A stretch of 64,000 bases of DNA from IMG/VR virus record IMGVR_UViG_3300042934_000861, positions 1-64,000 of that record. The stretch is one strand, 5' to 3'. This DNA is from a virus. The notes below the pieces were generated by a model. The model was not told where the DNA came from. It did no database searches and saw nothing but the letters and a program-made list of their open reading frames with translations. A program made the position numbers and the translations under genes. Shown one piece after another: positions 1 to 64,000 of the stretch (the first letter of the stretch is position 1; each line of letters starts with the position of its first letter).

Positions 1-8112: not shown

Positions 8113-8484
8113 CTACTTTTTTATTTCCAACCACAGTTCTAAGAGCTTGTCGAATTGTTCTGGTGTTAGACCGTTTTTGGCTGCTTTCTCTGTAAGGACA
8201 AGAAATGGTACATTTCGTCCATTCATAATGAAGTTACGTGTTTCTTCCGGCATTTCTGGAATTAAGTCTGTGGGGAGGCGTGAATCTTCGAGATAAAAAT
8301 AAGTTTCGGGTACTTTAAGTGCATCACATATGAGTTTGACAGTGGCTTTTCGTGGGTTTTTTGTTTCTCCTGTCTCGATATCGGAAAGAGTGGAAACGCT
8401 AATACCTGTAATTTCCGATAAATCTTCAATGCGTAAATTTTTACCTTCTCGTAAACCTCTTAATTTTGAGCCGATAAACTGCAC
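8113..8484 (-). CDS. CI-like XRE repressor (no S24 peptidase domain)
   Basis: LRIEDLSEITGISVSTLSDIETG HTH; divergent from Cro; 123 aa. Confidence 0.9.
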   Translation of the reverse strand: MQFIGSKLRGLREGKNLRIEDLSEITGISVSTLSDIETGETKNPRKATVKLICDALKVPETYFYLEDSRLPTDLIPEMPEETRNFIMNGRNVPFLVLTEKAAKNGLTPEQFDKLLELWLEIKK

Positions 8485-8579
8485 GATAATTCTCCTTTCG
8501 ATTCCATATTATATGCGATTTTCATGTCGAATAATACCTGTAAACTTTGGTATTATTCGATTTTTTTATTTATAAACCT

Positions 8580-8692
8580 TTTCGGAAATACCGAAATATT
8601 TTGTATTAAAACGTGCAAAATAGTATTGACTTGTATCGGAATGTCCGATAGAATTAAACTATCGCAGCAAGCCTTTTTCGGAATAACCGGAA
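8580..8692. promoter_or_regulatory. Lysis/lysogeny switch: three 17-bp operators and rightward sigmaA promoter
   Basis: TTTCGG-AAATA-CCGAAA (8580), TATCGG-AATGT-CCGATA (8634), TTTCGG-AATAA-CCGGAA (8676); TTGACT-N17-TAGAAT (8626-8654). Confidence 0.85.
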
Positions 8693-8707
8693 AGGAAAGA
8701 TGAAGCA

Positions 8708-8890
8708 ATGAAAATAAAACGGCTCCGAGTTGAAAAGGGTTGGAGTCAACAACGACTTGCAAATGAAGCTGGTGTGCCGCGATCATCATTAGCCGACTTG
8801 GAAACAAGGAAAACCTTACCAAGTCATAAAGATCAGTTGGAAAGAATAGCCAAGGCGTTGGGGGTGAGTGTAGATGATCTGTACGACTGA
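8708..8890 (+). CDS. Cro-like XRE regulator
   Basis: WSQQRLANEAGVPRSSLADLET; first gene of the early operon. Confidence 0.88.
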   Translation: MKIKRLRVEKGWSQQRLANEAGVPRSSLADLETRKTLPSHKDQLERIAKALGVSVDDLYD

Positions 8891-9074
8891 AAAGAAAACG
8901 GAGTCATTGATGAAGATTAAAGAAGTAGCTGAGAGGCTTAATGTTTCTCGTACTACTGTGTATGAAATTATTCATTCAAAAGGGTTTCCGCTCAAAAAAC
9001 TAGGTCCCAAAAAGTATCGAGTATATCGAGATAAGTTAGAAAGATGGATTGAGAACAATGGAAGAACGGTGTAG
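8874..9074 (+). CDS. Excisionase-like HTH protein
   Basis: LMKIKEVAERLNVSRTTVYEII...FP...YRV...LERWI. Confidence 0.82.
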   Translation: MICTTEKKTESLMKIKEVAERLNVSRTTVYEIIHSKGFPLKKLGPKKYRVYRDKLERWIENNGRTV

Positions 9075-9088
9075 TTGGAGGGGTTTAC

Positions 9089-9895
9089 ATGAGTTGCTTA
9101 GCAATTATTGAGCACCAAGGTCAGCGGGTATTAACTACTCAACAATTGGCACAAGTTTATGAAACCGATGGAAATAACATTAAAAACAATTTTGCTAATA
9201 ACAAAGATCGGTTCGTTGAAGGAAGGGACTATTTTTTCCTTCAAAACGAAGAGTTACAAGAGTTTAAAAGGGTAGTCAATGATATTGACCAGCCTTTGAA
9301 ATTTACTTCTCAATTGTATCTCTGGACTGAGCGTGGAGCAAATCGTCACTCAAAAATATTGGATACTGAAAAAGCTTGGCAACAATTTGATGTTTTAGAA
9401 GAAACATATTTTAAGGCAAGGCAAGAAGCGATTGAGCTAAATAAATTATCTCCAGAATTGCAGATGTTCAAATTGATATTCGATAACACAGCAAAATTGC
9501 AAATTGAATTGGCAGAAGCAAATGCAAAAGCATCTGAAGCTATTGAAAGAACTGGTAATGTTGAGCACCGGTTAGAGGTTGTGAAAGAAACAATTATTCA
9601 ACGTGATGATAATTGGCGTGATTCTATCAACTCCATGATAAACAAAATCGCCCATAACACTGCCGATAAAAATTATCAGGCCGTTCGTACTGAAAGCTAT
9701 GCCTTGCTCGAATCAAGAGCTTCATGTGACTTAAATACTCGTATTCGAAATATGCGGCAGCGTCTTGAAAATTCCGGCGCCACTAAAACAAAAATAAACT
9801 CTATCACCAAAATGGATGTAATAGAGTCTAATAAGCAATTGAAAGAAATTTATACCGGCATTGTAAAAGAAATGTTGATCAAGTATGTAGCGTAA
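9089..9895 (+). CDS. ORF6N-domain antirepressor-type protein
   Basis: GQRVLTTQQLAQVYET...NNF..NKDRF...YLWTERGANRHSKILDTEKAW. Confidence 0.9.
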   Translation: MSCLAIIEHQGQRVLTTQQLAQVYETDGNNIKNNFANNKDRFVEGRDYFFLQNEELQEFKRVVNDIDQPLKFTSQLYLWTERGANRHSKILDTEKAWQQFDVLEETYFKARQEAIELNKLSPELQMFKLIFDNTAKLQIELAEANAKASEAIERTGNVEHRLEVVKETIIQRDDNWRDSINSMINKIAHNTADKNYQAVRTESYALLESRASCDLNTRIRNMRQRLENSGATKTKINSITKMDVIESNKQLKEIYTGIVKEMLIKYVA

Positions 9896-9900
9896 GGAAG

Positions 9901-10107
9901 GTGATTAAAACGTCTGAATGTGACAATCTGCTTGAAGAACTCATAAAGCTACGTGCAATGGCTTTACAACTATCCCGTAACCTAACTGACAAAAATATCG
10001 CTGATGCTGAGTGTATTTGGAATCCGGCTGATGCACTACTTATTAAAAGGCAACTGTCTGAGCTACGTGCGTATTTGGATGAACCAAACGAAGGGAAGCG
10101 ATGCTAA
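9901..10107 (+). CDS. Hypothetical protein
   Basis: Tightly packed in early operon. Confidence 0.55.
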   Translation: MIKTSECDNLLEELIKLRAMALQLSRNLTDKNIADAECIWNPADALLIKRQLSELRAYLDEPNEGKRC

Positions 10108-10644
10108 ATGTTCTGCGATTGTTGCGGCGTTTGCTTTGACGACGTAACCGGAAGAAACATAGTCGATCATAGCAAATATGTTGAGGTTTGCAATCCGTGC
10201 AAAGATGAAATATGGGAGGATGAGCATATGCCTTTAATTCAAAAAGTTGAAAATATGGTAACTGTGATGAAAGAGGTTTTTGAAGAAACTAAAGCGATGT
10301 CCATAGGCATTAACTATAAGAATGAAATTGAAATTCACTTAACAAACGGGATGTTTGCACGAATAATTGGCACCGATTTTAATATAGCTGATTTCTCAGC
10401 GGGAAAACATCCTTTTAAGGCAACGCAAAAGCTTGGAGGTGCCAATTGGTTCACTCTGGTTGATCGTGACCAGTTGAAACCTGGCCTTGCACTTGAAGAT
10501 CAGCATAAAACAGTAAGAGAGTATATCAAATCGCTCATTCCAAAAGAAAAGACCGCTCCTGTTGGCGCAGAAGCGGTCAGCAATACAACATATAAAAATA
10601 ATCTTAGTACCTATGTTACCACAGAAGTGGAGGCGGGGCAATAA
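10108..10644 (+). CDS. Hypothetical protein with N-terminal Cys pairs
   Basis: CDCC...CNPC; coupled to neighbours. Confidence 0.65.
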   Translation: MFCDCCGVCFDDVTGRNIVDHSKYVEVCNPCKDEIWEDEHMPLIQKVENMVTVMKEVFEETKAMSIGINYKNEIEIHLTNGMFARIIGTDFNIADFSAGKHPFKATQKLGGANWFTLVDRDQLKPGLALEDQHKTVREYIKSLIPKEKTAPVGAEAVSNTTYKNNLSTYVTTEVEAGQ

Positions 10645-11387
10645 TGCAGGATGATATAAAAAAGAAACTGCAAGAGCCTTTTCTACCAAGTGAAGTGGAG
10701 TGGCGTGTTGGTGCTACGACCCAAGATAAAACCAAGGGGATTGCACTTGCTTACGTTACAAACCGTGCGATTCAAAATAGATTGGATGAAGTTTTTGGCC
10801 CCTTAGGTTGGAAGAATGAATATCGCGAGTGGAAAACCAATAGCCAACTTTGTGGTATATCCATATTGCATAATGGCGAATGGATTACAAAGTGGGATGG
10901 AGCGGCTGACAGTGCAACAGAGGCTACTAAGGGTGGATTAAGCGATGCTATGAAACGTGCGGCTGTACAGTGGGGAATCGGAAGGTATCTTTATGAATTG
11001 GAAAATGAATGGGTACCAATAGAACCGTATGGAAAAAACTCATTTAAGTTAAAATCAATTCCATTCTTACCGCCATGGGCGCTGCCAGAAGGGTTTTCCT
11101 ATAATAAAAAGCCTGTACCAGCAATTGCGGCAACACCTGCAGCAACTCCCGTACTAACCCCTAAAGCGGCACCTGCACCAACGAAAGTCGGTGATGTTGC
11201 CATTTCGATTAAAGGTACTATGACTAAACTATCGGAGTTAGATATTGATCAGGTGCGCTGGTTAGCAGACAATGCGAAAAACGAAGTTGCCCGAACTGCA
11301 GCAAAAGATTACTTAGCTGAATTGAACGGCAAAACGGATAATTCCAAACCTACAGTTGAAGCAATATTTGGAGGCGAAGCGGTATGA
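10644..11387 (+). CDS. Rad52/Rad22-family single-strand annealing protein (Sak)
   Basis: LQEPF..VEWR, AYVTNRAIQNRLDEVFG, KGGLSDAMKRAAVQWGIGRYLY. Confidence 0.93.
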   Translation: MQDDIKKKLQEPFLPSEVEWRVGATTQDKTKGIALAYVTNRAIQNRLDEVFGPLGWKNEYREWKTNSQLCGISILHNGEWITKWDGAADSATEATKGGLSDAMKRAAVQWGIGRYLYELENEWVPIEPYGKNSFKLKSIPFLPPWALPEGFSYNKKPVPAIAATPAATPVLTPKAAPAPTKVGDVAISIKGTMTKLSELDIDQVRWLADNAKNEVARTAAKDYLAELNGKTDNSKPTVEAIFGGEAV

Positions 11388-13543
11388 GTAGATTAACTGC
11401 TATTGAGTTTAAAAATATGAAAGGGCAAACAGCCGTGCAGGAGCTAACTGGCATGGATATCTTTACTGGCCGTAATGGAGCCGGTAAAACCACACGGATA
11501 CAGGCACTTGGCTATGCCATGCTTGGTTATGTGCCGGGGCAAAAGAAAACAGCTACCGACACCTTCAAGATGTCCACTGGCGACAATATGAGTGTGGGGT
11601 TACGGACAGAATCCTTTAGCCATGTTCGGGCTCTAACTAGAAGCGAAAAGCGTAATGCTAAAAACGGTGAGACTACCGTAACGATTAAAGAAAGCATTTC
11701 TGTTTCACCGAGCGCCGGTGAGCGTACTGATACAGATAAAAGTATCCGGATTGGAACTGAGATTGGGAATTTCCCGGTGATGATGGACTTTAGTGAATTT
11801 TTATCAATGTCCGATGCAAAACGCCGGGATTTTATCTACAGCCTTAGTCCGATAAAATCCGACTCATGGAACCGTGATCGGATTCAAGATTACCTTACTA
11901 AGAAACTGCTAACAGATGAATTGCAGGTCAATAATCCTGAGCAATTTAGCGTAATGCAAGAGCTCATCATAAAGGTAATTGCCGAGTATCCAATTGGTTT
12001 TGGAGTAAGTGAAGGACTTCAATCCATGCTTGGTTGGCTGGAAACGGAAAAAAAGTTCTGGTCCAGTAAGCAAAAGGATGCTCAGGGGGCAGTTCGCCAA
12101 ATCAGTGAATTAAAGAATGATCTTGAAGAGACTGAGCGGGGTATTGTCGCTAAAAAACAAGAGCTGGAGCTATTGCAAAATAGCTTGATTGATATTGAAA
12201 AGCAACTTACGGCTGGAGAGGAAAAGCAGAAAGCTGCCGATAAGAAAAGTGCAAGACTTGCTTTGTTGAACTCGGAAATAGTGAACCTGGAAGAATTGCC
12301 GACGCATGACCTTGCAGCGCTTGATACCAAAATTTCTGAACACCAAGGCCAACTGGTAGATCCACCTAACAATGACAATGAGTTAGCAACCATCAAAACT
12401 AAGATTTCTGATATACGAGTGTGCCGCAAAGAACTTGAAGATAAAGCCCGGGGCGTAAAAAGTACAATTAGCACAATCAAAACTACTGTAGCAACTTTAG
12501 AAGAGGCGCTTAAAAAGGTTGGTGAGCTCTCCGGTAGGTGTATTGCTCACCACATGGTTAAATGCCCGAAAGACTTCAATGACCCTGCGCTGGTGGAAGG
12601 GGTCAATAAGAATAAGGTTGCAGCAGATGCTAAAATTGCTGAATTGCAAACGGAAGTAAATGGCATAGAAGGCCAGATTAAAGCTCTCGATGATCAGGAA
12701 TTAGACCAGCAGAACAGGCAAGCGCTACTGGCTAAAGAAGCGCAGGAAATTAACCAGCGTAATGCCTCAATCAATAAGTCTATTACTGAATTGACCAATG
12801 AGCGCAATGGTTATGTCCAGAAAAATGCGGACCGTGATAGCAAACTTAAAGTATACCGTGAAGAACTGGTCCAACTGCAAACGGAGCCTGAAGAAATTGT
12901 TCCGGATATAGGGCCGCTTAAAGAACGGGCTGAGAATTGTCGCACTGCAATAACCAACTTGAAAGCGGTAGTTGATCAAAAGGAAAAAGCTAGACAGGCA
13001 CTTATCATCGTGCAGCAGTCCATGATTGATAACCGTAAGGCTGAATATAACGCTACTTGCTCAAAGCTCATTGCTGATACGTTGGGGGCAAAAGGCGTAC
13101 AGGGGGAACTTGTAAAGGAAATACTGCAGCCTATCAAAGTGGATATTGGCGTAAACCTGGCGCTAATGGGATTTGAGTATGAACCGTTTTTCCAAACAGA
13201 AAGTGATACCGGCAAGGAGATATTTCAATTTGGTTGGATAAATGAGAAAGGCCACTACGTTAATTTTGACGCTCTTTCTACTGGACAACAAACGGTGTTT
13301 TTAGCTGCTATGATGGTCACGATAATTGACCGTGCTAAGCCTAAGTTGCGGTTATTGGTAATGGATAATCTCAACCATTTAGATAAAAAGAACTTTCAGC
13401 TTCTCCTTAACGGCTTAGCTGAGGTAAAAGATAAGTTGGATAATATCATACTGGCCGGCGCGATTGAATTTGAATTCTCAGCTGATAACTGGACGGTATG
13501 GAATCTGGGTACGGAGGCTGCAAATGATGTCAGAATTGCTTAG
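11384..13543 (+). CDS. SMC/Rad50-like coiled-coil ABC ATPase
   Basis: Walker A GRNGAGKT, long coiled coil, signature LSTGQQ, Walker B LLVMDN. Confidence 0.88.
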   Translation: MSRLTAIEFKNMKGQTAVQELTGMDIFTGRNGAGKTTRIQALGYAMLGYVPGQKKTATDTFKMSTGDNMSVGLRTESFSHVRALTRSEKRNAKNGETTVTIKESISVSPSAGERTDTDKSIRIGTEIGNFPVMMDFSEFLSMSDAKRRDFIYSLSPIKSDSWNRDRIQDYLTKKLLTDELQVNNPEQFSVMQELIIKVIAEYPIGFGVSEGLQSMLGWLETEKKFWSSKQKDAQGAVRQISELKNDLEETERGIVAKKQELELLQNSLIDIEKQLTAGEEKQKAADKKSARLALLNSEIVNLEELPTHDLAALDTKISEHQGQLVDPPNNDNELATIKTKISDIRVCRKELEDKARGVKSTISTIKTTVATLEEALKKVGELSGRCIAHHMVKCPKDFNDPALVEGVNKNKVAADAKIAELQTEVNGIEGQIKALDDQELDQQNRQALLAKEAQEINQRNASINKSITELTNERNGYVQKNADRDSKLKVYREELVQLQTEPEEIVPDIGPLKERAENCRTAITNLKAVVDQKEKARQALIIVQQSMIDNRKAEYNATCSKLIADTLGAKGVQGELVKEILQPIKVDIGVNLALMGFEYEPFFQTESDTGKEIFQFGWINEKGHYVNFDALSTGQQTVFLAAMMVTIIDRAKPKLRLLVMDNLNHLDKKNFQLLLNGLAEVKDKLDNIILAGAIEFEFSADNWTVWNLGTEAANDVRIA

Positions 13544-15320
13544 CGGACTTAATGAACAACAGCAAAGAGCGGTAATTTCTACCGCTCCTGTCATTCTCTG
13601 TATTGCTGGTGCCGGAAGTGGCAAGACAACTGTTTTGACAAAGCGTGTCTCCAATCTTGTTTTAAATCATGGAATCAAAACCTCAAATATACTTTGCTTA
13701 ACTTTTACCCGACTTGCTGGTCTGGAAATGAAGGAACGTGTTATAAAACTGATTGGTGAGGATGAGGCAAAAGAGTTGTTCTCTAATACGTTTGATGCTT
13801 TTGCGGTGTCAGTACTAAAAGAGCATGGTCATTTATTAGGCATTGAAGAAAACTTCTCCATTTATGATCAAGAGGATCGGAATGAGTTATTTAAAAAAAT
13901 CATTGTGGACTTAGGAAGCCGCACAACTTTAAGTAAGGTTGTAGAACGCCATGAAAAGTGCAGTGACGTGCGGGAAGAACGTCGAGTGTATCCAGAAGAA
14001 TGTAGAGTACTTGAAGAATACGGATACCGGTGCAAGCAAAATAATGCAGTGGATTTAAACAGACTGGTGGACCTAGTTATTCGCTTGTGGGAATTAAACC
14101 CGACAATACTTGCACTGTATCAAAATCGCTATTCATATGTTTTCGTTGATGAGTTTCAAGATACTGACAAAGAACAAGCGTACATGGTTGATCTGCTTAG
14201 AGCTCGGAACCTGTTTATAGTTGGCGACGCTGACCAAAGTATTTATGAATGGCGAGGGGCAAAGGTTGATTTCATAGTGAACTTTGAAAAGAACAATCCT
14301 GGCTGTGAAGTTATCACACTGGAAGACAATTATCGATCGACTGAACAGATTGTGGAAGTTGCTAATCGACTAATCCGGTTCAATGTCAAAAGAGTAGATA
14401 AAAAATTGATTGCTCACAAGTCCGGCTGCGCAGTTAATTTGAGTCGGTACGATGATACTTATAAGGAAAATGTTGCAGTTGCAGATGCTGTAGCGGCAAT
14501 GTCTCAGGACATGCCATATAAAGATATTGCGGTACTGGCCAGAACTAATGCAAAGCTGGATAGTATCAAGTGGGAATTGGAGCGGCGTGGCTTGCCGTGT
14601 CTGCGAGTAGGAGGGCAAGAAGATCCTTATAAAGCTCCTATGGTAAAGCGGATTATAGACTGGATGTATTTCATGCAAAACAACACTGATGATATGGCGT
14701 TTAAACGGGTATTCAAAAGTTTTGCTATCAACAGTATCAAGATGGCAGAAATCGAACTATATGCTTTAAACATGGAAGTATCACTTTGCCAAGCAAGCCT
14801 AAATTTTTCTGTTGGGCAACTATTTTTTGAAAGTGCAAGTCTCCCGATTAGTGAAGCAATAAGTGCTGTTGAGGATTCGCCGCTTGCCCATGTTACTGCT
14901 ATTCGCAATGTGATAGTTGGAACGCAAAGCGAAGTTGATAGAGCTATCCCTGTGATTGAACGGTGGCAAGCATCTAAGCAACGAGTTAATGAAGATTATT
15001 CCGTGAAAGCATTTCTAAAGCATTTGCGCTTCAGGGATATCCAAGAAAAATTAACTGAGAAAAAAGATGCCATAAATTTAATGACCATACACGGCAGCAA
15101 AGGACTTGAATTTGACACGGTTTACCTTGTCGGGATGAACCAGGGCGTATTTCCATCAAAACGCGGCGAAATCGAAGAGGAACGCCGACTTGCTTATGTG
15201 GCTGCTACAAGAGCGAAAAATCGGCTGCATTTAACGTATGCTGATGCTGTGTCCGATTGGAACGGAAATATGATAAGTGCGGTTCCTAGCCAGTTTTTAG
15301 ACGAATTCGGGCTAAATTAG
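13524..15320 (+). CDS. UvrD/PcrA-family SF1 helicase
   Basis: AGAGSGKT, DEFQD, VGDADQSIY, NYRS, TIHGSKGLEF, EERRLAYVAATRA. Confidence 0.95.
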   Translation: MMSELLSGLNEQQQRAVISTAPVILCIAGAGSGKTTVLTKRVSNLVLNHGIKTSNILCLTFTRLAGLEMKERVIKLIGEDEAKELFSNTFDAFAVSVLKEHGHLLGIEENFSIYDQEDRNELFKKIIVDLGSRTTLSKVVERHEKCSDVREERRVYPEECRVLEEYGYRCKQNNAVDLNRLVDLVIRLWELNPTILALYQNRYSYVFVDEFQDTDKEQAYMVDLLRARNLFIVGDADQSIYEWRGAKVDFIVNFEKNNPGCEVITLEDNYRSTEQIVEVANRLIRFNVKRVDKKLIAHKSGCAVNLSRYDDTYKENVAVADAVAAMSQDMPYKDIAVLARTNAKLDSIKWELERRGLPCLRVGGQEDPYKAPMVKRIIDWMYFMQNNTDDMAFKRVFKSFAINSIKMAEIELYALNMEVSLCQASLNFSVGQLFFESASLPISEAISAVEDSPLAHVTAIRNVIVGTQSEVDRAIPVIERWQASKQRVNEDYSVKAFLKHLRFRDIQEKLTEKKDAINLMTIHGSKGLEFDTVYLVGMNQGVFPSKRGEIEEERRLAYVAATRAKNRLHLTYADAVSDWNGNMISAVPSQFLDEFGLN

Positions 15321-15340
15321 ATAAGGGGCGGTAGATAGAA

Positions 15341-16084
15341 ATGACATTAGAAAAAAGTATAAAGGATGCAATAGCAAAGAAACTGGAGGATGGCACTGTC
15401 GAGAAACTAATCGAAGAGCAAGTGGAGAAAGGCGTAAACAACGCTTTAAACAGCTTGTTTGGCTCATACGGGGATGTTACCAAGGTAATTGAAGAGCAAG
15501 TTAAATCCGTGATGATTCCCTATCTGGAGCGATTTGATTACTCACAATACATTGTTAAGTTGGACAGCGTTATGGTTGATGTTTTAAAGGGAGCGGCACT
15601 AGAAAATAAAATCCTCCTGCAAAACTTTAAGAACTTGATGCTGCCGGAAGAGAGAGAAACAATTAAGGCTTCTGAACTATTTGCCGCATGGAAAGATTAC
15701 GTGGCTAAAAACGTAGAAACTAACGGCCTAGAAGTTTGCTTTGATGGCGGTCCGGCATATGAAGATGTTGATATTCGCATGGATGTAAGCTGTGACGATG
15801 ATCGAGGATGGGGTTCTTTTCGGTATGCTACCTTGACTCTCGATTGTGAACACGATGAGGAAATGAACTTTGCGATTAGACTCTCTCATTACACAGGCAA
15901 TAAAAGTGATGAGTGGACGTTCACCTATGATACCGGCAAGGATATCCGGTCGCTGAGATACTTAAATGATTTTGAGATTTTGTTAATGCGCTTAGATCGG
16001 GCCGGTGTGAAATTGATTATGGATACTAGCTATGAGCGTGACGAAATCACTCCAGAGAAAGAACCGGAACTTACATACGGATAA
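15341..16084 (+). CDS. Hypothetical phage protein
   Basis: 247-aa ORF with RBS in early operon. Confidence 0.75.
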   Translation: MTLEKSIKDAIAKKLEDGTVEKLIEEQVEKGVNNALNSLFGSYGDVTKVIEEQVKSVMIPYLERFDYSQYIVKLDSVMVDVLKGAALENKILLQNFKNLMLPEERETIKASELFAAWKDYVAKNVETNGLEVCFDGGPAYEDVDIRMDVSCDDDRGWGSFRYATLTLDCEHDEEMNFAIRLSHYTGNKSDEWTFTYDTGKDIRSLRYLNDFEILLMRLDRAGVKLIMDTSYERDEITPEKEPELTYG

Positions 16085-16204
16085 ACATATAACATTCAAA
16101 TTTGACTGTGGCGAGGTTTTTAAGCTGCGCTAATGCATATCTGTATAATTGCTAAAAATGACAACATTATAGCTTAATTAAACAATAATATAGGGGGAGT
16201 AGAA

Positions 16205-17320
16205 GTGAAGTTATTAGTAAGTCAGGAAAAGCTTTTAACTGGACTTAAAGCAGTAAGTAAGGTTATTAGCAAAAAGGCTCCACAATTTGCTGGAACGCGT
16301 ATTGCAACATCTGGTGTAAGGGGTGGAATAGAGATTAGTGCTACGAACTTTCGGGATACGATTTGCTATGTAATTAACAATAATAATAGCTACGTTGAAG
16401 TGGAAGGCAATGTATTTATTCCTGGTTCAACATTGCAAACGGCTGTAAGATCACTTCCTAAAGAGTCTTTAGCGCTGTCTTGGGATAATAAGAGACTGCA
16501 AATTAACTCTGGATTAATACAATATAGCCTTTATACGAATGATGAAGCAGTGTATAAGCAATGTGAAATACCGGACGAAAATCTTGCAGTTTTATCCGGC
16601 AAAGAACTCAAATGCTTACTGAAAAATGTTGATTATGCGACTGCTACAGATGAATTACGGCCAATATTTCTGGGCGTTCTGTTTGAGTTTGATTCTGATA
16701 ACGGATCTGTGACTGCAGTTGCAACAAATACGCATCGACTCGCACGTAAAACTATAGAACCTGTTGTAAAGCCACAAGGTCAGGGACGGTTTGTTATTCA
16801 AAAAAGCCTGTTAAAACACGTTTCAACGTTCATCGCAGATGATTCATTTGTTCATTTGAGATGGAATGAGGCTATTGCTGTAATAGGTGATGAAAGAGTC
16901 ATTTTGCATACCGTAAATTGTGGTAAATACCCAGAGTGGCAGAAGATTGTACCTACAGCCTTTTCCACTGTTGTTGAAGTATCACGAATCCAACTACTAC
17001 AAGCCGTAACGAGAATTACCAATGTAGTTAAGGGCTGCGACTACAACATAATGAGTATTGAGTTTGATAAGGAATACGTGAAGTTGTCAGGTAAGCATCC
17101 AGATGTTGGCCAGGTAACAGAGACAATACCGGCACGATATGATGCGGGGCCGAATATGCAAGGGATTTCGTTTAATGTCGTTTATCTTCAAGATGCGCTC
17201 AAAGTTATGACTGATGACAAGATCACACTATCTTTTAATGCTCCAACTTCGCCAGCTGCGGTTCAAGCGAAAAATAAAGATGATTTCATGTATGTCATTA
17301 CTCCGGTGAGAGTGAGTTAG
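16205..17320 (+). CDS. dnaN: DNA polymerase III beta sliding clamp homologue
   Basis: RPIFLGV, VATNTHRLA, GKYPEWQKIVP, FNVVYLQDAL, YVITPVR; 371 aa. Confidence 0.92.
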   Translation: MKLLVSQEKLLTGLKAVSKVISKKAPQFAGTRIATSGVRGGIEISATNFRDTICYVINNNNSYVEVEGNVFIPGSTLQTAVRSLPKESLALSWDNKRLQINSGLIQYSLYTNDEAVYKQCEIPDENLAVLSGKELKCLLKNVDYATATDELRPIFLGVLFEFDSDNGSVTAVATNTHRLARKTIEPVVKPQGQGRFVIQKSLLKHVSTFIADDSFVHLRWNEAIAVIGDERVILHTVNCGKYPEWQKIVPTAFSTVVEVSRIQLLQAVTRITNVVKGCDYNIMSIEFDKEYVKLSGKHPDVGQVTETIPARYDAGPNMQGISFNVVYLQDALKVMTDDKITLSFNAPTSPAAVQAKNKDDFMYVITPVRVS

Positions 17321-17412
17321 GTGTTTTTTTTATGACCTAAAAATGCGTAGACTTCTCCTAATATGTAGTTTACGCAGCTGATATTCATAATATGCATTGG
17401 AGAGTGAAAAAC

Positions 17413-17616
17413 ATGAAAAGAAAAGTAGCTAAACTGGTACCTATTCCTGGTTGCCTTGGCTGCTCAAAGTTTTGTAAATACCGCGGCAATGTAATGGGTG
17501 AGTTAGCCGCAAAAGATGCAGTTATAGATACTACAAAACCTCATTCCTGCAATAATGTTCGGTGGTGGAAGTGGCCGTTTCTGATGAAAGAAATGCAAAG
17601 GACGGTGAAAGCATGA
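17413..17616 (+). CDS. Small Cys-rich hypothetical protein
   Basis: CxxCxxxC...C; GGAG RBS. Confidence 0.55.
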   Translation: MKRKVAKLVPIPGCLGCSKFCKYRGNVMGELAAKDAVIDTTKPHSCNNVRWWKWPFLMKEMQRTVKA

Positions 17617-17969
17617 GTGGGTTGCCGATTAAAATGTGCCGTAGAATTGCGCCAGATTCCCGTAGGTCGTCCAATTGGCTTTGGTTGGCATTACTTATCC
17701 TTATTGCAATCTCGCCCCTGTCCTGCGGCAATTCTGCCAAGGCAATTCAGGTAACTGATGTTTATACGGTGGAGAAGGGAGATACCCTTTGGAGCATTGC
17801 TGACCAATACATAGCGAAGAACACATACGGTAAACGGGATATTCGGGAGTTTTATCACGGGATCATTGAGCGCAATTACGAGACAGTGTTTAAAAACAGG
17901 GCTCCCTATTACTTCATTTACCCGGGAGATAAGCTTGAAATCAGCTATTGGATAAAAGTGGAGGAGTAA
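17613..17969 (+). CDS. Membrane-anchored LysM protein (YneA-like)
   Basis: TM then YTVEKGDTLWSIA...IYPGDKLEI. Confidence 0.85.
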   Translation: MSGLPIKMCRRIAPDSRRSSNWLWLALLILIAISPLSCGNSAKAIQVTDVYTVEKGDTLWSIADQYIAKNTYGKRDIREFYHGIIERNYETVFKNRAPYYFIYPGDKLEISYWIKVEE

Positions 17970-17971
17970 CG

Positions 17972-18235
17972 ATGCAGCAAGTCCGTGTAGGTGACTATGT
18001 AAGTTGGACAAGCCGATCAGGCGAAGTTTCCAAAACAAAGGAAGGTGATGTGGTTGCATTGGTTGCTCGATCACATGATGCCTACCAATGTGTTCCTCAG
18101 AACACTCCTCCAAGAAGACTAAAGTTTAAGTCCGTTAATATGCAGTATGACCGTGTGTTAGTGGCCGTGAGGCGTAAAAGTGGTATTTACGATTACTATG
18201 CACCGTCAATCAATATGGTTAAGGTGGTGGATTAG
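17972..18235 (+). CDS. Hypothetical protein (SH3-like)
   Basis: VGDYVSWTS...KEGDVV. Confidence 0.65.
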   Translation: MQQVRVGDYVSWTSRSGEVSKTKEGDVVALVARSHDAYQCVPQNTPPRRLKFKSVNMQYDRVLVAVRRKSGIYDYYAPSINMVKVVD

Positions 18236-18236
18236 A

Positions 18237-18563
18237 ATGGCGGTTGATTATAAAAAGCTTGAAAGGGATTTGGACAAAGCGAGGTTGGCGGCAATAGATG
18301 CAATACCGGGAGACGATGGTGGCTCCTGCAATCGTGATACATTGGTGCTGCGCGTTCCATCGGCCAGAGAAAAGCTTGTTTTAAAAGCTATAAAGGCGGC
18401 TGGACTGCATTGCCGTGGTAAAAGTGAATGGTTGGGGCCTTGTTACTTTGTTTCTGGTCCTACCGGTGGACAGGGAAATGGGCGAACCAGGACCATTAAG
18501 GCAATGGAAAAAAGTTTAGAAGGCAATGGCTGGGATGCAAGTGTGTTTTATAAGATTGATTAG
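18237..18563 (+). CDS. Conserved hypothetical phage protein
   Basis: DGGSCNRD...GQGNGRT...YKID motifs. Confidence 0.7.
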   Translation: MAVDYKKLERDLDKARLAAIDAIPGDDGGSCNRDTLVLRVPSAREKLVLKAIKAAGLHCRGKSEWLGPCYFVSGPTGGQGNGRTRTIKAMEKSLEGNGWDASVFYKID

Positions 18564-18574
18564 GAAGTGAGAGT

Positions 18575-19567
18575 GTGGCTAAGACAAAAATCGAGTGGGC
18601 CGATAAGACCTGGAATCCTATTACCGGCTGCACAAAAATTAGCCCGGGATGCCATAACTGCTACGCCGAACGGATGGCAAAGCGATTGCAGGCAATGGGG
18701 CAAGAACGATACCGGAACGGATTTAAGCCTACTTGCCACATGGAAGTATTAGAGGAGCCTTTTCGCTGGCAAAAGCCGAAAAGAATATTCGTCTGCAGCA
18801 TGAGTGACTTGTTCCATGAGGACGTGCCATTTGAATTTATAGCCAAGGTGTGGGAAGTATTTTACGAATGTGGACCATGCAAACGAACGTTTAATGATCA
18901 TACTTTTCTGGTGCTTACAAAACGACCAGAGAGAATGCTCGAATTTTCCATTTGGTACCGGAAAGAAAAGTATATGCCGATTAACTATTCTAATGTCTGG
19001 CTTGGCGTAACTGCCGAGAATCAGGAGCAGGCAGACATACGGATACCAATATTGCTGCAGATACCGGCTGAAAAACGATTCGTAAGCGTAGAGCCGATGT
19101 TAGGATCGATAGTTATCAATCAATATTTACCTCATTATCCGCGATTGTTTAGTGAGAGAAACGGATTTAAAAATTTCTTGGATTGGGTGATATGTGGCGG
19201 TGAAAGCGGACCGGGAGCGCGGCCAGTACATCCTGCCTGGGTAAGAGGATTAAGAGATCAGTGTCAGACAACAGGAGTACCATTTCTGTTTAAACAGTGG
19301 GGTTTATGGTGGCCGATATCGCAAATGCCAGATAATGCAGAAGACCTTTATTATCCAGGCCCCGAAGAAAGTCCTTACACTACTCGAAAGTGCCGTTATC
19401 AAAATGGTGCATTGCAACTATCGGGAGAATTACTTCCGACACATAAATTTGGTTCTTGGGGCCATGGCGCTATGCAAACGTTTAAGGTCGGCAAAAAAAA
19501 GGCTGGACGCTTACTAGATGGTCATATGTGGGATCAGTATCCGGAGGCTAAAAACCATGTTGACTAA
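18575..19567 (+). CDS. DUF5131 / phage gp37-gp68 family protein
   Basis: TWNPITGCTKISPGCHNCYA, SMSDLFH, LTKRP, SVEP, GGESG, FKQWG. Confidence 0.93.
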   Translation: MAKTKIEWADKTWNPITGCTKISPGCHNCYAERMAKRLQAMGQERYRNGFKPTCHMEVLEEPFRWQKPKRIFVCSMSDLFHEDVPFEFIAKVWEVFYECGPCKRTFNDHTFLVLTKRPERMLEFSIWYRKEKYMPINYSNVWLGVTAENQEQADIRIPILLQIPAEKRFVSVEPMLGSIVINQYLPHYPRLFSERNGFKNFLDWVICGGESGPGARPVHPAWVRGLRDQCQTTGVPFLFKQWGLWWPISQMPDNAEDLYYPGPEESPYTTRKCRYQNGALQLSGELLPTHKFGSWGHGAMQTFKVGKKKAGRLLDGHMWDQYPEAKNHVD

Positions 19568-19796
19568 ACGGCAAAGCGAACATTTAGCAAACCTTGCTGC
19601 GTTTTTGATCGCATTATTCTTTGGTTCTCTGATATGTTACAACACCGTGGATATTGAGAAGTTGCAGGATGATAGGAAACAACTAAAACAGGAAATTGTT
19701 CGTCTCAGGCAATTAATTGATGAACGTACTCATCCCGAAACAATACAGAAGCGCCAAATTGAATACTTGCTCCATGAAGGTGAGTTTAAGGAGTGA
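19557..19796 (+). CDS. Small membrane protein with coiled coil
   Basis: TM LAAFLIALFFGSLICY. Confidence 0.6.
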   Translation: MLTKRQSEHLANLAAFLIALFFGSLICYNTVDIEKLQDDRKQLKQEIVRLRQLIDERTHPETIQKRQIEYLLHEGEFKE

Positions 19797-19800
19797 TAGT

Positions 19801-20001
19801 ATGGCCGTTGCGATAGAAGAGTTAGAAATGATTCGTGAACTTCAGAGGGATGGTTTAACTGCAAAAGAAATTGGCCTGCGAATTGGTTATGCCCCGTCTA
19901 CTATTGAGGACCGTTTAAAACAGATGGGATATACATGCAACGGCGGCAGTGGGCATGGTGGTAGAAGGCCTGGCAGCGGGAGGAAAAAAGTTGGATTATA
20001 A
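19801..20001 (+). CDS. Small HTH protein
   Basis: GLTAKEIGLRIGYAPSTIEDRL; GGRRPGSGRK tail. Confidence 0.7.
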   Translation: MAVAIEELEMIRELQRDGLTAKEIGLRIGYAPSTIEDRLKQMGYTCNGGSGHGGRRPGSGRKKVGL

Positions 20002-22489
20002 CGAGTTTTTAGCCAGCAAGATTATTCTTGCTGAAGATACCGGCTTTATAGTAAGCGACAGCGATGTTCACCCGATATTAAAACCGCACCAAAGGACTGC
20101 AGTAAAATGGGCTGTTAAAGGTGGCAGGAGAGCATTATTTGAAGCATTTGGGCTGGGCAAGACCGTACAGGAATTAGAGTGGTGCAGGCTTATTGTAGCT
20201 CGTGAAGGCGGCAAGGCGTTGATTGTTCTGCCTTTAGGTGTAAAGCAAGAGTTTACCCGGGATGCTGTCCATTTATTAGGAATAGAAAAACCGGAATACT
20301 GCCGTACGATGGCAGAGGTTGAAGCGGCAAAGACCGATATTATCATCACTAATTATGAACGGGTACGGGATGGGGATATTGAACCGACATATTTTATTGC
20401 CGCAAGTCTTGATGAAGCATCTTGCCTCAGGAGTTACGGCAGCAAAACGTATCAAACATTCTTGGATAAGTTTAAGGGAGTGCCTTATAAGCTGGTGAGC
20501 ACGGCAACACCATCGCCCAATAAATATAAAGAGCTCATTCATTATGCCGGTTATCTTGAAATTATGGACACCGGTCAGGCGCTTACACGCTTCTTTCAAA
20601 GAGATTCTACTAAGGCTAATAATCTAACATTGTACCCACATAAAGAAAATGAATTTTGGCTTTGGATGAGCAGCTGGGCGTTATTTATCACTCATCCCTC
20701 TGACTTGGGATTTGATGATACGGGATATGCTTTGCCTCCGTTAAAAATTAACTATCACATGGTACAAGTAGATAACTCTACAGCTGGTGTGGATCGGGAC
20801 GGACAAGTAAAACTGATTCGTGATGCTGCAATATCCCTTGCAGATGCAGCAAAAGAAAAACGGGATAGCATTGATTCCAGAGTTGAAAAGATGCTCGAAA
20901 TAATCAAGGCTAGTCCGGATGAACACTTTATTGTATGGCATGACCTGGAAGCAGAGCGACATGCAATAAAAAAAGCACTACCTCAGGTAGTGGAGATATA
21001 CGGTAGCCAAGAGTATGAACTCCGAGAGCAACATGTAATTGATTTTTCTGAAGGCCGTACTCAGTACTTAGCTACAAAAAAAGAGATAAGTGGTCAAGGC
21101 TGTAACTTCCAGAAGTTCTGCCATAGGGCAATCTTCTTAGGCATTGATTATGAGTTTAATGATTTCATCCAAGCTATACACCGTATCTACAGGTACTTGC
21201 AAGTTAACGAAGTGGTTATTGATATTATTTGCACCGAAAGTGAGCAACAAATATTAAAGGCGCTCATGGAGAAATGGAAGCAACATGATCATATGGTTGG
21301 AAAAATGGTTGAGATAATCAAGAAGCACGGTCTTTCAAGTACCTCAATGGCAGAAAAAATGGCAAGGACAATAGGAGTTGAGCGTGTGGAGGTAAGTGGA
21401 GAACACTTTACGATAGCAAACAATGATTGCATTTTAGAGACGGCACAAATGGAATCAGATAGTATTGACCTGATTGTTACTTCGATTCCGTTTAGCAATC
21501 ACTACGAGTATACGCCGAGTTACAATGATTTTGGTCATAACCAAAGTACGGAAAAATTCTTTGAACAAATGGATTATCTTTCCCCCAATTTATTAAGAGT
21601 GCTGCGGCCAGGTAGAGTATTTGCCTGCCATGTAAAAGATCGAGTGTTGTTCGGTAACGCTACTGGCACAGGAATGCCCACAATTGAACCATTTCACGCT
21701 TTGTGTATTGATCACTATATGAAGCACGGTTTTCACTATTTTGGCATGATTACGGTGGTTACAGACGTAGTTAGGGAGAATAATCAAACCTACCGTTTGG
21801 GCTGGACAGAACAATGCAAGGATGGAACTAAAATGGGTGTTGGTTGCCCTGAATATATTTTGTTATTTCGGAAGCTGCCAACTGATACCGGTAAGGCGTA
21901 TGCAGATGTGCCGGTGGCTAAAACGAAGGGAGAGTATACCCGGGCTCAGTGGCAGATAGATGCGCATGCGTTTTGGCGATCGAGTGGTAATCGACTTTTG
22001 AGTAAAGACGAACTTTCCTCCATCCCGGTTGAAAATCTACAAGCTGTCTACCGGAAATATTCGAAAGAATATGCCTACAATTATGAGCAGCATGTTGAGT
22101 TGGCCAAGCGATTAGATGAAAACGGGAAGCTGCCAGCGTCCTTTATGGTGGTTGCCCCTGGATCATGGACTGATGAAGTCTGGGATGATATTAACCGAAT
22201 GAAAACCCTTAATACTTCTCAGAGTAGAAAACGACAACAGATGCACGTATGCCCGTTGCAGATTGATATTGTGGAGCGGATTATAAACCGCTATAGCAAT
22301 CCTGGTGAGGTTGCCTATGATCCTTTTGGTGGGTTAATGACTGTACCTTTAGTAGCAATAAAGAAAGGGCGATATGGACGTGCTTGTGAGCTCAATTCGG
22401 ATTATTTTAGGGATGGTTTAGGTTATTTAAAAGTCGCAGAAGCAGAAAGTGAAGAACCAACACTATTTGATTTTATTGAGGTGAGCTAA
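19991..22489 (+). CDS. SNF2-like helicase fused to N4/N6 DNA methyltransferase
   Basis: GLGKT, DEAS, TATP, QAIHRIYR; then TSIPF catalytic motif and DPFGG SAM motif (beta order). Confidence 0.9.
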   Translation: MDYNEFLASKIILAEDTGFIVSDSDVHPILKPHQRTAVKWAVKGGRRALFEAFGLGKTVQELEWCRLIVAREGGKALIVLPLGVKQEFTRDAVHLLGIEKPEYCRTMAEVEAAKTDIIITNYERVRDGDIEPTYFIAASLDEASCLRSYGSKTYQTFLDKFKGVPYKLVSTATPSPNKYKELIHYAGYLEIMDTGQALTRFFQRDSTKANNLTLYPHKENEFWLWMSSWALFITHPSDLGFDDTGYALPPLKINYHMVQVDNSTAGVDRDGQVKLIRDAAISLADAAKEKRDSIDSRVEKMLEIIKASPDEHFIVWHDLEAERHAIKKALPQVVEIYGSQEYELREQHVIDFSEGRTQYLATKKEISGQGCNFQKFCHRAIFLGIDYEFNDFIQAIHRIYRYLQVNEVVIDIICTESEQQILKALMEKWKQHDHMVGKMVEIIKKHGLSSTSMAEKMARTIGVERVEVSGEHFTIANNDCILETAQMESDSIDLIVTSIPFSNHYEYTPSYNDFGHNQSTEKFFEQMDYLSPNLLRVLRPGRVFACHVKDRVLFGNATGTGMPTIEPFHALCIDHYMKHGFHYFGMITVVTDVVRENNQTYRLGWTEQCKDGTKMGVGCPEYILLFRKLPTDTGKAYADVPVAKTKGEYTRAQWQIDAHAFWRSSGNRLLSKDELSSIPVENLQAVYRKYSKEYAYNYEQHVELAKRLDENGKLPASFMVVAPGSWTDEVWDDINRMKTLNTSQSRKRQQMHVCPLQIDIVERIINRYSNPGEVAYDPFGGLMTVPLVAIKKGRYGRACELNSDYFRDGLGYLKVAEAESEEPTLFDFIEVS

Positions 22490-22738
22490 ATGGTGATTGT
22501 CGATGATGCGTTTTTAGTTGCAGAGATAAAAAATATCATTACCTCATTGCGGAGTCCGGCTTGCAATGTTGCTGATAAAGCAGAAAAAGAGCAAGTATTG
22601 TGGCAGGCAATACGGGATATCGCTGGTCCAAATATTCACTTGGTAGATCAGGTGACTTTTGAACGACTGTATCACAAGCACTATGCAATGAAATACGCCT
22701 TTTTGGAACGGCGACAAAGAAGTAGAGCAAGCGGTTAA
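22490..22738 (+). CDS. Hypothetical protein
   Basis: GAGGTG RBS, packed in operon. Confidence 0.6.
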   Translation: MVIVDDAFLVAEIKNIITSLRSPACNVADKAEKEQVLWQAIRDIAGPNIHLVDQVTFERLYHKHYAMKYAFLERRQRSRASG

Positions 22739-22749
22739 GGAGGGGAACT

Positions 22750-23715
22750 ATGGCTTGTGGATATGATGATACCTACATACTGCTATACCGCAAGCTCTTA
22801 CACAACGGTCATTTCTCCTTACCGCATATTGCTTTTAAGATATTCATTTACTTATTGTTAAAAGCAAATCGATTTCCAGATATAAAATGGAAATTAGGAA
22901 TTGGTGAATGTTGGGTTAGCTATTCAGACATTCAGGCTGATTGCGCAGAGGGAGATGGAAATGTTCTCAGTAAGGCTACTGTGGCAAAAATGTTAAATTT
23001 GCTAGAGCATGGAGGATATATTAGGCGCATTGTAACGGAAGGAGTTGGTATGAAAGTGAAAGTGCAAAACTATGGGGCTTATCAATTAAAAGACACCAGT
23101 TCATTTAGTGAACCGATAGGCATAAATGACCAGTCAACCAGTTCATTAAATGAACCGCTTACCAGTTTAGTAACCAGTTCATTAAATGAACCGCTACATG
23201 AAGAAAAAAACTCTCGAATCCTTGAAGAGGCTGTGAGTAATGCCAGTTCAACGGTTGTCGGCGGTTCATCTACCGGTTCACTTACCAGTTCACTTACCGG
23301 TTCATCTAGTGAACACATACAAGAAAGTAATAAAGAAAGTAAAAGAATAAAGAAACATACTGTGATGGATCATTATCATGACTTGTTTGTTGAGAAGTTT
23401 GACGAGAAGCCATTTATTAATGGTGGCAAAGATGGTACCTTGCTCAAAAAAGTGATAAATACCTACGGAGAAGATAAAACAAGGTCGCTGCTAACGACTT
23501 TCTTTAATAGTGAAGATAAATTTATTAGAGATAGCGGTTACTCAATTGGCGCTTTTGTCAGTCAGATTAATAAGTTAGTAATAGCTGCAAGGGAGGTAGG
23601 AAATCGTGGAAAAAATCAGCAACATCACAATCCTGGGCGAGTGGCAGGAAAGAGCGAAGCAAGCAAGCCAAATTTCCTCCCATTCGGTGTCCGTTGTGCA
23701 GGTGAAGACGATTGA
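22750..23715 (+). CDS. Replication initiator protein
   Basis: YILLYRKL...FIYLLLKAN winged-helix N-terminus, central iterons, precedes loader. Confidence 0.85.
   Translation: MACGYDDTYILLYRKLLHNGHFSLPHIAFKIFIYLLLKANRFPDIKWKLGIGECWVSYSDIQADCAEGDGNVLSKATVAKMLNLLEHGGYIRRIVTEGVGMKVKVQNYGAYQLKDTSSFSEPIGINDQSTSSLNEPLTSLVTSSLNEPLHEEKNSRILEEAVSNASSTVVGGSSTGSLTSSLTGSSSEHIQESNKESKRIKKHTVMDHYHDLFVEKFDEKPFINGGKDGTLLKKVINTYGEDKTRSLLTTFFNSEDKFIRDSGYSIGAFVSQINKLVIAAREVGNRGKNQQHHNPGRVAGKSEASKPNFLPFGVRCAGEDD
23095..23355. repeat. Replication origin iterons within initiator gene
   Basis: ACCAGTTCATTWARTGAACCG at 23095, 23137, 23173; 12-bp TACCRGTTCA repeats 23271-23306; A-rich tract after. Confidence 0.85.
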
Positions 23716-24448
23716 AGCGTGTCCTTGGCCAAATCGAGATTGTAGTATTTGTGATAATCGGGATGTAACTGATAAAGGTGTATTGACCCGTTATATAACA
23801 AACGAGTGTAAGGCTGCTCGAATGAGAGAATCGTTACTTGCTAAAAGTGGTCTGGAAGGAGTAGATATTCGGCAGACTTTTAGCAGTGCGATAGTAGACA
23901 AGTATACCAGACGATTGTACCAATATCTGCAGCATGAATGGGATAGAAAGCAATGGATTTATATTTATAGCCCAAAGGATGTTCAAAGTATAAATCCAAC
24001 TGGAAATGGTACGGGGAAAAGTTATACTGCGAATGCTATTGCTAACATGCTAATCGACGAAGGCATACCCGTTTTGGTAATTCGGGAGATTGATATGGCT
24101 TCTCAAATACAGGATACATTTGGCGATAAAACAGGTGAAAGTGAATATGCGCTGATGGGGAAGTATAAGGCCATTCAAGTTTTGATTGTGCAAGATTTTG
24201 GTAAACAAGGTTGCAAGACAGAATGGTGGCCTATGAAACTATATGACATTATTGATAAACGGGTTATCAGTAATAAGACAACAATTTTTACAAGCAATCA
24301 TGATATAACTAATCTTCGTGCAATGGAAGAGCGTTTTGGTGATAACCACGGGCCAGCCATAAGGTCAAGAATGGTAGGTAAGTGTGGTAGTAATCAAAAC
24401 ATCTGGAGATTAGAAGGTCCGGACAGAAGATTAAAAACAGGAGGATGA
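23606..24448 (+). CDS. DnaC/IstB-like helicase loader
   Basis: Cys cluster, GNGTGKS, VQDFGK, IIDKR, TIFTSN, AIRSRM. Confidence 0.88.
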   Translation: MEKISNITILGEWQERAKQASQISSHSVSVVQVKTIEACPWPNRDCSICDNRDVTDKGVLTRYITNECKAARMRESLLAKSGLEGVDIRQTFSSAIVDKYTRRLYQYLQHEWDRKQWIYIYSPKDVQSINPTGNGTGKSYTANAIANMLIDEGIPVLVIREIDMASQIQDTFGDKTGESEYALMGKYKAIQVLIVQDFGKQGCKTEWWPMKLYDIIDKRVISNKTTIFTSNHDITNLRAMEERFGDNHGPAIRSRMVGKCGSNQNIWRLEGPDRRLKTGG

Positions 24449-24594
24449 TTAAAGTGGAACAGTGCATTATGGGAGAAAAATGCGATTGCTCGTTTAATCG
24501 TAATGGCTGCGTAAGTGCGCCGCAATTGCTAGACCTTGGACTTGGCTGCATAGCGGTATGCGGTAAATATCGACAGGGAATGAGGGGTAAGTAA
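24445..24594 (+). CDS. 49-aa Cys-rich ORF (not in track)
   Basis: MIKVEQCIMGEKCDC...; fills gap between coupled genes. Confidence 0.5.
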   Translation: MIKVEQCIMGEKCDCSFNRNGCVSAPQLLDLGLGCIAVCGKYRQGMRGK

Positions 24595-24595
24595 T

Positions 24596-24919
24596 ATGCA
24601 ATTCGCTATTGAAACACTTGTTTCGTTACTCGTTGGGGCTTTTATGGGAGCTATGATTGCAAATATGCGGTCTGAAAAGCGCATAGCAAAGCTGGAAAGC
24701 GGATTAGGAGATGTTCGTATGTATTCTGTTTTATTGGGTTTTGCTACCGAAAAGTTGATTCATCATGAATATAAACCTGTTTTTCACAGACAGCTTCTAG
24801 AAGTTGCGGTTGAAAGAATAAGTGATGTATTAAATATCCCTTTTAGCAATAAAAAACATACAGGTGGCCAGATAGGAAATAGTGTGATTATCAGCTTGTT
24901 TCCTGAAGATGAGAGGTGA
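24596..24919 (+). CDS. Hypothetical membrane protein
   Basis: N-terminal TM. Confidence 0.6.
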   Translation: MQFAIETLVSLLVGAFMGAMIANMRSEKRIAKLESGLGDVRMYSVLLGFATEKLIHHEYKPVFHRQLLEVAVERISDVLNIPFSNKKHTGGQIGNSVIISLFPEDER

Positions 24920-24924
24920 TATGA

Positions 24925-25530
24925 GTGAGTTCTGTATCAAAAGAATCGATATTGGCTGCGCAAAACGGGGATTTAGAAAAGCTTGAGGAAATCTTGGAAT
25001 TGTTTTACCAGTTTGGTATGGAAACGGTTGTTAGCATGGGATTGCCGTCGTATGAATGGGAGGATGCAAGGCAATCAGGACTCATTCGGGTTGCTGCAGC
25101 AATAAAAAGATATGATTCTGCCCGCAATATGAAACCGATAAACTACTTGTTCATGGCATTAAAGGCCGGAATAAATACCTACCTTCGCGGATTGAATTTC
25201 CAGAAAAACAAAATGATGACCGGGGCGCTGCGATTGGATTCGGCTATTGATAAGGATTCTACTAATCAAAACACTTGGATGGATATTATCAAAGATCCGG
25301 ATGCAAATGTTTTTGAAAGTGTTTCAAATTACTTGGATTTTGAAGGGTTTTACCTTGAACTGGATCAGTCGCTGTCTCCGCTTGAACGTGGAGTATTGGA
25401 ATTGCGGTACCAAGGTATGCAACCACAGGCAATTTGTAAAGTGTTAAATGTTAAGCAAAAAACAGAAGATAATGCTTGGTGGAGAATCCGAAAGAAGGCA
25501 GTTTTACTCAGGCATAAAGTTGCTATATGA
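24925..25530 (+). CDS. RNA polymerase sigma factor, sigmaH-like
   Basis: AQNGD, EDARQSGLI...AIKRYD, LSPLERGVL, KTEDNAWWRIRKK (cf. SigH region 4). Confidence 0.85.
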   Translation: MSSVSKESILAAQNGDLEKLEEILELFYQFGMETVVSMGLPSYEWEDARQSGLIRVAAAIKRYDSARNMKPINYLFMALKAGINTYLRGLNFQKNKMMTGALRLDSAIDKDSTNQNTWMDIIKDPDANVFESVSNYLDFEGFYLELDQSLSPLERGVLELRYQGMQPQAICKVLNVKQKTEDNAWWRIRKKAVLLRHKVAI

Positions 25531-25796
25531 AACGATCAGAAATAAAGGTCGGGGGCATATATCGAGGTTCCAATAGAAAAATAGTAATAATAACAGATAT
25601 TTATCGCCCCGGCCCCGGGGATCAACGTAAAGATGATATCGTTGTATATCAAGTTATTCAGATGCATCGTAATCGTGGAAGTCGGCAGCGAGTCGGACAA
25701 GTGTATGAAGTACAAATGCTGAGCTTTGCTTCATGGGTAATAAGAAAAGTTGAATTTGAGTTAGGAAATCTGAGTCTTTGGGATGGATATATGTGA
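25527..25796 (+). CDS. Hypothetical protein
   Basis: EIKVGGIY...SFASW pattern. Confidence 0.6.
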   Translation: MKRSEIKVGGIYRGSNRKIVIITDIYRPGPGDQRKDDIVVYQVIQMHRNRGSRQRVGQVYEVQMLSFASWVIRKVEFELGNLSLWDGYM

Positions 25797-25805
25797 TAAA
25801 GGAGC

Positions 25806-26738
25806 ATGGATATGAGTGAGCGCAAATTAGTGGTTGATACGGCTCAGGGATGGTTTGATTCTGCACGTAATGACAATTACTCAATGGCCGAAAAATTAAT
25901 ATGCATGGAAAATGCCCTAAATCATACAGAGAACGCATTAGTTGCCGAACGGTCTAAAACAACACACCTGCAAAGCGTGGTTGCCATTGGGGCTGACAAT
26001 GTTAGGGAAGCCTGGGGGGCTTTAAGGCTCGTACGGATGATCTTAGAAGAGTGTGCTCCACCAAGCAGTGTCCCAAATGATGAATATATAGATCCAAACT
26101 TCACTTCGCATGGAATGGCATTGGTTGAGGGGATTGTAGCTTTAAGGGACCAGGCTGCGAGAGTGCTGCAGGAAAGGGATTCGGCTAGGGCCACTATAGC
26201 CGCTATGCGCTCAGCCTTAAAGGACGCACATAATTATATATACGATAATGCACCTACCGGAACTGTAACTAATCAGTTTGTGCGTGATATAGCAAAAATA
26301 ATGCAGACCATCGACCAAGCCCTATCCAATACAGCCGGGGCAGATATACTGCAAAGGGTGCGGGATTTGGAGCAGACATTGGAGCAGGAGCGGACAGAGG
26401 TTGCAAAAGGCGTTAATGCTATAAAGCAGGCTATAAAATTACGAAACTGGATGCTTGAAGGACGCGGACCATATGCCTATAACGATGACAGGTGGATAGG
26501 GGAGTTTGCAGATGCAATCAAAGAAATTGAGTCTGCATTAGATCCGCTCGAAAGAATTGCCCGTGACACATCCAATCGCACCACAGCCGGGGCAGAGTAT
26601 GCAGAACGGGTTAAGCGGCTGGAAGAGGCGGCACAGGCGGTATTGGACAGGACGGGCGATTCCGGAGAAACGCCGAGCGTATCAGTTTGCGCTGTGAAGT
26701 TAAGGGGCCTACAGGCCGTACTAGGGGAGGGCAAGTAA
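25806..26738 (+). CDS. Hypothetical coiled-coil mosaic protein
   Basis: Internal TAGA(D/E)...RV..LE repeat. Confidence 0.7.
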   Translation: MDMSERKLVVDTAQGWFDSARNDNYSMAEKLICMENALNHTENALVAERSKTTHLQSVVAIGADNVREAWGALRLVRMILEECAPPSSVPNDEYIDPNFTSHGMALVEGIVALRDQAARVLQERDSARATIAAMRSALKDAHNYIYDNAPTGTVTNQFVRDIAKIMQTIDQALSNTAGADILQRVRDLEQTLEQERTEVAKGVNAIKQAIKLRNWMLEGRGPYAYNDDRWIGEFADAIKEIESALDPLERIARDTSNRTTAGAEYAERVKRLEEAAQAVLDRTGDSGETPSVSVCAVKLRGLQAVLGEGK

Positions 26739-27046
26739 TGGGATCAAAAATGGTCGATGCTGATATTTACGACTTTTTAAGGTGCCACGAATGCCATTTG
26801 TTTAAAAGAAATGTAGAGGTTTTTGGTTGGGTTGTGGTGCCATTCGATGATCTTGGTAAATTCCAAAGCATTGTAAATAAATACGAGTTTCAAGATGGAT
26901 TGGAAGTCACCATGAAACTAGGTTATATCGCTATTGAATTAAACAACTTTATAGAAATAGAGAATTATAAAAATTGTTTTGATAATGACGAATGGCGTGA
27001 TTATTTCCCGGAATCGCCTACAGGGGAGGGTAAAGCAGATGCGTAA
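26738..27046 (+). CDS. Hypothetical protein
   Basis: TAATG-coupled start. Confidence 0.65.
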   Translation: MGSKMVDADIYDFLRCHECHLFKRNVEVFGWVVVPFDDLGKFQSIVNKYEFQDGLEVTMKLGYIAIELNNFIEIENYKNCFDNDEWRDYFPESPTGEGKADA

Positions 27047-27443
27047 CAGAGAGCAGGAAAAGAAGATTATGGTTAAGGCAACGGCTGGACCATGGGAAGT
27101 TGGTCATTTGTACAGTGAACATGCGTATAACGTTAAAACTACCTATCCCCGCGGTGTACGTGAAGATGAATTTATTCTTGGGATGATGTTTAACCATCGC
27201 CCTGACGAAACGAATCCCCAAGACAAAATTGATGCTCAATTCATTGCCGCAGCCCGTACAGGATGGCCCGAGGATTTGGTCTGGCGGGAGAGAGCGGAAG
27301 AATTGCTAAAAAGGCTGGAATGGGCCAGCGATGATGGAGAGCATTGTCCATGCTGCGGTGGATACAAAGGGAATTGGTATCCAAACGGAAAAGGCCATTC
27401 CGTCGATTGTGAGTTAACATCCCTTATAGGGGAGGGGCGGTAA
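27039..27443 (+). CDS. Ead/Ea22-like protein
   Basis: KATAGPW...DAQFIAAAR; C-terminal CPCC..H..DC. Confidence 0.7.
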   Translation: MRNREQEKKIMVKATAGPWEVGHLYSEHAYNVKTTYPRGVREDEFILGMMFNHRPDETNPQDKIDAQFIAAARTGWPEDLVWRERAEELLKRLEWASDDGEHCPCCGGYKGNWYPNGKGHSVDCELTSLIGEGR

Positions 27444-27715
27444 TGGTTGTTTACGGATACGAAATAAAAGCTTGTATAATCGGAGCTATTGCCGACTACA
27501 TGTGGGAAAAGAAACAATTCAACTTTTATGATATTAAACATGAGCTTGAACGAATGGGAGTACCGGAAAATATTAAAACAAGCATATTGTATACCTATAG
27601 CGATATATCTAGTCGGGCTGCCAATCGGATAATCCAGCAGCAGAGGAGATCCGGAAACATTAAATATTACCAAAAAAAATTCCTATGGCAATGGGTAGGG
27701 GAGGGTAAGCAGTAA
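27443..27715 (+). CDS. Hypothetical protein (winged-helix-like)
   Basis: Coupled start; RAANRIIQQQRRSGNI. Confidence 0.6.
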   Translation: MVVYGYEIKACIIGAIADYMWEKKQFNFYDIKHELERMGVPENIKTSILYTYSDISSRAANRIIQQQRRSGNIKYYQKKFLWQWVGEGKQ

Positions 27716-27978
27716 TGGCAAAACTAGTTAAAATATATGGTGGCGAGATAGAAAAGTACGAGCTAACGTTTCTAGGAGAGGTTTTTGACTTTTCGATGTT
27801 GCCGACTGAATGCGGCAGCGAAAGCGATAAGCCAACATTTGATTCTCAAGTTGCGGATAAGTACCCAGAATTAGCTGAAGATGACAAATTGATGCAAATA
27901 TTAGATCGTCTTTCGAATGAGGATGATGCTGATGATATTTTGGGATTGCTTGATGAATTGGGCGGTTGGGAGGACTGA
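27715..27978 (+). CDS. Small acidic hypothetical protein
   Basis: Coupled start; D/E-rich. Confidence 0.65.
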   Translation: MAKLVKIYGGEIEKYELTFLGEVFDFSMLPTECGSESDKPTFDSQVADKYPELAEDDKLMQILDRLSNEDDADDILGLLDELGGWED

Positions 27979-28091
27979 GCAATAATGCAAGGTTTAATAT
28001 GGGATAACCCAGAGCTATTAAGGTGTTAGTGCGTTTGATTATGAAACATATCGGATGAATAAATACAATGTGTTACATTGGGAGGAAGAGT

Positions 28092-29765
28092 ATGCTTCTT
28101 GAAAATAAAGTGATTCATCTTTGTTGTGGTCTTGGCGCTGCAGCATATGGAATGCAGAAGTCAAAAGGGGAATACAAAGGTTCGGTAGGTAAGTTCAGGA
28201 CATTAGTTGGAATCGACGTGGACCCGCTGGCTGTTCAAGACTTCCGAAGATTAACAGGTGCTCCGGCAGTACAAATGGATTTATTCAGTCGAAGGGATTA
28301 TATCGACTTTCACGGGCATGTTCCTCCAGAAGGTTGGCGAGAAGTGGTACCTGAAGATATTTTTGAGGCTGCTGGCAGGGAGTATCCCAACACAGGTTTT
28401 ATATCCGCACCGTGCCAGGGGCTTTCGGCGTTATTGTCAATACAGGCAGCTTTGAGTAAAAAGTACCAAGCGCTAAATAATCTATCTATTCGATGTGTTC
28501 AATTAGCCCTTGAAGCATTTGAGTTTGATCCGATTGATATATTTCTGTTTGAGAACGTTCCGGGAATCCGAACCAGGGGCAAAAAACTACTTGAAGAAAT
28601 ACGACGGTTGTTTAAGTACCACGGATATTTAACTGCTGACAAGAAGGATGAAATCTACAATTGTGGAGAGTTGGGTGGTCTTGGCCAAAACAGAAATCGA
28701 TATTTATTCATGACACGCCATCCTAAAAAGGTACCAGCATTTGTTTATAAGCCGCCTAAATTACCATTAAAAACAATAGGGGATGTTATCGGTTCATTGC
28801 CTTCCCCAAATGACCCAGCAGGTGGTCCTATGCATCAACTGCCGAAACTGCAATGGAAAACATGGGTTAGGTTGGCTTTAATAAAAGCCGGTGGTGATTG
28901 GCGGGATTTAAGAGACATTAAGCCAGAACAATACCGGATTATGCATGTTCCGCGTAATAGCTCCTTCGGTGTAATGGACTGGAATAAGCCGAGTTCGACT
29001 ATTACTGGAAACGTTAGAACGGGTGGAAGTACATCAGCAGCTATCTCTGATCCGTGTATGTCTCTTTCTCGCGAGAATACGCATAAAGCTATTTATAAAG
29101 TCAGTCGATATGAGGAACCAGCCAATACCGTAACTGGAGCGCATGGACCAAACAACGGTGCAATAGTTATCCCTGACCCAATGCTAAAGTCATGCAAAGG
29201 GAAGCATCCTTCCGTATATAAGATTTGTCGAATCGATGAAACAAGCCCGTGTGTTACTGGTACAAAGTTTGGAAGCGGAGCGTTAGCAATAAGCGATCCG
29301 AGTCTTGGGTGCAAACCAAGGAATGGTACGTTAGGTGTTCAGGCTTGGAATGAGCCTGCAAAAACAGTGATTGCATCAAATGACATTCACGCAGGCACGT
29401 CTGCAGTGGCAGACCCACATATTCCGGCAGACGCTGAATCTGGAGTATATGTAATTATCGCAGAAGATGGATCGTGGCACCGGCCTTTGACTACGTTAGA
29501 ATTAGCAGCATTACAAACAATCCCGTTATTTATGCCAGACGGAAGCCCCCTAGTGCTTGCTGGTAAATCAGATGCCCGTTGGAGAAAAGCGATAGGCAAT
29601 GCAGTTCCTCCGGATGCAGCCGAGGCAATGGGAAATCAGGTTCTGGTTGCATGGATGGCAGGGAAGCTAGGCTGGGAATGGCAATTATCAAATCAAGAAA
29701 TATGGGTAAAACCGAAAATTAAAGATGAATGGATAGATGAAAGTATAGGGGGTGCGCTGCAATGA
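28092..29765 (+). CDS. C5-cytosine DNA methyltransferase
   Basis: HLCCGLG (motif I), SAPCQG (IV), ENVP (VI), QNRNR (VIII), ELAALQ, IGNAVPP (X). Confidence 0.92.
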   Translation: MLLENKVIHLCCGLGAAAYGMQKSKGEYKGSVGKFRTLVGIDVDPLAVQDFRRLTGAPAVQMDLFSRRDYIDFHGHVPPEGWREVVPEDIFEAAGREYPNTGFISAPCQGLSALLSIQAALSKKYQALNNLSIRCVQLALEAFEFDPIDIFLFENVPGIRTRGKKLLEEIRRLFKYHGYLTADKKDEIYNCGELGGLGQNRNRYLFMTRHPKKVPAFVYKPPKLPLKTIGDVIGSLPSPNDPAGGPMHQLPKLQWKTWVRLALIKAGGDWRDLRDIKPEQYRIMHVPRNSSFGVMDWNKPSSTITGNVRTGGSTSAAISDPCMSLSRENTHKAIYKVSRYEEPANTVTGAHGPNNGAIVIPDPMLKSCKGKHPSVYKICRIDETSPCVTGTKFGSGALAISDPSLGCKPRNGTLGVQAWNEPAKTVIASNDIHAGTSAVADPHIPADAESGVYVIIAEDGSWHRPLTTLELAALQTIPLFMPDGSPLVLAGKSDARWRKAIGNAVPPDAAEAMGNQVLVAWMAGKLGWEWQLSNQEIWVKPKIKDEWIDESIGGALQ

Positions 29766-30028
29766 CGGATGAAGACAAAGAACTTAACCGCGAATTGCGA
29801 AAGCTTCAACGAAAGGCAAAGCGCCTTATTCTTAGTGATTTTTACGACAGTGTAAAGCTGTCAGATTTGCAATATGAAGTGTTGCGGAAGTTAACTAATG
29901 CAGATACCCATAAAGACATTAACACTTACCTTTGGAACAGCGGCACAATTCAACTGGTGTTAAAACAGATTGAAGAACAGGTCAATGAAATGAAAAAGGC
30001 GGCTAGGAGGGATAACCCATATGACTAA
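29762..30028 (+). CDS. Hypothetical protein
   Basis: Coupled ORF. Confidence 0.6.
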   Translation: MTDEDKELNRELRKLQRKAKRLILSDFYDSVKLSDLQYEVLRKLTNADTHKDINTYLWNSGTIQLVLKQIEEQVNEMKKAARRDNPYD

Positions 30029-30371
30029 CGACCTAATAAGCCAGATAGAGCAAGGTAAATATGCGTTAGTTCGGTCGCTGGCTGATGGATTAATTTGTGA
30101 GGCATGGGATGAACAAGAAAAACTATTACACTTAGCCAAGTTAGGCCAGCAAAGGGACTGGATACCGGTAACGCCTGAGACTATGCCGGAGCCTGGAGAA
30201 AAGGTTCTTATTTTACACATGGGTATAGTATGTGAGGCAATTAACTCGCTGTATGAAGATCATAAAAGCTTTTATGTTGAACTAACGGATGAAATTGTGC
30301 CTTATGAAAAAATATCGCTCTGGATGAAAAGACCGCCGATACCTGCACTACCGGAGCAAGGGGAGAGGTAA
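30021..30371 (+). CDS. DUF551-like protein
   Basis: WIPVT..MPEPGEKVL...ISLWM..P..P. Confidence 0.65.
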   Translation: MTNDLISQIEQGKYALVRSLADGLICEAWDEQEKLLHLAKLGQQRDWIPVTPETMPEPGEKVLILHMGIVCEAINSLYEDHKSFYVELTDEIVPYEKISLWMKRPPIPALPEQGER

Positions 30372-30374
30372 GGG

Positions 30375-30653
30375 ATGAACAGAGTGACTCACGTATGTTT
30401 ATCAGTCCGTGGTGCGCTAAACTGGTCAAAGTCCGAAATGAGACGAATGGCATCGAGCATCACGGTAGATGGTAAACAGCTAAAATCAGCCGAGGAAGTG
30501 CGGAGCTTCCTTCTGGACGAATTGGCGCAAGGCCATGAAATGATTCCGATTGGAAAACAGGGTGTAGAGGGCATGAAATGGCGGGGGAGCGTGCGAAATG
30601 AAAGCTCTAACAATCTTGCAGCCGTGGGCAAGCCTTATTGCCTGCGGTGCTAA
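30375..30653 (+). CDS. Hypothetical protein, possibly 3'-truncated
   Basis: Plausible to GHEMIPIG then runs 56 nt into ASCH gene. Confidence 0.5.
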   Translation: MNRVTHVCLSVRGALNWSKSEMRRMASSITVDGKQLKSAEEVRSFLLDELAQGHEMIPIGKQGVEGMKWRGSVRNESSNNLAAVGKPYCLRC

Positions 30654-31050
30654 GAAGATAGAAACGCGGTCCTGGCCTACCAAGTATCGGGGGCCGATTG
30701 CAATTCATGCGGCTAAGAAAAATCCTTGTAGGCTACCGCTTCTGGGAATGGAAAAGTTTGAGAAAGTGGCGAAAGAGGCCTTGGAAAAGGCGGGATTGAC
30801 ATGGTGTTTTCTTCCTACGGGGTGTGTAATCGCCATAGCTGAGCTTGTGGACTGCAGACCAGCAGAAAGTTATGTTTTTGGAGGAACATTACGAGATATC
30901 TCTGAGAATGAAATTATATTCGGTGACTATACTCCCGGCAGATACGCTTGGATACTGGAAAACATTCGCCCGATAGAGCCAGTGCCAGCCAAGGGCCAGC
31001 AAAGGCTCTGGGAGTGGCCAGTAGAAAAATGGAGGGATGATAATGGTTAA
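30598..31050 (+). CDS. ASCH domain protein
   Basis: MKALTILQPWASLI..GAKKIETRSW...IAIHA...KGQQRLW. Confidence 0.93.
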   Translation: MKALTILQPWASLIACGAKKIETRSWPTKYRGPIAIHAAKKNPCRLPLLGMEKFEKVAKEALEKAGLTWCFLPTGCVIAIAELVDCRPAESYVFGGTLRDISENEIIFGDYTPGRYAWILENIRPIEPVPAKGQQRLWEWPVEKWRDDNG

Positions 31051-31285
31051 AGCTATATTAGCGCTTGCAAGTAGTTTTTGCGGCCCATATTCTACCCTGG
31101 ATTCATTACAATTTACGGCGGCGATGCTTGCTCCAGCAATTAAAGAAGCATCTAAGCCAAATCAACCAGGCGTTGTCCGTTGTGCAACGTGCAATGCCCG
31201 GGGCGTTACGCTAAAGAAGGTTGCAACGAATAAATATCTCTGCAAGAAATGTTTGCCTAAGTGGTATGAGGAAGCTTATGAGTAA
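31043..31285 (+). CDS. Small zinc-finger protein
   Basis: CATC...CKKC. Confidence 0.55.
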   Translation: MVKAILALASSFCGPYSTLDSLQFTAAMLAPAIKEASKPNQPGVVRCATCNARGVTLKKVATNKYLCKKCLPKWYEEAYE

Positions 31286-31604
31286 TAAAAAGATTTATTT
31301 CCGTTTAAATCTCAAATGCGGACATAAATTGGGAAATTATTTCTCTAATGTATTACGAGAAATGAGTGATGTGAAAAACCATTGGAAGATGACTTGGAAA
31401 CAGGATTTGTTAAATGCAGCAAATTACATTGATAGCCAGGAACGCTATGTAGTTTTAGGGAAAATATTTCAGGCTGATTTAGACCGGTGCGCAAAATGGA
31501 TGAGAGAGAGTTTTGATGATACATGGACTTGCGGAGATAACAGCTGTTCCGGTCATAAGTATTGTAAGGCCTATAAATCGGAATTTGAGGAGGGAGGGGA
31601 TTAA
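31278..31604 (+). CDS. Hypothetical protein
   Basis: Coupled ORF. Confidence 0.6.
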   Translation: MSNKKIYFRLNLKCGHKLGNYFSNVLREMSDVKNHWKMTWKQDLLNAANYIDSQERYVVLGKIFQADLDRCAKWMRESFDDTWTCGDNSCSGHKYCKAYKSEFEEGGD

Positions 31605-32116
31605 TGGCCGGTAAGCTATACGGCGCTGCAAGTGATTATGAAAAAAAGCTGAAGCGTGTTATGGAACGCTTGCAAGTAACAGAATATGACTGGAACTATG
31701 ATCGTCATGGTGGACATGTAGATGTAATCTACAAAGGAGAGAAATACCGTTTTGAACATACGTTGACTAAGGCTGCGGAGAAGGGGCAGAAGCTCAACTT
31801 TGGTAGTGATGCATTTGCTCAGGTAGTGCTGGCTTTGGAGTCTTTAGCAAGGCTTAGTGAGCGCGGAATATACGATTTTGGTCAGTTATCTCAGGGTTTT
31901 AAGATGCTGCCGGCTGCAATGGTTATTCCGGATTTTTTCAAAACATTGGGGTTTGAGCGGATTCCGAGATTAGAAGAGTGCAAAAATCAATTTAAAGAGC
32001 TCATAAAAACCGCGCATCCTGATGTTGGCGGTAGTGCAGAGAATTTTAATAAGCTGACTGAGGCAAAAAGGTTGGCTGAAGATTATTTTAAGGGGGAAAA
32101 GAATGAATTCAGTTAA
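31604..32116 (+). CDS. C-terminal J-domain protein
   Basis: FKTLG...KTAHPDVGGSAENFNKLTEA. Confidence 0.85.
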   Translation: MAGKLYGAASDYEKKLKRVMERLQVTEYDWNYDRHGGHVDVIYKGEKYRFEHTLTKAAEKGQKLNFGSDAFAQVVLALESLARLSERGIYDFGQLSQGFKMLPAAMVIPDFFKTLGFERIPRLEECKNQFKELIKTAHPDVGGSAENFNKLTEAKRLAEDYFKGEKNEFS

Positions 32117-32516
32117 ACTTATAGGGCGTTTAGCGCAAGATCCTGAAGTGAGATATACCAAAACAGGTAAGGCAGTATGTTCATTTACCGTAGCAGTCTC
32201 TCGTAGTTTTGGAGCGCCTGGACAAGAACAACGGGAATCAACGGATTTTATCCCTGTTGTGGCATGGGGAAATTTAGCTGAGCATTGTGGCAATAACCTA
32301 GCTAAAGGACATAGGGTATTCGTAGAAGGGCGGCTGCAGGTGCGTTCGTATGAAACTACGGATGGGCAAAAGCGAAGAGTAACTGAGATAGTTGCAAACT
32401 TCGTAGCACAAAGTATGGAGTCGACCAGTAATGGTGGTGGATCATCGAACTCCAACAAGCCAGTTGATTTTGGCCAATTCGGGCGTGATGTGATCGACGA
32501 AGAAATCCCGTTTTAG
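32103..32516 (+). CDS. ssb: Single-stranded DNA-binding protein
   Basis: MNSVKLIGRL..DPEVRYT, VEGRLQVRSY, acidic DEEIPF tail. Confidence 0.96.
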   Translation: MNSVKLIGRLAQDPEVRYTKTGKAVCSFTVAVSRSFGAPGQEQRESTDFIPVVAWGNLAEHCGNNLAKGHRVFVEGRLQVRSYETTDGQKRRVTEIVANFVAQSMESTSNGGGSSNSNKPVDFGQFGRDVIDEEIPF

Positions 32517-32520
32517 GAGG

Positions 32521-32796
32521 ATGGCAATGGAAGAGAAAACAGTTCCAAGTCAGCATGCTCAGGCAGTGATTGAGAAAGCTATTTTGATTATGTATGGCCC
32601 GGGAGAAAGTCACGGATTATACGATATGGCTGAAAAGATACTAGGTGAAATGGGCGAGAAGTACAAACATAGTTTAACAAATGGATTATTTCGCCGTGGG
32701 TATCTGCAGCGTGATTATGCCGGTCAAAAAGTTAAGTTATCTTCAAGAGGGGAAAGGGCTTTAGCAATGATGGATAAGGTACACGCCGGGGAGTAG
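32521..32796 (+). CDS. Winged-helix hypothetical protein
   Basis: LFRRGYL...KLSSRGERAL. Confidence 0.6.
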   Translation: MAMEEKTVPSQHAQAVIEKAILIMYGPGESHGLYDMAEKILGEMGEKYKHSLTNGLFRRGYLQRDYAGQKVKLSSRGERALAMMDKVHAGE

Positions 32797-32900
32797 TTTG
32801 TAAGTGTTGGTGGGGATGGTATTCAAGGAAGTTCCATCCCCTTATGATTGCTAAATTAAACAATTTAATTGCTGTAATAAGCAACGATGGAGGTGTGACA

Positions 32901-33587
32901 GTGAATAATGATATAACGGTTGAACACCTGGTAAATGAAAACATTAGACTTCCTGCATATATAGTTGAAAAATACTGCTATATGCATCTTAGTTACTGTG
33001 AGTTTGAAGAGCTAGTCTCCGTAGGGAATATTGGATTGGTTAAAGCTGCAAAGCACTTTGACGTTTCAAAAGGTTTTAAGTTTAGTACATATGCGTGTTC
33101 AGCAATACGCGGAGAGATTAGGAGGTTCTTGAGAGATTCAACAGACTCGTTAACATTCTCAAGGCCTACAAAAGAGCTTTATAATGTTATTCAAAAAAAC
33201 GGAATAGGTAATCTGGATGCTAATGAAATAGCTGGCAAAATGAAAGTGCCGGTAGAAAAAGTTAAAAAAGCTTTGGAATATGCAAAGTATCGCTATACAT
33301 CATCTTTGAATGAAGTTGTTTATAGTAGCGGTGAGAGTATGCCGCTTACGTTAGGAGATTGTATTAAATCAGATGAAGATTTTGACTCACCATTATTACA
33401 TTGCGATATAATGGCGCTTTTAAATGAACTTCAAAGAGCTGTTTTTGTTGGGTTGTATGAAAAACAAATGAAAAGACAAGATTTAGCTAAAGTGCTCGGC
33501 TTGAATTGGCGCGTATATGAAAAAATTGTGCAACAGGTAAATGATAAATTAAAAGATTATTTTAGCCAAGACAGGCTTATTTCCTGA
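32901..33587 (+). CDS. RNA polymerase sigma factor, sigmaF/G/B-like
   Basis: ENIRL, ELVSVGNIGLVKAAKHFD..KGFKFSTYA...IRGEIRRFLRD. Confidence 0.9.
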   Translation: MNNDITVEHLVNENIRLPAYIVEKYCYMHLSYCEFEELVSVGNIGLVKAAKHFDVSKGFKFSTYACSAIRGEIRRFLRDSTDSLTFSRPTKELYNVIQKNGIGNLDANEIAGKMKVPVEKVKKALEYAKYRYTSSLNEVVYSSGESMPLTLGDCIKSDEDFDSPLLHCDIMALLNELQRAVFVGLYEKQMKRQDLAKVLGLNWRVYEKIVQQVNDKLKDYFSQDRLIS

Positions 33588-33607
33588 GTTGTGAGGTGAT
33601 TGTATAG

Positions 33608-34078
33608 GTGCTGCGTTTAACAGCGGCAGAAGCAAGAAAACTCGGTCTGATCGTAAATAAAAAAACTGGCCGCGCTAAGAAAAAAAGCACACGGCCAGAA
33701 TCAATAGTTAGATTAGAACCTGGTAAGCTCACTATCGTTATCTATGATGTGCCTCCGAGTTTAAATGTTTGGGATAAGTGGCACTACATGAAAAAAGCTG
33801 AGGTTAAGAAGCAGTGGGAAGAGTTGATAGGGGCCCTGCTGTCCGGTAAAAAAAGAATTAAAAGAGCGTTTGATAAGCCGATTGTACGGATAACGTTTTA
33901 TTACAATATTGATCGGGACCGGGACAAGGATAACATGGCTCCTAAGTGGATCATGGACGGACTGGTAAAGGCTGGCGTACTTAAAGATGATAACAGTAAA
34001 GAAGTGGATTTGGACTGGTGCGTGGATCCTGGTATATGGGAATGGTGTAGGACTGAAATTGTTGTTTGGGAGGGGTAG
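33608..34078 (+). CDS. RusA-like Holliday junction resolvase
   Basis: PPSLN...RDKDN...KWIMDGL..AGVLKDD. Confidence 0.85.
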   Translation: MLRLTAAEARKLGLIVNKKTGRAKKKSTRPESIVRLEPGKLTIVIYDVPPSLNVWDKWHYMKKAEVKKQWEELIGALLSGKKRIKRAFDKPIVRITFYYNIDRDRDKDNMAPKWIMDGLVKAGVLKDDNSKEVDLDWCVDPGIWEWCRTEIVVWEG

Positions 34079-34083
34079 AATTA

Positions 34084-35007
34084 ATGCCAAAAATAGATGA
34101 TGTGTCCGGGCTCATCCGGGCGGTAGGAAACAGGGATTTTGATAAAGCCAAACAGTATGTGGAGGTTATGATCGCTAATGAGCGTAAGGGTGGAAGGGTT
34201 GGAGCAGCTACGCAACTGGAACACTCCCTTAGATCATGGGGAGATAATAACTCCAAGTTAATAGAACTGCCCCATAATATTAAATCGTCGCTATACCAAC
34301 CGGCGGTAATTAAGGATATTTCCGAAGTGTGTATTGTAGATTCAGTTTTCCGGGCAGTGGATTCATTTCTTCATGAACGGAAAAACAGTGAAATATTGAA
34401 AAATGCAGGATTATCGCCGCAAAACAGAATAATGCTTGCTGGTCCTCCTGGTAATGGTAAGACAACGTTAGCTGGAGCAATTGGAAAAGAATTAAACTTA
34501 CCGTTTTATATACTAAAACTGTCGGAAGTCGTTAACTCGTATATGGGATCTACAAGTAAAAAGATAAGTGAGATATTTGATTATGCGTTAACAAACAGAT
34601 GCGTCATATTGGTTGATGAAATAGATGCAATTGGGGGAACAAGGGACGGGAAAGAAGGGAGTGCGGGGCGCGAATATAACTTGATTGTGAATACCCTGCT
34701 TACTAATCTTGATAGATTGCCGGATACGTCGGTAGTAATTGGCGCTACAAACATGCCGGAATCTATAGATAGTGCATTGCTCCGTAGATTTAACATAAAG
34801 CTGTGGCTAGATAATCCGACTTTCGAGGCAATTGATGAGTATTTAACCGCATTCATGGATTCTCACGCGATTTGTTTTGAATATGATGCGCAGGCACTTG
34901 TTGGACAACCTTGGTCGAGAATTGAAGAGTATTGCTTTCAACAACATAGGAGTGTTTTGCTCGGCTCTGCTGCTTTTGGCGGTGAGGCTTGGATTGGGAG
35001 GGCGTAA
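34084..35007 (+). CDS. AAA+ ATPase (IetA-like N-terminus), no partner protease
   Basis: GPPGNGKT, LVDEIDAIG, GATN...IDSALLRRF; helical N-terminus LIRA...IANER. Confidence 0.88.
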   Translation: MPKIDDVSGLIRAVGNRDFDKAKQYVEVMIANERKGGRVGAATQLEHSLRSWGDNNSKLIELPHNIKSSLYQPAVIKDISEVCIVDSVFRAVDSFLHERKNSEILKNAGLSPQNRIMLAGPPGNGKTTLAGAIGKELNLPFYILKLSEVVNSYMGSTSKKISEIFDYALTNRCVILVDEIDAIGGTRDGKEGSAGREYNLIVNTLLTNLDRLPDTSVVIGATNMPESIDSALLRRFNIKLWLDNPTFEAIDEYLTAFMDSHAICFEYDAQALVGQPWSRIEEYCFQQHRSVLLGSAAFGGEAWIGRA

Positions 35008-35759
35008 TGGGAAGATATCACGATGAGATTGCTGCAGACTTAGCTCAGTCTGTGGGGCCTACTCCCTTTCTAGGAGTGCCACTCGGTAGTGTATGGCTGG
35101 GGCAGTTAAGCAATAACACATCGCCCGGGCTGGCTGATGTGATAACTATTAAGCCATCGTACACGCGCTTTTGCCTCTCCATCTATGAGGTCAAGGTATC
35201 GCGAGCGGACTTCCTTGGCGATATCCGGAGCGAGAAGTGGCAGCGGTATCTGCCTCATTGTCACCGGTTTTATTTTGCAACGTTGCCCGATGTGGCAAGA
35301 AAAGAGGATATTCCACCTGAAGCTGGCTGGGTGGTTAAGGGGCCTAACAGCTGGACTTATAGAAAAGCTGCACCTGCAAGGGCTGTAGATATACCGGAGC
35401 ATACCATGTTGTCGTTATTGTTCGCTAAGGAGCGTGATCCGCGGGGATTGCATCTCAAGAAGCTTCGTGATGCTGATTGGGAAGCCACGAACCGGGGAAG
35501 GTTTACCGATATTGGCAAGTTAGTTGGCAAAGAGGTTGCGAAAGCCTATGCTGACCGGCATGAGGTAAAAGATAAAATAATTAAATTGGATAACCAGATT
35601 TATGAAATGGACCAATATCTTGAGGCGATGAGGGAGGCTATACAGTTAGGCCTGGATATGCCGAAAAAGAAGTGGCTGTTTGTGTGGCATATTAAAGAGC
35701 GGCTGGAGCAGCTGAAGGCTGAGGCACTGAAATCAATCATTGACGGGGATGCATTATGA
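35007..35759 (+). CDS. MmcB-like PD-(D/E)XK nuclease
   Basis: ADV...IYEVKVSRADFLGD...KW..YL..CHRFYFA. Confidence 0.82.
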   Translation: MGRYHDEIAADLAQSVGPTPFLGVPLGSVWLGQLSNNTSPGLADVITIKPSYTRFCLSIYEVKVSRADFLGDIRSEKWQRYLPHCHRFYFATLPDVARKEDIPPEAGWVVKGPNSWTYRKAAPARAVDIPEHTMLSLLFAKERDPRGLHLKKLRDADWEATNRGRFTDIGKLVGKEVAKAYADRHEVKDKIIKLDNQIYEMDQYLEAMREAIQLGLDMPKKKWLFVWHIKERLEQLKAEALKSIIDGDAL

Positions 35760-36019
35760 ATGAATCAGTAAGAAGTGAATCGCCTCTTATAGCTATGATT
35801 GTTTCTACTAGTTTTCATCGCTGTTATGAATTTGTCTGTATCAATAAACTTAAACCGGCGAGTTTTAAAATAGCGTGCAGTGTCGATAAACTTAGAGGAA
35901 TATCAAAAAAAACGCCAATTATCTTTCTTTATTCTCCATTTAGACACACTGAACAATATTTCGAGTTAATGTACTTTGTCGTGGAGCGATTTAAGAGGGT
36001 TAGATTTATCGAATATTGA
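35756..36019 (+). CDS. Hypothetical protein
   Basis: ATGA-coupled ORF. Confidence 0.55.
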   Translation: MNESVRSESPLIAMIVSTSFHRCYEFVCINKLKPASFKIACSVDKLRGISKKTPIIFLYSPFRHTEQYFELMYFVVERFKRVRFIEY

Positions 36020-36034
36020 TGTTGGCGATATGGA

Positions 36035-36280
36035 GTGTGGAACGATATGTCAGAACGTTGCCCTTACTGCGGATCGCTAATGACGGCCCCGCATCTTAAA
36101 AATTGCAAGCTGGTAAAGAGTAATCATCTTATAAAAGATAAGCCGACTTCGGCCATGATTGAATTTGCAAAAGACTTAATTCAGCAATTGGGTTATGACC
36201 AGGAAAGCTATAAAGTCAATGATATGAGCTATATAGAGTGCGCAAAGCTGCTGGATGAATTAAAAGAAGAGAGGGGTTAG
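36035..36280 (+). CDS. Hypothetical protein with Zn motif
   Basis: CPYC...H...C. Confidence 0.6.
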   Translation: MWNDMSERCPYCGSLMTAPHLKNCKLVKSNHLIKDKPTSAMIEFAKDLIQQLGYDQESYKVNDMSYIECAKLLDELKEERG

Positions 36281-36284
36281 TAAT

Positions 36285-36947
36285 ATGGCTAAAAAACAAT
36301 GCCCGAACTGCGGGATAACGTGGTTAGAACTTTCGGTTCCGGTAGAAGGGCAAAAGACTTCTTGTATGTGCGAGAAGACGTTTGTTTTCAAAAATGGGAA
36401 TTGGTCTGAGGGATTTCCCTATTTTGAAGAGTATCAGCGACTTGCTGAACGAACTGCTAATAATGGGCAAGGTGCCATGCAAAGACTAGGAAATTTCGGT
36501 ATGGGGATAGCAGGAGAAACAGCGGAGTTTATTGACGCAGTGGTAAATTTTGAAACTTCAGGTGAGCAGCATGCAGCGCTAATAAAAGAGGCCGGTGATG
36601 TGAGTTGGTATTGCGCAACACTCTGTACGACGGCAGGGATTAGTTATCAGGTGGTTGTAGAGGCGGCAGAAGAAGCTGAACCGGCTCTATTGTATGTGTG
36701 TATCGGGAGATTGAGTAAAGCAGCTGGTGATGTTACGGAATATCTAAAAAAGGTTGTATATCACGGGCATGAACTGGATCAGGCAAAGTTAGGAAATCTC
36801 ATCGGTACTGTTTTGTCTTGGATGAAACTGTTTTGTAAGCGCTATAATCTCAATATGCAGGATATATGTGATACCAATATCGCTAAGTTGAAGCAGCGAT
36901 ATCCGGAAGGGTTTAATAGTGCCGGCAGCATTAATCGGATAGTTTAG
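36285..36947 (+). CDS. MazG-like NTP pyrophosphohydrolase (tandem domains, N-terminal Zn ribbon)
   Basis: EYQRLA.RT, GIAGETAE, KEAGDVSWY, NIAKLKQRYPEGF. Confidence 0.85.
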   Translation: MAKKQCPNCGITWLELSVPVEGQKTSCMCEKTFVFKNGNWSEGFPYFEEYQRLAERTANNGQGAMQRLGNFGMGIAGETAEFIDAVVNFETSGEQHAALIKEAGDVSWYCATLCTTAGISYQVVVEAAEEAEPALLYVCIGRLSKAAGDVTEYLKKVVYHGHELDQAKLGNLIGTVLSWMKLFCKRYNLNMQDICDTNIAKLKQRYPEGFNSAGSINRIV

Positions 36948-36948
36948 C

Positions 36949-37212
36949 ATGCAAGACAAAGAGGCTTTTGCGCGTGGATTGAAAGATATGATAGACGAGA
37001 CTATGTATGATATTTTGCTAGGGAAGGACCCGTTAGATCGGAGAAGGACACAAGATCGCATGTGGCAATGCGTCAATGGACATAAAGGGTATTGGGTGGA
37101 TGTTGGTTGGAATGCCGATAGTTCGTTAAAAACGAGCATGGCTGACTGGTATCCGGTGTGTCCGATATGTAAATGCAATATTGATATGGCAAAGTCGGCG
37201 CCAGGTGGGTGA
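36949..37212 (+). CDS. Hypothetical Zn-ribbon protein
   Basis: CVNGH...CPIC. Confidence 0.6.
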   Translation: MQDKEAFARGLKDMIDETMYDILLGKDPLDRRRTQDRMWQCVNGHKGYWVDVGWNADSSLKTSMADWYPVCPICKCNIDMAKSAPGG

Positions 37213-37222
37213 GGGGGATTTT

Positions 37223-37576
37223 ATGAAGCAGTGTGAGTTAAATGCAATCGAGCAACGGAACTTGTTTGTTAAAAAAGTAGGGGTAGGCAATCCTGAGCGT
37301 TTATCGCAAGTAGAAGGTAATCAGCATGCTGAAGTTCTAACTTTACTAATTCAATATCAATTACAAGCAGGAGTAGATACATTCAATCAAATCGTTCAGG
37401 ATAATGTAGCCCTTGTTAATGAGTGCTTTCGATTGCGCAATATATTGATAAAAATATCTGAAACTGAAAGTTGTGGTTGCCCTGGCCAGTGCAATTGCAA
37501 CCATTGGACTTATTTCGCCAAGCTAGCTAAGGATACATTAGGCGGTGATTTTTTTGAGCAAAGCGAGAGCTCTTGA
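37223..37576 (+). CDS. Hypothetical protein
   Basis: GAGGGGG RBS. Confidence 0.6.
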   Translation: MKQCELNAIEQRNLFVKKVGVGNPERLSQVEGNQHAEVLTLLIQYQLQAGVDTFNQIVQDNVALVNECFRLRNILIKISETESCGCPGQCNCNHWTYFAKLAKDTLGGDFFEQSESS

Positions 37577-37727
37577 AAAAGAGCATGGCCAACCAATACG
37601 AAAGATAATAGTTGATGCACTTAATATGCATGGTAGCGTTGAAATAGCAGCAGAAATATTAGGGTATTCGGATAGGCATATGCGATGCTTGGTGCGCAAA
37701 TTTGGAATACATAGAAAGTGGATGTAA
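37545..37727 (+). CDS. Fis-type HTH protein
   Basis: ALNMHGSVEIAAEILGYSDRHMRCLVRKFGI. Confidence 0.7.
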   Translation: MIFLSKARALEKEHGQPIRKIIVDALNMHGSVEIAAEILGYSDRHMRCLVRKFGIHRKWM

Positions 37728-37770
37728 TAGAAAAGCCGCCACCCCCGAAGGATGAGCGGCATTACCCCGG

Positions 37771-37995
37771 CTATTGCTGGGGTTCTTCTACGTCCGGCAC
37801 ATATTCCAATAGGTCCCCTGCTGAACACTTAAATAGTTTACAGAGAGAGTCCAATGTGCCGAAATTGATAGCTTTTACCTTATCGTGGTATAGGAATGCC
37901 ACGGTATTTCTAGCGAGTCCTGTCTCGTCGCAAACATCTTGAATGTTCATTTTGTACATTCCCATATATGTAGATAAATTGCATTTTATTGCCAT
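37771..37995 (-). CDS. XRE/HTH_26 regulator divergent from small-gene cassette (Aca-like position)
   Basis: NLSTYMG...DVCDETGLARNTV...TLDSLCKLFKCSAGDLLEY; AGGAGG RBS. Confidence 0.85.
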   Translation of the reverse strand: MAIKCNLSTYMGMYKMNIQDVCDETGLARNTVAFLYHDKVKAINFGTLDSLCKLFKCSAGDLLEYVPDVEEPQQ

Positions 37996-38071
37996 GATTA
38001 TCCCTCCTGCCAATATAATAACAAACCGAACTAAAATAATCAAGTTTTTAATCATTTTAATTGATGTCCTA

Positions 38072-38137
38072 TTGACAATGTGAATAGACTTCGCTATATT
38101 ATAGTTAAGGAGTTAATCATATTGATTATGTGATTAA
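38072..38137 (+). promoter_or_regulatory. Strong sigmaA promoter with downstream inverted repeat
   Basis: TTGACA-N17-TATATT (38072-38100); TTAATCAT...GTGATTAA (38113-38137). Confidence 0.8.
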
Positions 38138-38156
38138 ATAAGTGGAGGCGGTAAGA

Positions 38157-38546
38157 ATGGCAAACTATAAACTTAATGTTTTGATTGAGGCGGTAAACGA
38201 ATATTTTTATGCTGAGCAAGAACTAAAAATCTTTCTGAAAACTTGGGTCCCTGGCTGGTGGGAAAGTAAAACCGCTAAAGAGCGTGAGGATTATACGAAA
38301 TATACTGAGCGCAGCCAGGAAAAATACAACACAGTAAACATGCTTTGCAAATTAATAAACATTGATATGAAGGATCTGTTCTCAATAATAAAATGCATGA
38401 ACCGTTACGAACGACTAACAAAATGGGAAAAGTGTCTCCACATCTCTCATCTCATTGACGAAAACGTCAGGCGTTTTTTAGCAATTAGTGATGAATTGGA
38501 ACATTATTACAAAAGCACAGGGCGCAGAAGAATGTACGCAGAGTGA
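38157..38546 (+). CDS. Hypothetical protein, first of cassette
   Basis: GGAGG RBS; stop codon lies inside ribozyme. Confidence 0.75.
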   Translation: MANYKLNVLIEAVNEYFYAEQELKIFLKTWVPGWWESKTAKEREDYTKYTERSQEKYNTVNMLCKLINIDMKDLFSIIKCMNRYERLTKWEKCLHISHLIDENVRRFLAISDELEHYYKSTGRRRMYAE

Positions 38547-38597
38547 GCCAGGTTAACCCCTGGCCTAATGCTGGCAGGCAGACGGTCACAACCACCG
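38538..38597 (+). ncRNA. Twister self-cleaving ribozyme (P5-type permutation)
   Basis: P2 GCA/UGC, GA, T1 GUGA/UCAC, P1 GCCAGG/CCUGGC, C-U^AA cleavage loop, T2 (U)GG/CC(A), P4 CGG/CCG. Confidence 0.75.
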
Positions 38598-38622
38598 ATA
38601 GCCAGATAAAAGGAGTGATACG

Positions 38623-38796
38623 ATGAAAAAGCAATATTGCCCATATTGCGGGGCGCACCTTAACGAAAGATGTGGTTGCGAACGTGAATTGGCAGAAGCG
38701 GAAGCAGAATGGATTGAGGAATACGAAAACAGGCCAGACACGCAAGCAAGGGAACATTTCAACGATATACTTGAAATGTGGAGGAATGAGAGGTAA
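38623..38796 (+). CDS. 57-aa Cys-containing acidic ORF (not in track)
   Basis: MKKQYCPYCGAHLNERCGCERELAE...; AGGAG RBS. Confidence 0.75.
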   Translation: MKKQYCPYCGAHLNERCGCERELAEAEAEWIEEYENRPDTQAREHFNDILEMWRNER

Positions 38797-38834
38797 TTAC
38801 AGTCCTGATAGCCAGAATATACGGAGGTAATAAA

Positions 38835-39107
38835 ATGAGAAGAGGAAACACATCAAGGTATGATAATAACAACGCCACTTTAGAAGAGGAAATTGAGCGC
38901 CGAAAATACATGCTCTCAGCTTTAAGGGCAGACGAAAACCCTGATGGCTCTAAGCCTTATGCTCTTGCATATGGGTTTGTCGATAACCAAGGGCGCAAGA
39001 AACTTTTAAGACGTTGCCCTGTTTTTCCCACATTCACAAGCTTTGACCGGTATATAAGGAGGCATAAGCAAACGGTTCTCGCTGTATACAATCTTAACGC
39101 AGAGTAA
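38835..39107 (+). CDS. Hypothetical basic protein
   Basis: GGAGG RBS. Confidence 0.72.
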   Translation: MRRGNTSRYDNNNATLEEEIERRKYMLSALRADENPDGSKPYALAYGFVDNQGRKKLLRRCPVFPTFTSFDRYIRRHKQTVLAVYNLNAE

Positions 39108-39133
39108 CGGCATTCGGTAAGGAGGATTTTACA

Positions 39134-39331
39134 ATGGCAATGACAGTTAACGGCGTATCTACAACTAAGGATTTAGGCCAGGAGCAATACGAAAAATTCC
39201 GCAATTCAGCTAATAAAAAAACATATGTAGCCTACGACTACCGGCACACTAACGGCAACCTATTTAGCTGTGTACGCCCTGCCTTGGAGGCTTGCCGAGC
39301 AGAGCGCGACAAGTGGATTACTAAACAATAA
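39134..39331 (+). CDS. DUF3873-like small protein
   Basis: MTVNGVST...GQEQYEKF...YDYRHT.G.LFSCV.P.LE.CR..RDKW. Confidence 0.75.
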   Translation: MAMTVNGVSTTKDLGQEQYEKFRNSANKKTYVAYDYRHTNGNLFSCVRPALEACRAERDKWITKQ

Positions 39332-39353
39332 CGCAATTAAAGGGGGATTTGAA

Positions 39354-39629
39354 ATGGACTTACCAGTATATGAAAAAATCGGTCAAATAACAGAGGATGA
39401 GTTTAAAAAGCTACAGTTTAGCACGAGACAACAAGCTATGCTTAAAAAATTTATGGGATTATCAGCCAAGGATAAGTACCAATTAGGGGACACTACGATA
39501 GTTATTAAAGATGCTGAATTATACGGGCTATACAAATATGACCACAAAGGACGCAACATTTACTACTTAATAGCAAATATAATTGATGATCACATGGCCT
39601 TTTCCTGGAATCTATACCCAGTTAATTAA
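39354..39629 (+). CDS. Hypothetical protein
   Basis: AGGGGG RBS. Confidence 0.7.
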   Translation: MDLPVYEKIGQITEDEFKKLQFSTRQQAMLKKFMGLSAKDKYQLGDTTIVIKDAELYGLYKYDHKGRNIYYLIANIIDDHMAFSWNLYPVN

Positions 39630-39652
39630 CTTGCCTACAAGGAGGAACTAAC

Positions 39653-39844
39653 ATGCGTAAGATAACACGGAAATATAAAGGATGGACAATTAAGCAGGAT
39701 TTGGAATGCAGCGGCGACGGTATCAGTCACGACGTTTACCGTTGCTATACGCCGGATGAAATGGAATATCCGGCTAACATGAGATCATCTGAATGGGATG
39801 CTGGCAGTATGCAAGAGGCTGAGGTTTTTATTGATAGCTATTAG
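39653..39844 (+). CDS. Small acidic hypothetical protein
   Basis: AGGAGG RBS; YKGWTI...EAEVFID. Confidence 0.72.
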   Translation: MRKITRKYKGWTIKQDLECSGDGISHDVYRCYTPDEMEYPANMRSSEWDAGSMQEAEVFIDSY

Positions 39845-39872
39845 GAAAAAAATCTTGAGAATAATTGCAATT

Positions 39873-39909
39873 TGTCGCCTAACTAGTGTTGGGCGGCATT
39901 TTTTATTTT
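39873..39909 (+). terminator. Rho-independent terminator closing the cassette
   Basis: TGTCGCCTAAC-TAGT-GTTGGGCGGCA then T-run. Confidence 0.85.
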
Positions 39910-39932
39910 CAACAGATACTTTGTAAATTTCA

Positions 39933-39949
39933 TTTCGGAATCTCCGAAA
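39933..39949. promoter_or_regulatory. Remote copy of the repressor operator
   Basis: TTTCGG-AATCT-CCGAAA, same arms and spacing as operators at 8580-8692. Confidence 0.7.
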
Positions 39950-40006
39950 ACGGAGAAAACCCTGTTTTATACTACAAGTAAGATCAAGTAGTAGGGGGAA
40001 TAAACG

Positions 40007-40327
40007 ATGGGAATTAATGACGTGGGCAGAGCTTGTGGGATTGGAAGTATGGGCCCAACAAGTTCTAAGGTTGCGACAGTTGAATCGCTTATTCATCGAC
40101 TAAGAGATAGTGCCGAAAGAAATCGGCGTTTATCAAATTCCTTATTGGATGCTGTTATCAGGCCTGAACCTGCAAAATGTCAGGTGCCATCTAATGAAGC
40201 GATGAAAGTCGTAACGCTTGAGGAACATTTACGCGACTTATTAAACGATATTGAAAGTAACAATGGGCGGCTAGAAGAAATGTGTGGAATAATCGATAGT
40301 CAGTTTGGAAGCTTGAAGTTAGTATGA
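40007..40327 (+). CDS. Hypothetical coiled-coil protein
   Basis: GGGGG RBS. Confidence 0.65.
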   Translation: MGINDVGRACGIGSMGPTSSKVATVESLIHRLRDSAERNRRLSNSLLDAVIRPEPAKCQVPSNEAMKVVTLEEHLRDLLNDIESNNGRLEEMCGIIDSQFGSLKLV

Positions 40328-40409
40328 TCCTGATTAGTAAGATTATCTGTTTGATATTGGGGCATAAATACCCGCCTTATCGGTTCTCCCAGTGTGAGCG
40401 CTGCGGCAA

Positions 40410-40814
40410 GTGATGAAACAATCCCCATTGAAAAGGCGAAGCTCGCTGCAAGCTAAAACTAGGCTGAGCAGTCGAGCTTCGCTAAAGTCCCGGGGAAAGA
40501 TTAAAGCTAAAAGCAATAAGAAGAAGCCGGGGCGCTTATATGGTGAAGAGTTAATAGAGCTCTATGAATTTGTTTGGAAAAGGGATAATAAACGCTGCAT
40601 CTTTTGTGACCGGCCGATTCCACAAGGAACGATACCGCACCATGAGAAGCCAAAGGGCCGGGGTGGTAAGGATCGGAAAGAAGATATGGTAATGTTATGC
40701 CAGGATGCGCCGGTGAATCCGTGCCACTACAGGCGACATAATGGTCCTGGTAGCCAAGAGTTACGGCAGTTTTGTTTGGACTATTTGTATAAACGGTATC
40801 CGGATACGAAGTGA
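40410..40814 (+). CDS. HNH endonuclease
   Basis: RD..RCIFC...HH...GG......LC......CH...H. Confidence 0.85.
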   Translation: MMKQSPLKRRSSLQAKTRLSSRASLKSRGKIKAKSNKKKPGRLYGEELIELYEFVWKRDNKRCIFCDRPIPQGTIPHHEKPKGRGGKDRKEDMVMLCQDAPVNPCHYRRHNGPGSQELRQFCLDYLYKRYPDTK

Positions 40815-41383
40815 GGGTTGTTTCTATGAAAAAAGCAAGGCTATTGGTAACACTGGAATGTCCGCGGTCCTGTGAGGGCTGCTGCAACGATAATCTGAAG
40901 CTGGACAAAATAGCGATTTTACCAAGCATTGATCAGCTGCTGCAGTACGATGAAGTGATTATATCAGGCGGGGAGCCAATGCTAATACCGGGAAAGGTAA
41001 TGGAGTTTTGCCAAACTCTGCGTCAAATGGAGTATACTGGCCAGATTTATATGTACTCAGCATTGTATAACCATACGTTGCGAGAGGAATATGTTGGATT
41101 GCTAAGGCGTACAGGTGTGGGTATAAAGCCGCTTTTAAATGGTTTACACTTCACGGTTCACAACGAAGCCGGAGATAGGGAGATAAATGAATTAAAGCAG
41201 CTATCTAAGTTCTTGCAAATATTCTCCGATAAGCAGCTGCGTCTTGCGATTGATGGCCGGTTATATGAACGATTCGATTTCTCTAACATTGAATTTTCGG
41301 CATGGGACGTTGTGAGGAAGTTGCAATGGAAAGACGATTGCCCTCTACCGAGCGGGGAAGAGTTGTTCATTTATAATTTATAG
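40811..41383 (+). CDS. Short radical SAM protein
   Basis: CPRSCEGC (CxxxCxxC), SGGEP; 190 aa. Confidence 0.88.
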   Translation: MRVVSMKKARLLVTLECPRSCEGCCNDNLKLDKIAILPSIDQLLQYDEVIISGGEPMLIPGKVMEFCQTLRQMEYTGQIYMYSALYNHTLREEYVGLLRRTGVGIKPLLNGLHFTVHNEAGDREINELKQLSKFLQIFSDKQLRLAIDGRLYERFDFSNIEFSAWDVVRKLQWKDDCPLPSGEELFIYNL

Positions 41384-41417
41384 CGTATTTGTATGGTCCT
41401 AAAGTGAGGTAGAAGTT

Positions 41418-41861
41418 ATGACGTTGGAAGAAGTGCAAAAGTCAGTGTTGTCTCTACGTGGAGTCTATGCGGCAATAGCAGCGCTTGAAAATAAACCAAT
41501 TACATCGAAAGAATTTATCTTAACCAAATTGCAATATATTTCAGCTGTGAAGGTTAGAGTTGGCGAGTTGGCTGGTGAAGCACTGGAAATAAGTAAAATG
41601 GCAGAAGGGGATCGGAAATCTGATACCGCCAGTGAATGGACCAAAAGACATGTAGATTATGTTGAAACAAAAAAGTCTTTTACTGCTAAACAGTTAGATA
41701 TGGAAGCGGAAGCAGCAATGCGACAAAAGCGCCGGGATGAGGCAGCAGCTGCAGGTCTGTATGAAAAGTTGAAAAATCTCCGAGCAGACCTTGAAGGGGT
41801 AGAAAATACCTTGAAATTCAAGGGGCGTATGCTTTACGGAGATTGGAAAGATTCGAACTAA
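41418..41861 (+). CDS. Helical coiled-coil phage protein
   Basis: Ala/Glu/Lys-rich helices. Confidence 0.65.
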   Translation: MTLEEVQKSVLSLRGVYAAIAALENKPITSKEFILTKLQYISAVKVRVGELAGEALEISKMAEGDRKSDTASEWTKRHVDYVETKKSFTAKQLDMEAEAAMRQKRRDEAAAAGLYEKLKNLRADLEGVENTLKFKGRMLYGDWKDSN

Positions 41862-42034
41862 GGGGGATTATTCAATGTGGTTGATAACCAAATTTTAAGG
41901 ATATGCGGTACATGTAAATTTTGGGCCGTACCCGGGCTAAAGGAAGTAATGCCGAAAGTGCCTGCTTGCGCAAAGTGCGGTTCCAACATTGAACGCCCTG
42001 GTTGGGAGCTCAAAGAGAAAGGAGATAAATAATT

Positions 42035-42229
42035 ATGGAATGGCCGACGGCAGTTACTATAGTTGGATTAGCAGTAAGTTCTCCTGTTTGGGTTGGCACT
42101 GTTTTTTTTCTGATTTTGTTAATTATTACATTTTCAATCGTAATATGTGCTTTGCTGGTATACGCATTTAAGAGGCTAAAAGACAAGTTCATTAATAGGA
42201 AAGCTCAGAGTAAGGCAGGGGCCAAATGA
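42035..42229 (+). CDS. Small membrane protein
   Basis: Long hydrophobic stretch; AGGAG RBS. Confidence 0.6.
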   Translation: MEWPTAVTIVGLAVSSPVWVGTVFFLILLIITFSIVICALLVYAFKRLKDKFINRKAQSKAGAK

Positions 42230-42738
42230 AGCCGTTAACATGGGAAGAGATGCAAGCGCAGGATAAGCAGGCTATTGATTGGTTGCTTAACTTCCCCGAC
42301 AAACGAAGAGCGTACTTTGAAAGCATGGCCAAAATGTACAATGCAAATGGTGAGTACGCGAGTGAAGTAGCCGCAACATTGTACACCGGCATGCCAAAAG
42401 GATCTGGAGTTGGCCGTCCGGCAGAAGAAAAAGCAATTGGCCTGGTTGAATTGAGTCAGCAAAACTTGTGGATTATGACGATTGAAGATGTCTATAAGGT
42501 GTTGTCGCCTAAGAAGCTTATATTCTTAGAGGCGCGTCGGCAGGCAGAAATAACCTATTACGATGCAAAGCAAGGACGGCCAGGTTGGGTAGAGGACACG
42601 GCCAAGCAATACTGCACACTAATTGAACGACAATTCTTTGGGTTTCACCATTTGCCAAGTGGTAAAACAGTGAAAAGCTGGTGGAAGGACATAGTTAATA
42701 TAACAGTGCGGATCGCGCAGCGCAGGGGGTGCTTATAG
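42226..42738 (+). CDS. Probable late transcriptional activator (ArpU/RinA-like)
   Basis: GMPKGSGVGRPAEEKA..L, IEDVYKVL, C-terminal HTH-like SGKTVKSWW; end of early region. Confidence 0.65.
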   Translation: MKPLTWEEMQAQDKQAIDWLLNFPDKRRAYFESMAKMYNANGEYASEVAATLYTGMPKGSGVGRPAEEKAIGLVELSQQNLWIMTIEDVYKVLSPKKLIFLEARRQAEITYYDAKQGRPGWVEDTAKQYCTLIERQFFGFHHLPSGKTVKSWWKDIVNITVRIAQRRGCL

Positions 42739-42953
42739 TGCCAAAATGTTCTAATTGTGGTGTAGATGTTAATATAACACCAGAATACCGGTATAACAAT
42801 GATCCGATGTTTCATAGAGTTGTAGATACATTACTCAGTCTTATTATTAAGAATGAGCTCACACCTATTGAGGTACGGGAGGCAGCTAATTATGCTGCAT
42901 ATAGGCATGAAATATTGAGCCCGCCGGTAAGTTGTTGGGGTGGGAGGAAATGA
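42738..42953 (+). CDS. Hypothetical protein
   Basis: CSNC; RYNNDPMFHRVVD. Confidence 0.6.
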   Translation: MPKCSNCGVDVNITPEYRYNNDPMFHRVVDTLLSLIIKNELTPIEVREAANYAAYRHEILSPPVSCWGGRK

Positions 42954-43216
42954 AACAAAAAAGGTTTTGGGCCAGCTGGTACTCAGGTAACTATGAGGAC
43001 GAAGGTTGCACTAAGCCGCCCTTTAAATTTTGGGTAAGCGGGTATAGTGATCGCAACGATGATTCCGGCAGGGATGACTGTGCAATATGTGCGGTAGTTG
43101 ATGCTGAAGATGAGGAAGCATTGTGGAAAGTGGTTGAAAAGCATTTCCCTGATTATCGAAAAAGGTTCTGTGATGAAAAGGCTGCGGATTATGTTCCAGG
43201 TGGAAGATTTCAATAA
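42950..43216 (+). CDS. Hypothetical protein
   Basis: RFWASW...WVSG...PGGRF. Confidence 0.7.
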   Translation: MKQKRFWASWYSGNYEDEGCTKPPFKFWVSGYSDRNDDSGRDDCAICAVVDAEDEEALWKVVEKHFPDYRKRFCDEKAADYVPGGRFQ

Positions 43217-43404
43217 AAATGTTTTAGGGTACCCCAAAACCCCTATATAACTAAGATATACTGGGTTTGTGGGAGTATAGCCCAAGGCTTATTTTGCTTT
43301 CGCGGGGATTGAGAGCCCTTGTGAAAGGTACCTCCTCCTTTTATATATATGGTGCCAGTAGGGGATGGCTGGCACCAATGCAAATTGCCGAAAGGATGAT
43401 ATAT

Positions 43405-43644
43405 ATGAGTACGCTTGAAAAGGTAAGAGAAGTAATTGTCGATTGCCTTTGCGTGGATGAAGTAGATGTAACTATGGATTCCAGACTTATAGCGGATCTT
43501 GGTGCTGATTCACTTGATTTGGTAGAGCTTCTAATGGACTTGGAAGAAGAGTTCGATATAGAAGTGCCGGATGATGAAGCAGAAAAGTTTAAAACGGTTG
43601 GCCAGGTTGTTGAATACATTGATAAGCGGCAAGCCACAAAATGA
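43405..43644 (+). CDS. acpP: Acyl carrier protein
   Basis: [33 protein letters not shown]; 79 aa, acidic. Confidence 0.93.
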
Positions 43645-43674
43645 TAAGATGTTGTTTAATATGCCGAGGACTGC

Positions 43675-44211
43675 TTAATCGGAGAATGTTGGAGATTGAT
43701 AATAAGAACTTGGGATAACCCTTTTAGTTTCTTCAAACTCAATTATTGCTTGCTTAAACTCTTTGCTATATAGCTTGTAAGTATATGCCTTGAGTAAACA
43801 TAAAACAGCAATGCTAAAGAGGTATTGGTAACTGACTGTGTTGTCAGAAACGAATTCGAGCATGCCATTTCGGCAGGATTCTGTGAGTATTTTAGTTTCG
43901 TGATAGTAGGCTGATAACGTATGAAAGTGCGAATTATCCATGTTAACCATTGTGTTTTTAGATGCTTCCCACTCTTTTGTTTCTATGAAGATGTAGAGAT
44001 CTTTGGATTGCAGCTTAGGTGTATTGCTCTTTTTACCCCATTTCGCTAAAATCTTTCCATGAGCTTCTACCTCAAATTGCAACAAAATAGCTGAATTACG
44101 GATAGCTTGATGTTCCTTTCTTTGTTGAAGCTTCATCGTAACATATAAAACAATTAAACTGGCTAACGCGCCTTGCAGTAAAATTTCAAATCCTTTTGAT
44201 ATATAGTCCAT
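43675..44211 (-). CDS. Moron: N-terminal TM, helical protein
   Basis: AAGGAGG RBS; opposite strand; own promoter. Confidence 0.75.
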   Translation of the reverse strand: MDYISKGFEILLQGALASLIVLYVTMKLQQRKEHQAIRNSAILLQFEVEAHGKILAKWGKKSNTPKLQSKDLYIFIETKEWEASKNTMVNMDNSHFHTLSAYYHETKILTESCRNGMLEFVSDNTVSYQYLFSIAVLCLLKAYTYKLYSKEFKQAIIEFEETKRVIPSSYYQSPTFSD

Positions 44212-44235
44212 AATACCCTCCTTAAATCCACGAAA

Positions 44236-44266
44236 TTAATTCGAGAATTGACAAATGAAAACCTGC
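44236..44266 (-). promoter_or_regulatory. Putative sigmaH-type promoter for moron
   Basis: Minus strand GCAGGTTTT-N13-TCGAATTAA. Confidence 0.45.
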
Positions 44267-44300
44267 AAGGTGCATTGTTATTATGAGATGGGAGGATATA

Positions 44301-44417
44301 ATGAAAGAGGCAACAAAGCAGCAGAGTAACGTAGAAAAGAACGAAGTACCTATTAAAAAGCAGCGAATCATAAGTGCAGCAGTGTTTAAATATTTTGAGT
44401 ATGTGCCGTCCGAATAA
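44301..44417 (+). CDS. 38-aa ORF (not in track)
   Basis: GGAGG RBS, MKEATKQQ...YVPSE. Confidence 0.45.
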   Translation: MKEATKQQSNVEKNEVPIKKQRIISAAVFKYFEYVPSE

Positions 44418-44559
44418 GGGCGGCTTTATTATTTGTCGGGGGATGAACGAATGAGCGAAAGAACGTGCTATGAAAGAACTTGTCCGTACTATTCATCTGA
44501 GTATCATGAGTGTGCGAGGCAACACCACATGCCTTGTAAAGATAGGAGGAAAGAGCCTA

Positions 44560-44859
44560 ATGGACCAAGCGCAAGGGAGATTTCAGGCAATAGGAAATCG
44601 AATCGGCCAACTGGTGGACCAAAAGGATAAAGCCTACGGTGAGGCCATAACAACAGTAGAAGGTGTACTGCGTATCTTGTACCCGGGTGGAATAAACCTG
44701 GAACAATTCAAAGATGCTCTAATCATTGTGCGTATCTTAGATAAGTTCAGCAGAATAGCCAAAGGCGACAAAAAGGCATTTGGTGAGAATCCCTGGGCAG
44801 ATTGCGCTGGTTATTCGATACAGGGCGTGGCCCGTTACGAGGCAGACGATAAAGCATAA
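44560..44859 (+). CDS. Nmad1/DUF1599-like alpha-helical nucleotide-associated protein
   Basis: KDKAYG...RILDKFSR...PWADCAGY. Confidence 0.7.
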   Translation: MDQAQGRFQAIGNRIGQLVDQKDKAYGEAITTVEGVLRILYPGGINLEQFKDALIIVRILDKFSRIAKGDKKAFGENPWADCAGYSIQGVARYEADDKA

Positions 44860-44865
44860 GGATGA

Positions 44866-45531
44866 ATGCTTATGTTCAACAAAGGGGATCGAGTCATTGT
44901 ACCGGTCAAAGGCGTAATACTGAAGCGGCGTAATAAAGCGCAAATGGAAGTGGCAGGGAAAAAGCGTTTCGATATAAAGCTCGAGCTTAACCTGGTAAAT
45001 GAAGATGATACGCCCTGTGACATTGAAACAATTATCATAAAGGACTATAACACTGAGGATATACAGTGTTATGACTGTGAAATATCTCCGGCGCTGCGGG
45101 AATTAGCCGACAAGGTTATCTCGAAGATGCCGGATTTGTGGTTTATAGACGAGTATATAGGCCGCGAGAACATTGCGTTTGTACTTAGCTACGAGCCTAA
45201 AGTGGAGAGGGCAACAGGCAAGATGGTTCATGCCGACTGTCGTAAGGTAAAGCCGCCGTTCAGGGCATTTATGGATTACCAGTACATTATTACGGTGTAC
45301 GAGCCACATGTAGATTATATGAGTGAAGCACAGATGGCCTTGTTGATGTGGCATGAGCTCAAACACATACCGATGTCCGGTAAGTTAGTACCGCACGATG
45401 TAGAAGACTTCAGTGCGATTATTGAAATATATGGGATACATTGGTCAGCGCCTGATGCTGATATTCCAAACATATTGGCAGGTGATGATAATGGCAAGGC
45501 AAAAGGCAGAAAATCAAGAAAAGCCAAATAA
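44866..45531 (+). CDS. Putative phage metallopeptidase
   Basis: LMWHELKH...PHDVEDFSAIIEIYG. Confidence 0.8.
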   Translation: MLMFNKGDRVIVPVKGVILKRRNKAQMEVAGKKRFDIKLELNLVNEDDTPCDIETIIIKDYNTEDIQCYDCEISPALRELADKVISKMPDLWFIDEYIGRENIAFVLSYEPKVERATGKMVHADCRKVKPPFRAFMDYQYIITVYEPHVDYMSEAQMALLMWHELKHIPMSGKLVPHDVEDFSAIIEIYGIHWSAPDADIPNILAGDDNGKAKGRKSRKAK

Positions 45532-46000
45532 GCGGAAGAAGCCTGGAGGTACGAGCAAGCCGAGAAAGAAACCGGTTGCTAAACCTAAAGTTGATGTGCC
45601 TGTTGACGTAATAAAAAGTAATGATTGGGTACCTCACGCAAAACAAATAGCACTCGCTCACTTGCTTGTTAATCCTGAAAACCGCGGTACAAAAGAAAAA
45701 AAAGCGGAAGAAGCCGGGATTACATACAAAACAATGTGGGTTTGGATGAAAGATCCGAATTTCGTTGCGTATCTCAATGGGTTAATACATCAATATACAG
45801 ATGCTGAGACTGCAGAGGTTTGGAAAGCACTTATTCGTAAGGCTAAAATGGGAGATGTATCGGCAATTAAGCTGTTTTTTGAAATGAAAGGCATGTACAA
45901 AGAGCAGAAGAAAGTCGAACATACCGGCGAAGGTGGCGGTCCTGTTGATACTGAGCTCAGGATTATAATTGATTACGGCGATGGTGGGGGCGATGGCTGA
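45491..46000 (+). CDS. terS: Terminase small subunit (HTH type)
   Basis: AEEAGITYKTMWVW..DPNF, GDVSAIKLFF, KVEHTG..GGP; precedes TerL. Confidence 0.85.
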   Translation: MARQKAENQEKPNKRKKPGGTSKPRKKPVAKPKVDVPVDVIKSNDWVPHAKQIALAHLLVNPENRGTKEKKAEEAGITYKTMWVWMKDPNFVAYLNGLIHQYTDAETAEVWKALIRKAKMGDVSAIKLFFEMKGMYKEQKKVEHTGEGGGPVDTELRIIIDYGDGGGDG

Positions 46001-47393
46001 GTCTGTCGTTCAGTTTAATCCTATATTTCGGGAGTTTAACAGAACGCGATGCCGGTATCGATGCGCTAAAGGCAGTGCTGGTAGTGGTAAGTCGGTTAAT
46101 ATCGCACAGGATTATATTCTAAAGCTAATGGACCCGAAGAACGCCGGTGCTAATCTTCTGGTTGTTAGAAAGATCGATGAGTCTCATCGTGATAGTACCT
46201 ACGCGGAATTAAAGGCTGCGATTAACCGGATCTGCGGTAAAGCAGCATCGGTATTGTGGACTGTTCGGCAGAGTCCGATGGAGATTGTCTGTAATCGAAC
46301 AGGCAATAAGATCATATTTCGCGGTATGAAAGACGATTCACAGCGAGAGAAGATCAAGTCGGTAAGCTTTGAGTATGGCAAGCTTGTCTTCATATGGATA
46401 GAAGAGGCCACGGAGCTCGACGAGTCTGATGTAGATATATTGGATGACCGGCTGCGTGGTATATTGCTTAATCCTTATCTGTATTATCAAATGACATTCA
46501 GCTTTAACCCTGTAAGTGCTTCACACTGGATCAAGGCTAAATACTTCGATATTACCAGTCCCGATATCTTTCCTCATCACAGCACATATAAGGACAATCG
46601 GTTCATTGATGAAGCGTATTACCGGCGTATGGAGCTCAGAAAGATCCAAGATCCTGAAGGCTATAAAGTCTATGGTGAAGGGGAATGGGGCATTACCGGT
46701 GGGCGCTTCTATGATATGTGGTCAAGTACGCTGCATGTTTGCAAGCCTTTTGCTATTCCGCAAGAGTGGACAAGGTTCCGTGCAATGGACTGGGGCAGCT
46801 ATCATCCTTATTCAGTCGGATGGTATGCGGTAGACTATGACAGTCGGTTATGGAAGTATCGGGAGTTGTATGGCTATGGTGGTAAAGCGAATGTAGGTAC
46901 CAAGGAAACGGCCAAACAGGTTGCGCTAAAGATTGCTGAAGCTGAAAAAGAAGACAATCAAATGTCATATGGTATATTGGACAGCGCTTGCTGGAATAAG
47001 ACCGGTACAGAAGGCCCCACAATTGCAGAAGAAATCAACAATGTCTTATCTGAAAAGAGTAAGACTCTTTTTATTCCCTCTACTAAGGGGCGTGAAGCTG
47101 GCGCGGAGCAGGTAAAGATTCGCTTGACCGGCTACATCGACAAGGAAGGCAAGCAAATACCTGGCATTACCTTCTTTGAAACGTGCTTTCACACGGTAAG
47201 AACATTTCCGCTGCTGACGCATGACAAGCACAATCCGGAAAAGGTTGATACCAATGGAGAAGATCACGCATTCGACGAGACCATGTACGCCTGTACGTCC
47301 CGGCCATGGACACCTGAGAAGCCGAAAGAAAAAGAGAAGCGAGAAAAGTACCGCCGTGATAAATCAGAACAGCGTAGTTGGATGGCAATATAA
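45993..47393 (+). CDS. terL: Terminase large subunit (PBSX family)
   Basis: GSAGSGKS, WIEEA, SFNP, MDWG, EDHAFDETMY. Confidence 0.95.
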   Translation: MAESVVQFNPIFREFNRTRCRYRCAKGSAGSGKSVNIAQDYILKLMDPKNAGANLLVVRKIDESHRDSTYAELKAAINRICGKAASVLWTVRQSPMEIVCNRTGNKIIFRGMKDDSQREKIKSVSFEYGKLVFIWIEEATELDESDVDILDDRLRGILLNPYLYYQMTFSFNPVSASHWIKAKYFDITSPDIFPHHSTYKDNRFIDEAYYRRMELRKIQDPEGYKVYGEGEWGITGGRFYDMWSSTLHVCKPFAIPQEWTRFRAMDWGSYHPYSVGWYAVDYDSRLWKYRELYGYGGKANVGTKETAKQVALKIAEAEKEDNQMSYGILDSACWNKTGTEGPTIAEEINNVLSEKSKTLFIPSTKGREAGAEQVKIRLTGYIDKEGKQIPGITFFETCFHTVRTFPLLTHDKHNPEKVDTNGEDHAFDETMYACTSRPWTPEKPKEKEKREKYRRDKSEQRSWMAI

Positions 47394-47475
47394 TTCATCA
47401 TGCTGCATAAAGATATCAAAATCTACGGCGTAGTAAAAATTTAATCGTATAAATATGCAGAAGGGAGTGTTCTTA

Positions 47476-47961
47476 ATGCCAAGGGTAGTCAAGATACCAG
47501 TAGAAATAGATGCGGAGTTGTACGAACCAGGAATGGAAGATGGCTTTAAACCGGAAGATTTTTGCTATGCAGAATTCGGCATTGATTTGAGCGGGTGCTC
47601 TAAGCAAGAAAGCGCTGGTTGCGGTGGATGTAAGTGTTATCTTCCTTATATTTCAACTCTTGAGGGACCGCATTTTATCAGTCCTGGCGACTACATCATA
47701 ACAGGTGTAGAAGGAGAGCGTTATCCTATCAAGCCTGGTATATATGCGAAAACATATCGCTTGGCTGGTGGAAGTCTAGCTGTTAAGGTCTGCTGGCAAG
47801 ATGGTAGTGTTGCTGATTTTGAATGTAAGAGTGTTGTGGGTTTGGCTGACAGCATTGTTTTAAAAGGCGACGACGGTTATCAAACGACGATACCTAAAAC
47901 AGACATTCGATATATAACGCAAAAAGAGAAGGTGAAGAAAGATGAACCCAATACTGCATGA
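47476..47961 (+). CDS. Conserved phage protein (TLEG...GDYII.G..GE.YP family) with Cys insert and C-terminal extension
   Basis: KIPVEIDA, ISTLEG, PGDYIITGVEGERYPIKPGIYAKTY. Confidence 0.8.
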   Translation: MPRVVKIPVEIDAELYEPGMEDGFKPEDFCYAEFGIDLSGCSKQESAGCGGCKCYLPYISTLEGPHFISPGDYIITGVEGERYPIKPGIYAKTYRLAGGSLAVKVCWQDGSVADFECKSVVGLADSIVLKGDDGYQTTIPKTDIRYITQKEKVKKDEPNTA

Positions 47962-48085
47962 GCGTTGCGGCATGTGTAGCCGGAAACTGAAGACGCAAAA
48001 GTCGAAAGAAGATGGTTGTGGACCGGTTTGCGCAAAGAAGGCTGCTTCTGAGCGAAAAGCAAGGGAGCAGGATGCTGATGGGTAA
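47942..48085 (+). CDS. DUF6011-like zinc finger (not in track)
   Basis: CGMCSRKL....S...GCGPVCAKK. Confidence 0.7.
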   Translation: MNPILHERCGMCSRKLKTQKSKEDGCGPVCAKKAASERKAREQDADG

Positions 48086-48233
48086 GCGACGTGAGTTGTG
48101 CTGCACCAGGGAACAGTGTGCAAGGTATGCCCCTAATACCGGCTTAGGAAGATGGCCGGACAATAACCATGTTTGCCAAGTGAAAAGGAGTCCTAAGGTG
48201 GCGAATTGCCCACACAGGACAAAAAAGCAGTAA
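48078..48233 (+). CDS. Small Cys-rich protein
   Basis: GGAG RBS, five Cys. Confidence 0.5.
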   Translation: MGKRRELCCTREQCARYAPNTGLGRWPDNNHVCQVKRSPKVANCPHRTKKQ

Positions 48234-48259
48234 GCCGCTCGAATAATCGGGCGGTTTTT
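48234..48259 (+). terminator. Rho-independent terminator
   Basis: GCCGCTCGA-ATAA-TCGGGCGGT-TTTT. Confidence 0.75.
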
Positions 48260-48288
48260 ACATTTCAAGTAAAAGGAGCGACAAGGGA

Positions 48289-48660
48289 ATGCATGTTAAG
48301 GTGAAACACGATTTACTGACTACAAAGTACACAGCGGTTTATCACGAACCGGAGATTGTTATGCAGTTTGGAGCCCCGCATTGCTTTACGGTAATTGCAA
48401 GTAACGATGATGGCTCCGGCACACCATTAGCGGAGATTCACTTCCAGGAGGGGCCAATTAAAGAATTTGGCGTGAATGGGGTCTGCAATGAAGATTTGAT
48501 CGCAATGGTCATCTGCCGGTTGGAACATTTCCAGAAAGGGCCGTTTGCTTGCCGGGACAATGCCGTAGCAATCACAAAGCTTGAAGAGGGACTTCTTTGG
48601 CTGCGCAAGCGTACTATTGGCCGTGAGAATCGCGGCGTAGAGGGAACGTCAAACAAGTAA
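48289..48660 (+). CDS. tad1: Tad1-family nucleotide-signal sponge
   Basis: GAPH, IHFQEGP, GV.NEDL, RLEHFQKGPFACRDNAVAITKLEEGLLWL..R...R..RGVEGT match the Tad1 pattern. Confidence 0.85.
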   Translation: MHVKVKHDLLTTKYTAVYHEPEIVMQFGAPHCFTVIASNDDGSGTPLAEIHFQEGPIKEFGVNGVCNEDLIAMVICRLEHFQKGPFACRDNAVAITKLEEGLLWLRKRTIGRENRGVEGTSNK

Positions 48661-48675
48661 CAGGGAGGAATAACA

Positions 48676-49053
48676 ATGCAATGTCCAAAATGCCGGGGAG
48701 TTAAAATCTCTACCGAGAGAAGGCCAAATGGAAATAATATCTGCGGCAGCTGCGGCCATACGTGGCCCAATGGTCCGGCCGGGGCCGTAAGTGTAAATGC
48801 AAGCAAAGTAAGTTTAACCCAGGAAGATATCGACAAGGCCATCATAACTGAAGAATATATCAAAATGGGGAAGAAAACAGTAGTGTGTCTGTTAACCCTC
48901 AAGAATGGTTTTGAAATTGTAGGTACCGGCAGTTGTGTGGATCCTGCTAACTTCAACATGGAGATGGGCAAGACATGTGCGAGGGAAGAGGCTGTTAACC
49001 AAATCTGGAAGCTAGAAGGCTATCATTTGCAATGCCAGCATCCGGCCAGATGA
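48676..49053 (+). CDS. Phage gp49/gp66-family protein (Acb4-like sponge) with N-terminal Zn ribbon
   Basis: TVVCLLTLKNGFEIVG..SCVDPANFN.EMG...A...A...IW.LEGY; CPKC...CGSC. Confidence 0.8.
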   Translation: MQCPKCRGVKISTERRPNGNNICGSCGHTWPNGPAGAVSVNASKVSLTQEDIDKAIITEEYIKMGKKTVVCLLTLKNGFEIVGTGSCVDPANFNMEMGKTCAREEAVNQIWKLEGYHLQCQHPAR

Positions 49054-49138
49054 ACTGGCAATTCATTATGGACCGTAACGCATTAGGCCATCAATGATGG
49101 TTTATATATTAAAGCAAATACAAGGAGTGGAAACAAAC

Positions 49139-49399
49139 ATGGAAACGATTAAAGTATCAGCAGGTTCAGTTCCAGGTAAAGTAGCGGGTGCCATTGCAGC
49201 ATCAGTAAGAGAGCAAGGGCAGGCAACAGTACAGGGCATTGGTGCCGGTTCAGTTAACCAAGCGGTAAAAGCTATTGCTATCGCCCGGGGATTTTTAGCA
49301 CCTCAAGGTGTTAACCTGGTGTGCGTCCCTGGTTTTGCGGACGTTGACATTGAGGGCGAAGAGCGCACTGCAATCCGGTTTACTGTAAAGAACGGCTAA
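49139..49399 (+). CDS. spoVS: Stage V sporulation protein S
   Basis: KVS..S.P..VAGAIA, IGAGSVNQAVKAIAIARGFLAP.G..L...P.F....I.GEERTAI. Confidence 0.95.
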   Translation: METIKVSAGSVPGKVAGAIAASVREQGQATVQGIGAGSVNQAVKAIAIARGFLAPQGVNLVCVPGFADVDIEGEERTAIRFTVKNG

Positions 49400-49716
49400 T
49401 GAGTGCCGGACTCTATTTATTATTGGCCCATTACCTTGCAGACTTCCCGCTGCAGGGTGATTTCTTGGCTAGTATGAAAGGGAAGAATGTATATCTCCTT
49501 GCTGTTCATGTGCTGATCTACACATTATTGATTGGTGCATGTTTGGACTTAATGGGGATATATGCGGTATGGAAATTGTGGCTTGTTGCGCTGTCTCATA
49601 CTGCAATTGACTACTGGAAATGTCATTATGCACCAAAGGAGACTGCATTGACTGCAAGCCTGTATATCGATCAAGCCTTACATTTGCTTGTGTTGATGGT
49701 TTGCCTGTATCTTTAA
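49399..49716 (+). CDS. DUF3307 membrane protein
   Basis: AHYLADFPLQ, H...Y, HTAID, DQALH. Confidence 0.88.
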   Translation: MSAGLYLLLAHYLADFPLQGDFLASMKGKNVYLLAVHVLIYTLLIGACLDLMGIYAVWKLWLVALSHTAIDYWKCHYAPKETALTASLYIDQALHLLVLMVCLYL

Positions 49717-49758
49717 AAGGTTGGCGGCTAAAGAATGGCCGTCTATTTTATTTAATGG

Positions 49759-50172
49759 GTGGTGGTCTGGGTGGTGACGTTAAATCAGGAAGAAGAGCAG
49801 TCGTTCAAGAAGTGGTACGGAAATACTATCACCGGCATTGCACTAAAGACTGGTTTTCAACTTGATCCTAACCCTGATAGCCCAGACCATCATTATGATT
49901 ACCGGGGATTTTACAGGGCGCTGCAGGCAGGTGATCCTGCTGCAAAAACATCCGTTCAGTCTGATGGATTGGTGCATTTCACATCACCATGGAAACAGCC
50001 GGACCATCCCACCTATAAATACAAGACGCTTCTTGATCTCTTCATACAAAGCAAGTATGATCCTGCGGCTTCTGACAATGAAGCACAGGAAGTCAGTAAG
50101 CATAGTATTGTGAATCCTGAGTTGGTTCAGGAGTATTTACGTTCAAATAATCGCAAGGCTGGAGGTGGTTGA
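49759..50172 (+). CDS. Conserved hypothetical protein
   Basis: YDYRGF...HF...WK.PDHPT motif. Confidence 0.7.
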   Translation: MVVWVVTLNQEEEQSFKKWYGNTITGIALKTGFQLDPNPDSPDHHYDYRGFYRALQAGDPAAKTSVQSDGLVHFTSPWKQPDHPTYKYKTLLDLFIQSKYDPAASDNEAQEVSKHSIVNPELVQEYLRSNNRKAGGG

Positions 50173-52418
50173 GTTTGTTTGCGGTTTCTACGGATGATAT
50201 GGTGGATGTTACTCATCAGAGAAGTTTAAACTTTACGCAGTACCGAGATGAATTTAGGGCTAGCGTCGATAAGGAAAGAGATTGGCGTAATGAAGCCAAA
50301 GAAGATATTGAGTTCTTCTGCGGCAAGCAGTGGGATGACCGGGATAGGATTGCCTTAAATGAGCAAGGAAGACCCACGTTAACAATTAACCGGATCAAGC
50401 CGCTTATCAACTTGCTGTCAGGGTACCAGCGCCTTAACCGTTATGAGCCTGAGTTTTTACCGCGTACTAAGTCGGATATTGAACTATGTACGGTTCGCAA
50501 AGGTGTTACTAAGTACATCATGGACCAGTGCGATTACGCCAGTATTGAATCATCGGTATTTCTGGATGGTGCAATTTGCGGACGTGGATGGTTTGAGGTG
50601 TGCTATGAATGGGATCATTCAGCGCTTGACGGTGACATTAAGGTTAAGCGCGTATCCCCAATGGATATATATGTTGACCCCGAATCAACGGCGCCGGATT
50701 ATTCCGACGCTAAATTTCTTTTCAGGGGCAAGTGGGCTGATAAGGATGAGCTCAAGGCCGTGTATCCGGAACATGCCGATGTCATTGATTTTGCGACTAA
50801 TGAGTATGACAAAGCCGAAGATGTTGACTTTGTTGGCTTAGAACCCCTGTGGTATCAGAAGAACACTCATAAGCTCAGGCTGGTTGAACGATGGGGGCGG
50901 CGAACAGAGTCTCAACAATACTATTTGGTCGTGATCGATGGAAAAGAAAGTCTGCTCAAAAAAGAAGACATCTCAATTAATCATTTTGTAGCTGGCCAGG
51001 TGAAAAAGCCGGTGAAGCTGCCGATAACGAAGACGTATTTTACGGCGTTCATTGGTGAGCATGTTCTGGAAGAGAAAGAGTCTCCCTATCAGCATGGTAT
51101 GTTCCCATATGTGCCGTTTATTGCTTATTATCTGGGTGAAGGCGATATGCCAGCTGGTGTTGTACGCGACATTAAGGACCCGCAGCGCGAGGTAAATAAG
51201 CGCCGCAGTCAATCGCTTCATATACTCGGTACACAGGCTAATAGTGGCTGGATTTATGAACAGGGCGTGTTTGATGCTGAGCAAAAATCCAATGTGCGTA
51301 AATTTGGCTCTATGCCTGGTGTCATGATTGAAACGAAGCAGGGAATGATGACTAAGCTGCAACGTATCAATCCCCCAAATCCACCTGTCGGGTTGTTCCA
51401 GGCTGAACAGGAGGCCGTACAGGATATACGGGATATATCGGGTATCAATGAAGGTATGCTTGGTACAGATATCTCACAATCGGCAAGCGGTAAGGCGATC
51501 GAGCTCAGGCAGAGACAGGCTGTTACTCATATTGGAGCTCTCTTTGATAATCTGCGACGCGCAAAGCAACAAATACTCTTTATCATGTGGGGTAAGCGCA
51601 GTAAGAAGGGGCTGATCCAGCAGTATTATACGGATGAAAAGACGTTCCGTATTGTCGGTGATAATGGCCAGCAGGATTTTATTACAATCAATCAGCAGGT
51701 TCAGGTACAAGATCCTACGCTGGGCGTCATACACAAGATCCTCAATGATCTCAGTGTAGGTGAGTTTGATATTGTGGTGTCTGATACTCCAAGCACTGCT
51801 ACGCAACGGCAAAGCCAATTCTGGGCTCTTGTTGATGCTATATCCAAACTTGGTATTCCTGGTGAAATGGTATTTGACATGCTTATTGATATGTCGGACA
51901 TTCCTAATCGCGAGGAAATTAAGAAGCGGTGGATGGAAAGACAGGAGGCACAACAACAGTCGGCCCAAAATGCGCCTGTTAAATTAACCGGCAACATTAA
52001 TATAAAGGACATTCCTCCGGATGCTCAGGCACAAATGCTTGCTAAGATTGGCATACAAATGCAGCCGCAACAGCAGCTGAATCCATTCATTCCCCTGGTG
52101 CAGCAGTTGCCGCCCCAAGTAATTCAGGCAATTAGTCAAATGGTGCCTCAAGAATTATATGGAGCTATAAAAATGCTGTTTGGGCAGATCCCGCCTGAAC
52201 TTCAGGCGCAGGTAGGTCAAATGATTCAAGGTGTACCACCTGAGCAGGTTATTCAATTGTTTCATGATGCTGCTGTGCAGGTTATTAGTGCAGCTGGTGG
52301 CGGTCAGCAAGCGCAGCAGCCGGTTCAGCCTCAACTGCCTAACCAGCCGACATCATCACAAACTATAACACAGCCAGCTATGCGTGAAATGCTTAATGCG
52401 GCTCAAATAGGAATGTAG
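50169..52418 (+). CDS. Portal protein (P22-like)
   Basis: F..GKQW, RPTLTINRI, PYVPF, GVVRDIKDPQREVNKRRS, SGKAI, Q-rich tail. Confidence 0.93.
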   Translation: MSLFAVSTDDMVDVTHQRSLNFTQYRDEFRASVDKERDWRNEAKEDIEFFCGKQWDDRDRIALNEQGRPTLTINRIKPLINLLSGYQRLNRYEPEFLPRTKSDIELCTVRKGVTKYIMDQCDYASIESSVFLDGAICGRGWFEVCYEWDHSALDGDIKVKRVSPMDIYVDPESTAPDYSDAKFLFRGKWADKDELKAVYPEHADVIDFATNEYDKAEDVDFVGLEPLWYQKNTHKLRLVERWGRRTESQQYYLVVIDGKESLLKKEDISINHFVAGQVKKPVKLPITKTYFTAFIGEHVLEEKESPYQHGMFPYVPFIAYYLGEGDMPAGVVRDIKDPQREVNKRRSQSLHILGTQANSGWIYEQGVFDAEQKSNVRKFGSMPGVMIETKQGMMTKLQRINPPNPPVGLFQAEQEAVQDIRDISGINEGMLGTDISQSASGKAIELRQRQAVTHIGALFDNLRRAKQQILFIMWGKRSKKGLIQQYYTDEKTFRIVGDNGQQDFITINQQVQVQDPTLGVIHKILNDLSVGEFDIVVSDTPSTATQRQSQFWALVDAISKLGIPGEMVFDMLIDMSDIPNREEIKKRWMERQEAQQQSAQNAPVKLTGNINIKDIPPDAQAQMLAKIGIQMQPQQQLNPFIPLVQQLPPQVIQAISQMVPQELYGAIKMLFGQIPPELQAQVGQMIQGVPPEQVIQLFHDAAVQVISAAGGGQQAQQPVQPQLPNQPTSSQTITQPAMREMLNAAQIGM

Positions 52419-52426
52419 GTGAGGTT

Positions 52427-52846
52427 GTGACAAAAGAGCAGATTGAACAGATGGTCAGATACTGGCAGATTCAATTACGATTGCAAAACTGGGTTATAGC
52501 GGTAAGATGGGATGTAACGCCGAGTGCTTCAGATGCTGCAGCACAGGTTAATAAAATTGATGGCCGTTATTATGCTAGTGTTCGCTTTTGTCCAGATATC
52601 CTTGAGTATGAGGATATGGAAGAAGTAAGTTTGTATGTTTGCCATGAATTAACTCACCTTCATCTAAATCAAATATGGCATACGGTGGAAATCTTGTTGA
52701 GGGATAAAGGTGGTTGCGTTATCAGCCATGACTTTATTGCTGATCTAAATAAATTAATATGTAGAGATATTGAGCATGCAACAGATGCGCTTTCAACAGC
52801 GTTTACAATTGCATTGCCATATTCTAAAGAACTTGACGGCAGGTAG
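52427..52846 (+). CDS. HExxH zincin-like protein
   Basis: WQ..LRLQNW...VCHELTHL. Confidence 0.75.
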   Translation: MTKEQIEQMVRYWQIQLRLQNWVIAVRWDVTPSASDAAAQVNKIDGRYYASVRFCPDILEYEDMEEVSLYVCHELTHLHLNQIWHTVEILLRDKGGCVISHDFIADLNKLICRDIEHATDALSTAFTIALPYSKELDGR

Positions 52847-52867
52847 CCGTTATTTTTATTTGTAGGA

Positions 52868-53383
52868 GTGACGGAATTGGAAAGAGTGTTAAATTCATCG
52901 ACGGTCAATCAAGCGAGTTCAGCTATTCGCGATTTGCAACTGTACGGTGCTGCAAATCCTTTTACACTGCTGGCTAAAGCGTCCAGCGAAGAGCAGGGAT
53001 TCATGAAAACCACTAAAGTAATGAATGTCCCGGGTGGTTGCCTGGTACAAACAGAGACACAACAGCGCAATCGTGACGGAAGTTATGCCTTGTCACAAGC
53101 ACTTTGTTTTGTTCCTGGTGTTCGCATCGATAAAGATGCTGAACCTCGCCAAATGGTGGAAATTGGAGCTTTTTTACCGTCTTTTGTGGAGGCAGGGCCT
53201 GGCAGTATTACGCTTAGTGTTGAAAAAGGAGTGAATGATGTTGAAACAAAACGATCAGAAACAGGCACAGGCAAAGAACCGGCGACGCGGAAACAGCGAG
53301 AAGCCAAGTCTGACAAATCAACAGGTACAGCAGGAACCGACGCAGTTGGAAACTCAACAGCCGGAAACGCTGCAGCCGAATAA
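52868..53383 (+). CDS. Conserved phage protein, candidate Lockin-type sponge
   Basis: KASSEEQGFMKTTKVM...GCLVQ..TQQ...ALCFVPGV. Confidence 0.55.
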   Translation: MTELERVLNSSTVNQASSAIRDLQLYGAANPFTLLAKASSEEQGFMKTTKVMNVPGGCLVQTETQQRNRDGSYALSQALCFVPGVRIDKDAEPRQMVEIGAFLPSFVEAGPGSITLSVEKGVNDVETKRSETGTGKEPATRKQREAKSDKSTGTAGTDAVGNSTAGNAAAE

Positions 53384-53639
53384 TGAAGAGTTGAACTTGA
53401 GGGATGCTGTCAATGAATTGCGAATTAAGGCTATTCGTGATTGTGGTGTGGCCCTAACGTTCATTACTGAACGCCTTGCAAAAGGTAGTACGGTAGATCA
53501 TCCACTGCTTAGCCAGGTGGAAAAAACTATTGAGATGTGTAAAGAGTATAACCATATTGCTGTAAGTTATTGCTTGCCAGCTGAAGTGATTGAAACTGAA
53601 GTAAGCGATGATATGCCCATTGAAGAGACTGACAAATAA
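53235..53639 (+). CDS. Hypothetical protein
   Basis: AAGGAG RBS. Confidence 0.6.
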   Translation: MMLKQNDQKQAQAKNRRRGNSEKPSLTNQQVQQEPTQLETQQPETLQPNNEELNLRDAVNELRIKAIRDCGVALTFITERLAKGSTVDHPLLSQVEKTIEMCKEYNHIAVSYCLPAEVIETEVSDDMPIEETDK

Positions 53640-53664
53640 GTTAGTCTCTTTTATTGTGCGCTGG

Positions 53665-53760
53665 TAGCGGCGTAATCGCTATATGGCTTAGTTCGTCCCG
53701 TGATTAAGCCATAACTTAAAGCGGGAATATTTCGTGCCGCCGACGTTATGGGCGTAAGGG
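53665..53760 (+). ncRNA. Structured leader upstream of scaffold gene
   Basis: Hairpins TAGCG/CGCTA, TATGGCTTA/TAAGCCATA, CGCC/GGCG next to RBS. Confidence 0.5.
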
Positions 53761-53771
53761 GGATTAGTAAT

Positions 53772-54950
53772 ATGCCTGACAACGATGTAGTAATACCCGA
53801 AGAATTAGATGGTATTTCAAGAGAAATAGCGCTTGAAATAATGCAAGAAGCTGCTGAATTAGAAGCTTCAGCAAAACAAGAGTCTAACCAACCTGAAGTA
53901 AAACAGCCGGATGTCGCTGCACCTGCTGCCACTACGGCAACTGAAACCAATGGCCAAAGCACTCAGCTTGAAGTCAAAACGCCTGATTCCACCGGGGCCT
54001 CTGCACCCGACACCACGCAGAGTACGGATAACGGCGAAGATAAAGACAAAATGGTTCCACTGGCCGCACTTCATGATGAACGGCGTAAGCGTCAAGAAAA
54101 TGACAAAAGGCTAGCAGCTTTAGAAGCTGAGCTTCAACAATTGAGAGCAGCAAAAACAACACAGCCACAAGCTCTGCCTTCGCAACCGGTGCAGACTCAA
54201 ATGGGGCAACAGCCCTTGAAGCAGCAACCAGAAACCGAAGACCAGAAGCTGCAGACTGGGAATTATCGCAAACAATTGATTCAAGCTGCTAAAGAAAAGT
54301 TCAAAGAAGATAACGGCAGAGAGCCAGATATGTACGGCAATGAAGATGATGGTGCTGAAATCTCTATCCTGGTAAATGAACTGCACAGTAGTGTGATGGC
54401 TGAAGCAAGCCGCATCAACAACGAACGTCAAACGGTTGTTAGTGCCTATCAAGAGTTCGCTACGCGGGAAACTGCTACACCTGAATATAATGACGTTTGG
54501 AATTACATGGTGAATCGGGTTTCGCAACTTCCACCAGCGCAGCAACAGGCTTTAACGCAGGCTTTTGAAAAGGCAACCAACGGTACAGGTTCAATGGCTG
54601 ATGTTCTGGCCATAACGAACCTTTGGGAAAGTTCTAAACTAATGTGGAAAGCGGAGAAGGCCACGAAGGTGCCTGATACTGTTGTAACTACCGCTCAGGC
54701 ACCGCAAAACACAGCTGCCCCTGTACCGGCTGCATCCAATGTTGTAATGCCGGTGAATATTCCGGTTCAATCGCAACCAGCGAGTATTGAACAAAAACTG
54801 AATGAAATTGACAAGCACCCCAGAGTGAATCAAGTTAACGGTGGCAATTTGCAAGCCGGTCCATCAACGACCGAGTTAGAGCGAATGCTGCAGGAAACAG
54901 ATTGGGACAAAATTCCTCCCGAGTATCGAAAGTTGTTACTCGAAGGATAA
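53772..54950 (+). CDS. Capsid scaffolding protein
   Basis: Acidic low-complexity N-terminus, VPLAALHDERRKRQ coiled coil; precedes capsid. Confidence 0.82.
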   Translation: MPDNDVVIPEELDGISREIALEIMQEAAELEASAKQESNQPEVKQPDVAAPAATTATETNGQSTQLEVKTPDSTGASAPDTTQSTDNGEDKDKMVPLAALHDERRKRQENDKRLAALEAELQQLRAAKTTQPQALPSQPVQTQMGQQPLKQQPETEDQKLQTGNYRKQLIQAAKEKFKEDNGREPDMYGNEDDGAEISILVNELHSSVMAEASRINNERQTVVSAYQEFATRETATPEYNDVWNYMVNRVSQLPPAQQQALTQAFEKATNGTGSMADVLAITNLWESSKLMWKAEKATKVPDTVVTTAQAPQNTAAPVPAASNVVMPVNIPVQSQPASIEQKLNEIDKHPRVNQVNGGNLQAGPSTTELERMLQETDWDKIPPEYRKLLLEG

Positions 54951-55020
54951 ACCGATCGATTGATTCCTCCGCGTGGTGCATTTTTTATTACCAAATTTGT
55001 ATTTAACGGAGGATGTTAAT

Positions 55021-56013
55021 ATGGCTGATACTGTAATTCCCGTAGCGCTCCGGCAAAAGGCCTGGGCGAAAGAAACTTGGACTGCTGCTGTAAAAGAAAG
55101 CTTTTTCGCTAACTTTATGGGTAAAACTTCTGACTCTTTAATTCAAATCAAAGAGGAACTGAAGAAAGAATCCGGTGACCAAATCACTATTTCCCTGCGC
55201 ATGCCGCTTTTGGGTGAAGGCGTTGAGGACGATGATGTGCTGGAAGGCAATGAAGAAGCCATGCAGTACTTTGACTTTTCTGTCCAAATCAACCAGCTTC
55301 GCCATGCAGTGCGATTGAAAGGCAAGATGGACGAGAAACGTACTGCTAAGAATTTAAGGGCAGAAGCAAAAGATGCTCTTAAAGATTGGTACACTGAAAA
55401 GATTGATAGCAAGATCTTTGGCGCTTTAGCTGCAAGTCCATCTGCTCGTCGGACTATTTACCCTGGAGCTGTCGTAGCCGCCAGTGCTCTAACTGATGCT
55501 GATAAATTTAGTACTGCGGTTATTTCTAAGGCTAAACGTGCTGCATCTAAACGTACTATTTATAACACAACCCATGTACTTCCTAAAATTCGCCCACTAA
55601 AGGTCAATGGTAAAAAGGCATATATTATGCTGATTACCTTAGAACAGCTGCGCGATTTGCGGAATGATCCGGTATGGGTGTCCGCGCAAGAGAATGCGAA
55701 TGTACGCGGTGAGGAAAATCCGATTCTTTCCGGATCTGAAGGCGTGTATGATGGCGTAATTATTTACGCACATGAAAGTGTGCCGGTGACTGCGACAGGT
55801 GCTTCTGGAGCCAATGTAGGACATGCTATGCTGCTCGGCGCTCAGGCCGGTGCCTTTGCTGTCGGCGGTGAACAAGAATGGAATGAAGAAACATTCGACT
55901 ACAAAAATAAGACAGGTTTTGAAGTTGGTTCTATTTTTGGTATTGCTAAATCAAAATTTGATTCTGAAGACTTTGCGGTTATTCACGTTCTTACCGGCAA
56001 CAAAGCTGACTAG
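55021..56013 (+). CDS. Major capsid protein (N4-gp56/DUF4043 type)
   Basis: ELKKESGDQIT..L, LEGNEE, INQLRHAV, NPI..G..G.YDGV, LLGAQA, DY.NK.G, DFAVI. Confidence 0.93.
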   Translation: MADTVIPVALRQKAWAKETWTAAVKESFFANFMGKTSDSLIQIKEELKKESGDQITISLRMPLLGEGVEDDDVLEGNEEAMQYFDFSVQINQLRHAVRLKGKMDEKRTAKNLRAEAKDALKDWYTEKIDSKIFGALAASPSARRTIYPGAVVAASALTDADKFSTAVISKAKRAASKRTIYNTTHVLPKIRPLKVNGKKAYIMLITLEQLRDLRNDPVWVSAQENANVRGEENPILSGSEGVYDGVIIYAHESVPVTATGASGANVGHAMLLGAQAGAFAVGGEQEWNEETFDYKNKTGFEVGSIFGIAKSKFDSEDFAVIHVLTGNKAD

Positions 56014-56023
56014 TTATGAAAAT

Positions 56024-56052
56024 GGCCAGGGTTTAATAGCCCTGGCCTATTT
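56024..56052 (+). terminator. Terminator after capsid gene
   Basis: GGCCAGGG-N8-CCCTGGCC-TATTT. Confidence 0.75.
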
Positions 56053-56072
56053 ACTATATAGGTGGTGAATAC

Positions 56073-56501
56073 ATGTCTATACTCAATAAACTAGTGATTA
56101 AAGTACGACTAAAGCTTAGAGATATGGATGCTGCTAAATATAGTGCTTATGAAGTTATGGACGCAATGAATGAGACAATTAGCGAACTACGGCAAGTGGT
56201 AAAGCTTTATTATAAAAAGTTGACTTTTCCCATTCCGGAACCAGCTAAGTTAAAAGCAGAGGATGAAACTGGTTGGCCGGATGATTTTGATAATCTTATA
56301 ATCGAACACTGCATAATTCTGTTGGCACCTGGGGATTACTCAGCCAAAGAAGAAGCGAAAGTGTATTGGAAAGGAAAAGTGATTAGCCTTGCCGGCACGA
56401 TGAGAAAGGAAAAAATCATGCAGGCAGATTGCTGGAATTTAAACTATAACGATGAAGTGGAGGAGGAAGAAGAGATAGTAGAGGAAGGTGAGGATGGTTA
56501 A
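56073..56501 (+). CDS. Head-tail adaptor-like protein
   Basis: L...VR..LRD....YS..E....MNE; follows capsid. Confidence 0.6.
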   Translation: MSILNKLVIKVRLKLRDMDAAKYSAYEVMDAMNETISELRQVVKLYYKKLTFPIPEPAKLKAEDETGWPDDFDNLIIEHCIILLAPGDYSAKEEAKVYWKGKVISLAGTMRKEKIMQADCWNLNYNDEVEEEEEIVEEGEDG

Positions 56502-59500
56502 TGAACTGGAATAAGCTACCGGCCTTTATTGATGATGCATTGATAACCTTAACCTCTATATGGAGTAGTCAAAAGGTCAGCGATGAAATAAACAAGGTTC
56601 AATCGAATGTAGATGGTCATGCTGGCCGTACAGACAATCCTCATAGTGTTACTGCTATTCAAGTAGGAGCAGAAACACCTTCAGGTGCGCAGGCTAAAGC
56701 AAATGTAGTACAGTCAAGTATAAATGCTCATACTGCGCGTATAGATAACCCGCATAGTGTTACAGCTGCTCAGGTAGGTGCGGAAACGCCTGCAGGTGCG
56801 CAGGCTAAAGCAAATGTTGTGCAGACCAATTTAGCTACGCACATTGCATCAGGAACTCATAGCTTTGTAACAGGGGTAACTGATAAGCCAAGTACTATTG
56901 GCGGCTACGGTATCACGAATGCCTACACGAAGACTGAGGTAACAAGCTTGCTTGCTGCTAAGGCAAATCTCGCAGCCACGTTAGCTGGCTACGGTATTAC
57001 TGATGCCTATACGAAGCCACAGGTAGATGCTAACATCGCAACGGCTGTAGCTGCACTTGTGAATAGTGCTCCGACCACACTGGATACCATAAATGAATTG
57101 GCGGAGGCTCTCGGTGATGATCCTAATTTCTCAACGACAGTGTTTAACTTAATCGGGACCAAACTTGGCTCCGATGAAGTTGTTACTGCTGCTACAGCTA
57201 ATAAGGTGCTTCGCCTAGATGCCAACGGTAAATTCCCGTGGGCTGTATTAGCTAATGTGCCGAGTTCCTTCACCCCTGCTGCCCATAATCAGGCATGGAG
57301 CACCATTACCGGCACGCCTACCACACTGGCAGGGTACGGAATCACCGATGCCTATACCAAAGCAGCAGCCGATGTGATAACCAATAACCACTTAAACAGC
57401 ACTGCGGCCCACACAGCTATGAATATTACCAATGCACCAGGTAGTATTGTTAAATCGGTAAACGTGCAGAACGCCTTAGACGAGCTGGCGAATTACAATG
57501 GATTTGCTAGTACACAAATCGGTGCAGAGCAAGGTGAGCTAGGTGTAGAAATTAAAGGCCGTACTTTGGTAAATTTGTTTGGGAGTGGAAATTATGAGGA
57601 TATGTTACTCTGGGCTGGATATCACGCTACTCTGGCACTCGACCAAACCAACGTTAGGTATGGATCGAGTAGAGTAAAAGTAACAATTAGTACAGGGTAC
57701 ACTTCTGGTTATCTTTTTAAAGCAATGACTGTGTATGTCGGTAAATACTATATATGCTTGGCTGATGTAATTAATGGCAATGCTACTAACGTAGGTGTGG
57801 CACCTAATACTTTTGGTGCAGGAAACCTAAATACTTCTACTACAGCTTATATGACTTCATATAAAAAATTTACTCCGTCAACAGAGATTACTACGGGAAT
57901 ACAGGTGGCTGTAAACGGCAGTGAAGGGCAATATGCTTATGTAGATGGATTTCGATTTTACGAGATAACTCAAGCAGAGTACAATGCTATTGATTCTATG
58001 ACAGAAGCTCAAGTAGCCGCTAAGTATCCTTATGTAGATTCAGTACAGTTTAAGAAAGATGTTCTTGTAACGCAAATAGGGAAAAATCTATTTGATCCTA
58101 CTAATGTTATACAAGGATACTATTTAACTACTGGAAATGTTGTATCAGTAGACGCTACAAACTGGTACAGCCCGTCTTATATAGCAGTAAAGCCTTCTAC
58201 CTCTTATTCACAAACTGCTGTAGGGCATAGTGTTCGTTTCTACGATAATAACTACAATTTCATATCTGCACTTCAAGGTGTTTCGACATTTACTACTCCT
58301 GCTAATTGTACGTATGTTAGAGTAACAGGCCCTGTAACAAGCCTTGCAACTTACCAACTCGAACTAGGCGCTGTAGCTACAAACTTTGAACCACAAGTAA
58401 AATCATATGCTCACACACCCATGCAAATAGCCGAAGGAGAAAGCGTATGGTTAACTCCTACTACTTCTGTGTATAAAGAAGTGTGGAAGAAGAATATTGT
58501 ATTAGATGGAAGCAGACCTTATATATTTGGCTCTACTTATACGGGGTTTAAGCGTATAACCTATAGGCTTGAGTATGTAGAAAAGTTTCCTCATAGCGTA
58601 ACAACTGAATTTCCATTTTGTACAAAATATGACTCTTCCGTACTAGGGAGAAACTTCTCTAGTTGGAGTTCTGGTGATTTATGTATACTGGATAACAGTG
58701 ATACTTATTCAACCTCAAGGGTACATATCAGTATTTCTAACACTGATACTGGGTGGGCAGACGATATGTCACCAACAGTGGATGACATAAAAGCCTACTT
58801 CTATGGCTGGAAAATGTGCGCTTCTAATGGCTCTACCTATGTATCAGGCACAAAATATTGGAAGAAGATCACGGACGGAACCGGAATAACTTCTACTGTA
58901 CCTACCGCAAGTTATGCTGGATATACTCCTTACGTTTTGCATTATAAACTTGCTACTCCTGTATATCACATTAATTACTATAATAATGATTCAACTAAGC
59001 CAATAATGAGCGCAGGAAGTGTAGTAAATATTCTGCAGGGAGTAACACAGGTAGAGCAGAAAAGCGGAGTAGTGTGGAGATCAACAGAAGCTATACTGTT
59101 ATCGTCCAGCTTATACTATTTCAATGGTGGAAGTGCATATGCTCTAAAGTACCGCGAAAAATCATTAGTTGATATCTATAAGAATGGAGCAAGCGATAGA
59201 AAAAACTGGTCATCAGGGGATATATCATTAACAAACAATACACGTGGATTACACTTTTATAATATCCCTCAGGCAAATTATGATACCACAGCAAGTTACA
59301 CAATAAGCTATGAACAACTCGACAAGTATTTATACACTGTTGATGCTTTTGCTATTGATAATCCTATTCCTACTCGTCAACGCAATTTCTCCTTAGATTC
59401 TACAGAGCAAAAGATAGCTTATTTTAAGATTAACAATGTCGATCTTGTTGGAGCTATGGGAGTAAGAAATCCATCTACTTTAGCTGACTACGGAATACTT

Positions 59501-61132
59501 GACGCATACACAAAAGATGGTGTAGATGCCACTGTAAATATTATAAGTACTTCTATAAATACTAAATTAAGTACAGCAAACTCTATAGGAGGAGTTATAT
59601 ACAACTATCGAGATGTAGCTTCATTTAGTAGCGCAGCAGCTACCACTACTGGGATACTAAAAATAATGTTGCCCGTAGGCTGGATTAACAGTTTAATGAC
59701 TATAGATATAAAAGGTTTTAATTATGTAACTGCCTCCACAAACTGGCACGCTACACTCGCAGGTCAAAACGCCAATACTACATCAACCTGGATTGCAACC
59801 TCTGCAACTCTAAGTCCCAATTGCCCAGTAACAAGTGTAAGATTCGGTTATGACACTGTAGCAGGGAAAGCTTGTATACTTCTCGGAACTGCGTCCTCAG
59901 TATGGCAGTATCCTAAAATATTAATAAGTGCTATGGTAGGGCATAACAGTCCTAGTGTTTATAGTAGTGGTTGGGGCGTAGGTATCATAACTGACGAAAC
60001 AGGCATAACAGTTAGTTCCACACCTACTATAAAAACGCTTGCTTATGTAGAAAGCGGAGCTTTAACTGTTAACAATGCTTCTACCGGAAACACTCGCTCT
60101 GGATACTTTAATAACACTGATTATGCAGCAGGAAATCGTAACTATATCCAAGTAAGGCAGCAAGTTGCGTCTGGTAGTAGCTATAGCGCAATGCTTGGCG
60201 TGGATAAGGATACCGGAAACGTATGGCTATCTAACGATGCAATTACTACACAACATTTAGCAATTTCCCCTGCTGGAAATGTTGGAATCGGAAAAACACC
60301 TACAGTAGCGTTAGATGTAAGTGGGGTCATAAATTCTGATGCGCTAATAAGCGTAATAAGGACAGCAAGCAATAATTCTGCGATAGTTAAAGTGCAAAAC
60401 GATTCCTCTAAGGCACTTTCTTTGATTAGTCTAGGAAGTACTTATGCCTCCCCTTACCACTCCTTAAAACCTAATACGACCTCCCTTTATACAAATGCAG
60501 AATTAGGAATAGAAGTTGACGCAAATGCGCCTATCACTTTTTGGACTAATGCTGCTGAACGTATGAGGATTAATGCAAGTGGTAATGTAGGAATAGGAGT
60601 CACAGACCCTAAAGCTACTCTCCATAGTACGGGAAGTACAATATTAGGGTGTGCGCCTGGTCCAGTATGGGCAGATATAGGGACTAGTCAACTTGCTATG
60701 TATGCTCAAGATGGGAGCATGTTTCTTAGTTGGAAAGATGCCGGAGGTCTACAAAGAACAGTTGGTCTTACCTGCCCTAGTGGAGTAATCAGCACAGTAT
60801 CAGGGACTAATTTATGGCTTTCTAGTGAATATACTCCTGTATTGAATACACCGACGACTGTAACCCATGGTTTGACTCTCGACCCAGTAAAATGTAAATG
60901 TGATGTTTTGTTAAAGTGCGCTGTTGCACAAGGCGGGTACTCTGTAGGGGATTACGCAATTGGAGCGATAAATAGCACAGGAAACGCAGAGTACAGTTTT
61001 ACTCCCGCACTAAACACAACAACTATTCAAGTTAATACAAGTGCAGGAATATATGCTATGACTAAAACCAATGGAACCCCTTTTCAATGTACCCCTGCTA
61101 ACTGGAGGTATATCTTTAGGATTTGGTATTAA
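56501..61132 (+). CDS. Large tail fibre / receptor-binding protein
   Basis: NPHSVTA repeats, TLAGYGITDAYTK repeats, APTTLDTINELAEALGDDPNF, CBM-like domains, GNVGIG repeats. Confidence 0.88.
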   Translation: MNWNKLPAFIDDALITLTSIWSSQKVSDEINKVQSNVDGHAGRTDNPHSVTAIQVGAETPSGAQAKANVVQSSINAHTARIDNPHSVTAAQVGAETPAGAQAKANVVQTNLATHIASGTHSFVTGVTDKPSTIGGYGITNAYTKTEVTSLLAAKANLAATLAGYGITDAYTKPQVDANIATAVAALVNSAPTTLDTINELAEALGDDPNFSTTVFNLIGTKLGSDEVVTAATANKVLRLDANGKFPWAVLANVPSSFTPAAHNQAWSTITGTPTTLAGYGITDAYTKAAADVITNNHLNSTAAHTAMNITNAPGSIVKSVNVQNALDELANYNGFASTQIGAEQGELGVEIKGRTLVNLFGSGNYEDMLLWAGYHATLALDQTNVRYGSSRVKVTISTGYTSGYLFKAMTVYVGKYYICLADVINGNATNVGVAPNTFGAGNLNTSTTAYMTSYKKFTPSTEITTGIQVAVNGSEGQYAYVDGFRFYEITQAEYNAIDSMTEAQVAAKYPYVDSVQFKKDVLVTQIGKNLFDPTNVIQGYYLTTGNVVSVDATNWYSPSYIAVKPSTSYSQTAVGHSVRFYDNNYNFISALQGVSTFTTPANCTYVRVTGPVTSLATYQLELGAVATNFEPQVKSYAHTPMQIAEGESVWLTPTTSVYKEVWKKNIVLDGSRPYIFGSTYTGFKRITYRLEYVEKFPHSVTTEFPFCTKYDSSVLGRNFSSWSSGDLCILDNSDTYSTSRVHISISNTDTGWADDMSPTVDDIKAYFYGWKMCASNGSTYVSGTKYWKKITDGTGITSTVPTASYAGYTPYVLHYKLATPVYHINYYNNDSTKPIMSAGSVVNILQGVTQVEQKSGVVWRSTEAILLSSSLYYFNGGSAYALKYREKSLVDIYKNGASDRKNWSSGDISLTNNTRGLHFYNIPQANYDTTASYTISYEQLDKYLYTVDAFAIDNPIPTRQRNFSLDSTEQKIAYFKINNVDLVGAMGVRNPSTLADYGILDAYTKDGVDATVNIISTSINTKLSTANSIGGVIYNYRDVASFSSAAATTTGILKIMLPVGWINSLMTIDIKGFNYVTASTNWHATLAGQNANTTSTWIATSATLSPNCPVTSVRFGYDTVAGKACILLGTASSVWQYPKILISAMVGHNSPSVYSSGWGVGIITDETGITVSSTPTIKTLAYVESGALTVNNASTGNTRSGYFNNTDYAAGNRNYIQVRQQVASGSSYSAMLGVDKDTGNVWLSNDAITTQHLAISPAGNVGIGKTPTVALDVSGVINSDALISVIRTASNNSAIVKVQNDSSKALSLISLGSTYASPYHSLKPNTTSLYTNAELGIEVDANAPITFWTNAAERMRINASGNVGIGVTDPKATLHSTGSTILGCAPGPVWADIGTSQLAMYAQDGSMFLSWKDAGGLQRTVGLTCPSGVISTVSGTNLWLSSEYTPVLNTPTTVTHGLTLDPVKCKCDVLLKCAVAQGGYSVGDYAIGAINSTGNAEYSFTPALNTTTIQVNTSAGIYAMTKTNGTPFQCTPANWRYIFRIWY
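56633..56824 (+). repeat. Intragenic tandem duplication, 111-bp period
   Basis: DNPHSVTA.QVGAETP.GAQAKANVVQ twice (56633, 56744). Confidence 0.85.
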
Positions 61133-61197
61133 AATTAAGGGGAATTACTTATGGCAATCAAATGTAAGTTCACAAGTATTCAAGGAGGCTTACTAAT

Positions 61198-61392
61198 ATG
61201 ACACCAGACCAGATTAAAGTTCAACTTTGTGATGTAATGCTGACCATGGAAGAGTTACACGGCCAGCTACAGTATTTATCACAGGTCAAGCAACAACTAC
61301 AGCAACAATTAAAAGAGGCTGTTAAAACTGAACAGCAGGAGGTGTTCCCCGTTGAAGAAGTTGTTACAACTGCTGAAGAAGATCCCGCCTGA
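61198..61392 (+). CDS. Small coiled-coil protein (possible fibre assembly factor)
   Basis: AAGGAGG RBS, follows fibre. Confidence 0.6.
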   Translation: MTPDQIKVQLCDVMLTMEELHGQLQYLSQVKQQLQQQLKEAVKTEQQEVFPVEEVVTTAEEDPA

Positions 61393-61600
61393 TAAGCTTA
61401 TACACTTGTTAGGCGGGTATTTTATTGCCTCGTTGTTTCCGGGGGATGTTGGCCTGTTGGTGGCAATATTAACCGGCATTGGTAAAGAAGTATATGACTA
61501 TAAAACAAAAACCGGCACGCCCGAATGGCGAGACGCTGCTTGCACTATTGCAGGCGGCGTTTTATATTGCGCAAAAGTGGCACTGTGGAGCCTACTATGA
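61352..61600 (+). CDS. Small VanZ/YfiM-like membrane protein
   Basis: DKLIH...GIGKEVYD...D...T.AGG. Confidence 0.7.
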   Translation: MKKLLQLLKKIPPDKLIHLLGGYFIASLFPGDVGLLVAILTGIGKEVYDYKTKTGTPEWRDAACTIAGGVLYCAKVALWSLL

Positions 61601-62334
61601 TTATCAGCAGCAATAGCGGTACTGGCAATCACACGAAAATGCTGCAGCAGTATGCCACACACATAAACGTCATAAATGATGCTCCTTCCGAATTGACGGT
61701 GACAGTAAGCGGACAGGTCGTAACGGTTCTTGGATTAGAACAATTTGAGGGTGATTTTGCTCCATTTATCACATTGTCTATTAGTGCTTCCGGACCATGG
61801 CGATATGTGATCGAGGCGTCTGAGTCCTTAATCGGTGATTCCTCTGCTACGCCTAACGGTGAGATCATCAAACGTATTAGAGAGTTGATTTCAGATAAGG
61901 ATGGTATCGAATTTGAAACAAGCGCGGTAGTTGGTTTCCTGAACAGCGCAATAGCCTGGTTGAGTTTGCAACTTATTCAAAATAACAATGTCGAAATGAT
62001 TAAAGAAATTGTCATAACGGATGGCGCAAATGTTCCTAATGACTATATAAAGCCATGCGGATTATATCCAGTCAAAAAGACAGGCAACACTTTCCGTTTC
62101 TTAGATGACTCCGAAACGCTTGAATTTCAGTACTTTGCTAACAGGCCGTATATCACCGTAAATGAAGCCGATGTTTTTTTGCCTACATATTCAGTATTCA
62201 AGCCAATATATGATGCTGTACTAATACAGAAAACAGCTATCCTTGCACTTAATCGCGACGAATACGATATTACACAAGATGAGGCACTATTAGCTCAGTC
62301 GTTACAGGCAATTGGGGTGATAGGCAGTGCCTAA
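61597..62334 (+). CDS. Virion adaptor-like protein
   Basis: IIKRIRELISD...FLNSAI domain after a beta-rich N-terminus. Confidence 0.65.
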   Translation: MIISSNSGTGNHTKMLQQYATHINVINDAPSELTVTVSGQVVTVLGLEQFEGDFAPFITLSISASGPWRYVIEASESLIGDSSATPNGEIIKRIRELISDKDGIEFETSAVVGFLNSAIAWLSLQLIQNNNVEMIKEIVITDGANVPNDYIKPCGLYPVKKTGNTFRFLDDSETLEFQYFANRPYITVNEADVFLPTYSVFKPIYDAVLIQKTAILALNRDEYDITQDEALLAQSLQAIGVIGSA

Positions 62335-63772
62335 ACGCTCATCTAAACATGCTAATGTGCAGCCTCTTTCAATTGACGATTATTCTGGAGGATTGCGATT
62401 AGATATTGCTCCTGTTTCAAATAAGTTCTTGCCGAACATGTTGCAAAAGTCAATGAATGTTGAACTTGACTATGTGACCGGTAAGCTAAAAGTTGTGGAC
62501 GGCTTAGTGTCGGTATTGAAGCTGCCTGCCAAAGCAGATACTTTGTTTTACAATTACAAGGATAATTATTTCTTGGTTAATTGCGGCCGGAGCCTTTACC
62601 GCTTAAATGGGAACATATCGCCTAAGACAGAGCCTGTTTTAGTGGGGCAATTGAACAGTATAAAGCGACCATCCTATGCGGTCTATGGCTCTTATACGGC
62701 TGTAGTAACCGGGAGTAAAGTGCAATATCTCGACTATGCGAATAGCTTTAAAGAGGCAGCAGCTTCACCTGTAGCTGATATGTGTTATGTTAGGTCTGGT
62801 AGATTAGGTATCTGTAATACTGGCAGTGATATTATAAATTGGTGTGGCACTGGTGACGTTGAGAATTGGAATTTTGGAACAGACAATGAGCAAAATGCCT
62901 GGTACGCCGAAGTCGGATATCAGGATGGTGGCGGCATTGTAGCCGTCAAAGAGCTATTCGGCAATATAATAGTTGTTAAGCGTTCCGGTAAAACGTTTAG
63001 GCTGACAGGGGATTATTACTGGCAAGCTTATGATGGCCCGAGTGGGGTTTATACAGTAGGGCAAAACGGTGTGATATTCGCCGGTAATGGACTGTACTAC
63101 ATCGGAAAAGATGGATTTAGCGCCATTGCCTTTAATTCTGGAGAGTACGGAACCTTGCGTTCATCTGAAGTAGGGGCAGCTGTCAACCAACTCCTGCTAC
63201 AAGGTGTCAGCCAAAATGCTAAGCTATGGGATGTACAGCCCAAAAAGCAAATATGGATTCGTGCTGATGAGATGGGTACTACCTATCTCTTTCACTATTT
63301 TTCGGGGGTTTTTACCGTTCGGAAATTTAGCCAACCAATAGCTGATGTTTGTCTGGTTGGTAATACGGTCTATGTTCTGGCCGGTGATACCATTTACCGG
63401 ATGGATGAGGATGCAGATACCGAATTGGACGGCAATCCTATCCAGATAGATGTAGAAGGAAAGATTTACACTACTTTAAATGAGTTTCTCATCAAGAGAA
63501 TAGCTGCTTCCATTGAAGCCCGCGGCGACGTGGATGCTAAGATTCAAATAGGTAAGTTAGAACTTCCCATACAATATACCGCACACAGTCCCTACGTTGC
63601 AGACTGCACTGGATACTTAGCCGATGCCGATTATCCCTTGTGGACGCTTACTAGATTAACTCCGGAGGAAAAACGTCAAAACTATCGCACAAAACAGTTT
63701 GCTATAAGAATTACCTCTACTAAAGGAGCCTTTTCGTTAAACAATATCACCTTAGAAGTGGTGGAGGTGTAA
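62327..63772 (+). CDS. Podovirus tail nozzle / DNA stabilisation protein
   Basis: DYSGGL...N, beta-propeller-like repeats; position after adaptor. Confidence 0.7.
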   Translation: MPKRSSKHANVQPLSIDDYSGGLRLDIAPVSNKFLPNMLQKSMNVELDYVTGKLKVVDGLVSVLKLPAKADTLFYNYKDNYFLVNCGRSLYRLNGNISPKTEPVLVGQLNSIKRPSYAVYGSYTAVVTGSKVQYLDYANSFKEAAASPVADMCYVRSGRLGICNTGSDIINWCGTGDVENWNFGTDNEQNAWYAEVGYQDGGGIVAVKELFGNIIVVKRSGKTFRLTGDYYWQAYDGPSGVYTVGQNGVIFAGNGLYYIGKDGFSAIAFNSGEYGTLRSSEVGAAVNQLLLQGVSQNAKLWDVQPKKQIWIRADEMGTTYLFHYFSGVFTVRKFSQPIADVCLVGNTVYVLAGDTIYRMDEDADTELDGNPIQIDVEGKIYTTLNEFLIKRIAASIEARGDVDAKIQIGKLELPIQYTAHSPYVADCTGYLADADYPLWTLTRLTPEEKRQNYRTKQFAIRITSTKGAFSLNNITLEVVEV

Positions 63773-63773
63773 T

Positions 63774-64000
63774 ATGGCTACTCAACAACAATTAGACACG
63801 CAAATTACGCCTGAGAGCTTAGAGCGCAACTTTACGTTATTGAATCGGATCTTAGCTGCTAATACTGTAAAAATGGGTCGGCTTGAGGATTTACTTACGG
63901 ACGAACAAAAGCAGAGAATAAAAGCTATGGAAGAATCTATTAAAAAGGTCAGCGCTTTTATAAGCCAGCGAATTAGTGAAATTAATAATCATGTGGACGA
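63774..64000 (+). CDS. Virion protein, 5' part only
   Basis: GGAGG RBS, MATQQQLDT..., open to window end. Confidence 0.6.
   Translation, partial: MATQQQLDTQITPESLERNFTLLNRILAANTVKMGRLEDLLTDEQKQRIKAMEESIKKVSAFISQRISEINNHVD

What the first reader, a model, noticed from the sequence alone, without database searches (positions are those of the whole stretch)
38538..38597. Twister ribozyme overlapping a stop codon within the cassette
Seen: all twister elements in permuted order: GCA-GA-GUGA, P1 GCCAGG/CCUGGC, C-U^A-A-UGC, UGG, CGG-UCAC-AA-CCA-CCG; one extra A versus the consensus I recall. The T1 strand GUGA contains the upstream UGA stop; predicted cut 38566/38567. Inference: processes the polycistronic mRNA, and a terminating ribosome could gate folding.
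Basis: partly seen in the sequence, partly recalled or inferred. Interest (0 to 1): 0.72.

Follow-up and report, generated by a model that had tools for sequence, protein, structure and literature searches.

The report
Twister ribozyme between two phage genes
A small self-cutting RNA of a well-known class (twister) fills the gap between two genes of a phage operon and shares three bases with the first gene's stop codon, a layout that recurs in many phages but whose purpose is still untested.

Summary
Window 38537-38603 (+) is a type-P5 twister. Rfam RF02684 scores 34.3 bits, just under its 37.6 cut-off, with E=0.0021 for the whole window, and it is the only family with E<=1. P1, P2 and P4 and both pseudoknots are present: T1 GUGA/UCAC and T2 UGG/CCA. 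The nearest relatives sit beside unrelated genes; one passes the Rfam cut-off at 42.7 bits.

The UGA inside T1 is the stop of the upstream gene (38157-38546). This arrangement is recurrent. Of 129 viral type-P5 twisters with an upstream gene, 98 have the stop within -10..+7 nt of the ribozyme start, and 21 use the T1 UGA.

Cleavage at U38566/A38567 and mRNA processing are inferred from homology. Ribosome gating is plausible but untested, and no RNA run holds this phage.

Verdict: a new member of a known kind, with a longer T2 and an interrupted P4. This scan has already noted twisters at phage gene junctions in many other genomes.

The parts
38537..38603 (+). Whole twister ribozyme, type P5 order: P2a, T1a, P1 hairpin, cleavage loop, P2b, T2a, P4 hairpin with outer extension
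   Evidence: Rfam RF02684 at 38537-38598, 34.3 bits. Leave-out sub-family model R2 at 38535-38607, 68.5 bits.
38538..38540 (+). P2 5' strand GCA, pairs with UGC 38569-38571
   Evidence: Invariant in all 38 sub-family sequences, but fixed by my extraction pattern, so uninformative there.
38543..38546 (+). T1 pseudoknot 5' strand GUGA, pairs with UCAC 38586-38589; it contains the stop codon UGA 38544-38546 of the upstream gene
   Evidence: The middle T1 pair is a standard pair in 128 of 130 unique viral motif hits, with four pair types (U-A 81, G-C 33, A-U 7, C-G 6).
38547..38564 (+). P1 hairpin: GCCAGG 38547-52, loop 38553-58, CCUGGC 38559-64
   Evidence: In the sub-family, 5 of 5 P1 pairs show changes on both sides and 98.9% of cells are paired. 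Relatives with the same 3' half carry entirely different P1 stems.
38566..38567 (+). Predicted scissile U-A step; cleavage would leave a 2',3'-cyclic phosphate on U38566 and a 5'-OH on A38567
   Evidence: By alignment to the UAAUGC block of RF02684 and by passages of PMC5408937 on the U-A cleavage site. Not measured.
38569..38571 (+). P2 3' strand UGC
38572..38574 (+).
   Evidence: All 3 T2 pairs covary in the 38-sequence alignment: column pair 44-66 is GC 23, AU 9, UA 3, GU 1, other 2; column pair 46-64 is UA 16, CG 11, AU 4, UG 4, GC 3.
38577..38579 (+). Outer part of P4: GGC pairs with GCC 38601-38603 across a 3x3 internal loop (AGA 38580-82 / AUA 38598-600)
   Evidence: Recovered by the energy fold. 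Columns 50-74 are GC 35 and UA 3; columns 48-76 are GC 8, CG 7, UG 5, GU 1, other 17, and ours is among the unpaired. Moderate support.
38583..38597 (+). P4 (CGG 38583-85 / CCG 38595-97) with its 9-nt loop L4, UCAC-AA-CCA, at 38586-94
38157..38546 (+). Upstream gene A (129 aa from the ATG; function unknown), first gene of the operon; it ends ...MYAE-stop and its last three codons are ribozyme nucleotides
   Evidence: No Pfam or PHROG family. Ten homologues at 47-72% identity.
38610..38625 (+). Ribosome-binding site AAGGAG 38610-15 and ATG 38623 of gene B (38623-38796, 57 aa)
   Evidence: In relatives a same-strand ORF starts 20-39 nt after the CAA of L4 in 56 of the 102 motifs that have such an ORF within 150 nt; 140 motifs were examined.
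38072..38100 (+). Promoter-like site TTGACA-17-TATATT (11 of 12) ahead of gene A, next to a divergent Cro/C1-type HTH gene (37771-38055, minus strand)
   Evidence: a consensus match only; 8 sites found against 7.2 expected. HTH_26, E 1.5e-17.
39873..39908 (+). Terminator-like hairpin plus T-run that closes the six-gene unit

Best explanation
Window 38537-38603 is a genuine type-P5 twister self-cleaving ribozyme in a temperate phage genome of 81.7 kb with direct terminal repeats. It fills the whole spacer between the first gene of a small six-gene operon (gene A, 38157-38546) and the second gene (gene B, 38623-38796). Shown: the sequence and secondary-structure match, both pseudoknots, covariation in relatives, the stop-codon overlap, and the family-wide placement between a stop codon and a ribosome-binding site. 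Inferred: once transcribed, the RNA folds and cuts itself between U38566 and A38567. The upstream piece would keep gene A with its intact UGA stop plus 20 nt, and would end two nt after the P1 hairpin with a 2',3'-cyclic phosphate. The downstream piece would start with a 5'-OH and a 56-nt leader holding the P4 hairpin, and would carry genes B to F. This would uncouple the fate (stability or translation) of the first cistron from the other five. Because the cut lies 3' of the stop codon, no stop-less mRNA is produced.
For: - Independent model: Rfam RF02684 is the only family with E<=1 in the 64-kb window. It matches full length, at 34.3 bits and E 0.0021.
- Conserved positions: in the alignment, every upper-case consensus position is matched except two. 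Those two pair with each other in T2 and have changed together (consensus G-C, ours C-G).
- Pseudoknots: T1 (4 of 4) and T2 (3 of 3) are complementary, and the model does not score them.
- Relatives pass the cut-off: 19 of 21 sub-family copies in 19 loci reach the Rfam cut-off at 39.1-52.7 bits. The closest relative, L149, scores 42.7 bits.
- Covariation: on 38 sequences, 97.5% of cells are paired against 83.4% in shuffles, and 0 of 500 shuffles reach the observed value. Slid controls give 31-40%.
- Leave-out model: model R2, built without ours, L127 and L149, scores ours at 68.5 bits.
- Unrelated neighbours: relatives that share the 3' half letter for letter have different P1 stems and no detectable protein similarity in the flanking genes.
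- Placement: 98 of 129 viral motifs have the upstream stop at -10..+7, against 75 of 644 at random positions.
- Operon: a promoter-like site and a terminator-like hairpin bracket the unit.
- Literature passages: the U-A cleavage site and the P1/P2/P4 plus T1/T2 architecture (PMC5408937); processing of polycistronic mRNAs suggested and an association with phage genes (PMC6765202; PMC10085705).
Against: - The score is below Rfam's gathering threshold (34.3 against 37.6; one search lists nothing).
- The base of P1 is an A38546/C38565 mismatch in the Rfam alignment, and the outermost modelled P2 and P4 pairs are also mismatched.
- The energy fold alone is not significant (z -1.58).
- There is no RNA evidence of any kind. 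The only two runs that hold the phage are DNA, so cleavage, its position and any effect on expression are all inferred.
- The sub-family alignment was collected with patterns taken from this very sequence. Its invariant P2, P4 and T1 columns therefore say nothing, and the R2 score is inflated.
- The same operon holds what look like two decayed copies, so decay does occur here.
Confidence: 0.8

Rival explanations
1. Translation-gated ribozyme (the reader's extension; it adds to the main reading rather than excluding it). A ribosome that finishes gene A sits on the P2a and T1 strands and the 5' strand of P1, so the ribozyme can fold only when the stop codon is free. The amount of cleavage would then report how heavily gene A is translated.
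For: The stop codon UGA 38544-46 lies inside T1. The arrangement is recurrent: among motifs with GAGTGA and an upstream open frame of at least 60 codons, 21 of 30 are in the frame that ends at that UGA, where one third is expected (binomial p 4e-5). In 98 of 129 motifs the stop lies at -10..+7, so a terminating ribosome would cover the 5' strands; ribosome footprint size is general knowledge and was not tested here.
Against: Simple compaction of phage genomes predicts the same crowding. Most relatives (46 of 129 at -2 to -4) merely abut the ribozyme rather than overlap it. There are no kinetic or expression data. Twisters are reported to be fast cleavers (recalled, not checked here), so cleavage may simply occur between ribosome passages.
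Confidence: 0.2
2. Inactive relic: a homologue of twisters that no longer cleaves and persists only because its 5' end encodes the last codons of gene A and its 3' end adjoins the ribosome-binding site.
For: The score is sub-threshold. There are mismatches at the P1 base and at the outer P2 and P4 pairs. Decayed copies exist nearby and in L144, which has no Rfam hit and 36.6 bits with R2.
Against: All conserved core positions, a 6-bp P1 and both pseudoknots are intact. The mismatched positions are the same variable ones in relatives that pass the cut-off. Real relics in this operon have lost nearly everything, which suggests that unused copies decay quickly.
Confidence: 0.1
3. Mobile junction module: the conserved ribozyme core serves mainly as a shared recombination point at which small genes are exchanged between phages. 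RNA cleavage would be secondary.
For: Near-identical cores lie next to unrelated genes. In a second soil metagenome, other contigs share only 38567-38615 and the summed depth rises from about 4.5 to 20-41 there. Head and tail remnants flank gene C. In L149 an unrelated 61-aa ORF ends in the same four residues as gene A.
Against: Covariation in P1, T1 and T2 shows selection on the RNA fold, not only on DNA identity. Sharing of a conserved functional element is expected anyway. No recombination junctions were mapped.
Confidence: 0.15
4. Chance resemblance or another kind of element, such as a terminator or a coding constraint.
For: The match is below the Rfam cut-off. An antisense ORF overlaps it (38485-38757, minus strand).
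Against: E is 0.0021 per window and 6.5e-7 per genome, and seven unscored pseudoknot pairs add to that. Homologues with compensatory changes exist. No T-run follows P1. The antisense ORF has no support beyond being open.
Confidence: 0.01

Closest known systems
Type-P5 twister ribozyme (Rfam RF02684; Roth et al. 2014, known to me only as cited in PMC6765202 and PMC10085705)
   Same: It has the same order of elements (P2a, T1a, P1 hairpin, UAA loop, P2b, T2a, P4 hairpin) and the same conserved blocks, GCAGAG, UAAUGC and GGUC-N-CAA. It has both pseudoknots and the U-A step next to P1. It sits among phage genes, as reported for bacterial twisters.
   Different: It scores 3.3 bits under the curated cut-off. 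T2 has three pairs because L4 is one nucleotide longer (A38594), and the fourth P2 pair is lost. P4 is interrupted by a 3x3 internal loop and continues as GGC/GCC. The T1 strand doubles as the stop codon of the upstream gene. The first two features define a sub-family of at least 38 distinct viral sequences.
Twister and other small ribozymes placed between genes of phage operons (arrays)
   Same: The ribozyme fills the spacer from stop codon to ribosome-binding site. Arrays of 2-5 copies occur in 18 of the fetched loci, and Pistol ribozymes occur nearby in L102, L138 and L151. Earlier notes of this scan report the same layout in other genomes.
   Different: Here there is a single intact copy, after the first gene of a six-gene unit, plus two short remnants.
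glmS ribozyme (mRNA destabilisation through a 5'-OH end; Collins et al. 2007, seen only as a reference entry in PMC6765202)
   Same: It is a self-cleaving RNA within an mRNA whose cut changes the fate of the downstream piece.
   Different: glmS is a different fold, is ligand-dependent and lies in a 5' UTR. No ligand dependence or stability effect is known or tested for this element.

Membership tests
Twister ribozyme, type P5 (RF02684) | Reaches Rfam's curated gathering score (an operational cut-off, not a structural feature) | tested here: not met
   34.3 bits against 37.6. The match is significant by E-value (0.0021 per window). Homologue L149 scores 42.7, and 19 of 21 sub-family copies pass.
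Twister ribozyme, type P5 (RF02684) | [quoted passage not shown] | tested here: met
   P1 has 6 bp, P2 3 bp and P4 3 bp plus an outer 3 bp. P1 covaries at 5 of 5 pairs.
Twister ribozyme, type P5 (RF02684) | Pseudoknot T1 between internal loop L1 and loop L4 | tested here: met
   GUGA 38543-46 pairs with UCAC 38586-89. The middle pair is a standard pair in 128 of 130 unique viral hits, with four pair types.
Twister ribozyme, type P5 (RF02684) | Pseudoknot T2 between the strand after P2 and loop L4 | tested here: met
   UGG 38572-74 pairs with CCA 38592-94. All 3 pairs covary in 38 sequences and 98.2% of cells are paired.
Twister ribozyme, type P5 (RF02684) | Highly conserved nucleotides of L1 and L4 and the adenine 3' of the scissile bond | tested here: met
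   All upper-case consensus letters are matched in the cmscan alignment except the two that form a T2 pair and changed together. The U-A step is at 38566/38567.
Twister ribozyme, type P5 (RF02684) | Circular permutation with the chain ends at the P5 position (P1 and P4 closed by loops) | tested here: met
   The order of elements is that of the type-P5 model, matched over positions 1-58 of 58. I saw no P5 helix between the leader and the tail (my reading; not scored).
Twister ribozyme, type P5 (RF02684) | Site-specific self-cleavage giving 2',3'-cyclic phosphate and 5'-OH ends | not testable with these tools
   No RNA run holds the phage. No biochemical data.

The most novel reading that the evidence does not exclude
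In phage type-P5 twisters, placing the upstream stop codon on or against the 5' strands of P2 and T1 is a selected coupling device. The terminating ribosome holds the ribozyme unfolded, so self-cleavage of the operon mRNA (and with it the fate of the downstream genes) depends on translation of the upstream gene. This element, where UGA is part of T1, would be the tightest form of that coupling.
Probability: 0.15. Interest if true: 0.7.

Novelty: new member of a known kind. Interest (0 to 1): 0.38.

Why it matters
The biological role of the thousands of bacterial and phage twister and hammerhead ribozymes is still described as unknown; processing of polycistronic mRNAs is only a suggestion (passages of PMC6765202).

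This copy by itself is ordinary. It does show that Rfam's cut-off misses real members of a viral sub-family with a three-pair T2 and an interrupted P4.

The survey made here gives a concrete and cheap test for that open question. In 98 of 129 viral type-P5 twisters the upstream stop lies within -10..+7 nt of the ribozyme start, and 31 of those physically overlap the core: 21 at the T1 UGA and 10 as UAG sharing the first G. A ribosome-binding site usually follows about 20-40 nt after loop L4. The test is whether translation termination controls cleavage, and what cleavage does to the two halves of the message.

I found no paper that describes the stop-codon overlap in the held library. The two most relevant papers (Roth 2014, Felletti 2017) were not held, and supplements are closed, so the overlap may already be in print.

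Tried and rejected
- Rfam at gathering threshold over the window: nothing.
- Other ribozymes in this genome: none at E<=1 in the window or in the remaining 18.7 kb (L166). My sub-family model, run with filters off, found no second copy. The next best score was 11.4 bits, E 0.36, and the remnants at 38797-38834 and 39098-39133 were not detected at E<=10.
It is possible in our sequence but not conserved: 47.9% of cells are paired and 484 of 500 shuffles do as well. Rejected as a family feature.
- A P5 helix between the leader and the tail: none seen by eye. Not scored.
- DNA similarity to deposited phages: no match. Gene A homologue P0007 run by tblastn against phages: no match.
- Relatives of gene A in viral contigs and genome contigs: none. 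I therefore could not test whether homologues of gene A are followed by a twister. I know only that 2 of 10 homologues end in MYAE and 3 more carry MYAE followed by three residues.
- Relatives of gene C: three weak partial hits that I did not pursue.
- Expression: no RNA holder listed. The laid runs are DNA contigs only.
- PHROGs and Pfam for the small neighbouring genes: no family for gene A or for five other small ORFs of the block.
- Literature: Roth 2014 and Felletti 2017 are not held. Supplements are closed and I did not ask for them.

Full report
**What is there.** The window is the first 64 kb of an 81,704-bp virus record with direct terminal repeats. The record carries an integrase, replication genes, a large terminase, a portal and tail genes, and also a sigma factor, an AAA ATPase and a MazG-like enzyme. 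It is a complete, probably temperate phage. The finding lies in a block of small genes of unknown function. A Cro/C1-type HTH gene sits on the minus strand at 37771-38055 (PF13443, E 1.5e-17). A promoter-like site follows at 38072-38100 on the plus strand (11 of 12). Next come six plus-strand ORFs from 38157 to 39844, and then a terminator-like hairpin with a T-run at 39873-39898. The element fills the 76-nt gap between the first ORF (gene A, stop TGA 38544-46) and the second (gene B, ATG 38623, AAGGAG at 38610-15).

**Checking the observation.** At gathering thresholds Rfam reports nothing in the window. With E-value reporting, Twister-P5 (RF02684) is the only one of 4227 families with E<=1. 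It matches 38537-38598 on the plus strand over the full model (positions 1-58 of 58), at 34.3 bits against a cut-off of 37.6. E is 0.0021 for the window, 1.2e-5 for a 351-nt search and 6.5e-7 per genome.

In that alignment the conserved blocks GCAGAG, UAAUGC and CGGUC-N-CAA are matched. Score is lost in four places: a mismatch at the base of P1 (A38546/C38565), the outermost modelled pairs of P2 and P4, inserts in the linker before P4, and one inserted A (38594). The model cannot score pseudoknots. T1 (GUGA 38543-46 with UCAC 38586-89) and T2 (UGG 38572-74 with CCA 38592-94) are fully complementary. The two upper-case consensus letters that ours does not match are partners in T2 and have changed together.

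The thermodynamic fold recovers P1, P2 and P4 and an outer helix GGC 38577-79 / GCC 38601-03. It is not significant alone (z -1.58, 18 of 200 shuffles as good).

**Relatives.** The variable middle pair of T1 is a standard pair in 128 of the 130: U-A 81 (as here), G-C 33, A-U 7, C-G 6 and U-G 1. The other two are not standard pairs.

A second scan used the P4/L4 region of our sequence with wildcards and found 47 stretches. From them I took 38 distinct full-length sequences, ours included, and aligned them. On that alignment 97.5% of cells pair, against 83.4% in shuffles; 0 of 500 shuffles reach the observed value, and slid controls give 31-40%.
- P1 changes on both sides at 5 of 5 pairs.
- T2 covaries at 3 of 3 pairs. 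The first T2 pair is G-C in 23 sequences, A-U in 9 and U-A in 3 (ours, L127 and L149).
In this sub-family L4 has nine nucleotides, T2 has three pairs, and the fourth P2 pair of the Rfam model is given up.
- The outer P4 helix gets moderate support: G-C 35 and U-A 3 at its middle pair, and G-C 8, C-G 7, U-G 5, G-U 1 and unpaired 17 at a fourth pair, where ours is unpaired.
- P2, P4 and most of T1 are invariant only because my patterns fixed them, so they carry no weight.

Of 21 sub-family copies in 19 loci, 19 pass the Rfam cut-off at 39.1-52.7 bits; L017 and L137 do not. The closest relatives of ours score 42.7 bits (L149) and 36.3 bits (L127). A model built from 35 sub-family sequences, without ours, L127 or L149, scores ours at 68.5 bits. 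That score is inflated, because the set was collected with a pattern taken from our 3' half.

A metagenome scan for our exact 3' half gave three further distinct members, L167, L168 and L170 (a fourth hit, L169, has the same motif context as L149). Their P1 stems are entirely different, for example CAGCCC/GGGCUG and CGGGGA/UCCCCG. BLASTP found no similarity between our flanking proteins and those next to the ribozymes of L127 and L149. The RNA is thus conserved independently of its neighbours.

In a second soil metagenome, other contigs share only 38567-38615, and summed contig depth rises there from about 4.5 to 20-41.

**The stop codon.** I asked whether the overlap is an accident. In the first scan, 118 of the 130 unique motifs have at least 400 nt upstream, and 58 of these carry GAGTGA. 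Of those 58, 30 have an upstream open frame of at least 60 codons that reaches the motif, and 21 of the 30 are in the frame that ends at the T1 UGA. One third is expected (binomial p 4e-5).

I then used all fetched loci from both scans, with our genome excluded. That gave 139 unique motifs with at least 300 nt on each side, and 129 of them have a same-strand ORF of at least 50 aa ending between -100 nt and the motif end. In 98 of the 129 the first base of the stop lies between -10 and +7 of the first G of GCAGAG. The counts are:

| Position of the stop's first base | Motifs |
|---|---|
| +7 (the T1 UGA) | 21 |
| -1 (always UAG, sharing that first G) | 10 |
| -2 | 8 |
| -3 | 23 |
| -4 | 15 |

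At random positions in the same loci the figure is 75 of 644. With our genome included (140 motifs), 102 have a same-strand ORF starting within 150 nt after L4, and 56 of these start 20-39 nt after the CAA; ours starts at +32.

Three caveats apply. ORFs were called mechanically. The motifs were made unique only by sequence, so related phages are counted several times. About a quarter of the set was collected by likeness to our element.

The conclusion is that phage type-P5 twisters typically occupy the entire spacer from stop codon to ribosome-binding site. Using the T1 UGA as the stop is a common variant of this arrangement and is not peculiar to this phage.

**How it most likely works.** This part is inference. 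Transcription from the promoter-like site would give a six-gene mRNA. When nucleotides 38537-38603 have emerged, the twister folds and cuts between U38566 and A38567, the U-A step next to P1 where twisters cleave (passages of PMC5408937).

The 5' product would keep gene A with its stop codon and would end two nt after the P1 hairpin. The 3' product would begin with a 5'-OH and would carry the P4 hairpin six nt upstream of the Shine-Dalgarno sequence of gene B. Because the type-P5 order puts the cut 20 nt downstream of T1, overlap with the stop codon costs nothing: no stop-less message arises.

The consequence for stability or translation of either half is unknown. A review states that such processing has only been suggested and that the reason for the association with phage genes is undetermined (PMC6765202; PMC10085705).

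It would apply to most of the family. Genome compaction explains the crowding equally well, and I could not test gating.

**Comparison and novelty.** This is a member of the known type-P5 twister class. It fails only Rfam's operational cut-off and meets all the structural criteria I could test; catalysis is untestable here. The sub-family traits (three-pair T2, P4 interrupted by a 3x3 loop) are small variations. Twisters between phage genes are known, and this scan has already noted such layouts in many other genomes: 133 notes in at least 103 genomes hold the search words.

I found no description of the stop-codon overlap statistic in the held library. Searches listed 20 of 50 and 15 of 28 papers, and I saw titles and the starts of abstracts only. 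Searches returned 1 and 5 papers. Roth 2014 and Felletti 2017 could not be read, and supplements are closed.

**Limits.** There are no RNA data. The host is unknown. The only runs holding the phage are labelled soil metagenome.

Noticed in passing
window 38807-38816 and 39098-39107: The exact 10-mer that ends the ribozyme (its tail, ahead of the ribosome-binding site) recurs once, 210 nt downstream, again just ahead of a ribosome-binding site. There are 2 exact copies, and 8 matches with up to one mismatch against 3.4 expected. The ribozyme's first ten letters recur with one purine change at the end of gene C, which also ends AE-stop: 2 matches against 0.10 expected, and 0 of 100 shuffles give 2. 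These look like remnants of two further twisters that have decayed. My model does not detect them.
   Followed up: partly
L144 3887-3955 (minus strand): A half-ribozyme: the 3' half (linker, P4, L4, tail) is almost identical to ours, but the 5' half (P2a, T1a, P1) is unrecognisable. It has no Rfam hit and scores 36.6 bits with model R2.
   Followed up: partly
L151 660-730 and 1606-1676; L138 5527-5593; L102 2659-2719: Pistol ribozymes (RF02679, 50-68 bits) lie within a few kb of sub-family twisters in three of the 19 viral loci scanned. Three loci (L135, L137, L138) also hold gut-2 RNA hits.
   Followed up: no
L149 4340-4525 (minus strand): The ORF upstream of the closest relative's twister (61 aa) shows no BLAST similarity to gene A, yet it ends with the same four residues (MYAE) and also uses the T1 UGA as its stop. 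The shared DNA therefore starts about six nt before the ribozyme.
   Followed up: partly
proteins P0003, P0005, P0006-P0008 (homologues of gene A): Five of ten homologues keep the C-terminal MYAE. Two of them end there, and three run on for three more residues, as if the frame continued into a P1 stem. Their DNA could not be fetched.
   Followed up: partly
window 38455-38480: A terminator-like hairpin followed by a T-run lies inside the coding sequence of gene A, about 65 nt before the ribozyme. Five such sites were found in 2.5 kb against 2.1 expected, so it may be chance.
   Followed up: no
L149 7661-7747 (minus strand): A partial group I intron match, cut off by the locus end (RF00028, 23.8 bits against a cut-off of 50, E 0.054).
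   Followed up: no
L045, L081 (5 copies each); L024, L034, L096, L154 (3 each); 12 further loci with 2: Arrays of type-P5 twister motifs; in L045 and L154 successive copies lie about 0.5-0.9 kb apart.
   Followed up: partly

Follow-up and report, generated by a model that had tools for sequence, protein, structure and literature searches.

Eight small genes separate the genes of the terminase large subunit and of the portal in the temperate soil phage IMGVR_UViG_3300042934_000861 (81.7-kb), and the question raised by this locus is which of them act against the defence systems of the host. The window analysed comprises 64,000 nucleotides. Its TerL-portal interval represents 2.8 kb, in which all genes are on the + strand, co-oriented and tightly packed. 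The original prediction had described this interval as an anti-defence island of signal sponges, and every gene that it had named between terminase and portal was recovered, on the + strand and where it had placed them. The interval and its flanks are organized as follows.

45969..47393, + strand: terminase large subunit, left flank (PF04466, E 2.5e-44; 95% amino acid identity to the sister prophage L001)
47476..47961, + strand: g1 ('TLEG/GDYII' protein), 161 aa (phrog_419, E 1.3e-16; PF14083 sub-threshold)
47942..48085, + strand: g2, 47 aa, DUF6011 four-Cys zinc-finger-like protein (PF19474, E 7.3e-10, 38.7 bits vs 26.6)
48078..48233, + strand: g2b, newly called Cys/His-rich gene of 51 aa, filling the apparent gap ahead of Tad1
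48232..48257, + strand: hairpin T1, terminator-like with T-rich tail (11-bp stem, -16.8 kcal/mol), ~30 nt before the Tad1 start
48289..48660, + strand: Tad1 homologue, 123 aa (PDB 8kbb CmTad1, E 2.2e-38)
48676..49053, + strand: zinc-ribbon-Acb4 (gp49/66) protein, 125 aa (PF13876, E 1.1e-25, 90.3 bits vs cut-off 27)
48676-48768, + strand: zinc ribbon of the Acb4 protein, residues 1-31 (Zn_Ribbon_TF, E 2.7e-5, below cut-off)
48814-49032, + strand: PF13876 domain of the Acb4 protein, residues 47-119
49139..49399, + strand: SpoVS homologue, 86 aa (PF04232, E 5.6e-35, 119.4 bits vs cut-off 24; PDB 2eh1_A, E 2.7e-25)
49399..49716, + strand: DUF3307 membrane protein, 105 aa (PF11750, E 8.5e-17, 61.8 bits vs 23; phrog_2470, E 1.5e-21)
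49723..49743, + strand: hairpin T2, terminator-like with T-rich tail (8-bp stem, -13.5 kcal/mol), closing the Tad1 to DUF3307 block
49759..50172, + strand: g7 orphan (YDYRG/HPT protein), ~133-137 aa, overlapping the portal start; likely GTG start near 49771
50169..52418, + strand: portal, right flank (PF16510 P22_portal, E 1.2e-141)

We consider it probable that the interval is a variable cargo slot with a core of two sponges of the Tad1 and Acb4 families, that g1 is the likeliest third factor and that the other genes are mostly unrelated. When compared with the sister prophage L001, the ORFs of the slot display purifying selection (pN/pS 0.08-0.18), which marks them as real genes rather than ORFs arising by chance. 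Among them, g2 shows 89% amino acid identity (pN/pS 0.09) and g2b 84% identity (pS 0.67, pN 0.07); the latter is preceded by an AAGGGAG motif 10 nt upstream and has no match in Pfam. The gene content of the slot is unlike between sister phages, SpoVS being the only gene common to the TerL-portal intervals of the window, L001 and L003. These sequence comparisons support the view of a variable accessory slot. The Tad1 to DUF3307 block is flanked by two conserved terminator-like hairpins: the stem of T1 is kept in L001 although the loop differs, and a hairpin homologous to T2 is found in L001 after SpoVS. Tad1, Acb4, SpoVS and DUF3307 would thus form a hairpin-bracketed block within the late packaging/head operon. 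L001 is carried by Anaerospora hongkongensis, and the host of the phage is probably a spore-forming Negativicute. A defence survey of the host clade detected a ThsB-type TIR in 9/40 genomes and SMODS in 3/40; in the lysogen carrying the sister prophage neither ThsB nor SMODS was found.

As judged from sequence, the slot has as its core a Tad1 homologue side by side with an Acb4-family protein bearing an extra N-terminal zinc ribbon; the adjacency of Tad1-like and gp49/66-like genes had been predicted and is confirmed, with ligand-contact residues largely kept. The match of the Tad1 homologue with CmTad1 (8kbb_A) spans residues 2-121 of 123, i.e. the whole length, and further matches were obtained with CbTad1 (7uav_A, E 1e-14) and phrog_2428 (E 2.1e-44). 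The ligand residues are those named in the accessible part of Li et al.; the pocket residues were mapped by hand from the alignments and their numbering was checked against that text. The pocket for gcADPR and cyclic dinucleotides is kept (F81, N91, R108 and R112, corresponding to CbTad1 F82, N92, R109 and R113), as is the trinucleotide site (R89 and T96, corresponding to CmTad1 R88 and T95). These six residues are conserved in 52-59 of 59 distinct homologues, and the four pocket residues in 58-59 of them. At the hexamer interface K97, E100, W104 and K107 are present (CmTad1 K96, E99, W103 and K106), with the changes Q98->E and M102->L. By analogy with its solved relatives, the protein is predicted to form a hexamer sequestering Thoeris gcADPR and cyclic di- and tri-nucleotides. 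Elsewhere, Tad1 carries N-terminal modules represented by RyR, a PGDYG-like domain and a third domain, likewise small. The genes directly next to Tad1 are of diverse kinds (no family above 3/113), and in the sampled loci adjacency of Tad1 and Acb4 is not enriched (4/72 Tad1 loci versus 1/80 PGDYG loci, p 0.19).

The original prediction had placed Acb4 in the gp49/66 family. This proved correct: the protein encoded next to Tad1 matches Acb4 of SPO1 (PDB 9e4w_A, 'anti-CBASS 4', E 2e-7), and Chang et al., in the part available, equate Acb4 with PF13876. Ten 3'3'-cGAMP contacts of SPO1 Acb4 were scored (K36, F48, E49, V56, Y57, F62, N63, I66, T70 and K81), of which six are identical (here K67, F79, E80, F93, N94 and K112, corresponding to SPO1 K36, F48, E49, F62, N63 and K81), two are conservatively changed (V56->C and I66->M) and two, both phosphate contacts, are changed (Y57->V and T70->C). 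Because of the latter two the ligand may differ. By analogy with solved relatives, a tetramer sequestering cGAMP-type CBASS signals is predicted. The zinc ribbon shares 84% identity with the ribbon of a protein found elsewhere (P0200), in which it is joined to Tad2; the available part of Chang et al. mentions that certain Acb4 homologues bear 'extensions'. The zinc fingers that had been predicted in the slot correspond to the DUF6011 gene, to which this ribbon and the 51-aa Cys-rich gene are added. It is quite improbable that the Tad1 and Acb4 homologues have drifted away towards other ligands or functions, such as type III CRISPR cA3/cA4 or a structural role. The two changed Acb4 contacts and the location in a late operon would agree with such a drift, as would several phage records, some of them from Bacillus, in which Tad1 homologues are labelled 'structural protein'; these labels lack an experimental basis, none of the six named ligand residues of Tad1 is changed, and cA3 is already a ligand of Tad1 besides gcADPR (Li et al., accessible part).

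The neighbours had also been proposed as candidate sponges or signal-degrading enzymes. This proposal stands for g1, which is linked to Tad1, Tad2, Acb4 and TIR-SLATT pairs, and more weakly for DUF3307, but fails for SpoVS, DUF6011, g2b and g7. Searches of g1, g2, SpoVS, DUF3307 and g7 against Tad2 (PF11195), Sequestin (PF21825), the Acb2/Tad1 hairpin (PF24729) and Acb4 (PF13876) gave no match at E <= 0.1, and those of g2b against the same four families none at E <= 0.01. DUF3307 contains conserved His and Asp inside predicted helices and represents a clean single-gene indel, missing in L001, whose SpoVS stop codon directly adjoins the T2-type hairpin. It was found by tblastn in 12/50,697 phage records and is located directly 3' of Tad1 in two other loci (L008 and L042); by this association it is a counter-defence candidate, weaker than g1. 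SpoVS is likely a factor of sporulation-related host takeover. The only known relative of g7 is a protein of Anaerospora hongkongensis (P0001, 90% identity), no match being obtained in Pfam, PHROG, PDB, phage tblastn or Atlas; pN/pS of g7 is 0.08. Its position behind the conserved hairpin T2 and its overlap with the portal start make g7 look like a member of the head operon, to which it probably belongs. No association with defence or counter-defence was seen for SpoVS, DUF6011, g2b and g7, SpoVS being lineage-linked and not Tad1-linked, and the preferred view of these four genes is that they are unrelated cargo or belong to the head module. A reading of all eight genes as a single co-evolved anti-defence island, with each neighbour acting as sponge or as signal-degrading enzyme, is accordingly very improbable. 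The small, co-oriented and packed genes, the several Cys-rich zinc-type motifs and the presence of two proven sponge families would fit such an island; against it, gene content varies among the sister phages, SpoVS remains in the L003 slot while Tad1 is located elsewhere, g7 stands behind T2 and overlaps the start of the portal gene, and searches of Pfam, PHROGs and PDB sequences linked SpoVS, DUF6011, g2b and g7 to no sponge family.

Within the preferred reading of a variable slot with a two-sponge core, g1 remains to be placed. Its N-terminal domain (~residues 1-97) is PGDYG-like with a Cys-rich insert. In the AF2 model of g1 (pLDDT 84), the C-terminal residues 98-157 form a small barrel of Sm/SH3-like type, with a VIA Z of 5.4 to Hfq. 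The match of g1 with PF14083 PGDYG is under the gathering cut-off of 27 (E 0.0015, 19.3 bits); since 23/55 of its relatives match PF14083 (best E 1.2e-35) and the top BFVD fold matches are named 'PGDYG protein', g1 is called PGDYG-like, as part of a wider family. The domain is mostly beta, occurs elsewhere as a minimal protein of 61 aa, and its conserved residues are largely acidic, unlike what would be expected of a nucleotide pocket. No convincing PDB fold was detected for the N-terminal domain (Foldseek best E 0.56; VIA wide, highest Z 2.9 with an rmsd of 3.3 over 44 residues; no sponge among the matches listed), the PGDYG profile gave no hit under E 0.16 among PDB chains, and neither g1 nor g7 matched PDB sequences at E <= 1.

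The PGDYG-like domain is physically linked to three sponge families. It is fused to Tad1 in two loci (L003 and L048) and to Tad2 in three (P0004, L114 and L137), and it adjoins Acb4 in one (L117); in phrog_419 the N-terminal part matches g1 and the C-terminal part matches the Acb4 domain. The fusions are mostly under the PF14083 gathering score and would therefore be missed by an architecture query of the Pfam portal. PGDYG-like domains were found within 1.8 kb of Tad1 in 7/72 Tad1 loci and none farther off, flanks within 1.8 kb representing 34% of the sequence in these 72 loci. Hotspot co-location by itself could yield such neighbourhood signals; the fusions are not so explained. About 85% of the sampled loci are without any link.

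A further link was observed with a Thoeris-type operon. A ThsB-like TIR and SLATT pair adjoins PGDYG in 9/80 viral PGDYG loci versus 0/72 Tad1 loci (Fisher p 0.003), the nine loci not being independent because only a few lineages are represented. The TIR genes belong to PF08937 (PADLOC ThsB, E 1e-13 to 1e-14), the partner is DUF4231/SLATT, and the PGDYG genes beside them are minimal (61-86-aa) and immediately adjoining. These pairs occur in other viral contigs; none was found in the window. Type VII Thoeris is described, in the accessible text of the preprint (bioRxiv 10.64898/2025.12.03.692087), as a ThsB TIR with the SLATT effector ThsH and a canonical cADPR signal. By these associations g1 is the most likely candidate for a third counter-defence factor in the slot, and a good anti-Thoeris candidate that would act on TIR/Thoeris signalling by binding either a cADPR-type signal or the TIR protein.

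How far this extends to the whole family is less certain. We give somewhat less than an even chance to the explanation that only Tad1 and Acb4 are counter-defence proteins and that the PGDYG-like domain is a general small module, for instance an oligomerisation or nucleic-acid-binding barrel, whose links result from abundance and hotspots. The profile indeed matches 20,881 protein clusters and the partners are varied (HTH_8, Xre-like HTH, DUF551 and a QueE-like protein); a sponge domain is present on just 1/55 longer members, Tad1 is absent from all 80 PGDYG loci, a PGDYG gene is found in 0/11 chromosomal TIR regions of the host order, and the loci with TIR-SLATT pairs are situated close to the ends of prophages, next to lysogeny genes. 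Three observations argue the other way: Tad2, with three cases, is the only recognised domain that recurs as fusion partner, the others being found once each; fusions to the unrelated Tad1 and Tad2 and the adjacency to Acb4 go beyond hotspot co-location; and TIR-SLATT pairs adjoin PGDYG in two gene orders, with TIRs that have no mutual BLAST match at 1e-5. It is possible, though on the doubtful side, that the PGDYG-like domain is a new and very widespread phage anti-TIR/Thoeris factor, either a cADPR-type sponge or a direct TIR blocker. Prophages with their own TIR-SLATT pair (type VII-like) would then keep an adjoining PGDYG copy, possibly silencing their own system when lytic, and the trio PGDYG-like/Tad1/DUF3307, which recurs in the window and in L008, could be a mobile anti-Thoeris cassette whose membrane protein counters membrane-acting Thoeris effectors. 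That g1 and its relatives block the TIR protein directly and are not sponges is by itself unlikely. The minimal genes adjoining ThsB-like TIRs and a conserved surface that is acidic rather than basic in the alignment are consistent with direct blocking, and direct ThsB binders are known (Tad3-Tad7, in the available part of the editorial PMC13728456); against it, the fusion to sponge domains fits the 'second sponge domain' pattern behind Sequestin, as reported in the accessible part of Tal et al.

Compared with the characterised Tad1 proteins (CmTad1 8KBB-8KBD, CbTad1 7UAV/7UAW and SBSphiJ7 Tad1), the homologue shares full-length homology, the ligand residues and most hexamer-interface residues; it differs by an identity of at most ~50-60% and by its location, a temperate phage of Negativicute type and, within it, the late packaging/head operon. 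With Acb4 of the Bacillus phage SPO1 (PDB 9E4W, PF13876), the second protein has in common the domain and 6/10 cGAMP contacts, including K36, F48, E49 and K81, but Y57 and T70 are replaced and a four-Cys zinc ribbon of ~31 aa is added at the N-terminus; the available part of Chang et al. describes no zinc ribbon on Acb4 homologues. Both sponges belong to known families, to which they add new members that are ordinary by the standards of 2026. The swappable N-terminal modules (the ribbon on Acb4 and Tad2; RyR, the PGDYG-like domain and the third domain on Tad1) suggest an unstudied regulation or targeting of sponges, and DUF3307 is a membrane protein recurring in the company of Tad1. Like Tad3-Tad7 and TadIV-1, an N7-cADPR sponge according to sources including the accessible part of the same editorial, the PGDYG-like proteins would be small phage proteins that block either the TIR or the signal of Thoeris (Tad3-8 being compared by description only). 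The loci beside minimal PGDYG genes have, in domain content, the two-gene TIR and DUF4231/SLATT layout of type VII Thoeris; in the accessible text no third small gene is described there, and the pairs beside PGDYG belong to other viral contigs. The closest precedent is Sequestin (PF21825), reported as fused to Tad2 and Acb4, together with Acb4-Tad2 fusions, in the available part of the Tal et al. 2025 preprint. In contrast to the helical Sequestin, the PGDYG-like domain consists mostly of beta structure and lacks a fold match in the PDB, but the logic is the same: an uncharacterised small domain is joined to known sponges, here Tad1 and Tad2 with a link to Acb4. A family of ~21,000 clusters thus has physical ties with a Thoeris-type operon borne by phages and with three sponge families that are unrelated to one another, the evidence being of the same type as that which led to Sequestin.

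The window lies within a single virus record of 81,704 bases. This record encodes a tyrosine integrase (PF00589), which indicates a temperate phage. Two DNA sequencing runs, both of soil metagenomes, contain the stretch, and one of them is possibly its source; no RNA run containing it was found. The interval between the terminase large subunit (TerL) and the portal measures 2.8 kb and contains small genes, all in one orientation:

45969-47393, + strand: terminase large subunit, left flank
47476-47961, + strand: g1, 161 aa, the TLEG/GDYII protein of the original prediction
47942-48085, + strand: g2, 47 aa, DUF6011
48078-48233, + strand: g2b, 51 aa, Cys/His-rich, newly called gene
48232-48257: T1, terminator-like hairpin with a T-rich tail, about 30 nt upstream of the start of Tad1
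48289-48660, + strand: Tad1 homologue, 123 aa
48676-49053, + strand: Acb4, gp49/66 (PF13876) protein, 125 aa
49139-49399, + strand: SpoVS homologue, 86 aa
49399-49716, + strand: DUF3307 membrane protein, 105 aa
49723-49743: T2, terminator-like hairpin with a T-rich tail, after DUF3307
49759-50172, + strand: g7, about 133-137 aa, orphan
50169-52418, + strand: portal, P22-type, right flank

A sister prophage in Anaerospora hongkongensis DSM 15969 (L001, with L002 as its IMG/VR copy) shares the backbone of the window. An apparent gap of 204 nt before Tad1 is occupied by g2b (51 aa), which displays a Shine-Dalgarno-like motif and a pN/pS of 0.10 against L001. Strong purifying selection acts on every slot ORF that L001 shares, g2b and g7 among them (DUF3307 alone lacks a counterpart there), with a synonymous divergence of 0.42-0.76 and pN/pS values of 0.08-0.18. 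These values confirm that the genes read in the original prediction are present as stated.

A sequence search against the PDB shows that the match with CmTad1 (8kbb) spans the whole 123-aa protein (E 2.2e-38); CbTad1 (7uav) is also recovered (E 1e-14). The ligand and interface residues of CbTad1 and CmTad1 named by Li et al. were placed on the homologue via the PDB-chain alignments. Their numbering is sound, since all named residues fall on the stated letters in the PDB chains. The pocket for gcADPR and dinucleotides (Phe82, Asn92, Arg109 and Arg113 in CbTad1) corresponds to Phe81, Asn91, Arg108 and Arg112, and the trinucleotide site (Arg88 and Thr95 in CmTad1) to Arg89 and Thr96. The interface residues Lys96, Glu99, Trp103 and Lys106 are also retained. 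The mapped positions are conserved in 50 to 59 of the 59 distinct homologues from viral contigs. A Tad1-like C-terminal part occurs in longer proteins as well (PDB 8y6v chain I, 'gp184', 230 aa; phrog_23843 and phrog_22140; E 3.7e-10 to 1e-11), and Tad1 homologues are labelled 'structural protein' in several Bacillus phage records.

The gene following Tad1 contains a PF13876 domain (90.3 bits, cut-off 27) and matches SPO1 Acb4 (9e4w; E 2e-7). The original prediction had placed Acb4 in the gp49/66 family; this link holds, because Chang et al. define Acb4 as the founder of PF13876. Ten cGAMP contacts are named there, of which six are identical in the window protein (Lys36, Phe48, Glu49, Phe62, Asn63 and Lys81), two are conservatively replaced (Val56 by Cys, Ile66 by Met) and two differ (Tyr57 by Val, Thr70 by Cys). 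Binding of a cGAMP-like dinucleotide is therefore likely, though its exact identity may differ from the ligand of SPO1 Acb4. The protein carries an additional N-terminal ribbon with four cysteines (residues 1-31; Zn_Ribbon_TF, E 2.7e-5, under the cut-off), which is missing from close relatives of the Acb4 domain (P0191, 87 aa, 73% identity). A ribbon 84% identical over about 31 aa is found at the start of a metagenomic Tad2 protein (P0200, 120 aa, PF11195 and PF08271). The ribbon is thus an exchangeable module that has moved between the unrelated sponge domains Acb4 and Tad2. The zinc-ribbon form of Acb4 is beyond what was found in print in a search of main texts.

The gene content of the interval varies among related phages. 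L001 displays the order TerL-g1-g2-g2b-Tad1-Acb4-SpoVS-g7-portal, has no DUF3307 and contains two genes that the window lacks: a 172-aa AAA_33 P-loop kinase-like gene (L001:8506-9024, E 7.9e-20), which separates Tad1 from Acb4, and a 73-aa ORF downstream of Acb4. In a third phage, L003, TerL is directly followed by SpoVS, five small ORFs without Pfam match and the portal; its Tad1 is located past the portal, fused to a domain similar to PGDYG (see below). Since SpoVS is the sole gene common to the three intervals, the TerL-portal interval presents itself as a variable cargo slot and not a fixed operon. DUF3307 is a single-gene indel with sharp borders: in L001 the SpoVS stop directly adjoins the hairpin (9935-10010), and in the window DUF3307 lies between the two (49380-49760). 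T1 and T2 are conserved in both phages and enclose Tad1-Acb4-SpoVS-(DUF3307). No promoter-like site was found between T1 and Tad1, and such sites were not above shuffled sequence (28 found versus 24.3 expected). Co-expression of the block with structural proteins that act as triggers, put forward in the original prediction, is a hypothesis.

A scan of IMG/VR provided 71 Tad1 loci. Neighbours were tallied from greedy longest-ORF calls, leaving out ORFs below 50 aa and identical duplicates. The 113 non-identical immediate neighbours of Tad1 are heterogeneous in their Pfam content, which speaks against a conserved island around Tad1: the portal is counted three times, and minor capsid, scaffold, terminase, RtcB, WDGH (PF25311), RecA, PF13876, DUF3307, Nuc_deoxyri_tr2 (PF15891), DUF2292 and others twice each. 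L015 has nucleoside-deoxyribosyltransferase-like genes on the flanks of Tad1 and likewise of a PGDYG-like gene. An Acb4 gene lies immediately 5' of Tad1 in L025 and L036, to which the L001/L002 lineage is added. Adjacency of Tad1 and Acb4 as a rule was not supported (4/72 Tad1 loci versus 1/80 control loci, p 0.19, not significant).

Concerning the other genes of the slot, Tad1 immediately precedes DUF3307 in L008 and L042. Relatives of the window DUF3307 were detected by tblastn in just 12 of 50,697 phage records (a low-sensitivity count), so its recurrence next to Tad1 is unlikely to be due to chance; the three cases may share descent. A literature search for DUF3307 (PF11750) returned only one unrelated item, and this companion of Tad1 is beyond what was found in print. 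SpoVS is close to bacterial SpoVS (119 bits; PDB 2eh1, E 2.7e-25). It tracks the phage lineage, not Tad1, and would represent host-takeover cargo in a phage of spore formers. For g2 (DUF6011) and g2b, both small Cys-rich proteins, no link was found. The gene g7, behind T2 and overlapping the portal start, is conserved on a par with the portal (91% versus 87% identity) and is probably a head-operon gene and not cargo. Only one homologue is known from our searches; no match was obtained in Pfam or PHROG (E <= 0.1), in PDB sequences or phage tblastn (E <= 1 for both) or in the Atlas. None of the PADLOC models matches g1, SpoVS, DUF3307, g7 or the minimal PGDYG proteins described below.

The alignment of g1 with its relatives reveals two conserved blocks within residues ~1-97, separated in g1 by a Cys-rich insert. 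The Pfam model PGDYG matches g1 only under its cut-off, but 23 of 55 relatives match it, and the top BFVD fold matches carry the name 'PGDYG protein'. This PGDYG-like family is very broad, with 20,881 clusters recovered by profile search (E <= 0.001) and 408 phage records by tblastn. Its conserved residues are mostly acidic. AF2 modelled the core with confidence (pLDDT 84 and 80). The whole g1 model has no Foldseek match in the PDB at E <= 0.001; the C-terminal 60 residues, the sole part matched, form a common small Sm/SH3-like barrel (VIA to Hfq/Sm, Z 5.4), and the N-terminal domain has no PDB neighbour (best Foldseek E 0.56, best VIA Z 2.9). The best PDB profile match, SAMHD1, was taken as chance (E 0.16), and the Atlas returned only unnamed phage clusters for g1. 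Three giant proteins, P0048 (3743 aa), P0049 and P0050, contain 13-30 tandem stretches matching the C-terminal half of the profile.

The PGDYG-like profile matches in 7 of 72 Tad1 loci, L001 and L002 being one element. All these matches are within 1.8 kb of Tad1, though just 34% of the flanking sequence is that near. In-frame PGDYG-like-Tad1 fusions are found in L003 and L048 (the latter truncated by the contig end), and in L008 the genes PGDYG, Tad1 and DUF3307 are consecutive. Fusions with Tad2 occur in L114, L137 and P0004. As for Acb4, its gene adjoins a PGDYG-like gene in L117, and phrog_419, whose N-terminal part matches g1 and whose C-terminal part matches the Acb4 domain, provides indirect evidence of a possible PGDYG-like-Acb4 fusion. 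Other front modules were observed. A small domain 'YVGxK...GY..W.PKDxFE' is fused in front of both Tad1 (L021:315-878, L049:251-823) and Acb4 (L025:5529-5993, L036:628-1083, P0199); comparison by hhalign did not support a relationship with the PGDYG-like domain (probability 0.4% and 9.8%, with just a C-terminal motif of 13-15 columns aligned). The third type of N-terminal module seen on Tad1 is a fused RyR domain (PF02026; L006:3-695 and L014:3163-3834, 30.8 and 36.5 bits, cut-off 27.4).

From the PGDYG side, at least 526 viral loci were available, of which the best 80 were sampled; 150 of 153 neighbours were scanned, and the 10 longest of 78 ORFs were scanned for fusions. ThsB_TIR is the commonest Pfam family among the 150 immediate neighbours (6), followed by DUF4231 and SLATT (4 each). 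With local profiles, a ThsB-like TIR gene and a SLATT gene adjoin the PGDYG gene in 9 of the 80 loci (L125 and L128 are duplicates). Identical profiles detect this combination in none of 72 Tad1 loci (Fisher p 0.003); restricted to distinct loci, the counts are 8/79 versus 0/60 (p 0.01). The PADLOC ThsB models match these TIRs (E 1e-13 to 1e-14). In the nine loci (L091, L094, L096, L116, L125, L128, L129, L130 and L132), minimal PGDYG-like genes of 61-86 aa, at about position 3000, are located beside or between the ThsB-like TIR gene and opposite-strand SLATT/DUF4231 genes, near prophage ends; the L094 copy adjoins an ImmA-like HExxH gene. Two gene orders are observed, and the TIRs fall into two groups without mutual BLAST match at 1e-5. 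A December 2025 preprint (bioRxiv 10.64898/2025.12.03.692087) gives the name type VII Thoeris to the combination of TIR and SLATT and names canonical cADPR as the signal. The minimal genes could act as an antidote to the phage's own type VII-like Thoeris system or regulate it. In total, 12 of the 80 sampled loci, which are partly related to one another, display a tie to nucleotide-signalling immunity or counter-immunity.

We prefer, tentatively, to read g1 as a factor against TIR/Thoeris signalling, a reading to which we give somewhat less than an even chance. The protein might be one more sponge domain, on the model of Sequestin, which was found via fusions (Tal et al.); alternatively, it might bind TIR directly, like Tad3-7, presented as direct TIR binders in an editorial (PMC13728456). 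It is also quite possible, if short of probable, that the PGDYG-like domain serves general purposes and owes its links to abundance and to co-location in hotspots. Several counts point in that direction: Tad1 is absent from all of the best 80 PGDYG loci, only one of the 55 longer members of the family has a sponge domain, a PGDYG gene is missing from all 11 chromosomal TIR regions of the host order, and the partners of the domain also comprise HTH domains, DUF551 and a QueE-like protein. The mostly acidic conserved residues and the partial kinship of the loci also count against the preferred reading. Neither a ThsB-type TIR nor SMODS was found in the sister lysogen hosting L001. Within its order, a ThsB-type TIR is present in 9 of 40 genomes and SMODS in 3 of 40, so TIR-based systems are a realistic pressure on these phages.

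A literature search for PGDYG (PF14083) found no paper, and a recurrent PGDYG-like partner of sponges is beyond what a search of accessible main texts turned up. The core finding is a new pair of genes in a variable slot, each belonging to a different, already known sponge family. The sponges are expected; the PGDYG-like domain offers a concrete lead into a functionally uncharacterised family of very large size.
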